From NCBI GenBank assembly GCA_002269645.1, contig NIVC01000099.1, forward strand, positions 124,001 through 188,000: DNA of 64,000 nucleotides. Reading direction: 5' to 3'. A program made the position numbers and the translations under genes. Under the pieces are notes generated by a model. That model was not told the origin of the DNA, searched no databases, and worked only from the letters and a program-made list of their open reading frames with translations. This DNA comes from Macrostomum lignano. Its lineage: Eukaryota. Shown piece by piece: positions 1 through 64,000 of this stretch; within the stretch, counting starts at the first letter, position 1, and each line of letters begins with the position of its first letter.

Positions 1-2
1 AC

Positions 3-3000
3 TCGGCGGACTCCTACGAACGAAAGTTGAAAACAATTTTCGGCACCTGCATTGACGACTTTCGAATCGAACGGGTGCGCGGCGCCCTGTTCGCCGACCT
101 GCTGCGGCGTCAGTTCTACGTGATGAACGGCTCGGTGGTCGGCCAGTTCGACCTCGACCGCGAGCTGCTCTCCGCCGTGAAAACCTTCGGAGCTTCGGCC
201 TTCTTCGAGTACCGGGTGGAGCCGAACCCGCTGGACGGAGGCCGGTACACGATTTCGGTGAGGGTGTTGCCTGTCCTGAAGCTCAGGTCCTGAAGCTCAA
301 GGTGCTCTGCTCTGAGTGCGGCAAGTAAACTTATTTCGCCCTTATTTCCAGATTTACAACGGCGGGATCGGCATGCTGCCTGCCATGTACCTGTTCGACT
401 TTGTGAGTACTGGACGCAGCTGTCTGTGCACTGGTGCGCGATTGAAGAAAGGACACAGGGAAATGGCTGTACATGTGGAGCAGAGATCACTTGGGATGTA
501 AGCGGATACTGGGTCAGAGAGTACACAGGGTCAGAGAGTACACAGGGTCAGAGAGTACACAGGGTCAGAGAGTACACAGGGTCAGAGAGTACACAGGGTC
601 AGAGAGTACACAGGGTCAGAGAGTACACAGGGTCAGAGAGTACACAGGGTCAGAGAGTACACAGGGTCAGAGAGTACACAGGGTCAGAGAGTACACAGGG
701 TCAGAGAGTACTTTATTTCCAGTACCACAGGCAGCGCGAGTCCTACAAGGAGTACATGAGAGCAACAGCAAAACTCCTGGTTGCCGACGCCGAGCCCGGC
801 ACGGTCGATAATCCGAACGGCGTCACGGCGCGCATCGAGAACTTCGTGCTCGACGTCATGGAGATCGAGACGGCCCTCGCCAATGTGAGCTCTGTGGAAG
901 AATTCACCTAGCAGGGAAATATGGTTGGGGAGAATTCTCCCAATTACCAAAGCACTGTCCCACTGTCAATACCAACAGTTCAGCAGGAACGCCGCTGGAC
1001 CGGACCCCGACAAGCCGCCGCTGGCTCCTGGCAACCAAATCAGCCTGACTGAGATGGACTCGAGCTACCAGCCAATCAGGTGGTCCGCGCTGTTCAGCGG
1101 CACCCTTGAGTCCGGGGTGCAGGGCTCCACCAGAGTGGCAGTGCAGACGGCTGACTACCTGAGGCGGGCGATGACCTACGTTGGGGAGACCATCAGGTTG
1201 CTGCACCCAGTCGATTATAACAGGCAAGTCGATTCCCGTTGAGACCGACGTCGCTTTGCTAGACAGGGAGTCCCTCTTGTTAGAGGCAGGAGTCACGTTT
1301 TACGAGCTATAAACATATTCACCCGCTATAGACACCGGATTTACCCGCTACAGACACAGGATTTACCCGCTACAGACACAGGATTTACCCGCTAGAGACA
1401 CAGGATTTACCCGCTACAGACACAGGATTTACCCGCTAGAGACACAGGATTTACCCGCTACAGACACAGGATTTACCCGCTACAGACACAGGATTTACCC
1501 GCTACAGACACCGGATTTACCCGCTACAGACACAGGATTTACCCGCTACAGACACCGGATTTACCCGCTACAGACACAGGATTTACCCGCTACAGACACA
1601 GGATTTACCCGCTACAGACACAGGATTTACCCGCTACAGACACAGGATTTACCCGCTAGAGACACAGGATTTACCCGCTACAGACACAGGGTTTACCCGC
1701 TACAGACACAGGATTTACCCGCTACAGACACAGGATTTACCCGCTACAGACACAGGATTTACCCGCTACAGACACAGGATTTACCCGCTACAGACACAGG
1801 ATTTACCCGCTACAGACACATGATTTACCCGCTACAGACACAGGATTTACCCGCTACAGACACAGGATTTACCCGCTACAGACACAGGATTTACCCGCTA
1901 CAGACACAGGATTTACCCGCTACAGACACAGGATTTACCCGCTACAGACACAGGATTTACCCGCTACAGACACAGGATTTACCCGCTACAGACACAGGAT
2001 TTACCCGCTACAGACACAGGATTTACCCGCTACAGACACAGGATTTACCCGCTACAGACACAGGATTTACCCGCTACAGACACCGGATTTACCCGCTACA
2101 GACACAGGATTTACCCGCTACAGACACAGGATTTACCCGCTACAGACACAGGATTTACCCGCTACAGACACAGGATTTACCCGCTAGAGACACAGGATTT
2201 ACCCGCTACAGACACAGGATTTACCCGCTACAGACACAGGATTTACCCGCTACAGACACAGGATTTACCCGCTACAGACACCGGATTTACCCGCTACAGA
2301 CACAGGATTTACCCGCTACAGACACAGGATTTACCCGCTACAGACACAGGATTTACCCGCTACAGACACAGGATTTACCCGCTACAGACACAGGATTTAC
2401 CCGCTACAGACACAGGATTTACCCGCTACAGACACAGGATTTACCCGCTACAGACACAGGATTTACCCGCTACAGACACATGATTTACCCGCTACAGACA
2501 CAGGATTTACCCGCTACAGACACATGATTTACCCGCTACAGACACCGGATTTACCCGCTACAGACACAGGATTTACCCGCTTCAGACACAGGATTTACCC
2601 GCTACAGACACCGGATTTACCCGCTACAGACACAGGATTTACCCGCTACAGACACAGGATTTACCCGCTACAGACACAGGATTTACCCGCTACAGACACA
2701 TGATTTACCCGCTACAGACACAGGATTTACCCGCTACAGACACAGGATTTACCCGCTACAGACACAGGATTTACCCGCTACAGACACCGGATTTACCCGC
2801 TACAGACACAGGATTTACCCGCTACAGACACAGGATTTACCCGCTACAGACACAGGATTTACCCGCTACAGACACAGGATTTAACCGCTACAGACACAGG
2901 ATTTAACCGCTACAGACACAGGATTTACCCGCTACAGACACATGATTTACCCGCTACAGACACAGGATTTACCCGCTACAGACACAGGATTTACCCGCTA

Positions 3001-6000
3001 CAGACACAGGATTTACCCGCTACAGACACATGATTTACCCGCTACAGACACCGGATTTACCCGCTACAGACACCGGATTTACCCGCTACAGACACAGGAT
3101 TTACCCGCTACAGACACCGGATTTACCCGCTACAGACACAGGATTTACCCGCTACAGACACAGGATTTACCCGCTACAGACACAGGATTTACCCGCTACA
3201 GACACATGATTTACCCGCTACAGACACAGGATTTACCCGCTACAGACACAGGATTTACCCGCTACAGACACAGGATTTACCCGCTACAGACACAGGATTT
3301 ACCCGCTACAGACACAGGATTTACCCGCTACAGACACAGGATTTACCCGCTACAGACACAGGATTTACCCGCTAGAGACACAGGATTTACCCGCTACAGA
3401 CACAGGGTTTACCCGCTACAGACACAGGATTTACCCGCTACAGACACAGGATTTACCCGCTACAGACACCGGATTTACCCGTACAGACACAGAATTTACC
3501 TGTCACCGTCAGCTAATGCCACACCCATGCTCCCTCGCACAGGAGGCTGTCCAACTACCTGAATTGGCAGGTGATCCGCAATTACAGCGGTGACTTATCG
3601 AGCGCCTACGTTCACGCCAAGCGCGAGTTTGAGTCCAGCCTGTCCAGCAGCAGCTACATCTACCAGAGCAGGCTGGACTATTGCTTGGACCGCACCAAGA
3701 ACTTCATGTTGCTGGGGCTCAACAGCCTCTTCGTTGCGGACCACCTGGTGGACTCCAGCAAGCAGGCTGTGGGTCGGGACTTGTTTTTGTTCTGTAAAGC
3801 TCGCCCCAGGCTCTCTCTGATCTCTGATTATCATTCTTCTACCGGTAGATGGGAACTAATGAGCTCCAATCAGTACGAAACTGGTCCTAATTAAGCAAAC
3901 TTCGGTTTTGTCAAATTTTTCCCGCGTAAGAGTAAATCGCTTATTGCGATGAATATCGGATATGAATCCTGCACCGGCTGCACTTGTACCCGGTTGAGCT
4001 CGGGCCTCAGGAGCCTCCGATTGGGCAGTGACCTCTGCCCTGCTCCCCTCTCTCCCTCTCCGTCTCTCCGCCTCTCTCCCTCTCTCTCCCTCTCTGCCTC
4101 TCTCCCTCTCTCTCCCTCTCCGTCTCTCCGCCTCTCTCCTCTCTTCATCTCTCTCCCTCTCCGTCTCTCCGCCTCTCTCCATCTCTCTCCCTCTCCGACT
4201 CTCCACCTCTCTCCCTCTCTCTCCCTCTCCGTCTCTCCGCCTCTCTCCTCTCTTCATCTCTCTCCCTCTCCGCCTCTCTCCTTCTCTCTCCCTCTCCGTC
4301 TCTCCGCCTCTCTCCTCTCTTCATCTCTCTCCCTCTCCATCTCTCTCCCTCTCCGCCTCTCTCCTTCTCTCTCCCTCTCCGACTCTCCACCTCTCTCCCT
4401 CTCTCTCCCTCTCCGCCTCTCTCCTTCTCTCTCCCTCTCCGTCTCTCCGCCTCTCTCCTCTCTTCATCTCTCTCCCTCTCCATCTCTCTCCCTCTCCGCC
4501 TCTCTCCTTCTCTCTCCCTCTCCGTCTCTCCGCCTCTCTCCATCTCTCTCCCTCTCCGACTCTCCACCTCTCTCCCTCTCTCTCCCTCTCCGTCTCTCCG
4601 CCTCTCTCCTCTCTTCATCTCTCTCCCTCTCCGCCTCTCTCCTTCTCTCTCCCTCTCCGTCTCTCCGCCTCTCTCCTCTCTTCATCTCTCTCCCTCTCCA
4701 TCTCTCTCCCTCTCCGCCTCTCTCCTTCTCTCTCCCTCTCCGTCTCTCCGCCTCTCTCCCTCTCTCTTCATATCTCTCCCTCTCCATCTCTCTCCCTCTC
4801 CGCCTCTCTCCCTCTCTCTCCCTCTCCGACTCTCCACCTCTCTCCCTCTCTCTCCCTCTCCGTCTCTCCGCCTCTCTCCTTCTCTCTCCCTCTCTCTCCC
4901 TCTCCGTCTCTCTCCCTCTCTCTTCATCTCTCTCCCTCTCCACCTCTCTCCCTCTCTCTCCCTCTCCGTCTCTCTCCCTCTCTCCTTCTCTCTTCATCTC
5001 TCTCCCTCTCCGTCTCTCTCCCTCTCTCTTCATCTCTCTCCCTCTCCGCCTCTCTCCCTCTCTCTCCCTCTCCGTCTCTCCGCCTCTCTCCCTCTCTCTC
5101 CCTCTCCGTCTCTCTCCATCTCTCTTCATCTATCTCCCTCTCCATCTCTCTCCCTCTCTCTCCCTCTCCGTCTCTCCGCCTCTCTCCGCCTCTCTCCCTC
5201 TCTCTCCCTCTCCGTCTCTCTCCCTCTCTCTTCATCTCTCTCCCTCTCCGACTCTCTCCCTCTCTCTCCCTCTCCGTCTCTCCGCCTCTCTCCCTCTCTC
5301 TCCCTCTCCGTCTCTCTCCCTCTCTCTTTATCTCTCTCCCTCTCCGACTCTCCGCCTCTCTTCATCTCTCTCCCTCTCCCTCTCCGCCTCTCTCCGTCTC
5401 TTCGCCTCTCTCCCTCTAGAATCTGAAATCAGATTTGCCCATGAGCCTTGGGGCCAGCAGACTCCAAGCAGTCATTCCGAGTGCTGACTCTAGCAAAACC
5501 CTTTCGCAGGTGGACAGTCTGTACAAAACTCTCCAGTCTGAGTTCGTCAGCGGCATTGAAAAGCTCGACTGGATTGGGTCCACCGAACGAGCCAAGATGA
5601 GGATGAAAATTCAGGCTGTGGTGGACAAGATCGGCTACTCACCGACTGAGATCCGGGATGAGTTTCTGGACGAGTACTACAAAGATGTGAGCGTAAATTA
5701 TGATACTGAAGGTTCGATTTAGTACTCTTAGATTAATGTGTCACTCCAGATTGGAATGTGTCACTCTAGATTAGAATGTGTCACTCTAGATTGGAATGTG
5801 TCACTCTAGATTGGAATGTGTCACTCTAGATTAGAATGTGTCACTCTAGATTAGAATGTGTCACTCTAGATTGGAATGTGTCACTCTAGATTAGAATGTG
5901 TCACTCTAGATTAGAATGTGTCATTCTAGATTAGAATGTGTCACTCTAGCTTAGAATGTGTCACTCTAGATTAGAATGTGTCACTCTAGATTGGAATGTG

Positions 6001-9000
6001 TCACTCTAGATTAGAATGTGTCACTCTAGATTAGAATGTGTCACTCTAGCTTAGAATGTGTCACTCTAGATTAGAATGTGTCACTCTAGATTAGAATGTG
6101 TCACTCTAGATTAGAATGTGTCACTCTAGATTGGAATGTGTCACTCTAGATTAGAATGTGTCACTCTAGATTAGAATGTGTCACTCTAGATTGGAATGTG
6201 TCACTCTAGATTAGAATGTGTCACTCTAGATTAGAATGTGTCACTCTAGATTAGAATGTGTCACTCTAGATTAGAATGTGTCACTCTATAGATTAGAATG
6301 TGTCACTCTAGATTAGAATGTGTCACTCTATAGATTAGAATGTGTCACTCTATATAAAAATTAGCTCTAAACTCTCGCACTGTCACGCACCCCGCCCGCA
6401 CAGCTCACTGTTGACCCGGACTACCCCATGATGGACATCTCAATCAGCTGGCAGAACTTCAAGCGCCTGAAGCAGGGCTCCCTGCTGGGCACCGTACAGC
6501 AGGCCACCGCTTGGAGCGGCGCCACCTTCGACGTGGCTCTGTCCATGACTTCCACAGCGCAGCTGACAGTTCCTGCAGGCATTCTGCAGTGGCCATTCTT
6601 CTCCCCTCAGCTGCCGGGCTACATCAATTTCGCCACCATCGGGCAGCGGATGGCGGCTGAGCTGATCAAGGCTGTGGATGCCACTGGTGACTGCAGAGCT
6701 GCTGCAGCTGCTGGACATGGGATTCCGATGGGATTCCAGTGGGATTCCGATGGGATTCCAGTGGGATTCCGATGGGATTCCAGTGGGATTCCGATGGGAT
6801 TCCAGTGGGATTCCGATGGGACTCCAGTGGGAATCCGATGGGACTCCAGTGGGATTCCGATGGGACTCCAGTGGGATTCCGATGGGACTCCAGTGGGATT
6901 CCGATGGGACTCCAGTAAGATTCCGATGGGACTCCAGTGGGATTCCGATTGGACTCCAGTGGGATTCTACGGGACTCCTATTGTAGCATTCTATTGGCCT
7001 AAAATTCGCCTTGTGCTTGTGAGATTATATTTGAGTCCAGTTAGGTACCGGCCGATTGAACAGGGGATGTTCTGACAAATTCGAATCCCAACCTCTTCCT
7101 TCAAGGCCAGCTCACGGACCAGCAGGGCAACTCAAATCCCATGTGGTCGGAGCGGACAAGGCAGAGCTATGTGGCGAAGGCGCAGTGCGTCAACTTCACC
7201 TACTGGGACTTGACGGCAGGGCCATATTGGGTTGGAAACAGAAGTTACTATGTGAGTGATTCTGTGGGGCAGGGCTGCTGGCTGAGTGATTCTGTGGGGC
7301 AGGGCTGCTGGCTGAGTGATTCTGTGGGGCAGGGCTGCTGGCTGAGTGATTCTGTGGGGCAGGGCTGCTGGCTGAGTGATTGAGCTGGGGCAAGTGGTGT
7401 GAAATCCCATACTGATTAAGTGATAATTACCATCCCGCACTCAGGTGGACATCAACCCGATAATCTCGAGAACTCTGCGCACGGCAGTTGCTGAGACGGA
7501 TGCGCTCCGGCTGGTGTCGAAGGCTTACGCCGGTTTCGAGGGGGGCGGGTCAGAACTCCCGCTGCCGCTTGGCCATCTCAACAAAATGCAGTCTTTGTTC
7601 ACTGCCTGGGCACAGGTGAGGCCGAGGGTCAAAAACGGGTACCAAAATGGCGGGTGTGGAGAAGGCACAGGTGAAGAGAGGGCACAGGTGAAGAGAGGGC
7701 ACAGGTGAAGAGAGGGCACAGGTGAAGAGAGGGCACAGGTGAAGAGAGGGCACAGGTGAAGAGAGGGCACAGGTGAAGAGAGGGCACAGGTGAAGAGAGG
7801 GCACAGGTGAAGAGAGGGCACAGGTGAAGAGAGGGCACAGGTGAAGAGAGGGCACAGGTGAAGAGAGGGCACAGGTGAAGAGAGGGCACAGGTGAAGAGA
7901 GGGCACAGGTGAAGAGAGGGCACAGGTGAAGAGAGGGCACAGGTGAAGAGAGGGCACAGGTGAAGAGAGGGCACAGGTGAAGAGAGGGCACAGGTGAAGA
8001 GAGGGCACAGGTGAAGAGAGGGCACAGGTGAAGAGAGGGCACAGGTGAAGAGAGGGCACAGGTGAAGAGAGGGCACAGGTGAAGAGAGGGCACAGGTGAA
8101 GAGAGGGCACAGGTGAAGAGAGGGCACAGGTGAAGAGAGGGCACAGGTGAAGAGAGGGCACAGGTGAAGAGAGGGCACAGGTGAAGAGAGGGCACAGGTG
8201 AAGAGAGGGCACAGGTGAAGAGAGGGCACAGGTGAAGAGAGGGCACAGGTGAAGAGAGGGCACAGGTGAAGAGAGGGCACAGGTGAAGAGAGGGCACAGG
8301 TGAAGAGAGGGCACAGGTGAAGAGAGGGCACAGGTGAAGAGAGGGCACAGGTGAAGAGAGGGCACAGGTGAAGAGAGGGCACAGGTGAAGAGAGGGCACA
8401 GGTGAAGAGAGGGCACAGGTGAAGAGAGGGCACAGGTGAAGAGAGGGCACAGGTGAAGAGAGGGCACAGGTGAAGAGAGGGCACAGGTGAAGAGAGGGCA
8501 CAGGTGAAGAGAGGGCACAGGTGAAGAGAGGGCACAGGTGAAGAGAGGGCACAGGTGAAGAGAGGGCACAGGTGAAGAGAGGGCACAGGTGAAGAGAGGG
8601 CACAGGTGAAGAGAGGGCACAGGTGAAGAGAGGGCACAGGTGAAGAGAGGGCACAGGTGAAGAGAGGGCACAGGTGAAGAGAGGGCACAGGTGAAGAGAG
8701 GGCACAGATAATGAGAGTTTTACTGTGGACATAAACCTGTATCATAAGCCTGAACTGAAATTGCAGACATTCTGCTTCACCCGGGATCCGCTGTACTCAT
8801 ACATCAGGGGAGCCTTGGGCCGCCTCATGCCAGAGGATATTCAGTAAGCCGCTGACTCATGCTGATATTTTTTCAAATTTTAACCTTCGCATTGTTTAAT
8901 GAACACTGCTCAATTGCAGCGTCAACGGAGTGCTGTCGCTGATCCCAGAGTTCCAGTCAGCCTTCAGCTGTCCTGCTGACTCAGCGATGGTGAAGCTAGG

Positions 9001-9028
9001 AGGCTGCAGCCCAATTTTCTATACCTGA
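3..9028 (+). CDS. Neprilysin/M13 peptidase-like protein, predicted catalytically inactive; 5'-partial, 11 exons in window
   Basis: Phase-consistent exons 3-257, 352-402, 723-884, 979-1223, 3543-3768, 5510-5686, 6404-6686, 7106-7251, 7445-7615, 8767-8843, 8920-9028 (TGA). M13 hallmarks: YKEYM..A.LL, NYL.WQ, LDW..., [29 protein letters not shown]. HExxH reads AELIK and ENIAD reads TAVAE. Confidence 0.88.
511..710. repeat. Intronic minisatellite, 17-bp unit GTCAGAGAGTACACAGG
   Basis: Near-perfect tandem copies between exons 2 and 3 of the M13 gene. Confidence 0.95.
1322..3500. repeat. Intronic minisatellite, 22-bp unit GATTTACCCGCTACAGACACAG
   Basis: About 2.2 kb of tandem copies with rare single-base variants; explains the 22-aa periodic ORFs. 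Confidence 0.97.
4035..5415. repeat. CT-rich polypyrimidine low-complexity array (intronic)
   Basis: Degenerate CTCTCTCC/CTCTCCG units; the S/L/P and E/R/G ORFs here are artefacts. Confidence 0.95.
5735..6352. repeat. Intronic minisatellite, 20-bp unit AATGTGTCACTCTAGATTAG
   Basis: Tandem copies between M13 exons 6 and 7. Confidence 0.95.
6716..6980. repeat. Intronic minisatellite, alternating 11-bp units GGGATTCCGAT/GGGATTCCAGT
   Basis: Tandem copies directly visible. Confidence 0.9.
7254..7381. repeat. Intronic 30-bp tandem repeat GAGTGATTCTGTGGGGCAGGGCTGCTGGCT (about 4 copies)
   Basis: First copy overlaps the GTGAGT donor at 7252. Confidence 0.9.
7665..8707. repeat. Intronic minisatellite, 17-bp unit GGGCACAGGTGAAGAGA
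   Basis: About 1 kb of essentially identical copies. Confidence 0.97.
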
Positions 9029-9707
9029 ACTTGTTGCTTCAAATCCAGCGCTTTCGATTTTCGACTGTCGGAAACTGCAGTCCAACACGTGAATGTGCAT
9101 GACACTGAAGTTAGAATGATTTTACAATAATTTTCTTTGTAAGCCCAATTCTCGCAAGTAATTGATTTACATGCCTATTTCGTTGCCGTGTCAATGCGAG
9201 AACCTCATAATATTGTTGTGCACCTTCTGAGGAAAAATACAGGTTTTGATAGTTTTGAATTAAAACCACTTCCGAGGCCTGCAGCCTTTGCGTGTTTTAA
9301 GGTGCAGCGGTAACGAGCCTGAATTAGGTTTATGGCAGCGTGCCAACCATGCCAAGCTTTCAAAAGAGACTCGTTTTAAATACGTACAACAAAAAACTTC
9401 CACAAGAAAGCGACAATTGCATTCAATTTCAAACAGTGGGCTTTAAAAAGACTATTCCTGTTGTTCTGTCTATGGCTGAGACTTCAAGAAGTCCAATCAA
9501 TTCCGACACGTTCGATTGATCGAAATTCTTTCGCTGGACAATCGTTTTGCTTAATACCTGGTGGATAGCATTGAGGCCAAGGACTAAAAAGTGGGCAAAG
9601 CATTGGCTTGGTCTTGGTGCGTGTAGGCTGTGGTTTAATGCGATTTATTGTGTGCAACCGATGGTTTTCGACCATAGACACTTCAGTGAGCCTTACAGGG
9701 CTTTTAT

Positions 9708-9852
9708 CATGGACTTCTATACTTAGCATAGAGTAGAGCACGCAGCAGTTTTTGATAAATGCATATCTATGGAAACAATTGGCCTCATGTGGTAATTTTT
9801 TTTGCGAGAATTTTTTCGCTTCCAGTCCATATGCTAAGTATAGAAGTCCATG
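9708..9852. mobile_element. hAT-type MITE (145 bp)
   Basis: Perfect 23-bp TIRs CATGGACTTCTATACTTAGCATA (9708-9730 and 9830-9852); exact 8-bp TSD GCTTTTAT (9700-9707, 9853-9860). Confidence 0.85.
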
Positions 9853-9932
9853 GCTTTTATGAATTAAAACCTGAAGCAATTGACGTTTACAAAGTAAATT
9901 TACATCCTGTTTTTAATCTACAGTGCTGTCAG

Positions 9933-9995
9933 TAACCCTAACCCTAACCCTAACCCTAACCCTAACGCTAACCCCAACCCTAACCCTAAACCTAA
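9933..9995. repeat. Interstitial telomere-type repeat (CCCTAA)n
   Basis: About 10 slightly degenerate TAACCC units. Confidence 0.85.
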
Positions 9996-10015
9996 CTGCC
10001 AAATACACGACTGTG

Positions 10016-10188
10016 AAGAGGGAAGGTCTGCAAGGATGCCAAAGGGAGGTCGTAAGCACGTGAGCGTGGATCAAGACATCCTGCATTTTCTGGAGGAGGC
10101 GATCCATGTGAACCCAAGTGCTACTTTAACCGAACTAAAAACTGGACTTCATGCTCGCTTCCGGGACAAACCAGACGTAGAAATTTAA
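10016..10188 (+). mobile_element. Tc1/IS630-like transposase N-terminal HTH fragment
   Basis: Translates EEGRSARMPKGGRKHVSVDQDILHFLEEAIHVNPSATLTELKTGLHARF, resembling the GGR...NP..TL.EL...L helix-turn-helix region; no catalytic domain. Confidence 0.55.
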
Positions 10189-10219
10189 CGATCAGTCGTA
10201 ATCTTTGCGACTAAAGCAA

Positions 10220-11585
10220 AGATAGGACAGGATCGATCTACGTGTCTAGCAGCATGATCTGCCAGCTGTGCTTGGCCGTGTGCTCAAATGCCAGCTTTCC
10301 CTATGCGGGACTGCAGTCTGGCATCGGCCGCCATTGTGGTAACCTCTAAGGACGTACAGTGAGGCTCCGGAGTCGCAGTGCAACCGGGATTGCGGCGACC
10401 CAGGGACGACTCAATACTACTCAGTGTAAGACATCCTAAGATGCTATTTCATAGGATGTCTTACACTGAGCAGGTTGACGCGGCGCGCAGGGCTCCAATG
10501 GGCCCTGGGCCCCAGAGAGAGCAGAATAACACAATGACTTACAAGCCGGGGCCCGGGCCATGAGACAAGCGACCCGCTGCGTCGTAGGCGACTCCAGCTG
10601 GCAGGCCGCATCATCCGCGCCTGTCAGCGCCAGTGCAGGAGTTGCTGCTGCTAACAGGTGTGCAATCGGTGTTTCGTTGAGTGCCTGTTGGCACTCCCGC
10701 TCTGTGGAGGTCCAGAAAGGCGGACCCGCAAGGTGGAGTCCTCAGCCCGATTTTCTGGAACTTGGTTTTGGACGAGTTGCTCAGCAGACGTTACCCGGAT
10801 CTGGTTCAGAAAATCGGCTATGCCGACGATGTTACCGCCACTGTGGCCGGACCAACTGCCGCGGTCCTAAGAGACCTCCTCCAAGCCTTCATCCACAGTG
10901 CCGAGCGCTGGGCAGACAGCTGTGATCTCAGGTTCTCTGAGTCTAAACCATGGCCATCATATTCACCAGCCACCGAAACTGCAGGATTGAACCGCAGGAT
11001 TGAACATGGAGAAACAAACCAGATGTCTGGGCGTCACCTCGACCACAGGTCCAAACCAAAGCAAGCAAAGCTCTCGCAGATCCGCAGAGCTTTCGGCGCT
11101 ACCTGGGGCCTCACCCCCCGCCTCTGGTGAATTCACACTGCCATTGTTAGACCGGCCATCTCCTTAGCCGGCTTCATTTGAAACAGTGCCCTAGAGGTGA
11201 AAGGGGTCCTTGATGCTCTTAACAGGGTGCAAGGCCGCGCTTGTTGAGCTATCATGAGCGCGGCTCCCTCCACGCCCTTTGCTGGCATGAGCTCCTTCCT
11301 GGACATTCCCCCCTTGACATCTTTATCAGCGAAGAGGCAATGAAGACCACCTAACGTCTGCTTGATGCGGTTGTCCTAATCCAGAAGCAGTTCGCCTTTA
11401 GAAAGCGGAACCTCCGGCCGCACGGCCATCAGCTTCTGCGCCATGGAGCTGTACAATCAGTGCGCCTGGGTGAAGGAAATTACCCCCAGTACATTCTGTG
11501 GAGATTACCCTTTACTCAGAGAGTTAAGCAGCGACCCACGCCTGTGAGCGCACAACCACCTGCTCGCGTAGAGTCAAGTAAGTCA
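10220..11585 (+). mobile_element. Internally deleted, frameshifted non-LTR retrotransposon relic (LOA/R1-like), related to the 48765-53640 element
   Basis: RT motifs QGGVLSP and IGYADDV; downstream ATWGLTP..W.HTAIVRP and RVQGRAC parallel the larger element but are diverged; stops and frameshifts; short TAAGTCAAG-like tail near 11570-11588. Boundaries approximate. Confidence 0.8.
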
Positions 11586-12208
11586 AGTTCATTGCAACCC
11601 ATATGGAATTCCGGCCGATTCACCTACGGCAGAGTCCCACCACCTGTAAACACAATCTATGAACTCTCACTAGGCTCCATGGAAGTTCCACGGCTTTCCC
11701 TGCTAGCCTCTGCTATATGCTCTATGGTATTAATTATTATTAATTAGGATGCAGCAGTAGCGTGAGTACTTTCCCTGGCGCTACCAAAAAATTACCTAAA
11801 CAGCCTGGCAACACTCTGAATCTGCTCGAACAAAGCATGGGGCTTAAGATTTCGACTCGGCAGTGAAACAGGATCCATCAGTCGGCCTCCCCGTTAGAAG
11901 CCGCTAAAATCATTCAAATAGATGTTTTTTATAAAATGTTATTTACAAGTTGAAAAAAATTCTCGTCAAAAACATTTCATGGAAACCCGAGGCAAGGATG
12001 GCCGGGCAGCGCGGACACCCCCGGACAGCGGCGGCTCCTTCGGGAATTTCGGCTCCTCTGTCTGAGCCCCTTTAACTGCAGTGAAGCGCGGTTTAATCCG
12101 TTTCTTTGAGATGAAGAATTTAAGGCCAAGCCGAGCAGGTGAGCAGCGCAGACTCACCGCAAGACCGATTCGAACCCACCGGCTGCCCCATCACTGATCA
12201 GTCCCAAG

Positions 12209-14265
12209 ATGCCGAGCTGTTTCGCACTGACTGCCGCGGTGCTCCTGGTCAGCAGCATGGTTGGCGACGACCGACACACTGTCGCTGAGGTGCACAAAGA
12301 CCGCCCGCTCAGTGGCATGCAGGACGCCATGGAGCCACCCGCCGCTGCTGAAGGTATTGCAGGATGCTAGTGTCTAACAGCAGTAATGATACCTGTGTCT
12401 AACAATGATGCCTGTGTCTCACAATGATGCCTGTGTCTAACAGCAGTAATGATACCTGTGTCTAACAATTATGCCTGTGTCTAACAGCAGTAATGATACC
12501 TGTGTCTAACAATGATGCCAGTGTCTAACAATGATGCCAGTGTCTAACAGCAGTAATGATACCTGTGTCTAACAATTATGTCTGTGTCTAACAAATGATG
12601 CCTGTGTCTAACAAATGATGCCTGTGTCTAACAAATGATACCTGTGTCTAACAAATGATGCCTGTGTCTAACAATGATGCCTGTGTCTAACAGCAGTAAT
12701 GATACCTGTGTCTAACAATGATGCCAGTGTCTAACAATGATGCCTGTGTCTAACAGCAGTAATGGTGCCTGTGTCTAACAGCAGTAATGGTACCTGTGTC
12801 TAACAGCAGTAATGGTGCCTGTGTCTAACAGCAGTAATGGTGCCTGTGTCTAACAGCAGTAATGGTACCTGTGTCTAACAATGATGCCTGTGTCTAACAG
12901 CAGTAATGATGCCTGTGTCTAACAATGATGCCTGTGTCTAACAGCAGTAATGATGCCTGTGTCTAACAATGATGCCTGTGTCTAACAGCAGCAATGATAC
13001 CTGTGTCTAACAAATGATACCTGTGTCTAACAATGATACCTGTGTCTAACAATGATACCCGTGTCTAACAGCAGTAATAATACCTGTCTAACAAATGATG
13101 CCTGTGTCTAACAATGATGCCTGTGTCTAACAGCAGTAATGATACCTGTGTCTAACAATGATACCCGTGTCTAACAACAGTAATGATACCTGTGTCTAAC
13201 AATGATGCCTGTGTCTAACAGCAGTAATGATACCTGTGTCTAACAATGATACCCGTGTCTAACAGCAGTAATAATACCTGTCTAACAAATGATGCCTGTG
13301 TCTAACAGCAGTAATGGTACCTGCGTCTAACAAAGATACCTGTGTCTAACAATGATACCCGCGTCTAACAGCAGTAATGATACCTGTGTCTAACAATGAT
13401 ACCTGTGTCTAACAAATGATGCCTGTGTCTAACAAATGATGCCTGTGTCTAACAAATGATGCCTGTGTCTAACAAATGATGTCTGTGTCTAACAAATGAT
13501 GCCTGTGTCTAACAAATGATGCCTGTGTCTAACAAATGATGTCTGTGTCTAACAAATGATGCCTGTGTCTAACAAATGATGCCTGTGTCTAACAAATGAT
13601 GCCTGTGTCTAACAAATGATGTCTGTGTCTAACAAATGATGCCTGTGTCTAACAAATGATGTCTGTGTCTAACAAATGATGCCTGTGTCTAACAAATGAT
13701 GTCTGTGTCTAACAAATGATGCCTGTGTCTAACAAATGATGCCTGTGTCTAACAAATGATGTCTGTGTCTAACAAATGATGTCTGTGTCTAACAAATGAT
13801 GCCTGTGTCTAACAAATGATGTCTGTGTCTAACAAATGATGTCTGTGTCTAACAAATGATGTCTGTGTCTAACAAATGATGCCTGTGTCTAACAAATGAT
13901 GCCTGTGTCTAACAAATGATGTCTGTGTCTAACAAATGATGTCTGTGTCTAACAAATGATACCTGTGTCTAACAAATGATGTCTGTGTCTAACAAATGAT
14001 GCCTGTGTCTAACAAATGATGTCTGTGTCTAACAAATGATGTCTGTGTCTAACAAATGATACCTGTGTCTAACAAATGATACCTGTGTCTAACAAATGAT
14101 ACCTGTGTCTAACAAATGATACCTGTGTCTAACAATGACACCCGCAATGCCCTCCCAGACCGGGCAGCCGTCAAGAGAGTTTACACACCGCTGTTCGCAT
14201 TTCTGCGCCGGACCCTGAACGAAGACGGTGACAAAAGGCGAGGCGCACCCGGCCAGCAAGGCTGA
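12209..14265 (+). CDS. Putative neuropeptide/secreted peptide prohormone, 83 aa, 2 coding exons
   Basis: Exons 12209-12353 (AAG|GTATTG) and 14159-14265 (CTCCCAG|) join in phase 1: MPSCFALTAAVLLVSSMVGDDRHTVAEVHKDRPLSGMQDAMEPPAAAEDRAAVKR-VYTPLFAFL-RR-TLNEDGD-KRR-GAPGQQG*. Hydrophobic N-terminus, three basic cleavage sites, terminal Gly. Confidence 0.7.
12370..14137. repeat. Intronic composite minisatellite, 19/20/25-bp variants of CCTGTGTCTAACA(GCAGT)AATGAT
   Basis: Mixed-length units in the first part, homogeneous 20-bp units in the second part. Confidence 0.95.
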
Positions 14266-14699
14266 CTGAGGCCACCGGGTCGGTCGCCTGTGTCTCCTGG
14301 CCTGACCTGGACTTGCTGGATAAAATTATAATTAGCTGATCGCTACACATCTTCAAATGCTTCTAGATAAAATGCATTAATTGCGCCGTGGTGTTAATTG
14401 GGCATCGAGAAATGAAAAATTCAAAGCGAAAATTCACTTGGCTTTTTATACTACTATTAATTTAACCCGCTGTAACTCTGCGCCCAGCAAAAACTGCTGC
14501 AGTCCGCTCTGAGGACATTCTAGTTCGAATATTTATTTTACTTGGCAAGCGGTCCTTTCAGCAGGTAACAAAAATCTAACAGACGGTCAAGCAGAACAGC
14601 AACTTGTATATTTAGCAGTCATTTTCAATGCTGCAGATGCGAAATGCACTGAGAAGGGAGGGGCTTAACGCTTAACAGAATGGCCTCCAGTGGCTGTAT

Positions 14700-14724
14700 A
14701 GGCAGGCAGGCAGGCAGGCAGGCG

Positions 14725-14804
<80 letters not shown>

Positions 14805-14863
14805 GGCAGGCAGACAGGCAGATAGACAGACAGACAGACAGGCAGACAGGCAGACAGACAGGC

Positions 14864-14893
<30 letters not shown>
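14700..14893. repeat. (GACA)n/(GGCA)n microsatellite
   Basis: Directly visible; lies between convergent genes. Confidence 0.95.
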
Positions 14894-14894
<1 letters not shown>

Positions 14895-14966
14895 ATTCCG
14901 AAGCCCCAGCTGAGCAATCAGTTAAGCAAACGGAGGCAAAGCAGCCCTGGCGGGGCCGAAGCGCCC

Positions 14967-16555
14967 CTAGGCGGCCATGCTGAACCAGCGGCTACCGGGG
15001 TCGTACACGAATAGGCGGCTGGCCGAAGGTGTCGCGTGCTCCAGCTCGTCCATCCAGCGCCAGATGAGGCGGGCCTTGGCGGCGGGCATCAGCTCGTTGT
15101 CGCGAATGTACACCGCGGCCCGGCTGTAGGCCACCGTCTGGTCCGGGTGGCGCCGGTCGCAGCTGCGAGTGTCGACGTCGTCGCAGCAGGTCGAGTGCAG
15201 GCTGGCGGAGCCGCGGCTGAAGTAGGCCATGGGAACGCTTCTCGGCTGCTGCTGCTTCTGCTTTTGCTGCTTCTGCGACTCGACGGACCGCTGCTCCTGC
15301 GGCACTTGGTCAGCAACTGAGATTCGAAACCGGGACCTCGGAGCGTCTGACGGTTCGGATGCGGGCTCAGCAGTGCCAGGCTCAGCGTCTAGTGCAGTGG
15401 GAGTCTTCTGCTTTTGCTGTTGCTGCTGCTGCTGGATCTGCTGCTGCTGCTGCTTCTTCATCCGCTTGCTGCCGTGAAGTAAAGGCAGCGGCTCGGGTTG
15501 CTGCTTTTGCTGTTGCTGCTGCGGCTGTGGCACATTGCTGTGGATCTTGCTGTACAGGCTCGGCAACCGAGTCAGCACTTCAATTTGCCGCTCTCCGACC
15601 GTCCTGCCAGCGGGCGGGCCGCCGCCGCGTCTGTGCCGGTGCGGCAGGCGGCCGGCCATTGGAAATGGCAGGTGGAACTGGCCGCTGGCCGCTGCCGGGC
15701 CGCTGCGGCTGCTGATGAAGTTGCTGTTGAGGGCCGGCTGCTGGCCAGTTCCGCCGGGCTGCCGGGTTGTCCACAGCGCCAGGGGGGCGGCATCGAATCT
15801 GTGCAGTGCGGGGTCAAAGATATAAGCCCGTATGAATAAAAAGAGTAACTGCTCAGGAGAAAATTCTCAAACTCAGAGTCGGAGCAATTGCTCAATCATG
15901 AGATTATCTGAGTCTTAGCAAGTGCTCATCGGGGGTATGAATAAAGAATAAACTCAAACTCTGAGAATATTCTCCGTAGCTTGAGTAACTGATCAGAATG
16001 CTTTTGGCCACAGACAAAAATCGTTCATACGGTTTCTTGCCGTTAGTACGGCTTTTTACGGCTTCGTAGGGCTTCTTACTTCGTAGGCCATGCTCCAGAG
16101 TTTGAAAACCTCAAGAAAAGCTTTAGCTTTAGCTTTCAGGAGTTTAGCTTTGACGATTTATCTGCTTTTTACACTGCGACTCGTTCTTGAGTCTGCCAGG
16201 AGGCTGCCTCAACGTTTTCTGAGCAATTGCTCAGAAATTTTGTCTATGGTAGTAGTTTTATTCTTATTGACCTAAGTAATTGCTCAATCTCAGAGTAAAT
16301 GCTTGAGTTGGAGCAGTTGCTCATTTTATTCGCATAGCCTATTTCATTCAGGCAGTTTTAGCAAGATTTGCTGTTTTGCACAGCGTTGAATGCGGTTTGC
16401 CATAGACAAAAATTTGGAGACAAATCCACTCAACGAAAGTTTCGCAAAATCTTTGGTCAGCAGTACGTGTAGCAATTAAAAGTACATCGAGTCCGATCAA
16501 TTCCTTACCCAGCGCCTTTGCCTCCGAGATTGCTGCCTGCCGTAGTGCGAATCAT
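14967..16555 (-). CDS. Gln-rich protein of unknown function, 292 aa, 2 coding exons
   Basis: Exon 16555-16509 (ATG ATT CGC...GCT GG|GTAAGG) plus exon 15798-14967 (GCACAG|) total 879 nt, extending the listed 230-aa ORF to MIRTTAGSNLGGKGAGFDAAPLALW...; in-frame TAA upstream of the ATG; polyQ tracts and a compact C-terminal block. Confidence 0.65.
15826..16340. mobile_element. Degenerate MITE-like element in the intron of the Gln-rich gene
   Basis: Imperfect terminal inverted repeats (GAATAAAAAGAGTAACTGCTC vs reverse complement GAATAAAATGAGCAACTGCTC) with repeated GAGCAATTGCTC palindromes; no clean TSD. Confidence 0.4.
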
Positions 16556-16896
16556 GATGAAGCATCTGCCGAATGGGGACAAGTTAACTGGCGAGTGCCC
16601 AGCTTAAGTAGAGCTCTGAGCCCCGGCAGAACAATGCAGCGCTGGCAGCTGCCCTGAAATTTATGTCTTTCTGCCTTCTCTTCGCATAGCGGGGGCAAAA
16701 GGGGCCGCTTGATGCTTAAACAAGTTTTAGAAAAAAAATTATTGCTTTTTTAGACTTTGAGAAGATGAGGGTTGGCCGGCCTCCTGCGCCCTGAGCAAGG
16801 ACAACTCAAGCCAGACATCTGGAGTGGAGGGGTGCTGTCATATCTCCAAAATTTCATGTCTCTGATTTAACCCTAAGCCTAAGCCTAACCCTAACG

Positions 16897-17845
16897 GAGA
16901 GTGTCGGAGATATTAGGTGTCGGAAATATGAGGTGTCGGAGATATGAAGTGTCGGAGATATGAGTTGTCGGAGATATGAAGTGTCGGAAATATGAGGTGT
17001 CGGAAATATGAGGTGTCGGAGATAAGGAGTGTCGGAAATATGAAGTGTCGGAGATATGGAGTGTCGGAGATATGAGGTGTCGGAGATATAAGTTGTCGGA
17101 GATATGGAGTGTCGGAGATATGGAGTGTCGGAGATATGGAGTGTCGGAGATATGGAGTGCCGGAGATATGAGGTGTCGGAGATATGGAGTGTCGGAGATA
17201 TGAAGTGTCGGAAATATGAGGTGTCGGAAATATGAGGTGTCGGAGATATGGAGTGTCGGAGATATGGAGTGTCTGAGATATGGAGTGTCGGAGATATAAG
17301 TTGTCGGAGATATGGAGTGTCGGAGATATGGAGTGTCGGAGATATGGAGTGTCGGAGATATGGAGTGCCGGAGATATGAGGTGTCGGAGATATGAGTTGT
17401 CGGAGATATGGAGTGTCGGAGATATAAGTTGTCGGAGATATGGAGTGCCGGAGATATGAGGTGTCGGAGATATGAGTTGTCGGAGATATGGAGTGCCGGA
17501 GATATAAGTTGTCGGAGATATGGAGTGCCGGAGATATGAGGTGTCGGAGATATGAGTTGTCGGAGATATGGAGTGTCGGAGATATAAGTTGTCGGAGATA
17601 TGGAGTGCCGGAGATATGAGGTGTCGGAGATATGAGTTGCCGGAGATATGGAGTGCCGGAGATATAAGTTGTCGGAGATATGGAGTGTCGGAGATATAAG
17701 TTGTCGGAGATATGGAGTGCCGGAGATATGAGGTGTCGGAGATATGGAGTGTGGGAGATATGGGGTGTCGGAGATATGGAGTGTGGGAGATATGGGGTGT
17801 CGGAGATATGGAGTGTCGGAGATATGGGGTGTCGGAGATATGGAG
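16897..17845. repeat. Minisatellite, 16-bp unit GTGTCGGAGATATGGA, preceded by a few (CCCTAA)-like units
   Basis: Tandem copies with recurrent variants. Confidence 0.95.
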
Positions 17846-18526
17846 TCTTATATTTCTCTATACTCCAGCGAAAGATCCATATACTAAAAAAGGTTTGTCT
17901 GTGTGTGACTATCTATCTAGGTAGTCACACACAGACTAAAAAAACAAAAAACTAAGAACTCCCTGGCCTCAGGGCCCCAGTAAGCCTTCTCACTTCTAAC
18001 TGTCCAAGGCAGGCAGCCTTCGCTCAAAATTAAATTTCATTCCTTTCTCATGGAGGGTTGGATAGAGAATTCTCAGAAACTCTGCTCAATAAAGGCGGTG
18101 CGGTGCGCCTGTCCAGCCGGGTCTCACAGGGCAGCCCCCACCCTCCTCGCCCTCACAGCAGTAGCCTTCACACCTCTGGAGTGTCATGGATACCGCATCT
18201 CAAAACAAAAGATTTGGCCCAGCGAGCACAGCGGTGCAGCGCGGGTGCAATTTAGTGCAAATCTGTGCAGAGTTTACCATCAAAGCCCTCTAGCTCTCAT
18301 TTATATGCAACTTCAATTAAATAAGACGCCAAAAAGCAACGAAGATAATTGCTCTAATCAACCAGCTGCACAAGTCAGTTGGAAAGTCAAAGAGGTTCTG
18401 GACCAAGTTTCTATATGTTTATAAAATGTTCGCTTTATACAGAAAATGCCTATTAGGAGCGCATATAGTATAAAAAGTCCAAATACAGATAGATTATTTG
18501 AGGCGAGATGGGAGCTGGCGCGGAGA

Positions 18527-19088
18527 AAGGAGGTAGAGAGGGAGAGAGATGGAGAGAAGAGAGAGCGAAGAGAGGGAGAGAGGAGACAGAGAGAGGAGAG
18601 GAAGAGAGGAGAGGGAGTGAGAGGGAGAGAAGAGAGGGAGAGAGGAGAGGGAGAGGGAGAGAGGAGAGGGAGAGGGAGGGAGAGAGGAGAGTGAGAGGGA
18701 GAGGGAGAGGGAGGGAGAGAGGAGAGTGAGAGGGAGAGGGAGAGGGAGAGGAGAGGGAGAGAGGAGAGGGAGAGAGGAGAGGGAGAGAGGAGAGGGAGAG
18801 AGGAGAGGGAGAGAGGAGAGGAGAGGAGAGGGAGAGGAGAGGGAGGGAGAGAGGAGAGGGAGAGGGAGAGGGAGAGGAGAGGGAGAGAGGAGAGGGAGGG
18901 AGAGAGGAGAGGGAGAGGGAGAGAGGAGAGGGAGAGGGAGAGAGGAGAGGGAGAGAGGGGAGGGAGAAGGAGAGAGGAGAGGGAGAGGGAGAGGGAGAGG
19001 AGAGGGAGAGAGGAGAGGGAGAGAGGAGAGGGAGAGGAGAGGGAGAGAGGAGAGGGAGAGAGGAGAGGGAGAGAGGAGAGGGAGAGGG
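18527..19088. repeat. GA-rich polypurine array
   Basis: GGAGAG/GGGAGA units immediately 3' of the NEK8-like stop codon. Confidence 0.95.
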
Positions 19089-19122
19089 TACGTATAGGAT
19101 TTTTTGCGGCCCTCCCGCAGCT

Positions 19123-22100
19123 TCAGTCGCCTCCGGCGTCCCTGCAGCGGCGGCACAGAATCGCCGCCCGAGCCCCAGCGGCATCAGCGGCGAGGCTGCG
19201 CACCCGGCAGTTGGCCAGCAGCGGCTGCAGCTCCTCGTTGCCGCCGCCGGCCTCCTCCAGCAGCAGCGTCAGCAGCTCGCCGTACCGACCGCCATCATCG
19301 TCTGCCGCTTCGGCCTTCGTCGCCACCAGCGCCCAGCCGCTGCCAGCGCAGACGCCGCCGACTGCCAGCGAGGAATTCGGCAGCCGCAGCGGGCCGAAGC
19401 CGGCAGCGCAGCCGCGGCCGGCAGCCAGGAGGCGGCCGCTGGTCAGCAGCAGCAGGCAGCGATTGCCAGCGACGGAGGCCGCGGCCACCGACTCCTCCGG
19501 CTGCTCGAGCGGCACCGGCAGGAGCTCCAGCTGCGGCAGCAGCGGCCTGGCGGACTCCGGCAGGCCCAGGCGGCCGAACCGGTTCCAGCCGGTCCCCAGC
19601 AGAGCGGCCTGCGAGCCCTCGGTCTCGGCCGCGACCAGCAGCGCCTCAGGCCCGGCGAAGGCGGACAGGGCTCGGTAACGGCCAGACGGCATCGGCAGCA
19701 GCGTCGGGAACGTTGCCGACACTTCGGCGCCAGCTTCGGCTGCGGGCAGGCAGCCCCAGGCGAACACCTCACCGGAGGAGGCGACGCAGGCGGCGAAACG
19801 GCGGCCGCAGGCGACTGAAGTCACCGAGACCTGCGCGAGCGAGCCGACAACGCGGGGTCGCTCGAGGTCGGCGACGTCGCCGTGGCCTGAGAGAGAGGTT
19901 GGGGTTTCAAATCTGCTTGTCTGAAAAAAACTAGGATCTTCAGGATCTCAGGATCGCCAGGAAACTGGAGTCCCGCACTGAGTCAGCCCAGAGTCCCGCA
20001 CTGGGTCAGCCCAGAGTCCCGCACTGGGTCAGCCCAGAGTCCCGCACTGAGTCAGCCCAGAGTCCCGCACTGGGTCAGCCCAGAGTCCCGCACTGGGTCA
20101 GCCCAGAGTCCCGCACTGGGTCAGCCCAGAGTCCCGCACTGGGTCAGCCCAGAGTCCCGCACTGGGTCAGCCCAGAGTCCCGCACTGGGTCAGCCCAGAG
20201 TCCCGCACTGGGTCAGCCCAGAGTCCCGCACTGGGTCAGCCCATAGTCTCGCACTGGGTCAGCCCAGAGTCCCGCACTGGGTCAGCCCAGAGTCCCGCAC
20301 TGGGTCAGCCCAGAGTCCCGCACTGGGTCAGCCCAGAGTCCCGCACTGGGTCAGCCCAGAGTCCCGCACTGAGTCAGCCCAGAGTCCCGCACTGAGTCAG
20401 CCCAGAGTCCCGCACTGGGTCAGCCCAGAGCTGCTCACCCAGAGCGCCATCCCTGCCGCAGCCGAAGGTGAGCACAACGCCTGCATCGGTCAGGCAGGCA
20501 GCGAAGCGGTCCCCGCAGTCCAGCTGGACAACCCTGAAATTATCCAGGCCGACAATGTCCGACATCAACCAGCTGCAGGGAGGCTGGCCAACCTCCCGGT
20601 CCCACCGCACCAGCCGGTCGCGCTTGGTCAGGCCGATCAGGCAGTCGCCGCTGAAGAGTTTCACGCATCGCAGATCCTCGTGCGGCAGATCGTAGGCGAT
20701 CTCCGACAACCGGTGGGAGTCTTGGTCCGGCCCGACGGTGAACAGGTACAAAGACCGGTTGCCGCTCTCCTGGGGGGGGGGAGCAGATATGCGCATCGGT
20801 TACTACTGAAATTAACCAGGTGTGAGGTCACATCATTAGCGCCGAGTCGCTCTGCTCACAGCAGACGCAGGTGCTGCTGCAGGCACCCTACTGGCGGCAA
20901 CAGGCGCGCACTTGGCGTTTCGTCGACTGCCTGCTGGCTGACGCTGGCGCCCCGGATTCAGTCGGCGGCGTGGTCTTACTTCGTGGTATTGTTTGTTGTT
21001 GTGGTATTGTGTTGTTGTGGTATTGTGTTGTTGTGGTATTGTGTTGTTGTGGTATTGTGTTGTTGTGGTATTGTGTTGTGGTATTGTGTTGTGGTATTGT
21101 GTTGTTGTGGTATTGTGTTGTTGTGGTATTGTGTTGTTGTGGTATTGTGTTGTTGTGGTATTGTGTTGTGGTATTGTGTTGTGGTATTGTGTTGTTGTGG
21201 TATTGTGTTGTTGTGGTATTGTGTTGTTGTGGTATTGTGTTGTTGTGGTATTGTGTTGTTGTGGTATTGTGTTGTTGTGGTATTGTGTTGTGGTATTGTG
21301 TTGTGGTATTGTGTTGTTGTGGTATTGTGTTGGTGTGGTATTGTGTTGTTGCGTTATTGTGTTGTTGTGTTATTGTGTTGGTGTGGTATTGTGTTGTTGC
21401 GTTATTGTGTTGTTGTGTTATTGTGTTGTTGTGTTATTGTGTTGTTGTGTTATTGTGTTGGTGTGGTATTGTGTTGTTGTGTTATTGTGTTGTTGTGTTA
21501 TTGTGTTGTTGTGTTATTGTGTTGTTGTGTTATTGTGTTGGTGTGGTATTGTGTTGTTGTGGTATTGTGTTGTTGTGGTATTGTGTTGTTGTGTTATTGT
21601 GTTGTTGTGTTATTGTGTTGGTGTGGTATTGTGTTGTTGTGTTATTGTGTTGTTGTGTTATTGTGTTGTTGTGTTATTGTGTTGTTGCGTTATTGTGTTG
21701 TTGTGGTATGGTGTTGTTGTGTTATTGTGTTGTTGTGTTATTGTGTTGTTGTGTTATTGTGTTGTTGTGTTATTGTGTTGTTGTGGTATTGTGTTGTTGT
21801 GTTATTGTGTTGTTGCGTTATTGTGTTGTTGTGGTATGGTGTTGTTGTGTTATGGTGTTGTTGTGGTATGGTGTTGTTGTGTTATTGTGTTGTTGTGTTA
21901 TTGTGTTGTTGTGTTATGGTGTTGTTGTGGTATTGTGTTGTTGTGTTATGGTGTTGTTCTGGTATGGTGTTGTTGTGTTATTGTGTTGTTGTGTTATCTT
22001 AAATGCCCGACCAGGCCTCACCCGGCACCGCAGTCGCTTCACCGTGGTGGCCAGCTTGGCCCTGCTGGACTTCTTGGTGCGCTGCTTTTTCAAGCCAACG

Positions 22101-25100
22101 CAGCCGAGGTCGGTGAGCAACGGGAACAGGTTGCTCAGGATGAGCGGGTGCGACAGCAGCTGCGCCGCCGAGGGCCGCTCGAGCGGGTCCACCTTCAGCA
22201 TCTTGGAGATGAGGTCCGACATCAGTGGGGAATATCTGAAAGAATTAAAAACAGAACTACATGTGAATTTCTAATTAGTGTGACACTGCCAGTTCTGACT
22301 AGTGTGACACTGTGCCAGTTCTGACTAGTGTGACACTGTGCCAGTTCTGACTAGTGTGACACTGTGCCAGTTCTGACTAGTGTGACACTGTGCCAGTTCT
22401 GACTAGTGTGACACTGTGCCAGTTCTGACTAGTGTGACACTGTGCCAGTTCTGACTAGTGTGACACTGTGCCAGTTCTGACTAGTGTGACACTGTGCCAG
22501 TTTTGACTAGTGTGACACTGTGCCAGTTCTGACTAGTGTGACACTGTGCCAGTTCTGACTAGTGTGACACTGTGTCAGTTCTGACTAGTGTGACACTGTG
22601 CCAGTTCTGACTAGTGTGACACTGTGCCAGTTTTGACTAGTGTGACACTAACTAGTGTGACTAGTGTGACACTGTGCCAGTTTTGACTAGTGTGACACTA
22701 ACTAGTGTGACTAGTGTGACACTGTGCCAGTTTTGACTAGTGTGACACTAACTAGTGTGACCAGTGAGGTGCGACATGGCGCTGTGGTATCTGTGAACCC
22801 CATAGCCCGAGAGCGCATCAAGCCAGCAGCGCCGCACCTGCGCGGGTCGAGGGGCGCCCAGCTGCCAGCGGCAATCTGGGCCACCAGGAGCAGCAGGGTG
22901 TCCGCATCGAACGGCCTGCGCAGGCAGCACATTTCGTACAGGCAGCAGCCGAGCGCCCAGATGTCGCTGGGCTCCCGGCCAGCTGTGGCCAACTTGTCCG
23001 AGCTGAACACCTCCGGGCTGAGGTAGGCGGGAGTGCCGACCAGCCCGCTGGCGGAGCTGCCTGCAGGGCTGTCTGCGGGATTGGCGGTGGGGGTTGGGGG
23101 CGTTCTCAGGAGGGTTGGGGGCGATTCTCAGGGCGGGTTGGGGGCGATTCTCAGGGCGGGTTGGGGGCGATTCTCAGGGCGGGTTGGGGGCGATTCTCAG
23201 GGCGGGTTGGGGGCGATTCTCAGGGCGGGTTGGGGGCGATTCTCAGGGCGGCTTGGGGGCGATTCTCAGGGCGGGTTGGGGCCGATTCTCAGGGCGGCTT
23301 GGGGGCGATTCTCAGGGCGGGTTGGGGGCGATTCTCAGGGCGGGTTGGGGCCGATTCTCAGGGCGGGTTGGGGGCGATTTTCAGGGCGGGATGGGGGCGA
23401 TTCTCAGGGCGGGTTGGGGCCGATTCTCAGGGCGGGTTGGGGGCGATTTTCGGGAGAGTTGGGGGCGTTCTCAGGGCGGGTTGGGGGCGTTCTCAGAGCG
23501 GGTTGGGGGCGTTCTCAGGGCGAGTTGGGGGCGTTCTCAGAGCGGGTTGGGGGCGTTCTCAGGGCGGGTTGGGGGCGATTCTCAGGAGGGTTGGGGCGGT
23601 TCTCAGGAGGGTTGGGGGCGATTCTCAGGGTGGGTTGGGGGCGATTCTCAGGGAGGGTTGGGGGCGATACTCAAGAGGGTGGGGGGCGATTCTCAGGGGA
23701 GTTGGGGCGGTTCTCAGAGCGGGTTGGGGGCGTTCTCAGAGCGGGTTGGGGGCGTTCTCAGAGCGGGTTGGGGGCGTTCTCAGGGCGGGTTGCGTTCTCA
23801 GAGCGGGTTGGGGCGTTCTCAGAGCGGGTTGGGGGCGATTTTCGGGAGAGTTGGGGGCGTTCTCAGGGCGGGTTGGGGGCGATTCTCAGGAGGGTTGGGG
23901 CGATTCTCAGGAGTGTGGGGGGGCGTTCTCAGAGCGGGTTGGGGGCGTTCTCAGCGCGAGTTGGGGGCGTTCTCAGAGCGGGTTGGGGGCGATTCTCAGG
24001 AGGGTTGAGGGCGTTCTCAGGGCGGCTTGGGGGCGATTCTCAGGGGAGTTGGGGCGGTTCTCAGGGCGGGTTAGGGGCGGTTCCCAGGGCGGGTTGGGGG
24101 CGGTTCCCAGGGCGGGTCGGGGGCGGTTCCCAGGGCGGGTTGGGGGCGGTTCCCAGGGCGGGTTGGGGGCGGTTTTCAGGGCGGCTTGGGGGCGTTCTCA
24201 GGGCGGGTTGGAAGCGATTCTCATGCGATTTGGGGATAAGATGGGGCGATTCCAACCCCAACGTCACAACTCAGACGCAGGCTCGCCTTTAGCAGGGCTG
24301 GTCTGACGCAACGCAGCGAGCCCGAAGTCTGCCAGCTTGCAGACATCGCGGGCGGTGCTGGCCAGCAGGATGTTGTCCGGCTTGAGGTCGCGGTGCAGCA
24401 CCTGGCGGCTGTGCAGCTCCTCCAGGGCCAGCAGCAGCTGGCAGGCAAATCTGGCCACGGCAGACTCGGACAGGCCGAGGCCGGACTGCTGATGAAGCAG
24501 GCTGCTGAGCGAGCCGCCTGAGGCGTACTCCATCACCAGGCAGAGCTGCCTGCCGCCGGCGGACTCGTCCAAGAAGCTGTCCAGCAGCCGCACGATGTTA
24601 GGATGCCGCAGGCCGGCCAGGATCTCGGCCTCCTTCAGGAAGGCCTCGCGCTGAAGCTGGTCCGCGCCGCCCAGATCGACTCGCTTGATCACCACCTGGC
24701 GAGGTCCAGCGAGGACAAGGAGGTTGGACTTCTTTTCTAGTGAACTATCGTCTCCGAATATGAACCGCCATTGCTCTTAGTGACTGAATTTGCGAAAGTC
24801 ACTACTGACTGACGCGGCAGAGGAACGGGTTTAAAGGTAGACTTGTAACACCTGAGACCATCGGAAGGTAAAATTTGTCACACCTGAGACTATCGGAAGG
24901 TAGACTTGTCACACCTGAGACTATCGGAAGGTAGACTTGTCACACCTGAGACCATCGGAAGGTAAAATTTGTCACACCTGAGACCATCGGAAGGTAAAAC
25001 TTGTCACACCTGAGACCATCGGAAGGTAAGACTTGTCACACCTGAGACCATCGGAAGGTAGACTTGTCACACCTGAGACCATCGGAAGGTAGACTTGTCA

Positions 25101-26333
25101 CACCTGAGACCATCGGAAGGTAAGACTTGTCACACCTGAGACCATCGGAAGGTAGACTTGTCACACCTGAGACCATCGGAAGGTAGACTTGTCACACCTG
25201 AGACCATCGGAAGGTAAGACTTGTCACACCTGAGACCATCGGAAGGTAGACTTGTCACACCTGAGAAAGGAGTGTCACGCCTGAGATTGTAAGGACTGTC
25301 ACACCTGGGATTGTAAGGACTGTCACACCTGGGATTGTAAGGACTGTCACACCTGGGATTGTAAGGACTGTCACACCTGAGATTGTAAGGACTGTCACAC
25401 CTGGGATTGTAAGAACTGTCACACCTGAGATTGTAAGGACTGTCACACCTGAGATTGTAAGAACTGTCACACCTGAGATTGTAAGGACTGTCACACCTGA
25501 GATTGTAAGGACTGTCACACCTGAGATTGTAAGGACTGTCACACCTGAGATTGTAAGGACTGTCACACCTGAGATTGTAAGGACTGTCACACCTGAGATT
25601 GTAAGGACTGTCACACCTGAGTTTGTAAGGACTGTCACACCTGAGATTGTAAGGACTGTCACACCTGAGTTTGTAAGGACAGTCACACCTGAGATTGTAA
25701 GGACTGTCACACCTGAGATTGTAAGGACTGTCACACCTGAGATTGTAAGAACTGTCACACCTGGGATTGTAAGGACTGTCACACCTGAGTTTGTAAGGAC
25801 TGTCACACCTGAGATTGTAAGGACTGTCACACCTGAGATTGTAAGGACTGTCACACCTGAGATTGTAAGAACTGTCACACCTGAGATTGTAAGGACTGTC
25901 ACACCTGGGATTGTAAGGACTGTCACACCTGAGATTGTAAGGACTGTCACACCTGAGATTGTAAGGACTGTCACACCTGAGATTGTAAGGACTGTCACAT
26001 CTGGGATTGTGAGGACTCCAAGTAAGATTGTAGCTCACACTTGAGACTACAGTATCAGGATTCCTCAGCATACTCGAGTCGAGACCGCAGTGATGTCTCA
26101 TTAATGATAGTCAGCTGTGAAGGTCACCACTACAGGCCACTGACAGCCCTTAATTTGTTATTGTCTGTCCGCCAGCCAGTCTTTCAAACATCACTCCATA
26201 GATAGACGCGAGCTGCAAAGACACACGGACGAACCTTTTCAGGAGTTGAACAGTTCGCCTGGCGCCTCAGGTACAGAGCCACCCGGCCAGCGGTGCCCTG
26301 GTCCAGGTTCTTCAGGTGCCGATAGTTTTCCAT
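19123..26333 (-). CDS. NEK8: NIMA-related kinase with C-terminal RCC1 repeats (NEK8-like)
   Basis: Exons 26333-26235 (MENYRHLKNLDQGTAGRV), 24695-24287 (VIK, HRDLKPDN, DFG), 23072-22838 (GTPAYLSPE, DIWALGC), 22235-22022 (YSPLMSDLI...LTDLGCV, matching the NEK8 post-kinase segment), a probable linker exon near 20974-20860 (boundaries unresolved), 20769-20439 and 19886-19123 (RCC1 repeats DCGDRFAACLTDAG, LGHGD..., VACGRRF). Confidence 0.85.
19969..20430. repeat. Intronic minisatellite, 23-bp unit GTCAGCCCAGAGTCCCGCACTGG
   Basis: About 20 near-identical copies. Confidence 0.95.
20988..21995. repeat. Intronic GT-rich array (TTGTGTTGTTGTGGTA-like units)
   Basis: Produces the artefactual C/V/L-rich ORFs. 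Confidence 0.95.
22275..22765. repeat. Intronic minisatellite, 26-bp unit CTAGTGTGACACTGTGCCAGTTCTGA
   Basis: Tandem copies between NEK8 exons 3 and 4. Confidence 0.95.
23090..24260. repeat. Intronic G-rich minisatellite, about 23-bp unit GGGCGGGTTGGGGGCGATTCTCA
   Basis: Three G-runs per unit; interrupts the kinase activation segment. Confidence 0.95.
24840..26010. repeat. Two abutting intronic minisatellites (31-32 bp and 24 bp) sharing the core TGTCACACCTGAGA
   Basis: The unit changes at about 25260-25285. Confidence 0.95.
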
Positions 26334-26804
26334 TTCATTCGCAGTTCATTTAAACAGAAAAAAACCATTTAGGCGCTCTGGATAAGCTGCAGTGCTGGCT
26401 CAATCTGCGTCAGGCTCTGGCATTAACTGCATACTTTAAGGTTGTCCCTGCTGCTCAGACAAGGCCTGCCTTATCTCCACTGCTAAAATTGAGTTATTAG
26501 CTAAGCAAAATAAATTCACCAAGGCCAAAGACGTGTTCATTTTGAGTTCCGAATTGCTGACAAATGCAAACGCGGTCACAGAATAAACTATTCTGACGGA
26601 GCGCTGAAATCGAACGGTGACTTTGTATTCATTTCAACACTTGGGACAGGCAAAGTCAGGGAGCGGGTTGCAAAGACGATGGAAGTCAATCAGTCGGTAA
26701 ATCGGACAGGCCTTCGAATAGGGTGAAGCATAAGAAGCATGGGACCGATTTACAGAGAGACAGACAGGCCAGCTCAAGCCAAAGTCCAGCCGCAGTCCAC
26801 AGCT

Positions 26805-29129
26805 TCACTTCTTGCCCCTGCTGAGCTTTTTCACCTCGCCCTCCTGGTTGCCCAGCGCGCCCATCAGCTCGCGCACCTTCCGCTTGCGCTGCGCGTCCGC
26901 CCGCAGCGTCGTCTCCAGCCGCTCGCCGGCCAAGAAGTCGCGGTCGCGGGCCACCTCGCGCACAGCCGCCTTCATCGCCCGTTTGCGCGCCCGCAGCAGG
27001 CGTTTTCGCTCCTCGCCGCTGCTGCTGTCCGACTTTCGCCGGCCGGGGTCGAAATTGGCTTCGACCTGCGGCTCCAGCAGCTCCAGCATGCGGGGCGGCT
27101 CGCGCTCGCGGAGGAGGCGGGCGCCGGTCGCCTCGGCGGAGCAGTCGGCGAATGAGTTGAGGAAGCTGCGCGATGATGAAGAGTTGAGGAGTAATCGATG
27201 ATGGAAAAGTTCTCGATGGAAAATTCCTAAATTTAGAATACCTATATAACTTTACAGGCAAAACACAGCATTTTATAAATTGATAAGCAGTAGCATGAGC
27301 CCCCCAAAGAGGGTCAAGCTGCTAGTCCACTATACAAAATATCCGAAATCAAAATAGGAGCAGGCCTTCATGAGACCTGTGAATTTACCTGTCAGCCGCA
27401 TTCAGAATCTCGGCCGGCCACAGCCCGCCACCCGCAGCGGCCTTGGCCCGCTCGGCAGCCTCAGCCAGCGGCAGGAAGGCCGCCCGCAGTCCGGCCGACG
27501 GCAGGCCGCCGGTGGCGCCGACGCCGCGCCAGGCGGTGAGCAGCTCGCCAAGGTCGGCGAACACGCGGCCAAGGCAGAGCAGGCGGAGCCCGGCTGCCTG
27601 CGAGCTGGCCAGACCGCTGGCCCGCTGACACAGGCTGAGCGGCAGCGGTCCCGGCCGCCAGTCCGCTGGGACAGGTCGCGTTGCCAGCAGCAGCTGCTGG
27701 CGCCGGCGAAGCGCTGAACTGGCGCCGCTGTCCTCCTCCTGTTCCTCCTCAGCATCCGAGTTCGCATGAGGAGCTCCGCCACCGTCCCAACGACTGGCGT
27801 CAGCTGGCGAGGCTATGAGCAGGAGGCTGTGCAGACAGGCCAGAAGCTCCGGGCACAGGGGCCAGTGAAGGGCCGACAGAAGGCGCTTCAACGCCGAGAC
27901 CAGCAGCAGGATGCGGCAGATCTGGGGATTCGGTGGATTTGCTTAGGAGGTAAATCGAACAACAGGAAAATGATCCTACAACCGATTTATTAATAACCCA
28001 GATGAAGCAGACACAGTTCTACACAAGCTGCTCAGACCTCTTTGAGCCCTGTGGGTCGTCGCCGGACGCAGCAGTCTGCCAGCACCTCGGCGCAGAAGGC
28101 CACGCCCAGCCTGAGGCAGCAGAAGCGGCGCGCTTTGAATCCGCTGAGGTTGCACAGCCGCAGGATGAGGCGCACAGTCTCCAGGTAGGGGGCAGGCGGA
28201 GCAGCGAGCGCGCCAGACGCAGAGTGGCCGTCTTCAGCGGCGGCGACTCGCTGACGACGCGCACGACGCAGTCGATCAAGCTTGCTGCACAGCCCCGCCA
28301 GCTGCTCGCCAGCAGAGCGCCGCTCTGACGGCTTCAACTTTGCCTTGGCAACCGAGCCGCCATTGCCGGTGGGAGCGGCGTCCTTAGCAACCAAACGCTG
28401 CGACTGCATCAGCTGGTCAGACAGCAGCTTGAAGGCGGACAGCTGATCGCCGGACTCCGGAGCCGCCTTCGTCGAAGTCGGCACCGACATCAGCGGACCC
28501 AGCTGGAATCGAACCCGAGACTTCCACTCGGCGTCAATGGCGTCGGTGAGGCGGCGCGTCTCCTCCAGCTGCTCGCGCTTCTCGGCGCGATCGGCGCGCG
28601 TCTGGGCGATCAGCGTCTCCATGCGGTCCTTGAGCCCCGTGCCCTTGCGCAGCAGGCCGCCTTCGTCGAACAGCGCCTCGGAGGACAGGCGGCTGCGGCC
28701 GGCTCCGGAAGCGTCGTCGTCGTCAAACTCGGCATCGTCCAGCTCGGTGGCCAGCGGAGCGAACTTGTTGACGGCCGACAGCAGTCCGGAGTCCTCCGTC
28801 TCCGACGGCTGCCGCATCGCCGCCTCAGCTTCCGCCGCCAGAACGCGGCGCTTCTGGGCGGCAAAACGGCGCAGCGCCACCTCGGCGGCGGCGTCGGCCA
28901 CGTCGGCATTGCCGTCGCTGCCAGTAGCACCGAGGCGTCGGTCTAGCAGGCCACCTTTTTTAAAACGCCGGCCCAGTTCGGCGCCCAGCGTGCGGCGCCG
29001 TTTGGCCAGACCGCGGGCGGCGCCGCGGCCCGGGGCGGCGATGGCCTTGGCTGCCTTGGCAACACCCTTGACAACGGCGGCTGGACGGCCAGCGGTGCCA
29101 TTTGAAGCTTTTGCTGCGGAGCGCTTTGC
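26805..29129 (-). CDS. NOP14: Nucleolar protein 14 (40S biogenesis); start exon unresolved
   Basis: Phase-consistent exons 29129-28038, 27921-27389, 27165-26805. N-terminal PG...RGLAKRRRTL....DRRLG...RRFA and C-terminal KRAMKAAVREVARDRDFLA...DAQRKRKVRELMGALGNQEGE match the Nop14 family. A one-codon ATG exon at 29543-29541 is possible but has a weak donor. Confidence 0.88.
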
Positions 29130-29170
29130 CTGGAAGTGGATGGGAAAGTGAGGACACGGATTCATTCTTG

Positions 29171-29410
29171 GCCCAGGTAGTCACTCGCGTCGCCCCAGAG
29201 TCGTTGCAGGTCAGCACAGGTAAGATAGGACTCTAGATCCCGTTGTCTGAGAGTCGCCTAAGAGTCAATTTGAGGCGATATTGCGACCACAAAACGACTC
29301 TGGGGCGATGCAAGTAGACCCTGGGCGCTTTTAGAATAACTCTGGGACCGTAGAGTCGGATCTGAGGCATTCCAGAGTCGCTGTAGAATCGCTGAGTTGC
29401 GTCTGCGCCA
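29171..29410. mobile_element. Small inverted-repeat (MITE-like) element; a related copy lies near 37345-37660
   Basis: GCCCAGG...CGCCCCAGAGTCGT (29171-29204) is inverted at about 29294-29326; the same GAGTC/GACTC-rich motif recurs at 37345-37380. Confidence 0.45.
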
Positions 29411-29798
29411 CTTTATGAATCAGAACATCTGATTCGCATCTACAACAACCCTATTTAGTCTATCTGATACTTGAGAGCTAGTAGAAAGTTAAGCGCATCA
29501 GTCAAGTCACTAATTGAGTTGATTGCAATGCCACTTCAACCATTCTGGTCACGGTAACGTTTTTTAGCGGGTGGGCTAGTCTAGCAATCCATTCTAATTC
29601 TTTCATATCTGATTGGCTAGCTAGATTAGCAGTATCATACTACTGCAAACAGAAATCGCTGTTGAGATATAAAAAATTTCAAATAAGGTACAAAAAGTTC
29701 GAACAGTTGCTATCAATTCAATCGGTATCGATCGGAGAGACCGGGAGTACAAATGCACCAAATGGATCTGCTTTATTTAAGACTGAATCGAGCCGCCG

Positions 29799-32579
29799 TT
29801 ACATATCGGCAGTAAAGCTGAACTTGATTGGCCCTCTGCCAGCAGCCGGCGCGGCTCCGGCCTTCTTCTTGTCGATTTTCGCCGCCTTCGCCTCGGCGCC
29901 GCCCTCCACAGCGGGGGTGGCCAGGTACAGCTGGTCCGTCAGCCGGCGCTTGCTGACGCCCTCGCTGCTGGAGGCCGTCAGGCCCTTGACCACCCGATCC
30001 CCAGCGGCTCGGACACTCGACCGGGTCAGCTCGGACACGCCGGACAGAGGCAGCAGGCCGGCCAGGCGGCTTTTGGCGTACAGCTGGCACAGCAGCCGCC
30101 TGCCGCGAAGGTCGAACACCCGCAGGTGCCGGTCCTCAGACGTTGCGAACAGCAGGCCGGCGTCGATGACCGCGTCCAGGGCCGTGACAGCGCCGGAGCA
30201 GCTCGGCTTGAAGTGGCCCAGCAGCTGCGCGGCCGCCGCGGCTGGCGACTTTGAAGAGGCAGCTGGCGGGCGGCGAAGGTCGAATAAGCCAAGATGGCCC
30301 GCTGAATTGCCCGCCGCGACTGCGGCTGCCGATGCTGCCTCGATGGCGCAGCAGGACTGCAGGATCAGAGGAAAAATTTATCCTAACTGAAGAAATGAAG
30401 CCAGCCTCCCACATCCTCAGTTGCTGGGCCAGCCTCCCACATCCTCAGTTGCTGGGCAAGCCCCCAAATCCTCAGGCTGGGCCAGGCTCCCAGATCCTCA
30501 GTTGCTGGGCCAGCCTCCCACATTCTCCTCAGTTGCTGGGCCAGCCTCCCACATCCTCCTCAGTTGCTGGGCCAGCCTCCCAGATCCTCAGTTGCTGGGC
30601 CAGCCTCCCACATCCTCAGTTACTGGGCCAGCCTCCCAGATCCCCAGTTGCTGGGCCAGCCCCTTAAATCCTCAGTTGCTGGGCCAGCCTCCCAGATCCT
30701 CAGTTGCTAGCCCAGCCTCCCAGATCCTCAGTTGCTGGGCCAGCCTCTCAGATCCTCAGTTGCTAGCCCAGCCTCCCAGATCCTCAGTTGCTGGGCCAGC
30801 CTCCCAGATCCTCAGTTTCTGGGCCAGCCTCCCAGATCCTCAGTTGCTGGGCCAGCCTCCCAGATCCTCAGTTGCTAGCCCAGCCTCCCAGATCCTCAGT
30901 TGCTGGGCCAGCCTCCCAGATCCCCAGTTGCTAGCCCAGCCTCCCAGATCCTCAGTTGCTGGGCCAGCCTCCCAGATCCCCAGTTGCTAGCCCAGCCTCC
31001 CAGATCCTCAGTTGCTAGCCCAGCCTCCCAGCCCCAGCTCACCTGAATCGGATACTCGGACCAGGCCAAGTTAACAACAGGCCGCCGCTGCTCGCCAGGC
31101 GAGTAGAGCCGCAGCTCTCGGTGGCCGGTGCACACAGCCAGCAGTTGGCCGCCAGCAATCGGTCTGATGTCGCGCACGTCGACTGGACGGCGAAGGTTCA
31201 GCCGGTCGTTGGGCAGATTCTTGGCCTAGGAAATTTTGGGGGAACAAACAAAGGTTAAAATTGTAGCGGTAGCGTCTAACTTGACAAAAAATGAACCCGA
31301 GAATTCTTTATCTGATTTCATCAGATCCGCATGGATCAAAACCAGCTGCTCACCTGGAACACGCAGGACTCGGCCGCCACATCCCAGACCCGAAGGTCGG
31401 ACTCGCGACCGCCGGTAGCCAGACGAGCGTCGCTGTCGCCCCAGGCGCGGACGACGCCAACGTGGCATCCGGCGCGCAGCTGGGCCGCATCGGTGCAGCT
31501 GGCAGCGGAGGCGGCGAAGGAGGCCAGCCTGACGGTGCCGTCCTCGTGACCAACTGCCAGCAAATCTCTCCGCTCGCCGCTGGAATCCGCCGAGGAACAA
31601 CAGAAGGTCAGACAGGTCGTGGCGGCGGCTGGGACCTGCGAGATGGATTTGCACGGACTGGCGGTGTGATGGCCTCGCATGTTTGGCTTGTTGTGGCGGT
31701 AAATGGTGCTTAGCTACCTGCATGTGCTACTGCCTTGTACATTGTTCCAGACTCGGCTTTCACTCTCGTGTGAGGGTTAGGGTTTAGAAATAGGGTAGGG
31801 TACAGTTGGAGTTTGGGTTGGGGTTATGGCTAGGGTTATAGGTTGGGGTTATGGTTAGGGTTAGGGTTAGGGTTATGGTTAGGGTTAGGGTTATGGTTAG
31901 GGTTATGGTTGGGGTTATGGTTATGGTTATGGTTATGGTTAGGGTCATGGTTATGGTTATGGTTAGGGTTATTGTTAGGGCTTTGGTTATGGTTATGGTT
32001 AGGGTTATTGTTAGGGTTATGGTTATGGTTAGGGTTATTGTTAGGGTTATGGTTAGGGTTTTGGTTAGTGTTAGGGTTATGGTTAGGGTTATGGTTATGG
32101 TTAGGGCTATGGTTAAGGTTAAATTTTTCGGTCCTATCACATCAAACCCGAAATCATAAGGCTTAAACCTCTTTTACTGACCGGTTGGATTTTAAAACGC
32201 TTTAGGTCTAGAAACCTAGATGATGCTTTCGATTGCGGAATGCGGAAATGATGGCTAATGACCTTTCTGAACTTACCTCAGCTGGTGACGTCATCTCAAC
32301 TGCCGCAGCTTTTTCAGCGCTATCCATCTGTCGAAGGTCGTCGTCCAGGCGTCGCAACAGGCCGGTGGCGGTGGCGGCGTAGACGCGTGCCGGGCCGCCG
32401 CAGTCCGGGCTGGAGGCCAGACCGATCACCGGGTGTCGCTGGCCGAACTCCGCCACGGCCGACAGTCTGGGAGGCTGGGATGCATCACCAGACACTGCGG
32501 AGAATGTGACCGACTTCACGTGCCCGGAGCGGCAGGCTAGAAGAAGCTGCGGCGACTGATGAGGCTCAGGATCCGGCAT
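29799..32579 (-). CDS. WDR74: WD repeat protein 74 / Nsa1 (60S biogenesis)
   Basis: Phase-0 exons 32579-32277, 31635-31354, 31225-31043, 30356-29799. Motifs LATGGRESDLRVWD, AKNLPNDRLNLRRP, VCTGHRELRLY, EYP, AGNSAGHLGLFDLR, LYAKSRL. Confidence 0.88.
30405..31030. repeat. Intronic minisatellite, 28-bp unit CCCAGATCCTCAGTTGCTGGGCCAGCCT
   Basis: Tandem copies in the last WDR74 intron. Confidence 0.95.
31773..32120. repeat. Interstitial telomere-like hexamer array (GGTTAG/GGTTAT)
   Basis: Mixed TTAGGG and TTATGG units in WDR74 intron 1. Confidence 0.9.
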
Positions 32580-32617
32580 TGCAACGGATTCTGGAATAGT
32601 AGACAAATTAAAAGACT

Positions 32618-32631
32618 GTTACCATGGCAAC
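32618..32631. promoter_or_regulatory. X-box (RFX binding site) candidate GTTACCATGGCAAC
   Basis: Exact match to the palindromic RFX consensus GTNRCC-AT-RGYAAC, 39 nt upstream of the WDR74 ATG. Confidence 0.55.
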
Positions 32632-32655
32632 AAATTTGATAACTAGGTGATCTAT

Positions 32656-33022
32656 CAGTGACCAGGTGGGCTGGCAACCAACTGCATCAGTGACCAGATA
32701 GGCTGGCAACCAACTGCATCAGTGACCAGGTGGGCTGGCAACCAACTGCATCAGTGACCAGGTGGGCTGGCAACCAACTGCATCAGTGACCAGATAGGCT
32801 GGCAACCAACTGCATCAGTGACCAGGTGGGCTGGCAACCAACTGCATCAGTGATCAGGTGGGCTGGCAACCAACTGCATCAGTGACCAGATAGGCTGGCA
32901 ACCAACTGCATCAGTGACCAGGTGGGCTGGCAACCAACTGAATCAGTGACCAGGTGGGCTGGCAACCAACTGCATCAGTGACCAGGTGGTCTGGCAACCA
33001 ACTGCATCAGTGACCAGGTGGG
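32656..33022. repeat. Minisatellite, 32-bp unit CAGTGACCAGGTGGGCTGGCAACCAACTGCAT
   Basis: About 11 copies directly upstream of WDR74. Confidence 0.95.
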
Positions 33023-33904
33023 CTTGCTGGATCAGATAATGGTTTAAATGAAGCAAGAGATAGAAATTAAATGTATAAAACAAAGTTTAACAAATATTCA
33101 AGTTTCCAAAGTTAAAAGTGTATTTATCAAACATGCAATATAGAGCGCAAATTGAAGTCAGTTAACGCTTACAATCGGGCAGGTCCAAATAAGTGAGCAG
33201 TCAGCCATCTGCATACAGAATAAAATCTATAGCGCAAGTAGCTAAAAAAACCGTGAGATTTTTTTAATCGAGCTGCACACTAAAAGTACAGATTGTGCTA
33301 ACAACTTGAAAAAACATTCGCTCAAGTACATACTCATATAATAGTAAAATAGAAAAATAAAAATAAATTATTGATAAATGTTGTGCGCCTGCTCGCATGT
33401 GTGCTAAATAATATATAAATTATCATAGAATTCTCTCAAGTATTAGCTAAGGCAATTTGCTAGTGCAATATTAAAAGTTCCTTAGGAATAAAAATCACAA
33501 GACTGTCAAGTTGGTGAGCTTGTTAGGCCTAACATGTCTAGAGCATGGACGCGACAGCCTGTTTTTTGCTAAACTCTAACAGATGCCAGGCAAAACAAAA
33601 ACTATGTACTTGATATACTACTTAGCAAATATTGAATTCAGTAGTTTAACATAGGCCTAAAACATTTAGTTACTCCGGAATAACAGAAAAGCAAGCAATC
33701 AGATCTGCACAGTATACAGTGGCTTCTGAACAGTGCACCAATAGTATACTAATTTAGACATCGATTTTAACCATTCAGAACTCAAAACAGGGCCACAAAA
33801 TGTCATGCAGTGCACAATAACACTTAGGAACGGTGAAATAAGGCAAGGCACAGTTTAAATATTGGGGATTAGCACCGATGCATTGCCGCTGCACTGCACT
33901 CAGA

Positions 33905-34680
33905 GTACTGGATGCTCAAACTGCTGGGTCCTAAAACTGCTGGGTCCTCAGATTGCTGGGTCCTCAGATTGCTGGGTCCTCAGATTGCTGGGTCTTCAAA
34001 CTGCTGGGTCCTCAGATTGCTGGGTCATAAAACTACTGGGTCCTCAGATTGCTGGGTCCTCAAACTGCTGGGTCCTCAAACTGCTGGGTCCTCAAACTGC
34101 TGGGTCCTTAAACTGCTGGGTCCTCAGATTGCTGGGTCCTCAAACTGCTGGGTCTTCAAACTGCTGGGTCCTCAGATTGCTGGGTCCTCAAACTGCTGGG
34201 TCTTCAAACTGCTGGGTCCTCAGATTGCTGGGTCATAAAACTGCTGGGTCCTCAGATTGCTGGGTCCTCAGATTGCTGGGTCCTCAAACTGCTGGGTCCT
34301 CAGATTGCTGGGTCCTCAGATTGCTGGGTCCTCAGATTGCTGGGTCCTCAAACTGCTGGGTCCTTAAACTGCTGGGTCCTCAGATTGCTGGGTCCTCAAA
34401 CTGCTGGGTCCTAAAACTGCTGGGTCCTCAGATTGCTGGGTCCTCAAACTGCTGGGTCCTCAGACTGCTGGGTCCTCAAACTGCTGGGTCCTGAGATTGC
34501 TGGGTCCTCAAACTGCTGGGTCCTCAGACTGCTGGGTCCTCAGATTGCTGAGTCTTCAAACTGCTGGGTCCACAAACCGCTGGGTCCTCAGATTGCTGAG
34601 TCTTCAAACTGCTGGGTCCTCGGACTGCTGGGTCCTCAAACTGCTGGGTCCTCAAACCGCTGGGTCCTCAAACCGCTTGG
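33905..34680. repeat. Minisatellite, 16-bp unit GCTGGGTCCTCAGATT/GCTGGGTCCTCAAACT
   Basis: Tandem copies between DUSP and WDR74. Confidence 0.95.
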
Positions 34681-34922
34681 TTCTTTAAGTTGCACATCTG
34701 GCCGAATTGGGGCAGGAGTAATCAGTTATTATAATTATTATTATATTATGGGCCCTCAAACTGCCCGAGTCCTTTAACTGTCAGGTCTTTAAACTGCTGG
34801 ATCCTGAGACTAGTGGGTCCTTGAACTAATTCTTAAACTACAGAGCCCTAAAATCAAAATCTTACAAAGTTCGAAAAGTTCGAAAAGAAGAAAAAATGAT
34901 TGCGCAAACAGCTGCGACAGAT

Positions 34923-35309
34923 TCACTCATTGGAATCTCGGTCTCCAGCAGCAGCCACGTCTGAGGGCTTGGCCTCCTCCACAGCCTCAACCGCCTCCTC
35001 CACGTCTTTCCCGTGGCCATTCCGCTCGGTGGTGTCCTCCCGGCCCTCGGCCTGCTCAGCATCGCCAGCGGCAGCGTCGTCAATCTCGTCCTCGGCGTCG
35101 GGCAGGTGGTGCACCGCGAAGAAGGCGTTACCGCGCCGCTCGATGCTCGGCTCTCCGCGCCAATATCCAGTGCGCTCGAATTCGGCACAGATCTCCGCCA
35201 GCTTCAGGAGGCGATCGCGGTCCTCCTGCCAGGGCCCGAACTGAAGACGGGTGGGGGAATGTGGGACTGTCTGTCTCTATTTGTCTATCTGTCTGTCTGC
35301 CTGTCTGTG

Positions 35310-35359
<50 letters not shown>

Positions 35360-35360
35360 G

Positions 35361-35418
<58 letters not shown>

Positions 35419-35419
35419 G

Positions 35420-35461
<42 letters not shown>

Positions 35462-35469
35462 GGTCTGTC

Positions 35470-35511
<42 letters not shown>

Positions 35512-35557
35512 TGTCTGTCTGTGTGTGTGTCTGTCTGTCTGTCTGTTTGTCTGTGTG

Positions 35558-35643
<86 letters not shown>

Positions 35644-36169
35644 GTCTGTCTGTCTGTCTGTAAGCATTTCGCCCAACTCCCTGACAGGCCCCTCCAACCT
35701 TTTCTAGCAGGCGCGCTCGCTCAGCCTCTAGTCCGCCATCATTTTGCCAGAGTCGCAGCTGAGCTCGAAAGTGAAAATTGGGCGCCACGTCGTGCTTAGC
35801 GGCCCGCACGGCGCTGAGCACAGTGTCCCAGGGCAGGTCGGTGACGGAGGCCAGGTAGGCGATGATAAGAGTGGCGCTCCTGCTTACGCCCGCCATGCAA
35901 TGGACGAAGACGGCCTCCCCAGCCAGCCGGCCAGAGTGGATGAAGTCATTGGACTGCTGGAAGAACTGCCGGATGTCCTGCTGGCAGCTGTCCGCCGCCA
36001 GAAACTGCAGATGGTTTCGCTGCTTAACGCAGGCCGGCATGCTGAACCTGGCGTCGAATATGGTGAGGATGTGCCGGACGCCGTTCTCCTCCAGCAGTTT
36101 AGCATTGTTGGCGCCCTGCCAACTGCCCAGGTACAGATTGGGCGCGATCAAACTCATCTGAGCGCCCAT
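34923..36169 (-). CDS. DUSP22: Atypical dual-specificity phosphatase, DUSP22/DUSP15-like
   Basis: Exons 36169-35699 and 35240-34923 (phase 0). N-terminal MG, LYLG, AADS general-acid loop, intact [15 protein letters not shown]; acidic C-tail. A probable 5'UTR exon lies near 37255-37181. DUSP22 vs DUSP15 cannot be separated by eye. Confidence 0.85.
35270..35660. repeat. (GTCT)n/(GT)n microsatellite in the DUSP intron
   Basis: Directly visible. Confidence 0.95.
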
Positions 36170-36231
36170 TGTTGCTGTAGACAGGTGCTGGGCGCTGCAA
36201 CATGCATTGAGAGAATTGGCATTGGGGTGCG

Positions 36232-36810
36232 TTATCTGCGCCTTGCCCTGCTGTCACCTTCCCCATCTGCGCCTTGACCTGCTGCCGCCTTCCCCATCTG
36301 CGCCTTGCCCTGCTGTCGCCTTCCCCATCTGCGCCTTGCCCTGCTGTCGCCTTCCCCATCTGCGCCTTGACCTGCTGCCGCCTTCCCCATCTGCGCCTTG
36401 CCCTGCTGTCGCCTTCCCCATCTGCGCCTTGACCTGCTGCCGCCTTCCCCATCTGAGCCTTGCCCTGCTGCCGCCTTCCCCATCTGCGCCTTGCCCTGCT
36501 GCCGCCTTCCCCATCTGCGCCTTGCCCTGCTGTCGCCTTCCCCATCTGCGCCTTGACCTGCTGCCGCCTTCCCCATCTGCGCCTTGCCCTGCTGTCACCT
36601 TCCCAATCTGGGCCTTGCCCTGCTGTCACCTTCCCAATCTGGGCCTTGCCCTGTCACCTTCCCCATCCGCGCCTTGCCCTACTGTCGTTCCCCATCCGCG
36701 CCTTGCCCTGCTGTCACCTTCCCCATCTGCGCCTTGCCCTGCTGCCGCCTTCCCAATCTGCGCCTTGCCCTGCTGCCGCCTTCCCCATCTGCGCCTTGCC
36801 CTGCTGTCAT
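36232..36810. repeat. Minisatellite, 31-bp unit GCCTTGCCCTGCTGTCGCCTTCCCCATCTGC
   Basis: Tandem copies upstream of the DUSP ATG. Confidence 0.93.
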
Positions 36811-37663
36811 CTGCATAACAGAATTAAAAAGATTTTTGACAAATAACTGCCGAGGACAAGGGATCGCTTAAATAACAACAGCCAATGAGTGAAAATGTGA
36901 CCAATAATAACCGGGTCACAAAATCAGCAAACAGCATTGAAAAATTAAACTAAAACTAGAGTTTATTTCGAACGCGAACACAATTCACAGTAACGCTGAA
37001 AACGCACATTCCAAACGCTAACAGATACCACATTAAACTGGTCAAGACTAGAGATTACTGAGTGCAAAGCGACAACAGAAAAATGAAATTAATACCGAGA
37101 CGTGACTAGATACTAAGAGTAGCATATATAAAACCCGATAAAAGCGCTACTTAAAAGCCGACAATGCTTTTGCTCGCACCTGAATCAAGCAACACGGATG
37201 CAGGAGGACCAAAGAATGATACGATTTCGCCTGCCTAGTTATAAACAATCAGCCTGAAGACAGCGAGGCAGCACTCACACAGGGTGTACAGCGCCCTGAC
37301 TTTTTAATCGTCACCCGATGAAAACGGTACCTACGCCAAGAAGCGTCCCGGAGTCACTTGCGCTGCCCCAGTCGTTGCTGATAGCGCAGGTAAAAGAGGA
37401 AAGAAGTGACTCTAAATGACTCAGACGACGAGATGTCGCGGTACAAATGGCCGAAAAGTCGTCGTCTGAGGCGTTCTAGAGTCACTGTAGAGTCATTGGC
37501 TTGCCTTTGAAGTCCATTCGCGTCGCTTGATGAATCAGAATCAAATCTCTAACGAAAGTTAAGCGATAACACAACGATTCTTGGACGACTCTTTCACGAT
37601 TCTCTCACGACAGCTCACACGACGCCACTAGACAGTTGCTTGCAACGACTTTATAGCGACTCT

Positions 37664-38382
37664 TGTCACGGTATCGTTCTCAACGGGTCAGGCGTGTGCA
37701 CTCACGGTATCGTTTTCAACGGGTCAGGCGTGTGCACTCACGGTATCGTTCTCAACGGGTCAGGCGTGTGCACTCACGGTATCGTTTTCAACGGGTCAGG
37801 CGTGTGCACTCACGGTATCGTTCTCAACGGGTCAGGCGTGTGCACTCACGGTATCGTTTTCAACGGGTCAGGCGTGTGCACTCACGGTATCGTTCTCAAC
37901 GGGTCAGGCGTGTGCACTCACGGTATCGTTCTCAACGGGTCAGGCGTGTGCACTCACGGTATCGTTCTCAACGGGTCAGGCGTGTGCACTCACGGTATCG
38001 TTCTCAACGGGTCAGGCGTGTGCACTCACGGTATCGTTCTCAACGGGTCAGGCGTGTGCACTCACGGTATCGTTCTCAACGGGTCAGGCGTGTGCACTCA
38101 CGGTATCGTTTTCAACGGGTCAGGCGTGTGCACTCACGGTATCGTTTTCAACGGGTCAGGCGTGTGCACTCACGGTATCGTTCTCAACGGGTCAGGCGTG
38201 TGCACTCACGGTATCGTTCTCAACGGGTCAGGCGTGTGCACTCACGGTATCGTTTTCAACGGGTCAGGCGTGTGCACTCACGGTATCGTTCTCAACGGGT
38301 CAGGCGTGTGCACTCACGGTATCGTTCTCAACGGGTCAGGCGTGTGCACTCACGGTATCGTTCTCAACGGGTCAGGCGTGTG
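37664..38382. repeat. Minisatellite, 36-bp unit CACGGTATCGTTCTCAACGGGTCAGGCGTGTGCACT
   Basis: About 20 copies differing only at one C/T position. Confidence 0.97.
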
Positions 38383-38514
38383 CCCACCGTTCGAGTGCGG
38401 CAGCAAAACACTGATGGCAACTAACAGCTGCATTTAACATATATGGAAATCCCAAGTCTTTTTAGTAACTTTCCCAGGCCAGAACAGTGAGTGTCCACTG
38501 AAATGAGCGGTTCG

Positions 38515-39108
38515 CTAGAGCAGGAAGCCGCCACCGGACACCTCCGTCCGGCGGGGACTGTCAACAAAGGACAACCAGTCGGACTCGTAGGTAGGCAGCA
38601 GGCCCATTGTGTGGCACTTGTACACCGCTAGCGCCAGCACGGCCAGGTTGCCAATCAGGTAGACGAAGCGCTGCAGGCAGGCCTGCCCGCCCTCGATCTG
38701 GGCGAAGGTGGCCTGCATGGCGAACACGGCCTGGATGGGGCGCATGAACAGCATCAGCACCATCATGATGGGGAATATCGATACGGAATTCCCAGCCATC
38801 CACATGATGAACAGATTCATTGGCAACTGTTTCAGCGGGCCGAGGGCCGCGTCCCAGCCTCTCTTGCTGATGAGGGCGCCGTCCGGCTCCCGGCCGCCGG
38901 CCAGAGGTGGTGGCCGGTCCATGTAGCCGGCCGGGGCGGCCAGCTGAGCAGTCGCCGTGCTCAGCGAATCGTAATGACGCGACTGGGAAGCTGGCGAGCG
39001 ATGATGAAGCAACGAGAATTCGATGGCCCAGCGCCTCCGTATGCCAACAGCGGCTGCCAATGAGGCAGAGTTGGGCACTGCCGCGGCTGCTGTCGGTTCG
39101 TTGCGCAT
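38515..39108 (-). CDS. EMC4: ER membrane protein complex subunit 4, single coding exon
   Basis: WAIEF, PAGYMD, KRGWDAALGPLKQLPMNLFIMWMAGNSVSIFP, AVYKCHTMGLLPT..SDWL, SGGG.LL. ATG 39108 is preferred over 39147 because a TTCAG acceptor lies between them. Confidence 0.93.
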   Translation of the reverse strand: MRNEPTAAAAVPNSASLAAAVGIRRRWAIEFSLLHHRSPASQSRHYDSLSTATAQLAAPAGYMDRPPPLAGGREPDGALISKRGWDAALGPLKQLPMNLFIMWMAGNSVSIFPIMMVLMLFMRPIQAVFAMQATFAQIEGGQACLQRFVYLIGNLAVLALAVYKCHTMGLLPTYESDWLSFVDSPRRTEVSGGGFLL

Positions 39109-42058
39109 CGCAGATTGAGCCGCTTCACAGCTGAAGCTATTGTTCATTTAAAATATTGTACAGCTGCAGTGCTTTACGCAAAAAGAGAAAGTCTAAGCCC
39201 GCCATTTGGCATCACACAAGAATCGAACTTTACTAGGGAGGGACCGCTGACCACCTTGACCTCCCAGGACCACTGCAGAAGGGGGGGCTGCTGCCCTCTG
39301 CTTACAATGCTGATACTAGTATTTCGATTTTAAGTTTATCTCAAGTTTCCAACTTCCGATACTAGTTTTTAAAAAATGTAAAACATCGCATTTTTCTCAC
39401 TGGGCAAATGTAAAACTAAAATATTAAGAGCCATTTTTTAAATTGAACGAACTTTGGAGATAGCATAATAGTTAATAATAAAAATCAATACAATTCAAAT
39501 TTATGCTGCTTGGTAAACTCAAGCAAAGCTATGATACCTTCAAGCCTAAGACACTTTGAATCCATTTAATTGGACTTAATAAAGACTTTCTGATGCTTTT
39601 TACTCTGTTTAAGTAAGTAACAAAAGTAAGCTGCATTTTAGCTAGTGTAATTTGGGGCTTTACATGTATGTGCAATAATAAATGACCTTTTTTGTCTTTT
39701 CCTATCAACTTTCTTTCCTGAATACTTCATAAATATTAAAGCCTTGGCTTGGACCCTGCCTAGTAGAAAAATGATAAATGCTTCTATCTTTATTGCTATT
39801 GGAATAAATAGAGATCTTTATTGATAGTCAGATACATAAATAAGGAAATCAATTGTCAAGTTTGAACATTCCTAAATTGAAGGATTCTAATATTCAAATT
39901 GCAAAAATCCTATTCTATAATTTAAAAGTAATAAAAATATATAGTAATGTTAACAAAATTTATATTGCCATGATCCTATGTAGTTAAGCACCTAAGAATA
40001 TCCTTTCCTTACATTCTTGCAAACTTGATAAGGTATCCAGACAAATTTTGTAGATATAGATCAAATATATATTTCATCATCTATAAATTCATCATCTAGA
40101 TTTATATATAAGTCATAAGATGCTGATTTTTCAAATTTTTTCTACATAGCCCACAATTTAGTAAGAAGGGCATCAGATATAGATAAGGTAAGCTATCCCT
40201 TGCCATAGACAACAAGTTTTTTCCTACAAAGATAATGTATCATTTTGACAATAATATGTCATTGCTGATATATTATTATTTATTTAAACTGTTGCCTCTC
40301 AATAATTTAATAGGCATCATAAAAATTAGCTTTAGATGTTATCACATAAAGTAAATAATCATATGATATTATAGACAATTTACTTACTTTAAAGTTCTAA
40401 GCCAAGTGCTATTAAACCAATGTTCTTTGTTTAACTTTAATCATTTTGTCAAAAATAGAAAATCATCTAAAAAGTCAAACAAGTATTCTGTGTTATTGGT
40501 ATTTATTGTAGTCAAAGCCATTATCAATATATGCATGATTTGTTATAGAGTCTAGGCCTATTAAAAATTACTATTTTAATTGTATTTCAAACTTTATATA
40601 TTTCATGGACAATAGATTATTTAATACATGCCTAGTTTATTTGCCAATTTGGCTTTTGTATTAAACAAAATTTTCAATTCTATCTTTTTAATAATTGAAT
40701 AGACTTTGCAATTTGCATTACATATAAAATATAAAAACAATACTAATGATAACAATAAAAAATATAGGTAAAAAATAGCATATATATGTGATAGTGCCTC
40801 CTTTTTCTAGCAATATCTGTATGCTCTGTTAATAGTATAGTATATTCTTTTTAATATTCATTTTCTATGATTACTTTTCTTAGAATAGGCTACATTCAAA
40901 TTTACACTAGAAAACAAACTTTTTGTTTAAATGTTATGTCCCAAAATACCAGTAATATTCTAATAATATTAAATTTCTAAAGGATTAATAGCCCCAATTT
41001 GGAAGCATTAAGAACCACTGAAAGCAAGAATTACTCAGTAGTGTAGTATAAGGAATATTGCCATAGAGCAGTAAAATTGCCTCAGAGCAATAAAACACCT
41101 AGAAGCTGTGACCCTCTGATCCCGGGAATGCCTTGGACTGAGAGAATTCCACTTTAGAAAGAGTAATTAGAAGTATAGAAATTGGGTTTAGTGTCAATAG
41201 ACCACACAGGCCAAGAAATAGTACATATGCTACTTGCTACTAGTAGATAAGTACATATACTATCAATAAGTACATTCATACACTACCAGTAATATTTGTA
41301 TACATGAAACATTAGTAAAAGCATATAAGTAATAGGAATATTAGGAGCCTTATGACAACTTAAGGTAATTTGACAAGACAAAAGTTAGCCCTAGCATAAC
41401 TTTGGTGGCTTCATTAGGAAACAGTGAGAATGTCATTAGGGGGCAGAACTTTTCCCCTACAACATATCAATATAAAAGTTTCCATGCTTTTTGGTGCCTG
41501 TGCTTTTTTGGTACCTGGTATTTTAGTACCATAGCTTAGTGTAAATACAAAAATTTTTCATAAAAAATATAATAAATACTTTACAACACTTCTGTCTTTA
41601 TCTAATGAAAGTGTTATTCTTTTCATTAATTTAATCCACTTTTTAATTTTAGAAAATCTCTCATTTTATTAAATTCTATTAGCTATATACTATTAGATAG
41701 ACTGTAAAAACCATTGCATTGATTCAACTCATGTAGTATTCAATGATCAAAATTAGAGTTCCACCATAGCTACAGATATGGCTATGGGAAGTTACAGATA
41801 TAGAGGTTTTTTGGCAAAGTATATGAATACAGATATGGTTACAGGAACATATATTTCCCATTTCTAGTTCTTGTATCTAGTAATACAACTCAACTAAGAC
41901 TTGAAAGATCATTGGGCTTGGGGCTGTTGATTTGATGGGAGTAGGGTAATAAAAATAACTTAATGTTGCCAGTTTTAAAATGAGGAGAACTTTTAAGTTG
42001 ATGGAATTTAGGACTCAAGCATTAACATAGATTTTCAATGCCATGTCCATATCAAAGT

Positions 42059-42239
42059 CAGTGGCAGATCCAGAGGGAGGAAGGGAGCAACCACCCCCTT
42101 TTTTCCTGTGGCTAAACTTGCATATAAGGGAGAATATTGCAATTTTAGGCTTATTTAGGGCTTATTATGGGCCAACCCAAAAAGTTGGACCAATCTGCCC
42201 AGGACTACCCCTACTTTAAAAATTCTGGAGCCACCACTG
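42059..42239. mobile_element. Decayed hAT-like MITE
   Basis: TIRs CAGTGGCAGATCCAGA vs reverse complement CAGTGGTGGCTCCAGA; TSD not recognisable. Confidence 0.55.
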
Positions 42240-42355
42240 GTTATAGTTGGGTAGAAGAGGCTAAAATAAAGATTCAAAATTTAAATTCATATAAATTCAT
42301 ATAAAGCATAAGAACAACTATGATAGTACTATGTCCCACAAACTGGCTTTCCAAG

Positions 42356-42630
42356 CAGGGATGGGCAGACTTTTACCTCAAAGGCCAGATAAAGAATCCA
42401 GCTCATGGCCAAGGGTAGATGAGAATAGAAAGAAGAAAGAATATACAATTTAAAAAGAGAGGAGAGACAAGATAGGGGATAAGAGAAAAGATACAAGAGA
42501 AGAAAGGAGAGGAGAAAGAGGAAAAAAGAAAAGATAAGAGAATAGAAAAGAAAGGAAATAGAAGAGAAGATAGAAGTTTCAAAGGATCCAAAGGACATAG
42601 AGAGAGAAGCCAATGCAGAGGCCAGAGTTT
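42356..42630. mobile_element. Decayed hAT/Charlie-like MITE with purine-rich interior
   Basis: Left CAGGGATGGGCAGACTT...AAAGGCCAGATA and right GGCCAGAGTTTGCCAATAC resemble CAGGGGT.GGCAAACT-type termini. Confidence 0.4.
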
Positions 42631-43414
42631 GCCAATACATGTTTTAGAGTCAGACAGATATTGCCTGAAATTCTGTGCAGCACCCCAGCCAACAATATCA
42701 AATTTTTGCCTCAAATCCTAATTTTATATGATTTTACTCCATTTTATGTTTACCTTTATTTTTTTTACACCAAGACTAAAATTGTTTAGTGAATAAAATT
42801 GTTTAGTGAATAAAATTGTTTTTTTATAAATTTTTTACACCAAGACTAAAATTTTATACGCCATTTTTTCAAAGCATATACATTTTTAAGAATTTAAAAC
42901 TTTTACTAAACTTTAAAATGGCTGTTTTTTTAAAACTGATATTCTTGGTTTTAATTTTGAGTTTCTCGTAATTGTGTTATTATTTTCTATTTTAGTTTTT
43001 GATTATTTTTAAAGAGCTTTTGACGTTGGTTGATATTTAAATAGCTACACAATTACATTAGCCTTGAACTTGGCTATTTTTTTGTATGCCAACTATGTAC
43101 ACTTACTGTTGAAATAGAAAATTCTATATACTAAATGTATGCCAAGATTGTCAGCAAGACCAAAAATATGCTAGAAAATTCCAGTATTAAGGCCACCTTC
43201 TGGACTATGGATTTTAAGTATGAATTACAATACAATAAGTTATTTAAAGCAAAACTACTGTTAAGCATTTTTAGATTAGGCCAAGGCCTACTACCTAATT
43301 ATATTTTTATCTGTTTTTAATTGATAATTTTGGTACCAAAAAGCAAATTGGATAACAAAATGCTAGGTAGGCTTACCACAAAGCACAAGTATCAAAAAGA
43401 GCTATCAATATGAA

Positions 43415-43827
43415 GGCGCATGACCAAGACCGCCACATACCAAGACCACCACAGCTCTTACTGACTATTGGAATTGAGGGGAAGCTACCAATCTTCCAGC
43501 ATTGCTATTGGTTATGATGGGTTGTGGAGTTAGATGAGGAGGAAGTGTCCTAAGATTGGTCACTAATAAGATGAATAAGTGGCCCAAAATGATTGCAAGT
43601 CAACCAGGACAATTTTAACAATTCAAATTAAATGAAAAAAGCCTGGCTCACTCACCTACCTAGCCAGGCTAGCCTGCTTACCAGTTCCTCTCTCGTGGCC
43701 TTGTCTTGCTGGCTCTCCCCATCTCACCCCTCCTCAGCCCTATCCAATAACATGGTGAGCCAAATTCCTCCCTCCTATCTCCCCCAAGTGTGGCAGTCTT
43801 GGTGTGTGGCGGTCTTGGTCCTACACC
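43415..43827. mobile_element. MITE with about 38-bp TIRs
   Basis: GGCGCATGACCAAGACCGCCACATACCAAGACCACCAC vs reverse complement GGTGTAGGACCAAGACCGCCACACACCAAGACTGCCAC; flanks AATATGAA/AATCTAAA (6/8 match). Confidence 0.7.
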
Positions 43828-46637
43828 AATCTAAATATACTAAATCTCTAATATTTGTATGCTTGTATGAATACTATAAATAATTAATAAGTTGGTGAAT
43901 CTGACCAATCTTATGTTCTATGCTCAACTCTATAACAAATTTGCTTGTGACAAATTTATCCTAGGCCATATAAAAGGCCTAAACAATTTTTATAAACACA
44001 AAATATTTAATAATAATTAGCCCGCCTAGTTGATACTTGATAGTTGATAAATACCAAAGCCAAGGGCAAGGCTTCATTCATGGCACTTTTACTTTAAAAA
44101 AATGTAATTAAACCGACAAAAAGTTGTTATATATATCCAATAGCCAATAGGCTCTTTCTATATGTCAACGCCTACTAGTGATTTCTACTACTAGGCCTAT
44201 GCTGCCAGTGTGCAGTCATTTCGTCTACCTATTTTAGGCCTAGATGGACGATGTAGACCTACCTATGACAGTATGAGTCTATGACCTAGTTCTTAATTGA
44301 GATTATTATCTACTCTTAGTATCTCTAAGCTAGGTCTAGCCTAGCTAACTTAACTACATTTATCGTTTTTAACCATTTTGAAACAAGCCCAGTGGAGTAG
44401 CGTAGCCAAGGTCATGACATGTGATGTGGCAATGGCATACGACCACATAACATAGCATGTTCAGTTTCATAATCAATGTCAATGAACACAAATTACAAGG
44501 ACAACTTTAAAAGCAAAACGAGGCAATTAAAAGGACAAATTGGTACAACAGGGGTGCTGTGGTTCTATTTCGTGACCCACATATTAGAAAATAGTACGAC
44601 AATGACTTGCAGACACAACCAGCTTCATTTTGTTCTAGAAAGACGGTGGTTTGAAACAAACGCAAAATAAAACAAAATAGACTATTTCTATACCTAGATG
44701 TCACGAAAATTTATAAGCATTAAAGAAAAAAATAGGAACCTTATTAGACCACATATTTTGTAACAGATAGGCTAAGCTAGAGTATTGTTGTATAAATATG
44801 TATAAAGTAAAGTGGTGCTGCGATCGTGGCAAGCTAGCAAGTGTAGCAAGCGCTCAAAAGACCAGCGTGCGCAGCATCCAGCTGCCGCTCCTGCAAGGTG
44901 GTCAGGGTTCACGTTTCAGCGTTGTAGATAATTTCAAATCTAACACTTAGCGCGCAACTACACACTTTGTAACTTAATTTAAAGGTCTTTAAAGCAAAAT
45001 AATACATGTACATGTACATAGCGAACCCCGGGGGGAACTATTTTAGCAGGATTACGATATTTAACATGATTATTCTGACATGCTTTATTGATTAGCTAGG
45101 GGTGTCAATTTTGGGTGGACAGCTATTGCAGCAATCTTATTGATCGGTTGATTTGCTTTGAATAGCGTAGTTATACTTTTTTCGTGATCTAATCGTCAGT
45201 GGGTTTAAAAGCATTGGTAATCTTAATTCTTTATGGAATATTCGACTTCTACTACTGTAAAATACAGTAAGACCGGGTAAACGTAAAACTTGGTCTCTGT
45301 CACTTTTGGCAGCTTATACGCGTTTGTCTCTGGGGCCTTTTGTTGTATTCTCGATCACTTTCGATAATATAGGTCTAGCGCGCGGTCTAGGGTTCTATAA
45401 ACAGCTCTTTATATCCTTTATCAGGCCGCCAGAGAAAACCGTATAAACTGACGGGATCTCCTAGTATCTAGGCTGAATTTGAATCTCACGAGTATTTCGC
45501 TCTGCGTAACTTTAAGGCAAATAATTGGGTTGAAGACTTGAATTTGAGCCAACTGGATAGTCCAGAGATCAATACAAAAGAAGCGAGTTGAGATCTGAAA
45601 ACTGCGCAGGAAAAAACGAAGCGCCGCTCCAGTTTGAGATTGGCGTCTATTTTATACCGATTGGCAATTTTGACCCCCCCGCCGTCGGTGGGGTGTCTTC
45701 GCGTGGTTAGCAAAGGCGGGGGATTAATTTTAAGCAATAAAATTCTGGGACTCAGTCCCCTAGTTGTACACGAATTTAGTTAGTTCTAGTAGGCTGCTAA
45801 GTGCGAGGGTTAGAGATTATTCAGGGTTTTGCAAATCTATGTGTTGAGTTGGATAAAATTTGGGATACGCTCGTAGAACGATTATAGAAAAAGAGCTTAA
45901 TTTTCCGTCTCTTAACTCTGTCCATGGATGATTAAACAGTCTCTCTCTCAGCTCTCGGTTGTCAAGCTGTTTGGGGTTGATCTCGCCTTCTTGGGCCGCT
46001 TCAGGTTGGGTAGGAATCTGTAGGTGGGCCTCACGTTTTCTCCCTCAGGGTGCGCCAGATTCTGCTGCGTGCCGCGTCGTTCTTTAAGTCAGGTCGCTGC
46101 TCAGTTTGCTTTTCCCAGCCGGTTTGAGTGCCATTGTTCCTGCGGCAGGGTGACGCTACTGACTGGAATGGAAAGGGGCTTTATTAGATTCGGCTATTCA
46201 AATTGACTTGACAATTGATTAATTATCTTAGAACTGCTTCTGTTTGCCCTTCTAATAGCTATCTAGGGGTTCCATTGTGTTTTTTCTGCCTCGGCCTTCA
46301 CTGCGGCTGGGCCTTTCATAAATTTCTACCTATCTTCTAACTTAGGGTTAAAACTTCAGATGTCTAACTCTTATATGATTCCCCTTTTTTTCGAAATCCT
46401 TGTGATAACAAGGATTTGGGTCCTCTATGCTAGAACTAAATCGCGTTGTCGGTGCGTATTTCATCAAATATAAGACGTTAGAAATCTGCAAAAGGTAGTA
46501 AACGTTGTATTAGGGATAGAAGAGGATGTGCTAGCAGAGGTAGATAAGTGATTGTGTCAGAGGATGGATTATACTTCAAGCAAAAGTTTCAAGCGTATAG
46601 TTTGTTTTATATAGCTCGTATGTTGCGCCGAGGCCGT

Positions 46638-46961
46638 TTAGTAGTATTCGTCCTTGACCGGGCCGTTGCCTATCTTCCATAGATATAGGCGGTAGCCCTG
46701 TGGTGAGGGCCATGGCCTAATGGTGGCGGCCGCCTCATATGGGCCCCCGTCCCATGGAGTCTTTCTGGGGGCCAGGATCACCCCCCAGTCGTTATAGTCG
46801 GCGGCCGTTTGTGTAGCCACGGAGTGGTCGCCATCGATATCGCACTCGGCGACCTGTGTTTGTGCGTCTTTCTTGACGCACTTCCGAAAGTGGAGGTCTA
46901 CGTCCACAAAAGCCTGGTCAGGTCGCCGGGTGTAAGCCTTTTCTGGTGTGTAGGCGGCCAT
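46638..46961 (-). CDS. Small 107-aa ORF inside the LTR-type element, unknown function
   Basis: ATG in AAAGATGG context 18 nt after a CTTATTTCTTTCCAG acceptor; non-repetitive; contains VATQT. Confidence 0.35.
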   Translation of the reverse strand: MAAYTPEKAYTRRPDQAFVDVDLHFRKCVKKDAQTQVAECDIDGDHSVATQTAADYNDWGVILAPRKTPWDGGPYEAAATIRPWPSPQGYRLYLWKIGNGPVKDEYY

Positions 46962-47356
46962 CTTTGTGCTGAGTGTGTGCTGGAAAGAAATAAGCGAGAG
47001 TATTCATTGATTATCACGTCTGGGGGTTTGGCGTGTGTTCTCATCTGCCTATCCTCCTTAGTGGGCCTACTTTACATTGGTTCTATCCTCTGCGTACATG
47101 GTGTGGCGAGTGCGGCGGGACGTGAGGGGTGGGGTTTTTAGAAGCTGGGTTCGGAGCCGTGCCGCGTCTGACGAAGGGGTCCTTTCCTTCCTAATCTTTC
47201 GATTCCTTTCAAAACGCGGCGCATGGAAGCGTGCCCCCACAATTTGACTATTCGGCCGATTTCTGCGCCGTAGATACTATCTAATCTCATCATGTCTGAG
47301 TTTACTGTGCGGAAGATAGTGCGTCTTGTTGTGAGCTGGAGCAGCGATTACGGGCC

Positions 47357-47551
47357 ATGGAAGATCGCTCTATTGGTTTAGAACGCTGGCTACTCAATCT
47401 GGAGGCTCGGTCGGCGGTTCAGGATGGCGGGCTGCGCGCTCTTCGCGGTTGGCTGAGCGGGGTGGGGGGCGGTGGCCTCCTACTGTTTGTCGCGCTTCTA
47501 CTGCTCCTAATCTGTCTTCTACGCCGGCGGTATCAGGGCCTGCCTGCTTAG
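47357..47551 (+). CDS. Small heptad-plus-transmembrane ORF inside the LTR-type element (antisense to the PBS orientation)
   Basis: CCELEQRLRAMEDRSIGLERWLLNLEARS, then LLLFVALLLLLICLL and RRR; the frame is open about 20 codons upstream of the ATG. Confidence 0.3.
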   Translation: MEDRSIGLERWLLNLEARSAVQDGGLRALRGWLSGVGGGGLLLFVALLLLLICLLRRRYQGLPA

Positions 47552-47683
47552 TAAGCCATGTAATTCCGTGGATTTCACGTCAACCTTTAATGACAATGTG
47601 TTCTCTTCAGTTCTGTTTTTATTTGTTATAAATACGGTTATAAATTCGGTACATCCAAGCATCAGTAAAGCATTAAATATCGC

Positions 47684-47738
47684 AGGATTCCTGGCTCTCA
47701 CCCAGGCGGCCCGGGTTCGACTTCCGGTCAGGGAACCA
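47684..47738 (+). tRNA. 5'-truncated copy of mature tRNA-Glu(CTC) ending in CCA; serves as an extended primer-binding site on the minus strand, not a functional gene
   Basis: AGGATT-CCTGG-CT[CTC]AC-CCAGG-CGGC-CCGGG-TTCGACT-TCCGG-TCAGGGA-A-CCA: perfect anticodon stem, T-arm and 3' acceptor strand; positions 1-20 absent. Confidence 0.85.
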
Positions 47739-47740
47739 CC

Positions 47741-48087
47741 TGTAACAGGTCGTTTATCGGTAGTCTCTGAAGGCCTCTCACGCCAACTACCTTACACGCC
47801 TGCTACCCCTCTGCCGGCGTGTAACCTGCTACTACCCTGCCTGCTACCCCTCTGCTTAAACTTTACTCAACTCGGCAGTGGAGAGCCTCGGCTCTTTCAA
47901 TTGCAATTGTATTTATAACGCTCGGCATTGTGCTCGGGGGCAGTGTTGGGGTGGTGGCGTGATATTTTTCCGCCCACCCATCTTATTTGCTTTTTTGCAT
48001 AGATAGCTAGTTAGATGAATTAACACAGAGAGGGCACTGCGTGGTCTGCGTGGCTGTTTTAGTGCTGGCAAATGCGTGGGTCTAACA
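47741..48087 (-). mobile_element. LTR (347 bp), 5' LTR of a minus-strand element
   Basis: Minus strand begins TGTTAG and ends TTACA, with a GGGCGG box, TATAAATA (47917-47910) and AGTAAA (47867-47862), followed after 2 nt by TGGTTCCCTGACC (tRNA-Glu 3' complement). No matching second LTR in the window. Confidence 0.72.
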
Positions 48088-48563
48088 TTAAATATCTATG
48101 GTAAGTTTGTAATAGCATATCAGCGTTTTGAACGCTGATAACAGCTCATCGATAAAGAACTTAAATTAACAATATTGAAAAGTCGCGAAAATGGTCACTG
48201 GTCAGATAGTCATATTCCATTTCGTCATACCGGATGACGAAGTGACCAGGAGCAAAGTAGCTTTGAAAAATAATATGACGAAGTGACCAAATATTTAGTT
48301 ATGCTGGATACTTCGTCATCAATCAATCAGTGAAATATATGGGGGATGCTTTTAACGTAGATAACAATTATGCACAAAAAATAAACCAGAAATTGGTATC
48401 CGGCCTTTCACATCTACCAATCAGAAAAAAATAGTCGAATAGACACCGAATCTTTTAGATATTAAAAATTTTATAAAACTTTCAAGAACATATTCTTTTG
48501 CCATGAATTAGAAAATTCTCCACGCAACACCCTTATACAGTACGCATAACGTATTTCTTTACA

Positions 48564-48764
48564 ATGCCGGATAAACGTAGACCGCGAAAGTGCAAGAATC
48601 AATTGTGTGTTGCGTGCTCAAAAACAGTGCGCAATGATGATGAAGCCATTTCGTGTGACGTCTGCAAGAAATGGCAACATCGCTGCTGCGGAACAGGTGT
48701 GTCGAAAAAAGACTACAAGATGCTAATAATGCAGGATACAGCATTCATGTGGATATGCACTAAG
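48564..48764 (+). pseudogene. PHD-finger N-terminus of the MULE transposase, truncated by LINE insertion
   Basis: CVAC...ISCDVCKKWQHRCC...WICTK, lacking the last Cys; LINE sequence follows. Confidence 0.7.
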
Positions 48765-48861
48765 TTCCGCTGCAGGGCGGTCCGAAGACGCAGCGGGGAG
48801 GCGAGCGTCGCCCATTTCGCTAATCCCTGAAAGACCCGCAAAGGCTAGGGCGCGGGGCCGG

Positions 48862-51800
48862 TCAGGGAGGTCTGCCGGTCCTGTCTGTAGCGTTGTCTTC
48901 GGTGGGGAAGACAGAGGCTCGTTTGGTAGCCTGGAGGAACTGGATGAGCCGTGGGATGTTCTCGGGCCGGCAAACGTCGTCCAGGGACGGGTTGGGCCCG
49001 AGGTGGCTGGTCTCGGTTGAAGGCCGGGCAGTAGCAGACGAAGTGCTTGGCATCTTCGTTCTCGAGGCTGCAAAGGGGCAGAGTTCACTCGGGCGAACAC
49101 TTCGGAGGAAGCAGTGCCTGGCAAAGCAACCGTGACCTGTGAAGGTCATAGTGAGAGCGCGGATATCTTTTCGATTTTGATTCAAAAGGATTCTATGCAG
49201 CTTGAGGGATGGATTGGGCACTGCAGCACGGGACTGGCGGCAGTTGAAATGCCACCCCATATGCGTAAGTGCAGGATGTCCGCCCAGTCATTCATCTCAC
49301 GATTAATGACCGTGGCGGGGATGGGGGCCAGGGGCACGGGGCCAAGGAGCGAGCCAGAACTACCGCCTTTGCGAGCTCGTTAACTTTGAACCCAGCGTGT
49401 CCTGGGATCCACGTAAGCCGGGCGGTGTTCCTCCAAGCCAGCTTGTTGAGCTGCCCGATACAGTCACGGACTGTTCGGGAGTTCGTAGTGGTGTGACACA
49501 GGGCCTGCAAAGCGGCTTGGCTGTCAGAGTCGAAGAAGATTCTTCTGTCCTTGAAGTCCCTGCAGTGGAGCTCAGCTGCACAGGAGCTGATGGCAAGGAC
49601 TTCGTTCTGGAAGACGCTAGAGAGTCTGTCAGTGTGTTGGGCGTGAGTAGAGATCACGCGGCCGTTGATAAGGATACAGACTCCAAAGCCGGATAAACCG
49701 TCTTTGGAGGATCCGTCAGTGAAGCAGTGAACCTCCTGAGGGGCCCAGCTGTCGTTGGCGTTCTCCCTGGAGGGGATAGTGACCTTGAAGCGTTGGTAGA
49801 GATTGAGGGAGCGCGGCTCAGCGTCCGAAAGAACAGCCGTACTCCCGCTCTCCTCCAGAACTTTAAGGCACAGGTCAGAGTGCGGCCGGAGCTTGCGCTT
49901 CGCCATCGCTCTTTGTGGCTTGAAGCTAACGCCACCCTCGATTAGCCGGCGGGTGGTTTTAGCAGCCTCGCGACGGACAAAGATGTCCAGAAGGGGGGGG
50001 CAGAGAAAGGCGTTGAGGCCGTCAAAGGGAGCAGAGAGCGGGGCATTCAGAATCATGCGGCACGCGCGTCCCTGCACCTTTTTAAGGGCTTCGTAGCAAG
50101 TTTTAATCTGCAAAGCGCAGGTCCAGATTAGACCGGCGTAAGTAACGGCCGGTCGGACCATTGCGGTGTAGATCCACCAGAGCCGTTTCGGGTGAGGCCC
50201 CAGGTGGTGCCAACGGCTCTGCGCAGCTGCGCAAGAATCGCGAGGGCTTTTTTGGTTTTGGCCTGAACGTGGGTGGACCAGCTCAGCCGGTGGTCCAGCG
50301 TAACGCCGAGACACTTGGTTTGCTTGCAGGATGGGATTTTCACCCCGTAAAGTTTTAGTGGGCGAATACGCCATTTAACCCTGCTAGTGAACATGATCGC
50401 GACAGTTTTGGTCTCGGAGAGTCTGAGGCCGCACCTGTCCGCCCATTGTTCAGCAGAGCGAATGAAGTTTTGCAGAAGATCCCTAAGGGTTTGGGTGACG
50501 GTCTGGATGCTACGGCTGTAACATCATCGGCGTAACCGACCTTAAGGATGGGGTCAAGATGGCTGTCCTGAAGGAGCTCATCGATGACCATGTTCCAGAG
50601 AACTGGAGAAAGGACACCGCCCTGGTGGCCCAGCAGGTGTGCGGTGGCAGTGCGGTGGCTGATCATATACATGATCCACCGGGTGAGGTGCGAGTGGGTT
50701 CCTCTAGCACGTAGAGCTCTGTCGAAAGCCTCAAAGAGGACATTATCGAAGGCTCCAACAATGTCGAGGAAGACAGCGAGAGCGTAGCCATTACCAAGAA
50801 CGGCTTTCTCCAGCATGTCGACCAAGACATGAAGCGCACTCTCCGTGGACCGGCCTGCCCGAAAGGCATGCTGGTTCTCACTGAGCGGCTTGTTCTTCAG
50901 TTCCACAGAGAGGAGGCGCCAGAGCACCAGTCTCTCTAACAGCTTCACCAGTGAGGAGGTGAGGCTGATTGGTCTGAAGGATTTAATGGACCGGTAGTCC
51001 GGTCGGCCGGGCTTGGGGATAAAAACCACCTTGGCCTCGGTCCAGGGTTTCGGAACAAAGCCGAGAGCAATGCAAACTTTCAGAAGCCGGCAAAGGTTCC
51101 GCAGGAAACCGGTGCATTTCACCGCCTCTCGCAGGAAAGCTGGCACAATGCCGTCCGGTCCTGGGGATTTGAAGGGTTTGAAGGAGGAGACTGCTTTAGC
51201 AACGCGGTCCTCCGTAATGATTGAGTCAGCCAGTACGTGTCCACCCACTGAATGATCAGGGGGGGGGGTCGGGCCTGGCTGGCTCGCACGAGAAAAACGC
51301 TGTTAGCATCGCCTCCAGCGTTTCTCCTGGGTTCTCAGTGAGCGAGCCGTTGGCTTTCTTTACTGAGGAGAGTTTGGACATTTTGTCCAGAGTGAGGGCT
51401 TTAACGATTCTGGAGGTGGGGCGGGAGCCCTCAAGTTCCCCACAGTATTCGCGCCACTTATTGGTTTTGGCGTTCCTAACCTGCCTCTTGAACTCGTGGA
51501 TTGAGTTCAGGTAGGCGGTTTGGTCGGCCGGATTTTTAGTTTTTTGGGCCTACGGTGAAGTCTTTTGGCTCTGCGACGGAGGTCGCAAGCTGCGGGTTCC
51601 ACCATGGGGCCGACTGTTTGCCTTTATATGCCTTTAGTGGGCATGAGGCTTCGAAGGCAGCAGTGAGCGAGTCCGTAAGTACGGCCGCAAATTCATCTGC
51701 TTCCTCGCAGGTTTTGATGGAGACTGGAGTGCTAGTGCAACGATAGGTCTCCTCCACGTCAAGCCTGAAGGCGGTCCAATCGGTATTCCTAGCATTCCGT

Positions 51801-51870
51801 TTCCAGTAAAGCTGGCCTGCGTTTCGGGCGCTGGCCAGCGTGAAGGAGATGAACTTGTGATCAGAGAGGG
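48862..51870 (-). pseudogene. LINE ORF2 (APE remnant, RT, RNase H), multiply frameshifted
   Basis: Only SLSDHKFISF of the endonuclease remains; RT and RNase H are split over several frames. Confidence 0.88.
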
Positions 51871-53204
51871 ACGCTAGATCTGATCTCTAGAGAGGATCTG
51901 ATCTCTGTGATCAGAGAGTAATCCCACCAGTTGGAAGGCTGAGCCATGCCGTCGTCCAGTTCCCTCAGCTGGCTTTCAGTGTTTTTGCGAGCGGCACGAG
52001 TCCGCTCGAGGCGAAGTCTCAGAGACTGAGCTTCGTCAAGTGCGCGCTGGATTAGCCCGGACCGCCGGTTACTGCGGGCGGGTCTACGCCCGCGCGAGGC
52101 GGACTCAGCAGCGCGAGTCTTGTTAGGCTTGTTAGGCTCGGGATCGGGTTGCTGCTGCCGTTTGGCCGGCGGAGCCTGAGCCCCAGCTCCGGGAGCGGCG
52201 CGCTTCCCGTCGTTCTTGGTCTCCACCTTGCCCTCCTCACAGCGGAGGATGGTCAGTTGATGGAGACCAAGGTGGAGGTTTGAGCCATGCGGTAGCCGCT
52301 TGGCCCATCCCTCCGTCAGGCCGAGGATGACGGTGGCCCCGGTCGTGCCCTTGCGGACCGTGTTGTGGTACACAAGACCACTGACGTCGAGATCCGGGTG
52401 CCGCTTGAGCAGGAGCTGCCGCAGCTGCTCCCCGGACTTGATTGCACTGTCGGCCGGGACCCAAATCATATGGCGGATGTTCTTCGGCCGCTCGCTCTCC
52501 AGGGCGAAGGTCAGCTGGCCCAGGTCGCTGTGCCAGTCGCACTTGGGCAGTTGATCTCGCAGGAGCTGGGTGCTCTCCTCGGATTTGCACCACAGTAGGA
52601 TGCACCCGTTCGCCTTGGTGGACTTGACGATGTCCACGAAGACGCCCTCCAGGGTTAGGTTTAGGAAGCCCTCGTCGATGGTACGCCACGCGACGTCGAG
52701 CTGCTCGGGCGTCAGGTCGAAATCCCCGCCGAGGATCATCATGGCGGGTTGCAGCGGCTGCTTGACCTTGGAGGCGTAGGATTCGGAGGTCTTGAGCGGG
52801 GCCGCTTTGTCCTTGGAAAGCGGTAGGCCGGCAGGATTGCCCCCCTGAGAGTCCGAGGACACGGCGGTTCCTGACGGCCCAGCAGTGCCACCGGACTCTC
52901 CAGAGGGCCTCCCCGCTGCGGTGGCTTCCGAAGGCCTCACCGCGGCTTGCCCGCCCTCCGCGGACGCAGCAGCAGCCCGCTTCTCCTGCCGCTTACGGTT
53001 GCGGCGGATATTTCGCTGCCGTCGGGACTCGGCCGTGCGCGGTCGGCTAGCCTGGCGGCCAGGGTGCTCGACGGCAGCGTCAGCTGGCCCTGTTGGACCA
53101 GGTTGGGCGTTGGTGCTACCAGTGGTAGCTACCGGAGCGGCTGATCCCGGTGAGCCAGAGGCGACCGGGTCAGTTTCTTTTGAGATGGTGGCGTTAGTGG
53201 CCAT
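51861..53204 (-). CDS. LINE ORF1 protein (447 aa as read; true C-terminus probably deleted)
   Basis: Long open frame upstream of ORF2; central IWVP...LLKRHPDLDVSG...TVILGL block resembles ORF1 of insect LOA/R1-type elements; ends in a rearranged junction. Confidence 0.75.
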   Translation of the reverse strand: MATNATISKETDPVASGSPGSAAPVATTGSTNAQPGPTGPADAAVEHPGRQASRPRTAESRRQRNIRRNRKRQEKRAAAASAEGGQAAVRPSEATAAGRPSGESGGTAGPSGTAVSSDSQGGNPAGLPLSKDKAAPLKTSESYASKVKQPLQPAMMILGGDFDLTPEQLDVAWRTIDEGFLNLTLEGVFVDIVKSTKANGCILLWCKSEESTQLLRDQLPKCDWHSDLGQLTFALESERPKNIRHMIWVPADSAIKSGEQLRQLLLKRHPDLDVSGLVYHNTVRKGTTGATVILGLTEGWAKRLPHGSNLHLGLHQLTILRCEEGKVETKNDGKRAAPGAGAQAPPAKRQQQPDPEPNKPNKTRAAESASRGRRPARSNRRSGLIQRALDEAQSLRLRLERTRAARKNTESQLRELDDGMAQPSNWWDYSLITEIRSSLEIRSSVPL

Positions 53205-53699
53205 AGCTGAAAGCGGGGGAGGGCTACTCGTTACGCGAGTTGAGTAACCCGACTGGCCGACACCTCAAGCCAACCGGTTTGAAAAAAGGACCGCTAGCGA
53301 CCGGACTACTCCCCGGCCTTCCAGCCCATCGGCACGGTCAAACACCTTAGGCATTAGAGGGTACGTTAAGCAGTACCACGGCCTGCAGGCTGGCAAGCCA
53401 GACCCGCATGCCCAAATTCGGCCGAAGCCACTGGATGGGTCCCCAGCGCCGGAGCCCAGTCTGTCCAGCAGCCCTAGGGTCTGCCTTGAACACACGCGGG
53501 GACGAGTACCACTGGGTCGACTTGCGAGACAGCGTGGGGGGGGGGGTCTGCAGCTGCCAGAAGCAAATAGAGGGTGCAGACCTCCCACCAGCCTTGACGT
53601 GCTAAAGATAGGGGCAGGCGTGAAGCATCGCAGACCTTAGCTCGTAGGCCTAGTCTGTCTCATACTTCACTGGCATGCTGAATACGCCTTCGCGTGCAG

Positions 53700-54000
53700 T
53701 CGAGGGCTGCACAGGCGCCTCAGGGAGAGATCAGATAGAGTGCAGCTTTCCTTATATCCACTAATCGACCTGTTGCACAGGGAGGCGACTCTCGTGCCAC
53801 TTCAGCTTGCCCTGGTTCAGCAAGGTGTCCAAGAGCGTCAGCACAAAGTGAAGTACCGGGATATGCAGGAGAAAGTGGAGCGGTACTGGGCACGCCATGA
53901 CGCCGGACAGCTATCGCTAAGAGAATTTCTACAAGACTGCTCCCGCCTCGGCCACATCCCGCGATTCGGACACATTGGTGTGAATCTTGTGCAGCAGTGA
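53700..54000 (+). pseudogene. C-terminal fragment of MULE transposase
   Basis: VEG(W)HRRL with a one-base deletion, then LYPLIDLLHREA...YRDMQEKVERYW...GQLSLREFLQDCS, typical of MULE transposase C-termini; DDE core absent. Confidence 0.65.
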
Positions 54001-54819
54001 TTTATTTCTTTCGTGAGCTCTATACTGGCGTTTTTATTCTGGCAATTGAGAAGAACAATGTATTTATTGCTTGCAACTTTATGATTTTCTATGCATATGC
54101 AAAAATGTTTTCGCGACTTCTTTTGAAAATAAATAAATTTCATTTACATGCACATATACTGGTATTTGTGTTGTTAACATGTACTCCTGGAAGTAACTCC
54201 TTATTAATAGAAAAGTTGGTTTAAACCAGTTGTGACTCTTGTGTACAAGCAGTACAACAGTCTCTAAGCGGGAAGTTCTGTTATTTTTTCTTGCATATTT
54301 TCTTGCTCATTTGTGAATTTCGCAATACTCTCAATATTATAATTATTTATTTATTATATACCAGCTACTATATCTACAATAAATCAATCGCTAAAACTTC
54401 TTTATAAAAAATCGTTGTCGTTCCTTGTCTTGCGGTTTTATTTTATCAAATACAGTTAAAGTTGAAATGAAAGACATCAATGAATAAAGGAGATAGGGTA
54501 TGTACATTCAATACATACATGTACAAACGTGCATGTATAGCTCGCTGAGTAGGTCAGAAATTAATTTTCAAAACAAAACACTTTTGCGAGGCCAAACTTG
54601 AAATGTTCGAACGTACAGAAACTGATAACTGGAAGAGCAGTTTATCCCTGCGCGGTTCATTTCAGGAGAGTGAAAAGTCGAGTAATATCTGTACATAAAA
54701 ATTGAATAACTGGTCGGCGGTGAGAGAGTGCGATAATCTGTTTTTATGTGACAGTTATATGAGTGCAGTGTAGAAGTATTACTAATTTGTACGAGTCACA
54801 AGAATGGGTGAGAGAATTG

Positions 54820-56095
54820 GTGAGAGTGCAGAGTGAGAATGAGTGAGAGAGTGCAGAGTGAGAATGAGTGAGAGAGTGATGAGTGAGAGAGTGCAGAGTG
54901 AGAATGAGTGAGAGAGTGCAGAGTGAGAATGAGTGTGAGAGTGCAGAGTGAGAATTGGTGAGAGAGTGAGTGAGTGAGTGAGAATTGGTGAGAGAGTGCA
55001 GAGTGAGAATGAGTGAGAGAGTGAGTGAGTGAGTGAGAATGAGTGAAAGAGTGCAGAGTGAGAATCAGTGAGAGAGTGAGAATTGGTGAGAGAGTGCAGA
55101 GTGAGAATGAGTGAGAGAGTGCAGAGTGAGAATGAGTGAGAGAGTGCAGAGTGAGAATGAGTGAGAGAGTGAGAATTGGTGAGAGAGTGCAGAGTGAGAA
55201 TGAGTGAGAGAGTGCAGAGTGAGAATGAGTGAGAGAGTGCAGAGTGAGAATGAGTGAGAGAGTGCAGAGTGAGAATGAGTGAGAGAGTGAGTGAGTGAGT
55301 GAGAATTGGTGAGAGAGTGCAGAGTGAGAATTGGTGAGAGAGTGCAGAGTGAGAATGAGTGAGAGAGTGCAGAGTGAGAATGAGTGAGAGAGTGCAGAGT
55401 GAGAATGAGTGAGAGAGTGCAGAGTGAGAATGAGTGAGAGAATGAGTGAGAGAGTGAGAATTGGTGAGAGAGTGCAGAGTGAGAATTGGTGAGAGAGTGC
55501 AGAGTGAGAATGAGTGAGAGAGTGCAGAGGGAGAATGAGTGAGAGAGTGCAGAGTGAGAATGAGTGAGAGAGTGAGAATTGGTGAGAGAGTGCAGAGTGA
55601 GAATTGGTGAGAGAGTGCAGAGTGAGAATGAGTGAGAGAGTGCAGAGTGAGAATGAGTGAGAGAGTGCAGAGTGAGAATTGGTGAGAGAGTGCAGAGTGA
55701 GAATGAGTGAGAGAGTGAGTGAGTGAGTGAGAATTGGTGAGAGAGTGCAGAGGGAGAATGAGTGAGAGAGTGCAGAGTGAGAATGAGTGAGAGAGTGAGT
55801 GAGTGGGTGAGAATGAGTGAGAGAGTGCAGAGTGAGAATGAGTAACAGAGTGCAGAGTGAGAATGAGTGAGAGAGTGCAGAGTGAGAATGAGTGAGAGAG
55901 TGAGTGAGTGAGTGAGAATGAGTGAGAGAGTGCAGAGGGAGAATGAGTGAGAGAGTTCAGAGTGAGAATGAGTGAGAGAGTGAGTGAGTGCAGAATGAGA
56001 ATGAGTGACAGAGTGCAGAGTGAGAATGGGTGAGAGAGTGAGTGAGTGCAGAATGAGAATGAGTGACAGAGTGCAGAGTGAGAATGGGTGAGAGA
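54820..56095. repeat. GA-rich minisatellite, about 25-bp unit GAGTGAGAGAGTGCAGAGTGAGAAT
   Basis: Tandem variants inside the MULE. Confidence 0.95.
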
Positions 56096-56974
56096 CTGAG
56101 TAAGATTGAGTTGATTCTACATGCTTGAGTAGTACAGATTCCGTTAATTCCTGGCAGTTTGTCCAGACAGCCAGACCGAGGTTGACTCAGCAACTACAGC
56201 TATTTGAGATTCAGCTTGATAGATAATTTGAATATTATGTGGTTACAGTTAGGGTAGCAATTAAATAAGTTTTTTATTTTCGAATTGACCCCGCAGTTTC
56301 GAAACAAATCGAAAGCAAACGAATCACTGGGCATATGTGCTTCTGGAAGTTGCCACTCGCGGATTAAATTAGTTGACAGCTGCATGAGCCAGCGAATGCA
56401 TTTTTTATTCCAGGTTCTGTGCTGTTGTTGTAGCATTCTATGCTTTACTGCCGGTGGGTTTTGAGACAAGCAATGTGTACGGGTCTCTCAAACTAAAAAA
56501 TAACGACTTTGCGATGAGGTACAGGCGCAGATGGAGGAGTTGGGAAAGATAGCTATAGCTGAGATTGTTATCGAAACTAGTACGCATATTTTTGTGCAGT
56601 TACTAAGCAACTGTTTTGTCAAGCACATCTGCTCTCTATGGAGATCATAAAACACTTAAAGGGCAGCTTAATTTCTATGCGCAAAATGACAATACTCATC
56701 CAGCATTGTGTAAACATACGGGTGATATATGAGTCGGCAAACTAGATCGCAAAAGGCCGTGTATATTGAAGACGTGAATGAGTTATTGAAATCATGCACA
56801 ATCACGAGTAGCTTACCAATCAATTAAGACTATTGGTCGAAAATGTGTCTACCGGTACAGGCATGTCTCTAGCCTTGCATCTGAATCTGGTCATTCTCCG
56901 CTATTTTTTCCCAAAACATCCTTCCTGACTTCAAATATTTTTAACTCGTATGCACGCAGCAGCAGCTGTTTTCC

Positions 56975-57600
56975 GCTCTCTCTCTTCTCCTTTCTACTCT
57001 CTCCCTTCTCCCTTCTTCTCTTTCCTCTCCTCTCTCTTCTCTCCCTTTCCCTCTCTCCTTGTCCTCTCGATTCTCCCGAATTCTCTCGATTATCTATACT
57101 CTCTCCTCACTCCACTTCTCTCTCCCATTGTCTCTCTCCTCTCTGCTCTCACATATTTCTCTTCCCTCTCCTCTCTCCTCTCATCTCTGTAATCTCTTCT
57201 CTCTCCTCTGTTCTAGCTCTACTCTCACATCTCTTGTCTCTGCTCTCTCATCTCTCCTTTCTCCTCTTTCATCTCTCCCATCTCATCTCTTGTCTCTTCT
57301 TTCATCCTTCCTCTCTCGTCTCTCCCCGCTTCTCTCTCCTCTCGTCTCCTCTCCTCTCTGCTCTCCTCTCTCATAACTCCTCTCTCCTGTCTCATCTCTC
57401 TACTCTCTCATCTCTACTCTCTTGTATCTCCTCTTCTACTTTCTCATATCTACTCTCTCCTCACTCGATCATCTCATCTCTCTCATCTCTACCTCTTCTC
57501 ACCTCTACTCTCTCCTCCCGTTTCTCTCGCCCCTCTTTTCTCTCTCCCTCCTCTCTCCCCTTCTTCTCTCCCCTCTCCTTGATCACTCCTCTCCTCTCAC
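56975..57600. repeat. CT-rich low-complexity tract
   Basis: Degenerate polypyrimidine sequence. Confidence 0.9.
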
Positions 57601-58261
57601 AGTAAATGTATGAAATCTTCCGATGGAATAAGCTACGGGAGTTTTTTGATGAGGATCTGCCGGGAAAGTAGTATGAAGTTGTATATAAATGAATTTGTAT
57701 TTAAAATTTTATTTAGCTTTCTATTCAAAAGCCTTCCTGCAATTGCAAAACTACATGTATCTAGTAAAAATCCTAAAAAGCATTTTCTTGTGCTAAAAAC
57801 ATTTAGACTGTTAGTTAAATCAGCTTAGCTATTGTATTCATTCATTGCGATGTATTTTTTAGATGTCATTTTAACTTTTCGGTGAAAATTTGCTTTTACA
57901 ATAATTAAAAAAAGCTCATTCGATTCGAGATGTTGCCCCTTAAGTTTTTACTGGGCCACGACTGCCCCCCCCCCACATCCTGAAACCTCTGGACGCGCCT
58001 CTGTTCCCTTTAATTTCAGCTCACTATCACACCTCCCTCCCTCCCAATCTTATCATAGCCACTATATTCTACTATAAACTCCTATACTGATCCTGTTCTA
58101 TCCCATTCGATTTTCGACTTTCGAACTCCATCAATGTTCGCCCCACACAGTAGTACATGTACACTTCACCAACTTAATGGCATCATTTCAAGCACCATTG
58201 TAATTTGTAACTTTGTTACAATTACGAAGTCGACGAGGGTTGGGGATTCGAGTTAGTGGAA

Positions 58262-58300
58262 ACCACAGATACTATATAATAGTTATATAGTATCTGTGGT
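58262..58300. repeat. Perfect 18-bp hairpin ACCACAGATACTATATAA-TAG-TTATATAGTATCTGTGGT
   Basis: Exact inverted repeat with a 3-nt loop, flanked by GGAA on both sides. Confidence 0.9.
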
Positions 58301-59630
58301 GGAAACTATTTTTTTTTATTAACTATAAGTTCCGGCAAGCAGAACCGGATCGATCGACAGGTTTTATCAACCGAGATGACAAAATGACTGGAATTCATTA
58401 GGATTCCAAGTACATGTAAATATGTTTGATTGCCACATTTGCTTCGTTGAAACTAATATGATTGGTGGATGACGAAATGACTCTCTTCAGGTAGTGCCTG
58501 CTAATTAAGATGACGAAGTGACCCTAGTCGAGGTGGGGTGATGCACCACCCCAGATGACGAAATGGCAGACGACGAAATGACTAGGAACTGCGAAAATCG
58601 AGATGTACGTTTCCATGTCAACAATTTGTACGTGTAAATATAATTTTACGTCCTACTCTACATGACATGAGATTTAAGTACACTTAAGCACCTATTATTA
58701 AGGTCCACATCAGCCATTAGCAAGACAAGCAAGAGGCAGCATCAAACGTTAAAAATTAGCCTTCAGCGATTGAACAGGTAAACTAACTACCAAGGAACTA
58801 TGGAAAGGCTTTATAAGTTTATAATGCAAATTAACTGGCCCAAATTACCGCAAAATTGGCCTACTCGTATTGAATTCAAAAGGTGAACTGCTGTCCATGC
58901 TCAAATGCTTCTGAGTTTTTAACTAGCTCTCGTGACCAGATTGAGCACGAAATGGCCCAGACAGAACGCAAAGAGACATCATAGAGACTGGTCTTGACGA
59001 ACAGCTCCAAGATCTGATTCATGGCATTCATGTTGCTGCATAAGAAACGAGCGCGAGCTGTTTTATTTGCATGGACCAGTCAAAAATAATGTGAATTACA
59101 TGCAGTTTCGCGGAAAAGAGATATGCCAAAATTAATTAGTTTTTAATACCAAATCAAGCAAGCAGCTAAAAAGAAGAGAGAAAATTGTAAAATTTTAGAT
59201 ACATTGTGAACGACGCAAACTGCAGCTGCAGGCAAAAAAATGCATCTGAAATTCGCCCGAGAGAGACCGGCAATTGCGAAGCTGCCGCCCAGCCTCAGGC
59301 ACTCACCGGTTATCTCACTGGTATTTAGCCTCAGGCGAGCGAGCATTATTGTGTTGTTACTCTCGCGTTTGAGAGTAAGTTGCCCAATGGAGAATAAAAA
59401 TTTGACCAGGTTTAGTGCAAGCACAATGGCAAAAAACTCAGACTCACAGACAAGCTCAAACCCCGCCACAGTGACCACCCCACACTCTCGGTTCCATAAA
59501 AGCCGCTCGCCCCCTCGAGCACCTGCTTTTTTCGCTGCTGCATCATCTCATTTTCGTCTGCCAGACTGCTGAGAGCTTAAGAGCCGAGCTTCGAAGGTCC
59601 AAGTCCGAAGAGGGAAGGTAGAGCACCAAC

Positions 59631-62600
59631 ATGTCTTCTGCAAACGAAACCAAGACCGTGAAGACGGTGAAGACCATCACCTCCACCAGCGGCGGTCAGG
59701 CCGGCACCACCAGCGGCGGCTCCGTCACCTCCCGCTCTGAGAGCAGCAGCGGTAGCTTCACAAAACGTGGCCCAATCACCGCGTCAAAGACCGTCGTTAT
59801 CAACAGGTCGCTGCCTGGCAGCTTGTCTGTGCAGACGAGGGACAGCGTTGACTCCGCCATGCGAGTGCAGCGAAGCTACACCGCCGCCTCTAGCGAGCTG
59901 CAGCAGACAACAGCCGGGCTTAACAACATGCTGACGGGACGGGAGAAGGAGAAGAAGGACATGCGGGAGCTGAACGAACGATTTGCCAGCTACATCGAGA
60001 AGGTAGGCAATAAGTGCTTTCCGTTCCGCATATCTCCAGCATGCACGTGCTCGCATGGACGGGGACTAATTTTTAAATCTGACATTTCTTATAGGTTCGC
60101 TTCTTGGAGGCCCAGAACCGCAAGCTGTCGGAGGAGCTCCAGAAGCTGCGCGACTCCTGGGGCAAGGAGACGGAGAAGGTGAGGTCCCTATACGAGACTG
60201 AGCTGGCCCAGCTGCGCAAGCTGCTGGAAGACGCGGATCAGTACAAGGCGACCATGGAGGTTCGCGTCACCACTCTTGAGGATCAGCTGAACGAGATGGA
60301 GCAGCTGTGAGTTCAAAAAGACTTTCAACCCTTTCTCAAGTATGGACATGTCAAGGTGTAGTCGATATTAGGGCTTATGTTAAAATAACGCTTACAGATA
60401 TACTCTATCAACTTTAGTACGAGTGCAGGATATATTCCATAAGGTATTCCACAAGGTAACCCATCGCACTTTCAGGCTGGAAGAGGCCAACCGCGTGCAC
60501 GCTAACGACCGGGACACCATCGACAAGCTCAACCAGCAGATGGCTGACTACGACGGCGAGATCTCGCTGTTGCGCAGGCGCGTCGCTTCATTCGACGACG
60601 AGCGGGCGCGCGACCAGGCCGAGATCAAGCGGCTGAGGCAGGATGTGGCCCGGCTCAGAGGCGTGAGTTTCATCGGGGTTGCCTGTGGCTTTGATTTGCA
60701 CGGGTGTGATCCTACTTTGCTGGAAGCTCAAATCAGTCGATACTAGAGAAGAATTATTTTATAAATGTTTATTTCGCTTGGTAGAGGTCTCTGCAAACAA
60801 AGCAGTATGATGTACCCTATGTAGCAATATGTATCTGCATTGGTGACTCTAGAAGGTTGGTTCTCTAGCACTGAACTACTGTAGCTTTCAAGCCCTAATA
60901 AAGCTTATGCGTGACGCATGATTCAGCACTTTGCCGCGGGGTGAAAAGCGCTTGCGACAGCGAATAAACACGTAGGCTAAGTAGCAACAATTGCCACCCA
61001 TTGTCCAACTCTATTTGGGGGCTACTAGATGCTTCTTGCCAAGTCACGTCCCCTAAGACTGCGGCGGCGCCAACAAGAGCGGGTGCCTGAGGCCCTGGCT
61101 GGAGCATGGCAATCGCTTTATACTCGTGCGGCAGAGAACATCAATAGAATGAAAGCCAGCTTGCAACTCAAACAGTCCCAACAAAAATATGGCGCCAGGG
61201 GCAATATTCTCCATCTCAGCCAGCGACTCAGGCAGCCGTAAATAACAAAGCACTTGATGAAAAATGCAAATTTGTGTTGAATTGAATAGCAGCAGTGGAA
61301 GAAAAAGCGAGAGAACGCAACTGCGCCGTCTAGCGCTCATGACTAGGCTGGGTGGGGCTACCTTCTCACAATTAAAAATGCAGCTTCAGTCTATTGTAAG
61401 TCCCCTACTGGATATAATGAAATTTGGAAAGAATAGGAACTTTATTGTCCAGCTCTAACCCACGATGACCCCCTCAAGACATCGCATATCCATACTACCT
61501 TGGGACATGAGGCAATTGTTGCACCCTGCCCGTATTTTTCATTCTCCAAACAGCAGACAAACACAACCCCAGAACTGCAAAATAGGGCGTTGACCGCTTA
61601 TTCAGGTCATGGAGCCGAGCGAAAGAAGTTTCTTAGTGGACAAATTTGGTGATGCCTTGGCGCTTGGTCAATGACAGTCTGGTCTGGGTGCTTTGAATTT
61701 GTAGCGCATGTGTGTTGGGTATCGTAAGGCACAATAAAAAACGTGTTCGCTGAGTCATGCAGAACTGAGTTATTGTCAGTATCTTCTACAGTAAGTGAGT
61801 GCGCTTCATTCAAACAAGGTTTTTGGAGTTCGAACCAATATTATGTTAGGACAAAATATGACTTCGTTAAATAGGATTGCTAAAGGCTTCATCTTCTTTC
61901 ACGTTTCTTCTTAACTTATAGATTTCATAACGAATGGCAAGATATTTACGTATAATTAGGAATTCTGCGCCCCCGTTCGCAGGACCTGGACACGGAGACG
62001 CTGAACCACATCAACGCCGAGAATTCTGCCCAGTCACTGCGCGAGGAGCTTGAATTCCTTCGTGCTCTGCATGATTCTGTAAGTGAACTGTGTACTTTGT
62101 TACCAGACGGCTAGTAGGTTGAATCGGACATATAATTTAAATTTCATTTCTGCAGGAGCTCAAAGAACTTTCAGCCCTGGCCTACCGCGACACAACCTCG
62201 GAAAACCGCGAGTTCTGGAAGAACGAAATGGCCCAGGCTCTGCACGAAATCCAGCGCGAATACGATTCTAAGCTGGACGTTGTCCGAAGCGAGATGGAGT
62301 CTCAGTACAGCATCAAGGTGCAGGAGGCTCGCACGAGCAACACGCGTGACAACATGGAGCTAACCCACCTCAAGGAGGAGAACCGGCGCATCAAGTCCCA
62401 GGTGCGTACGGCGGCGTCGCTCCGTTTAATACAGTAATGCTAAAATGCCCGAGAATCGTACGCTTTTCCTCTGAAATTTTCCATTCGATCAGATCGGAGA
62501 CGCTCGCAACCGGATCCCGGAGCTGGAGGCGCGCAACGCACAGCTGGAGCGCGAAATCGAAGATCTGCGCCGCGAGCTGGAGGAGACGATGCGCTCAAGC

Positions 62601-63015
62601 GAGCTGGAGAAGAACCAGCTGCAGGCCGACCTGTCCAGCTGCAACGCCACCTTGGCTGAGTACCTGCGCGAGCTGCAGACCCTGATGGACGCCAAGCTTA
62701 GCTTGGAGCTCGAGATCCACGCCTACAGAAAGCTGCTCGAGGGAGAGGAGATCAGGTAGGGGCCAGAAACTCTGATTAATAACTTTCCGAACAAATTACG
62801 AGTATTCAACTGGTCGTCAAAAGTCATCCAGAGTTTTGTCTTGCCAGTAAAAAATCGAGAGGAGATCCCATTCGTCTAATGTGCCAACATGTTATTCAGC
62901 CCAATACCCTCAACCGCTGCAGGATCAACCAGACCAGCATCAGCAGCCGCGAGGGATCCTCTTCAAGGACCACCACCGTCATCGAGCAGCAGACCTCCTC
63001 CAGTTCTGAGATGTC

Positions 63016-63046
<31 letters not shown>

Positions 63047-63789
63047 ATTTCTCAGCAGCAAGGTTGGCACATCCATTAATGTGCAAATATTTATGCAGCA
63101 GAAATTGTATTAAATAACTAAAACAAATTGTACATTCGATATCTCCCTACAACTCCCCTTCCAGCTCGTCAGCAGGGTAAGCTCACTTCTCAACCTTACT
63201 CGATACGCCATGGCTCTATTCCTTAAAAACTCAACTGCCCACCCCTCCGATTGTAGTGAGCATCATGAAGGGCTCGATGACCGCCAAGACTTCGGCCCAG
63301 CGCACCTCGAAGGGCAGCATCACCATCCAGGAATGCGATAGCGAGGGCAAGTTCGTAACTCTGGAGTTCACCGGCAAGAAGGTTCGTCTATTGACTAATA
63401 TTCTCTAGGTGTAACTCTGACTTGAAATTTCCCTAAAATAGCACCTCATCTGGTCTCTTACAGAAGGAGGATCTGAGCGACTGGACCCTGGTGCGAAACG
63501 TCGACAACGAGAAGCTCATCGTGAAATACACCTTCCCGAAGGACACCGTCATGGATAGCGGAAACAAGACCATTAAGGTAAACCTACCGGGAAAAGCTTC
63601 ATGAAGCTAGCAAAGGTGGACACAAACTACTAGCAGTAGTCGTGACATGTGAACGTCTCTACTCTGAATTTTCCGCAGATCTGGGCCAAGGGCCAAAGGC
63701 CTGCCGACAGCAAAGATCTGGAGATGAACGACCAGAGCTGGGGCATGGGCTCCCACATCGTCACGCTGCTGTCCAACGCTGATGGAGAG
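59631..63789 (+). CDS. Cytoplasmic intermediate filament protein with lamin tail domain (3'-partial)
   Basis: Exons 59631-60002, 60095-60306, 60476-60662, 61983-62078, 62156-62401, 62493-62755, 62923-63062, 63165-63176, 63257-63381, 63464-63577, 63679-63789. LNERFASYIEKVRFLE, long coil 1b, KLSLELEIHAYRKLLEGEE, then a lamin-tail-like domain (GSITIQEC...GKFV, IWAKG, SWGMG); no NLS recognised. Confidence 0.92.
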
Positions 63790-63829
63790 GTAAACTGCGA
63801 AAACTCATGTCGGTCGCAATGCATACCCC

Positions 63830-64000
63830 TCTCTGCGTCAGTCTCTCCCACAACCTCTCTCTGCGTCAGTCTCTCCCACAACCTCTCTCTGCGTCAGTCT
63901 CTCCCACAACCTCTGCGTCAGTCTCTCCCACAACCTCTGCGTCAGTCTCTCCCACAACCTCTCTCTGCGTCAGTCTCTCCCACAACCTCTCTCTGCGTCA
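63830..64000. repeat. Intronic minisatellite CTGCGTCAGTCTCTCCCACAACCT(CT)n
   Basis: Runs off the window end. Confidence 0.9.

Follow-up and report, generated by a model that had tools for sequence, protein, structure and literature searches.

Organization of the locus

The window analysed was a 64,000-nt stretch of the Macrostomum lignano genome (assembly GCA_002269645.1, contig NIVC01000099.1, positions 124,001 to 188,000). On its minus strand, the end of an LTR of family A is followed by a 2-nt spacer and then by the complement of tRNA-Glu(CTC), CCA first (...TGTTACA GG TGG...). Downstream of the tRNA copy lies the 3′ part of another element, of family D, and not a family A leader. The features are, in minus-strand order:

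48142–48146, minus strand: putative target duplication, left copy, AGCTG, with one extra T (48141) between this copy and LTR A
47741–48140, minus strand: LTR of family A, 400 bp, TAT...ACA, delimited by repeat copies and 5-bp duplications
48118–48140, no strand assigned: perfect 10-bp inverted repeat (hairpin) at the 5′ end of LTR A, seen in the sequence
47739–47740, minus strand: 2-nt spacer between the LTR A end and the tRNA copy, seen in the sequence
47684–47738, minus strand: complement of mature tRNA-Glu(CTC), positions 76 to 21, by comparison with the host gene; the tRNA sense is on the plus strand
46376–47683, minus strand: 3′ internal part of family D (Ty3/gypsy), 1.3 kb, with a polypurine tract at its end
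45315–46375, minus strand: LTR of family D, 1061 bp, TATA...TATA, without significant similarity to LTR A
45310–45314, minus strand: putative target duplication, right copy, AGCTG, in the flank of LTR D

Comparison with host genes showed that 54 of the 55 bases of the tRNA copy were identical to the commonest host tRNA-Glu(CTC) gene, which was found in 15 fetched loci and was followed by CCA in none of them. The chance expectation of a 55-nt tRNA-Glu match in this genome is about 2 × 10−22. A complement of the mature tRNA running from CCA to A21, 2 nt from the LTR end, had been reported in the preliminary description and is borne out. The same description took a change in the T-loop for a signature of the 18-nt boundary. 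This was a misreading, as the T-loop of the host gene itself reads TTCGACTC and the sole difference is C61>T, inside the 18-nt zone; A58 was correctly copied. The far end of the copy lies directly 3′ of U20a, and its last 2 nt are equally assignable to the downstream sequence.

The fragment is too short for ARAGORN, which found 0 genes over the whole window, and for Rfam, which gave 0 matches between 44000 and 52000. No tRNA or Rfam match was found inside LTR A, and the tRNA copy sits outside the LTR. A tRNA-like structure had been raised as one option for the 55-nt piece, but it folds no better than shuffled sequences (z = −0.07; 87 of 200 shuffles fold as well). A search of the window for a second LTR A found none, and the two LTRs at the locus, A and D, are unrelated. 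An intact LTR retrotransposon or TRIM was ruled out, the LTRs being of unlike families. The product is a dead fossil, with unlike LTRs and no protein encoded, and the expression look-up listed no RNA data set as containing the locus.

The long tRNA match occurs on three assembly contigs, which share at least 9 kb of flank at 97–98.5% identity; judged by these flanks, they represent one insertion. In the third assembly copy (L079, G000:C3129:803-830), 2 nt are inserted into the tRNA match at the point of the bulge seen in normal family PBSs; this insertion is absent among the sequencing-read pieces listed. The tRNA/D junction is crossed by unitigs from three studies that carry 30 letters (X1, X3, X9) or 19 letters (X7) of the tRNA copy, fewer than the 31 required for read bridging. 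The LTR D/flank junction is bridged by read unitigs in X1, X3 and X7, and the LTR A/tRNA junction by none of the read pieces listed. Given the unitigs across the tRNA/D junction and the three assembly contigs, an assembly artefact is unlikely, though reads do not prove every junction.

LTR A and the primer-binding sites of related families

LTR A is a real dispersed repeat, with 131 candidates, of which 40 were scored, and 48 exact 3′ ends. Exact 5-bp duplications flank its ends at 17 of 36 distinct junction sequences from fetched loci, which fixes the LTR at 400 bp with its 5′ end at 48140 (TATCAGCG). The preliminary description was thus right to call an LTR here, while its extent, 347 bp from 48087 with TG...CA ends, was not upheld: the ends are TA...CA rather than the canonical TG...CA. 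As for the transcription signals it reported, TATAAA at 47917 and AGTAAA at 47867 are present, and AATAAA was looked for in LTR A and is absent. Families A, B, D and E all start with TAT instead of TG, and the start of LTR B is also inverted-repeat-like.

Family A consists mainly of solo LTRs, together with one non-autonomous miniature element elsewhere, 1.46 kb long and with a short PBS. Paired LTRs, a PBS, a purine tract and an AATAG duplication were found for this family at L010/L064. TGG occurs within 4 nt after the LTR A end at only 6 of the 48 ends; three of these are the present locus, one is the short PBS of the miniature element, and two have no PBS. In family B, whose ten terminal bases are the same as those of LTR A, the PBS is short in 15 of 16 matches. 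For family C, a 14-nt PBS was present in 11 of 15 loci read, the others being three copies of one extended locus and a 3′ LTR. All three 5′ LTRs of family D examined have a 13-nt PBS, primed by the same tRNA-Glu. The family A miniature element and family D likewise have 2-nt LTR-PBS spacers. In this assembly there is, then, no family with a fixed 55-nt PBS: the long match is at one locus, and the sister families have 13–14 nt. Such a family had been proposed on the understanding that shorter PBSs in other copies would speak against it, and these are what the other and related copies carry.

Normal leaders of families A (L064, G000:C1145:88025 region), B (L066) and D (L171) contain a bulged 5-nt match past tRNA A58. 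The family A leader also has a second box against tRNA-Glu positions ~4–18, with 13 of 14 bases matched and only 6 of 5000 shuffles as good; it resembles a PBS in two parts, or an old read-through copy that has collapsed. In B, C and D a second primer box fell short of significance (698, 919 and 4365 of 5000 shuffles as good, respectively).

The family D half and the target duplication

Family D is a 13.8-kb Ty3/gypsy element encoding a zinc-knuckle gag, a fusion-glycoprotein domain, protease, RT, RNase H and integrase. Its assignment follows from the protease-RT-RNase H-integrase order, paired LTRs, PBS and purine tract, and its best solved relative is Ty3 Gag-Pol (E = 4.8 × 10−79). The family is autonomous, and its insertions are flanked by 5-bp duplications. 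Its LTR starts with TATAAGAGTT, as against TATCAGCGTT for LTR A (8 of 10 bases), and the two LTRs are otherwise unrelated. TATA...TATA LTRs were seen at L171–L174 (G000:C1878, C1405). The fusion glycoprotein domain is Monjiviricetes-like and lies between gag and protease. This gag-env-pol order is as described for elements with gB-type envelopes in nematodes, bryozoans and flatworms (PMC13524379).

The sequence AGCTG brackets the whole unit, matching at 5 of 5 positions with a 1-nt offset; 0.35% of random flank pairs are as good. The extra T at 48141 equals the first base of LTR D. A search for the empty site found none, all three right-flank matches being filled copies. Nor was a close donor found for either half: most LTR copies are 83–88% identical, and partial matches reach 95%. 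At the tRNA/D junction there is 2 nt of exact homology, which is poorly readable for want of a close donor, being judged against a 79% relative only.

CCA-bearing tRNA copies elsewhere in the genome

Across the genome, at least 19 CCA-bearing tRNA copies longer than 30 nt were identified at 18 loci, 5 of tRNA-Glu and 14 of tRNA-Ser. The set was assembled by similarity and pattern searches, holds only copies with fetched host genes, and is a lower bound. In the similarity search for Glu copies, 40 of 43 candidates were scored. A pattern scan with A58 intact gave 40 matches against 11 in the control, from which 30 loci were read and 3 fetched. With A58 changed, the scan gave 63 matches against 98 in the control; showing no overall enrichment, it served as a candidate list only, and 30 of the 63 were read.

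Several candidates were left out of the 19. Host genes were not fetched for comparison at L220/L221 and L313, candidate read-through copies of tRNAs that we take to be Tyr-like and Leu-like, respectively; A58 is changed in the latter. Also left out were L197 (~30 nt, uncertain), L192 (a tandem repeat), L246–L248 and matches without further tRNA likeness. L246–L248 hold a tRNA-Ser(GCT) copy from just after A58 to the 5′ end, with neither CCA nor LTR and with mismatches at C32 and G26.

The upstream LTR was demonstrated by repetition for 12 of the 19 copies. The length of tRNA copied ranged from 40 to 81 nt and, where checked, the tRNA was each family's own primer. At L116, LTR B with a full 75-nt tRNA-Glu(CTC) lies tail to tail with an inverted unit of LTR E and a 55-nt tRNA-Glu(TTC), with filler AAG at the junction and the whole inside one perfect duplication, CATGC. 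A miniature B element and an E element at L323 (G000:C1551:19000-28999) are joined via unprocessed ends across a 4-nt junction, also inside one 5-bp duplication (ACATC). This join indicates that single integrations of joined cDNAs from different families do take place in this genome. At L138, where LTR C is followed by 66 nt of tRNA, an inverted 12-nt piece of the element's own U3 end caps the copy, and the duplication matches at three of four bases.

Half of the Ser events (7 of 14) are two-LTR elements in which the tRNA copy stands in place of the PBS and the front of the interior, and which end in a matching 3′ LTR. Duplications among these seven were perfect and of 5 bp in two, and of 11 bp in one (L219). 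A spacer base was retained at L318, and a few extra junction bases occur at L219. At L218 (G000:C2171:16640 region), a 53-nt tRNA-Ser copy gives way to a short stretch from the end of a foreign LTR, then to another PBS, of normal form, and to a gag-like frame, an arrangement that may represent rescue onto another element's U5.

Modification footprints in the copies

A58 was miscopied in 8 of the 14 Ser copies (five A>T, two A>G and one A>C), compared with 13 mismatches among 551 other bases in the first 30 nt (2.4%; binomial P = 2.5 × 10−10 for the excess). It was miscopied in none of the five Glu copies (Fisher P = 0.04 for the Ser-Glu contrast), one Glu pattern having required an intact A58. 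No A58-mismatched Glu copy was added by the similarity search (40 of 43 scored) or by the changed-A58 pattern (63 matches). Three Ser-AGA copies have C opposite A34, presumably the product that inosine would give, and mismatches or stops in Ser copies were also found at C32 and G26.

Among the five Glu copies, two end at A21, one near position 20 with indels and one at G10, before G9; the fifth runs to full length. The copy at the present locus, which shows no misincorporation, shares its A21 stop with a second, independent Glu copy, in support of the earlier report of a stop beside D-loop positions 20/20a. RNA templating at this locus rests on CCA, geometry and the shared stop.

By analogy with other animals, the mismatches and stops in the 19 copies would fall at commonly modified tRNA positions (58, 34, 32, 26, 20a and 9), and the 18 similar copies likely preserve chemical marks that the tRNAs bore at the time of copying. 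In zebrafish tRNA-seq data as described (PMC11417395), RT-error sites occur at the same positions, m1A58 of Glu-CTC is stage-dependent, and demethylase-resistant marks are found at positions 20/20a. Substantial but error-prone read-through of m1A has also been described (PMC4787781).

Origin of the unit

We consider it probable that the unit, comprising LTR A, the tRNA copy and the family D 3′ end, arose as one aberrant RT product and integrated once. Its firm part is primer read-through, which is very highly probable across the alternatives considered below. The locus shows the whole U3-R-U5, the family spacer and the cognate primer complement with CCA beyond nt 18, and the earlier proposal that RT copied a mature tRNA past position 58 is supported.

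In the proposed sequence of events, tRNA-Glu would prime a family A element, and the plus strand, started at the polypurine tract, would copy U3-R-U5 and enter the still-attached primer. It would then pass A58 and stop at a modified U20/20a. The A58 of the primer was probably unmethylated, a reading we hold somewhat more likely than correct read-through of m1A; loss of m1A58 is described as relieving the strong stop in vitro (PMC8599865). The ~40 extra nt would have no partner in the minus strand, whose PBS is 14 nt long, and normal transfer would fail. Rescue of the 3′ end may then have taken place on minus-strand DNA of family D, at a point 1.3 kb upstream of LTR D, either by an RT template jump in a shared particle or by end-joining of two cDNAs, between which the data do not separate. 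The double strand, with an A-type U3 end and a D-type U5 end, would finally have integrated with a 5-bp duplication.

Several observations favour this single chimera. Family D is autonomous, uses the same tRNA-Glu primer, makes 5-bp duplications and has a similar LTR start; the AGCTG bracket is seldom matched by chance, and cross-family units exist at L116 and L323. The two-LTR Ser events have the same anatomy within one family, and the mismatches and stops of the copies lie at commonly modified positions. Against it stand the extra T before LTR A, which fits nesting, and the lack of an empty site, of a close donor and of misincorporation in the Glu copy. The Ser-Glu contrast is modest (P = 0.04), the modification states are inferred from other animals, and an upstream LTR is demonstrated by repetition for only 12 of the 19 copies.

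The extra T would be accounted for exactly if two events had occurred. Family D would have inserted at AGCTG, LTR A with its tRNA copy would later have integrated by its U3 end one base inside the 5′ LTR of D, and ~11 kb of D would then have been deleted; primer read-through would still hold. Families do nest, for example LTR E inside D at L325. This course of events nevertheless requires insertion at base +1 of a 13.8-kb element as well as a deletion ending at the tRNA copy. Imperfect duplications are seen at other read-through events (11 bp at L219, one mismatch at L138, a spacer base at L318), and cross-family units with one perfect duplication exist, so that two events seem unlikely. A tRNA copy made independently of the LTR RT, either as a tailless tRNA retrocopy placed by a LINE beside a solo LTR or through recombination between a PBS and a tRNA gene, is largely refuted and quite improbable. 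It would suit the non-LTR element present in the window, the lack of an RT error signature in the Glu copy, and the L091 locus, where a CCA-bearing Glu copy has no repeated LTR upstream. On the other hand, orientation, 2-nt spacing and tRNA identity match the family PBS exactly, and at least 12 demonstrated LTRs are followed by a copy in this geometry, of the cognate tRNA where checked. Gene recombination, moreover, cannot yield the A58, C32, G26 and A34 mismatches, and the A21 stop occurs in two independent Glu copies. The LTR itself being real, the locus is not the ordinary retroposed tRNA fragment that the preliminary description had allowed for.

A primer retained on the minus strand and copied by a host repair polymerase during or after integration would produce the same geometry, and the filler bases and scant homology at junctions (AAG at L116; L219) are as in end joining. 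We regard this as very improbable, since most two-LTR cases resume on their own interior and end in a proper 3′ LTR, as results from continued plus-strand synthesis by RT. Hardly credible is a replicating family whose fixed 55-nt PBS pairs with the primer or folds like a tRNA. The long match does lie on three assembly contigs, and the A, B and D leaders keep some complementarity beyond 14 nt, but the three contigs are one insertion whose two LTRs come from different families. With half of the six TGG-bearing LTR A ends being this very locus, and with no folding signal, such a family is refuted in this assembly. The single chimera accordingly remains our preferred reading.

Relation to known systems

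According to the textbook view, plus-strand synthesis halts at m1A58, and over-extended DNA goes no further. With an m1A58-deficient primer, retroviral RT copies further, and completion and integration are described as blocked (Fukuda et al. 2021, PMC8599865). The present case resembles that account in the copying past A58 and in extra sequence that cannot pair with the minus strand; it differs in that the products underwent rescue and became fixed in the germ line of an animal, and in that the elements are of Ty3/gypsy type. Two other cases likewise have a nearly whole mature tRNA with CCA abutting the LTR end, in primer geometry: a tRNA-Gly copy in a circular MLV DNA (Colicelli and Goff, according to PMC12220202) and a tRNA copy at an HIV provirus (PMC12220202). 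As described there, those were isolated cell-culture cases with a non-cognate tRNA, whereas here at least 18 loci hold a copy of the cognate primer, frequently with target duplications, cross-family joins and modification footprints.

The footprints resemble the RT signatures of tRNA-seq at m1A58, m3C32, m2,2G26, m1G9 and 20/20a, as these are given in two accounts (PMC4787781, PMC11417395). In contrast to tRNA-seq, the signature here was likely written in vivo by the element's RT and then inherited, and it comes from 19 molecules rather than millions. The short PBS plus second box of normal family A and B leaders is like boxes 0, 1 and 2.1 described for Ty1 (PMC3592414); unlike that extended PBS, the 55-nt copy is contiguous and occurs at a single locus. 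Helenus elements (Kojima 2024, PMC10886601) are also non-autonomous LTR elements with tRNA-derived sequence. Their tRNA-like part is characterized in that paper as lying inside both LTRs, family-wide and not PBS-complementary, unlike the present tRNA copies, which lie outside the LTR, in the PBS position and at single loci. Ty1 and Ty3 are described as inheriting their PBS, and a title on the sequence of lentiviral primer over-extension appears among the references of the same papers (PMC7472051, PMC6088434).

The tRNA-primer, or strong-stop, model of SINE origin starts from a tRNA 3′ end followed by the U5 complement. The locus has this arrangement and had been likened to an intermediate in the birth of tRNA-derived SINEs. 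That likeness does not extend further: U3-R-U5 is there in full, the tRNA copy lacks the A-box end (positions 1–20), and there was no amplification, the three assembly copies being of one locus. Whole-primer copying is already known from isolated retroviral DNAs. No published genomic survey of inherited read-through copies with modification footprints was found in the literature covered, which comprised few subscription papers and excluded supplements; a genome-wide, modification-stamped set was not found in print.

Implications

Taken alone, the locus is a dead, ordinary-looking fragment, and its interest lies in the recurrent class. These loci indicate that, in this genome, many retrotransposon families have produced over-extended plus-strand DNA in vivo, and that such DNA can be rescued and passed on. 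Two-box PBSs such as that of family A may derive from decayed read-through copies. We give about an even chance to a broader reading, in which animal genomes would hold a minable fossil record of failed plus-strand transfer: RTs of LTR retrotransposons would often read through the primer in the germ line, and the stranded DNA would be rescued on any co-packaged cDNA and integrated, each copy being a single-molecule modification read. On that reading, the state of m1A58, I34, m3C32, m2,2G26, m1G9 and modified U20a would have been recorded at the time of insertion, and the joins would name the autonomous carrier of each miniature element. If this is true elsewhere, a genome scan would give germ-line tRNA modification states, also for extinct lineages and without tRNA-seq. 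Pairs of helper and passenger LTR elements could be identified, and a route to chimeric elements and primer-site evolution would be apparent.

Surroundings of the locus

Beside the unit, positions 48193–54000 hold a DNA-transposon-like repeat that ends near 48193 and has a PHD-finger frame at 48507–48830. A minus-strand non-LTR retrotransposon that has RT and RNase H (49292–53264) splits this repeat. Dense arrays of unrelated minisatellites, with periods of 13–36, occupy 1–38400 and 54800–57600, and interstitial TTAGGG-type repeats lie at 9933–9996 and 31811–32121. An intronless EMC4 gene (Pfam PF06417) is present on the minus strand at 38515–39147.
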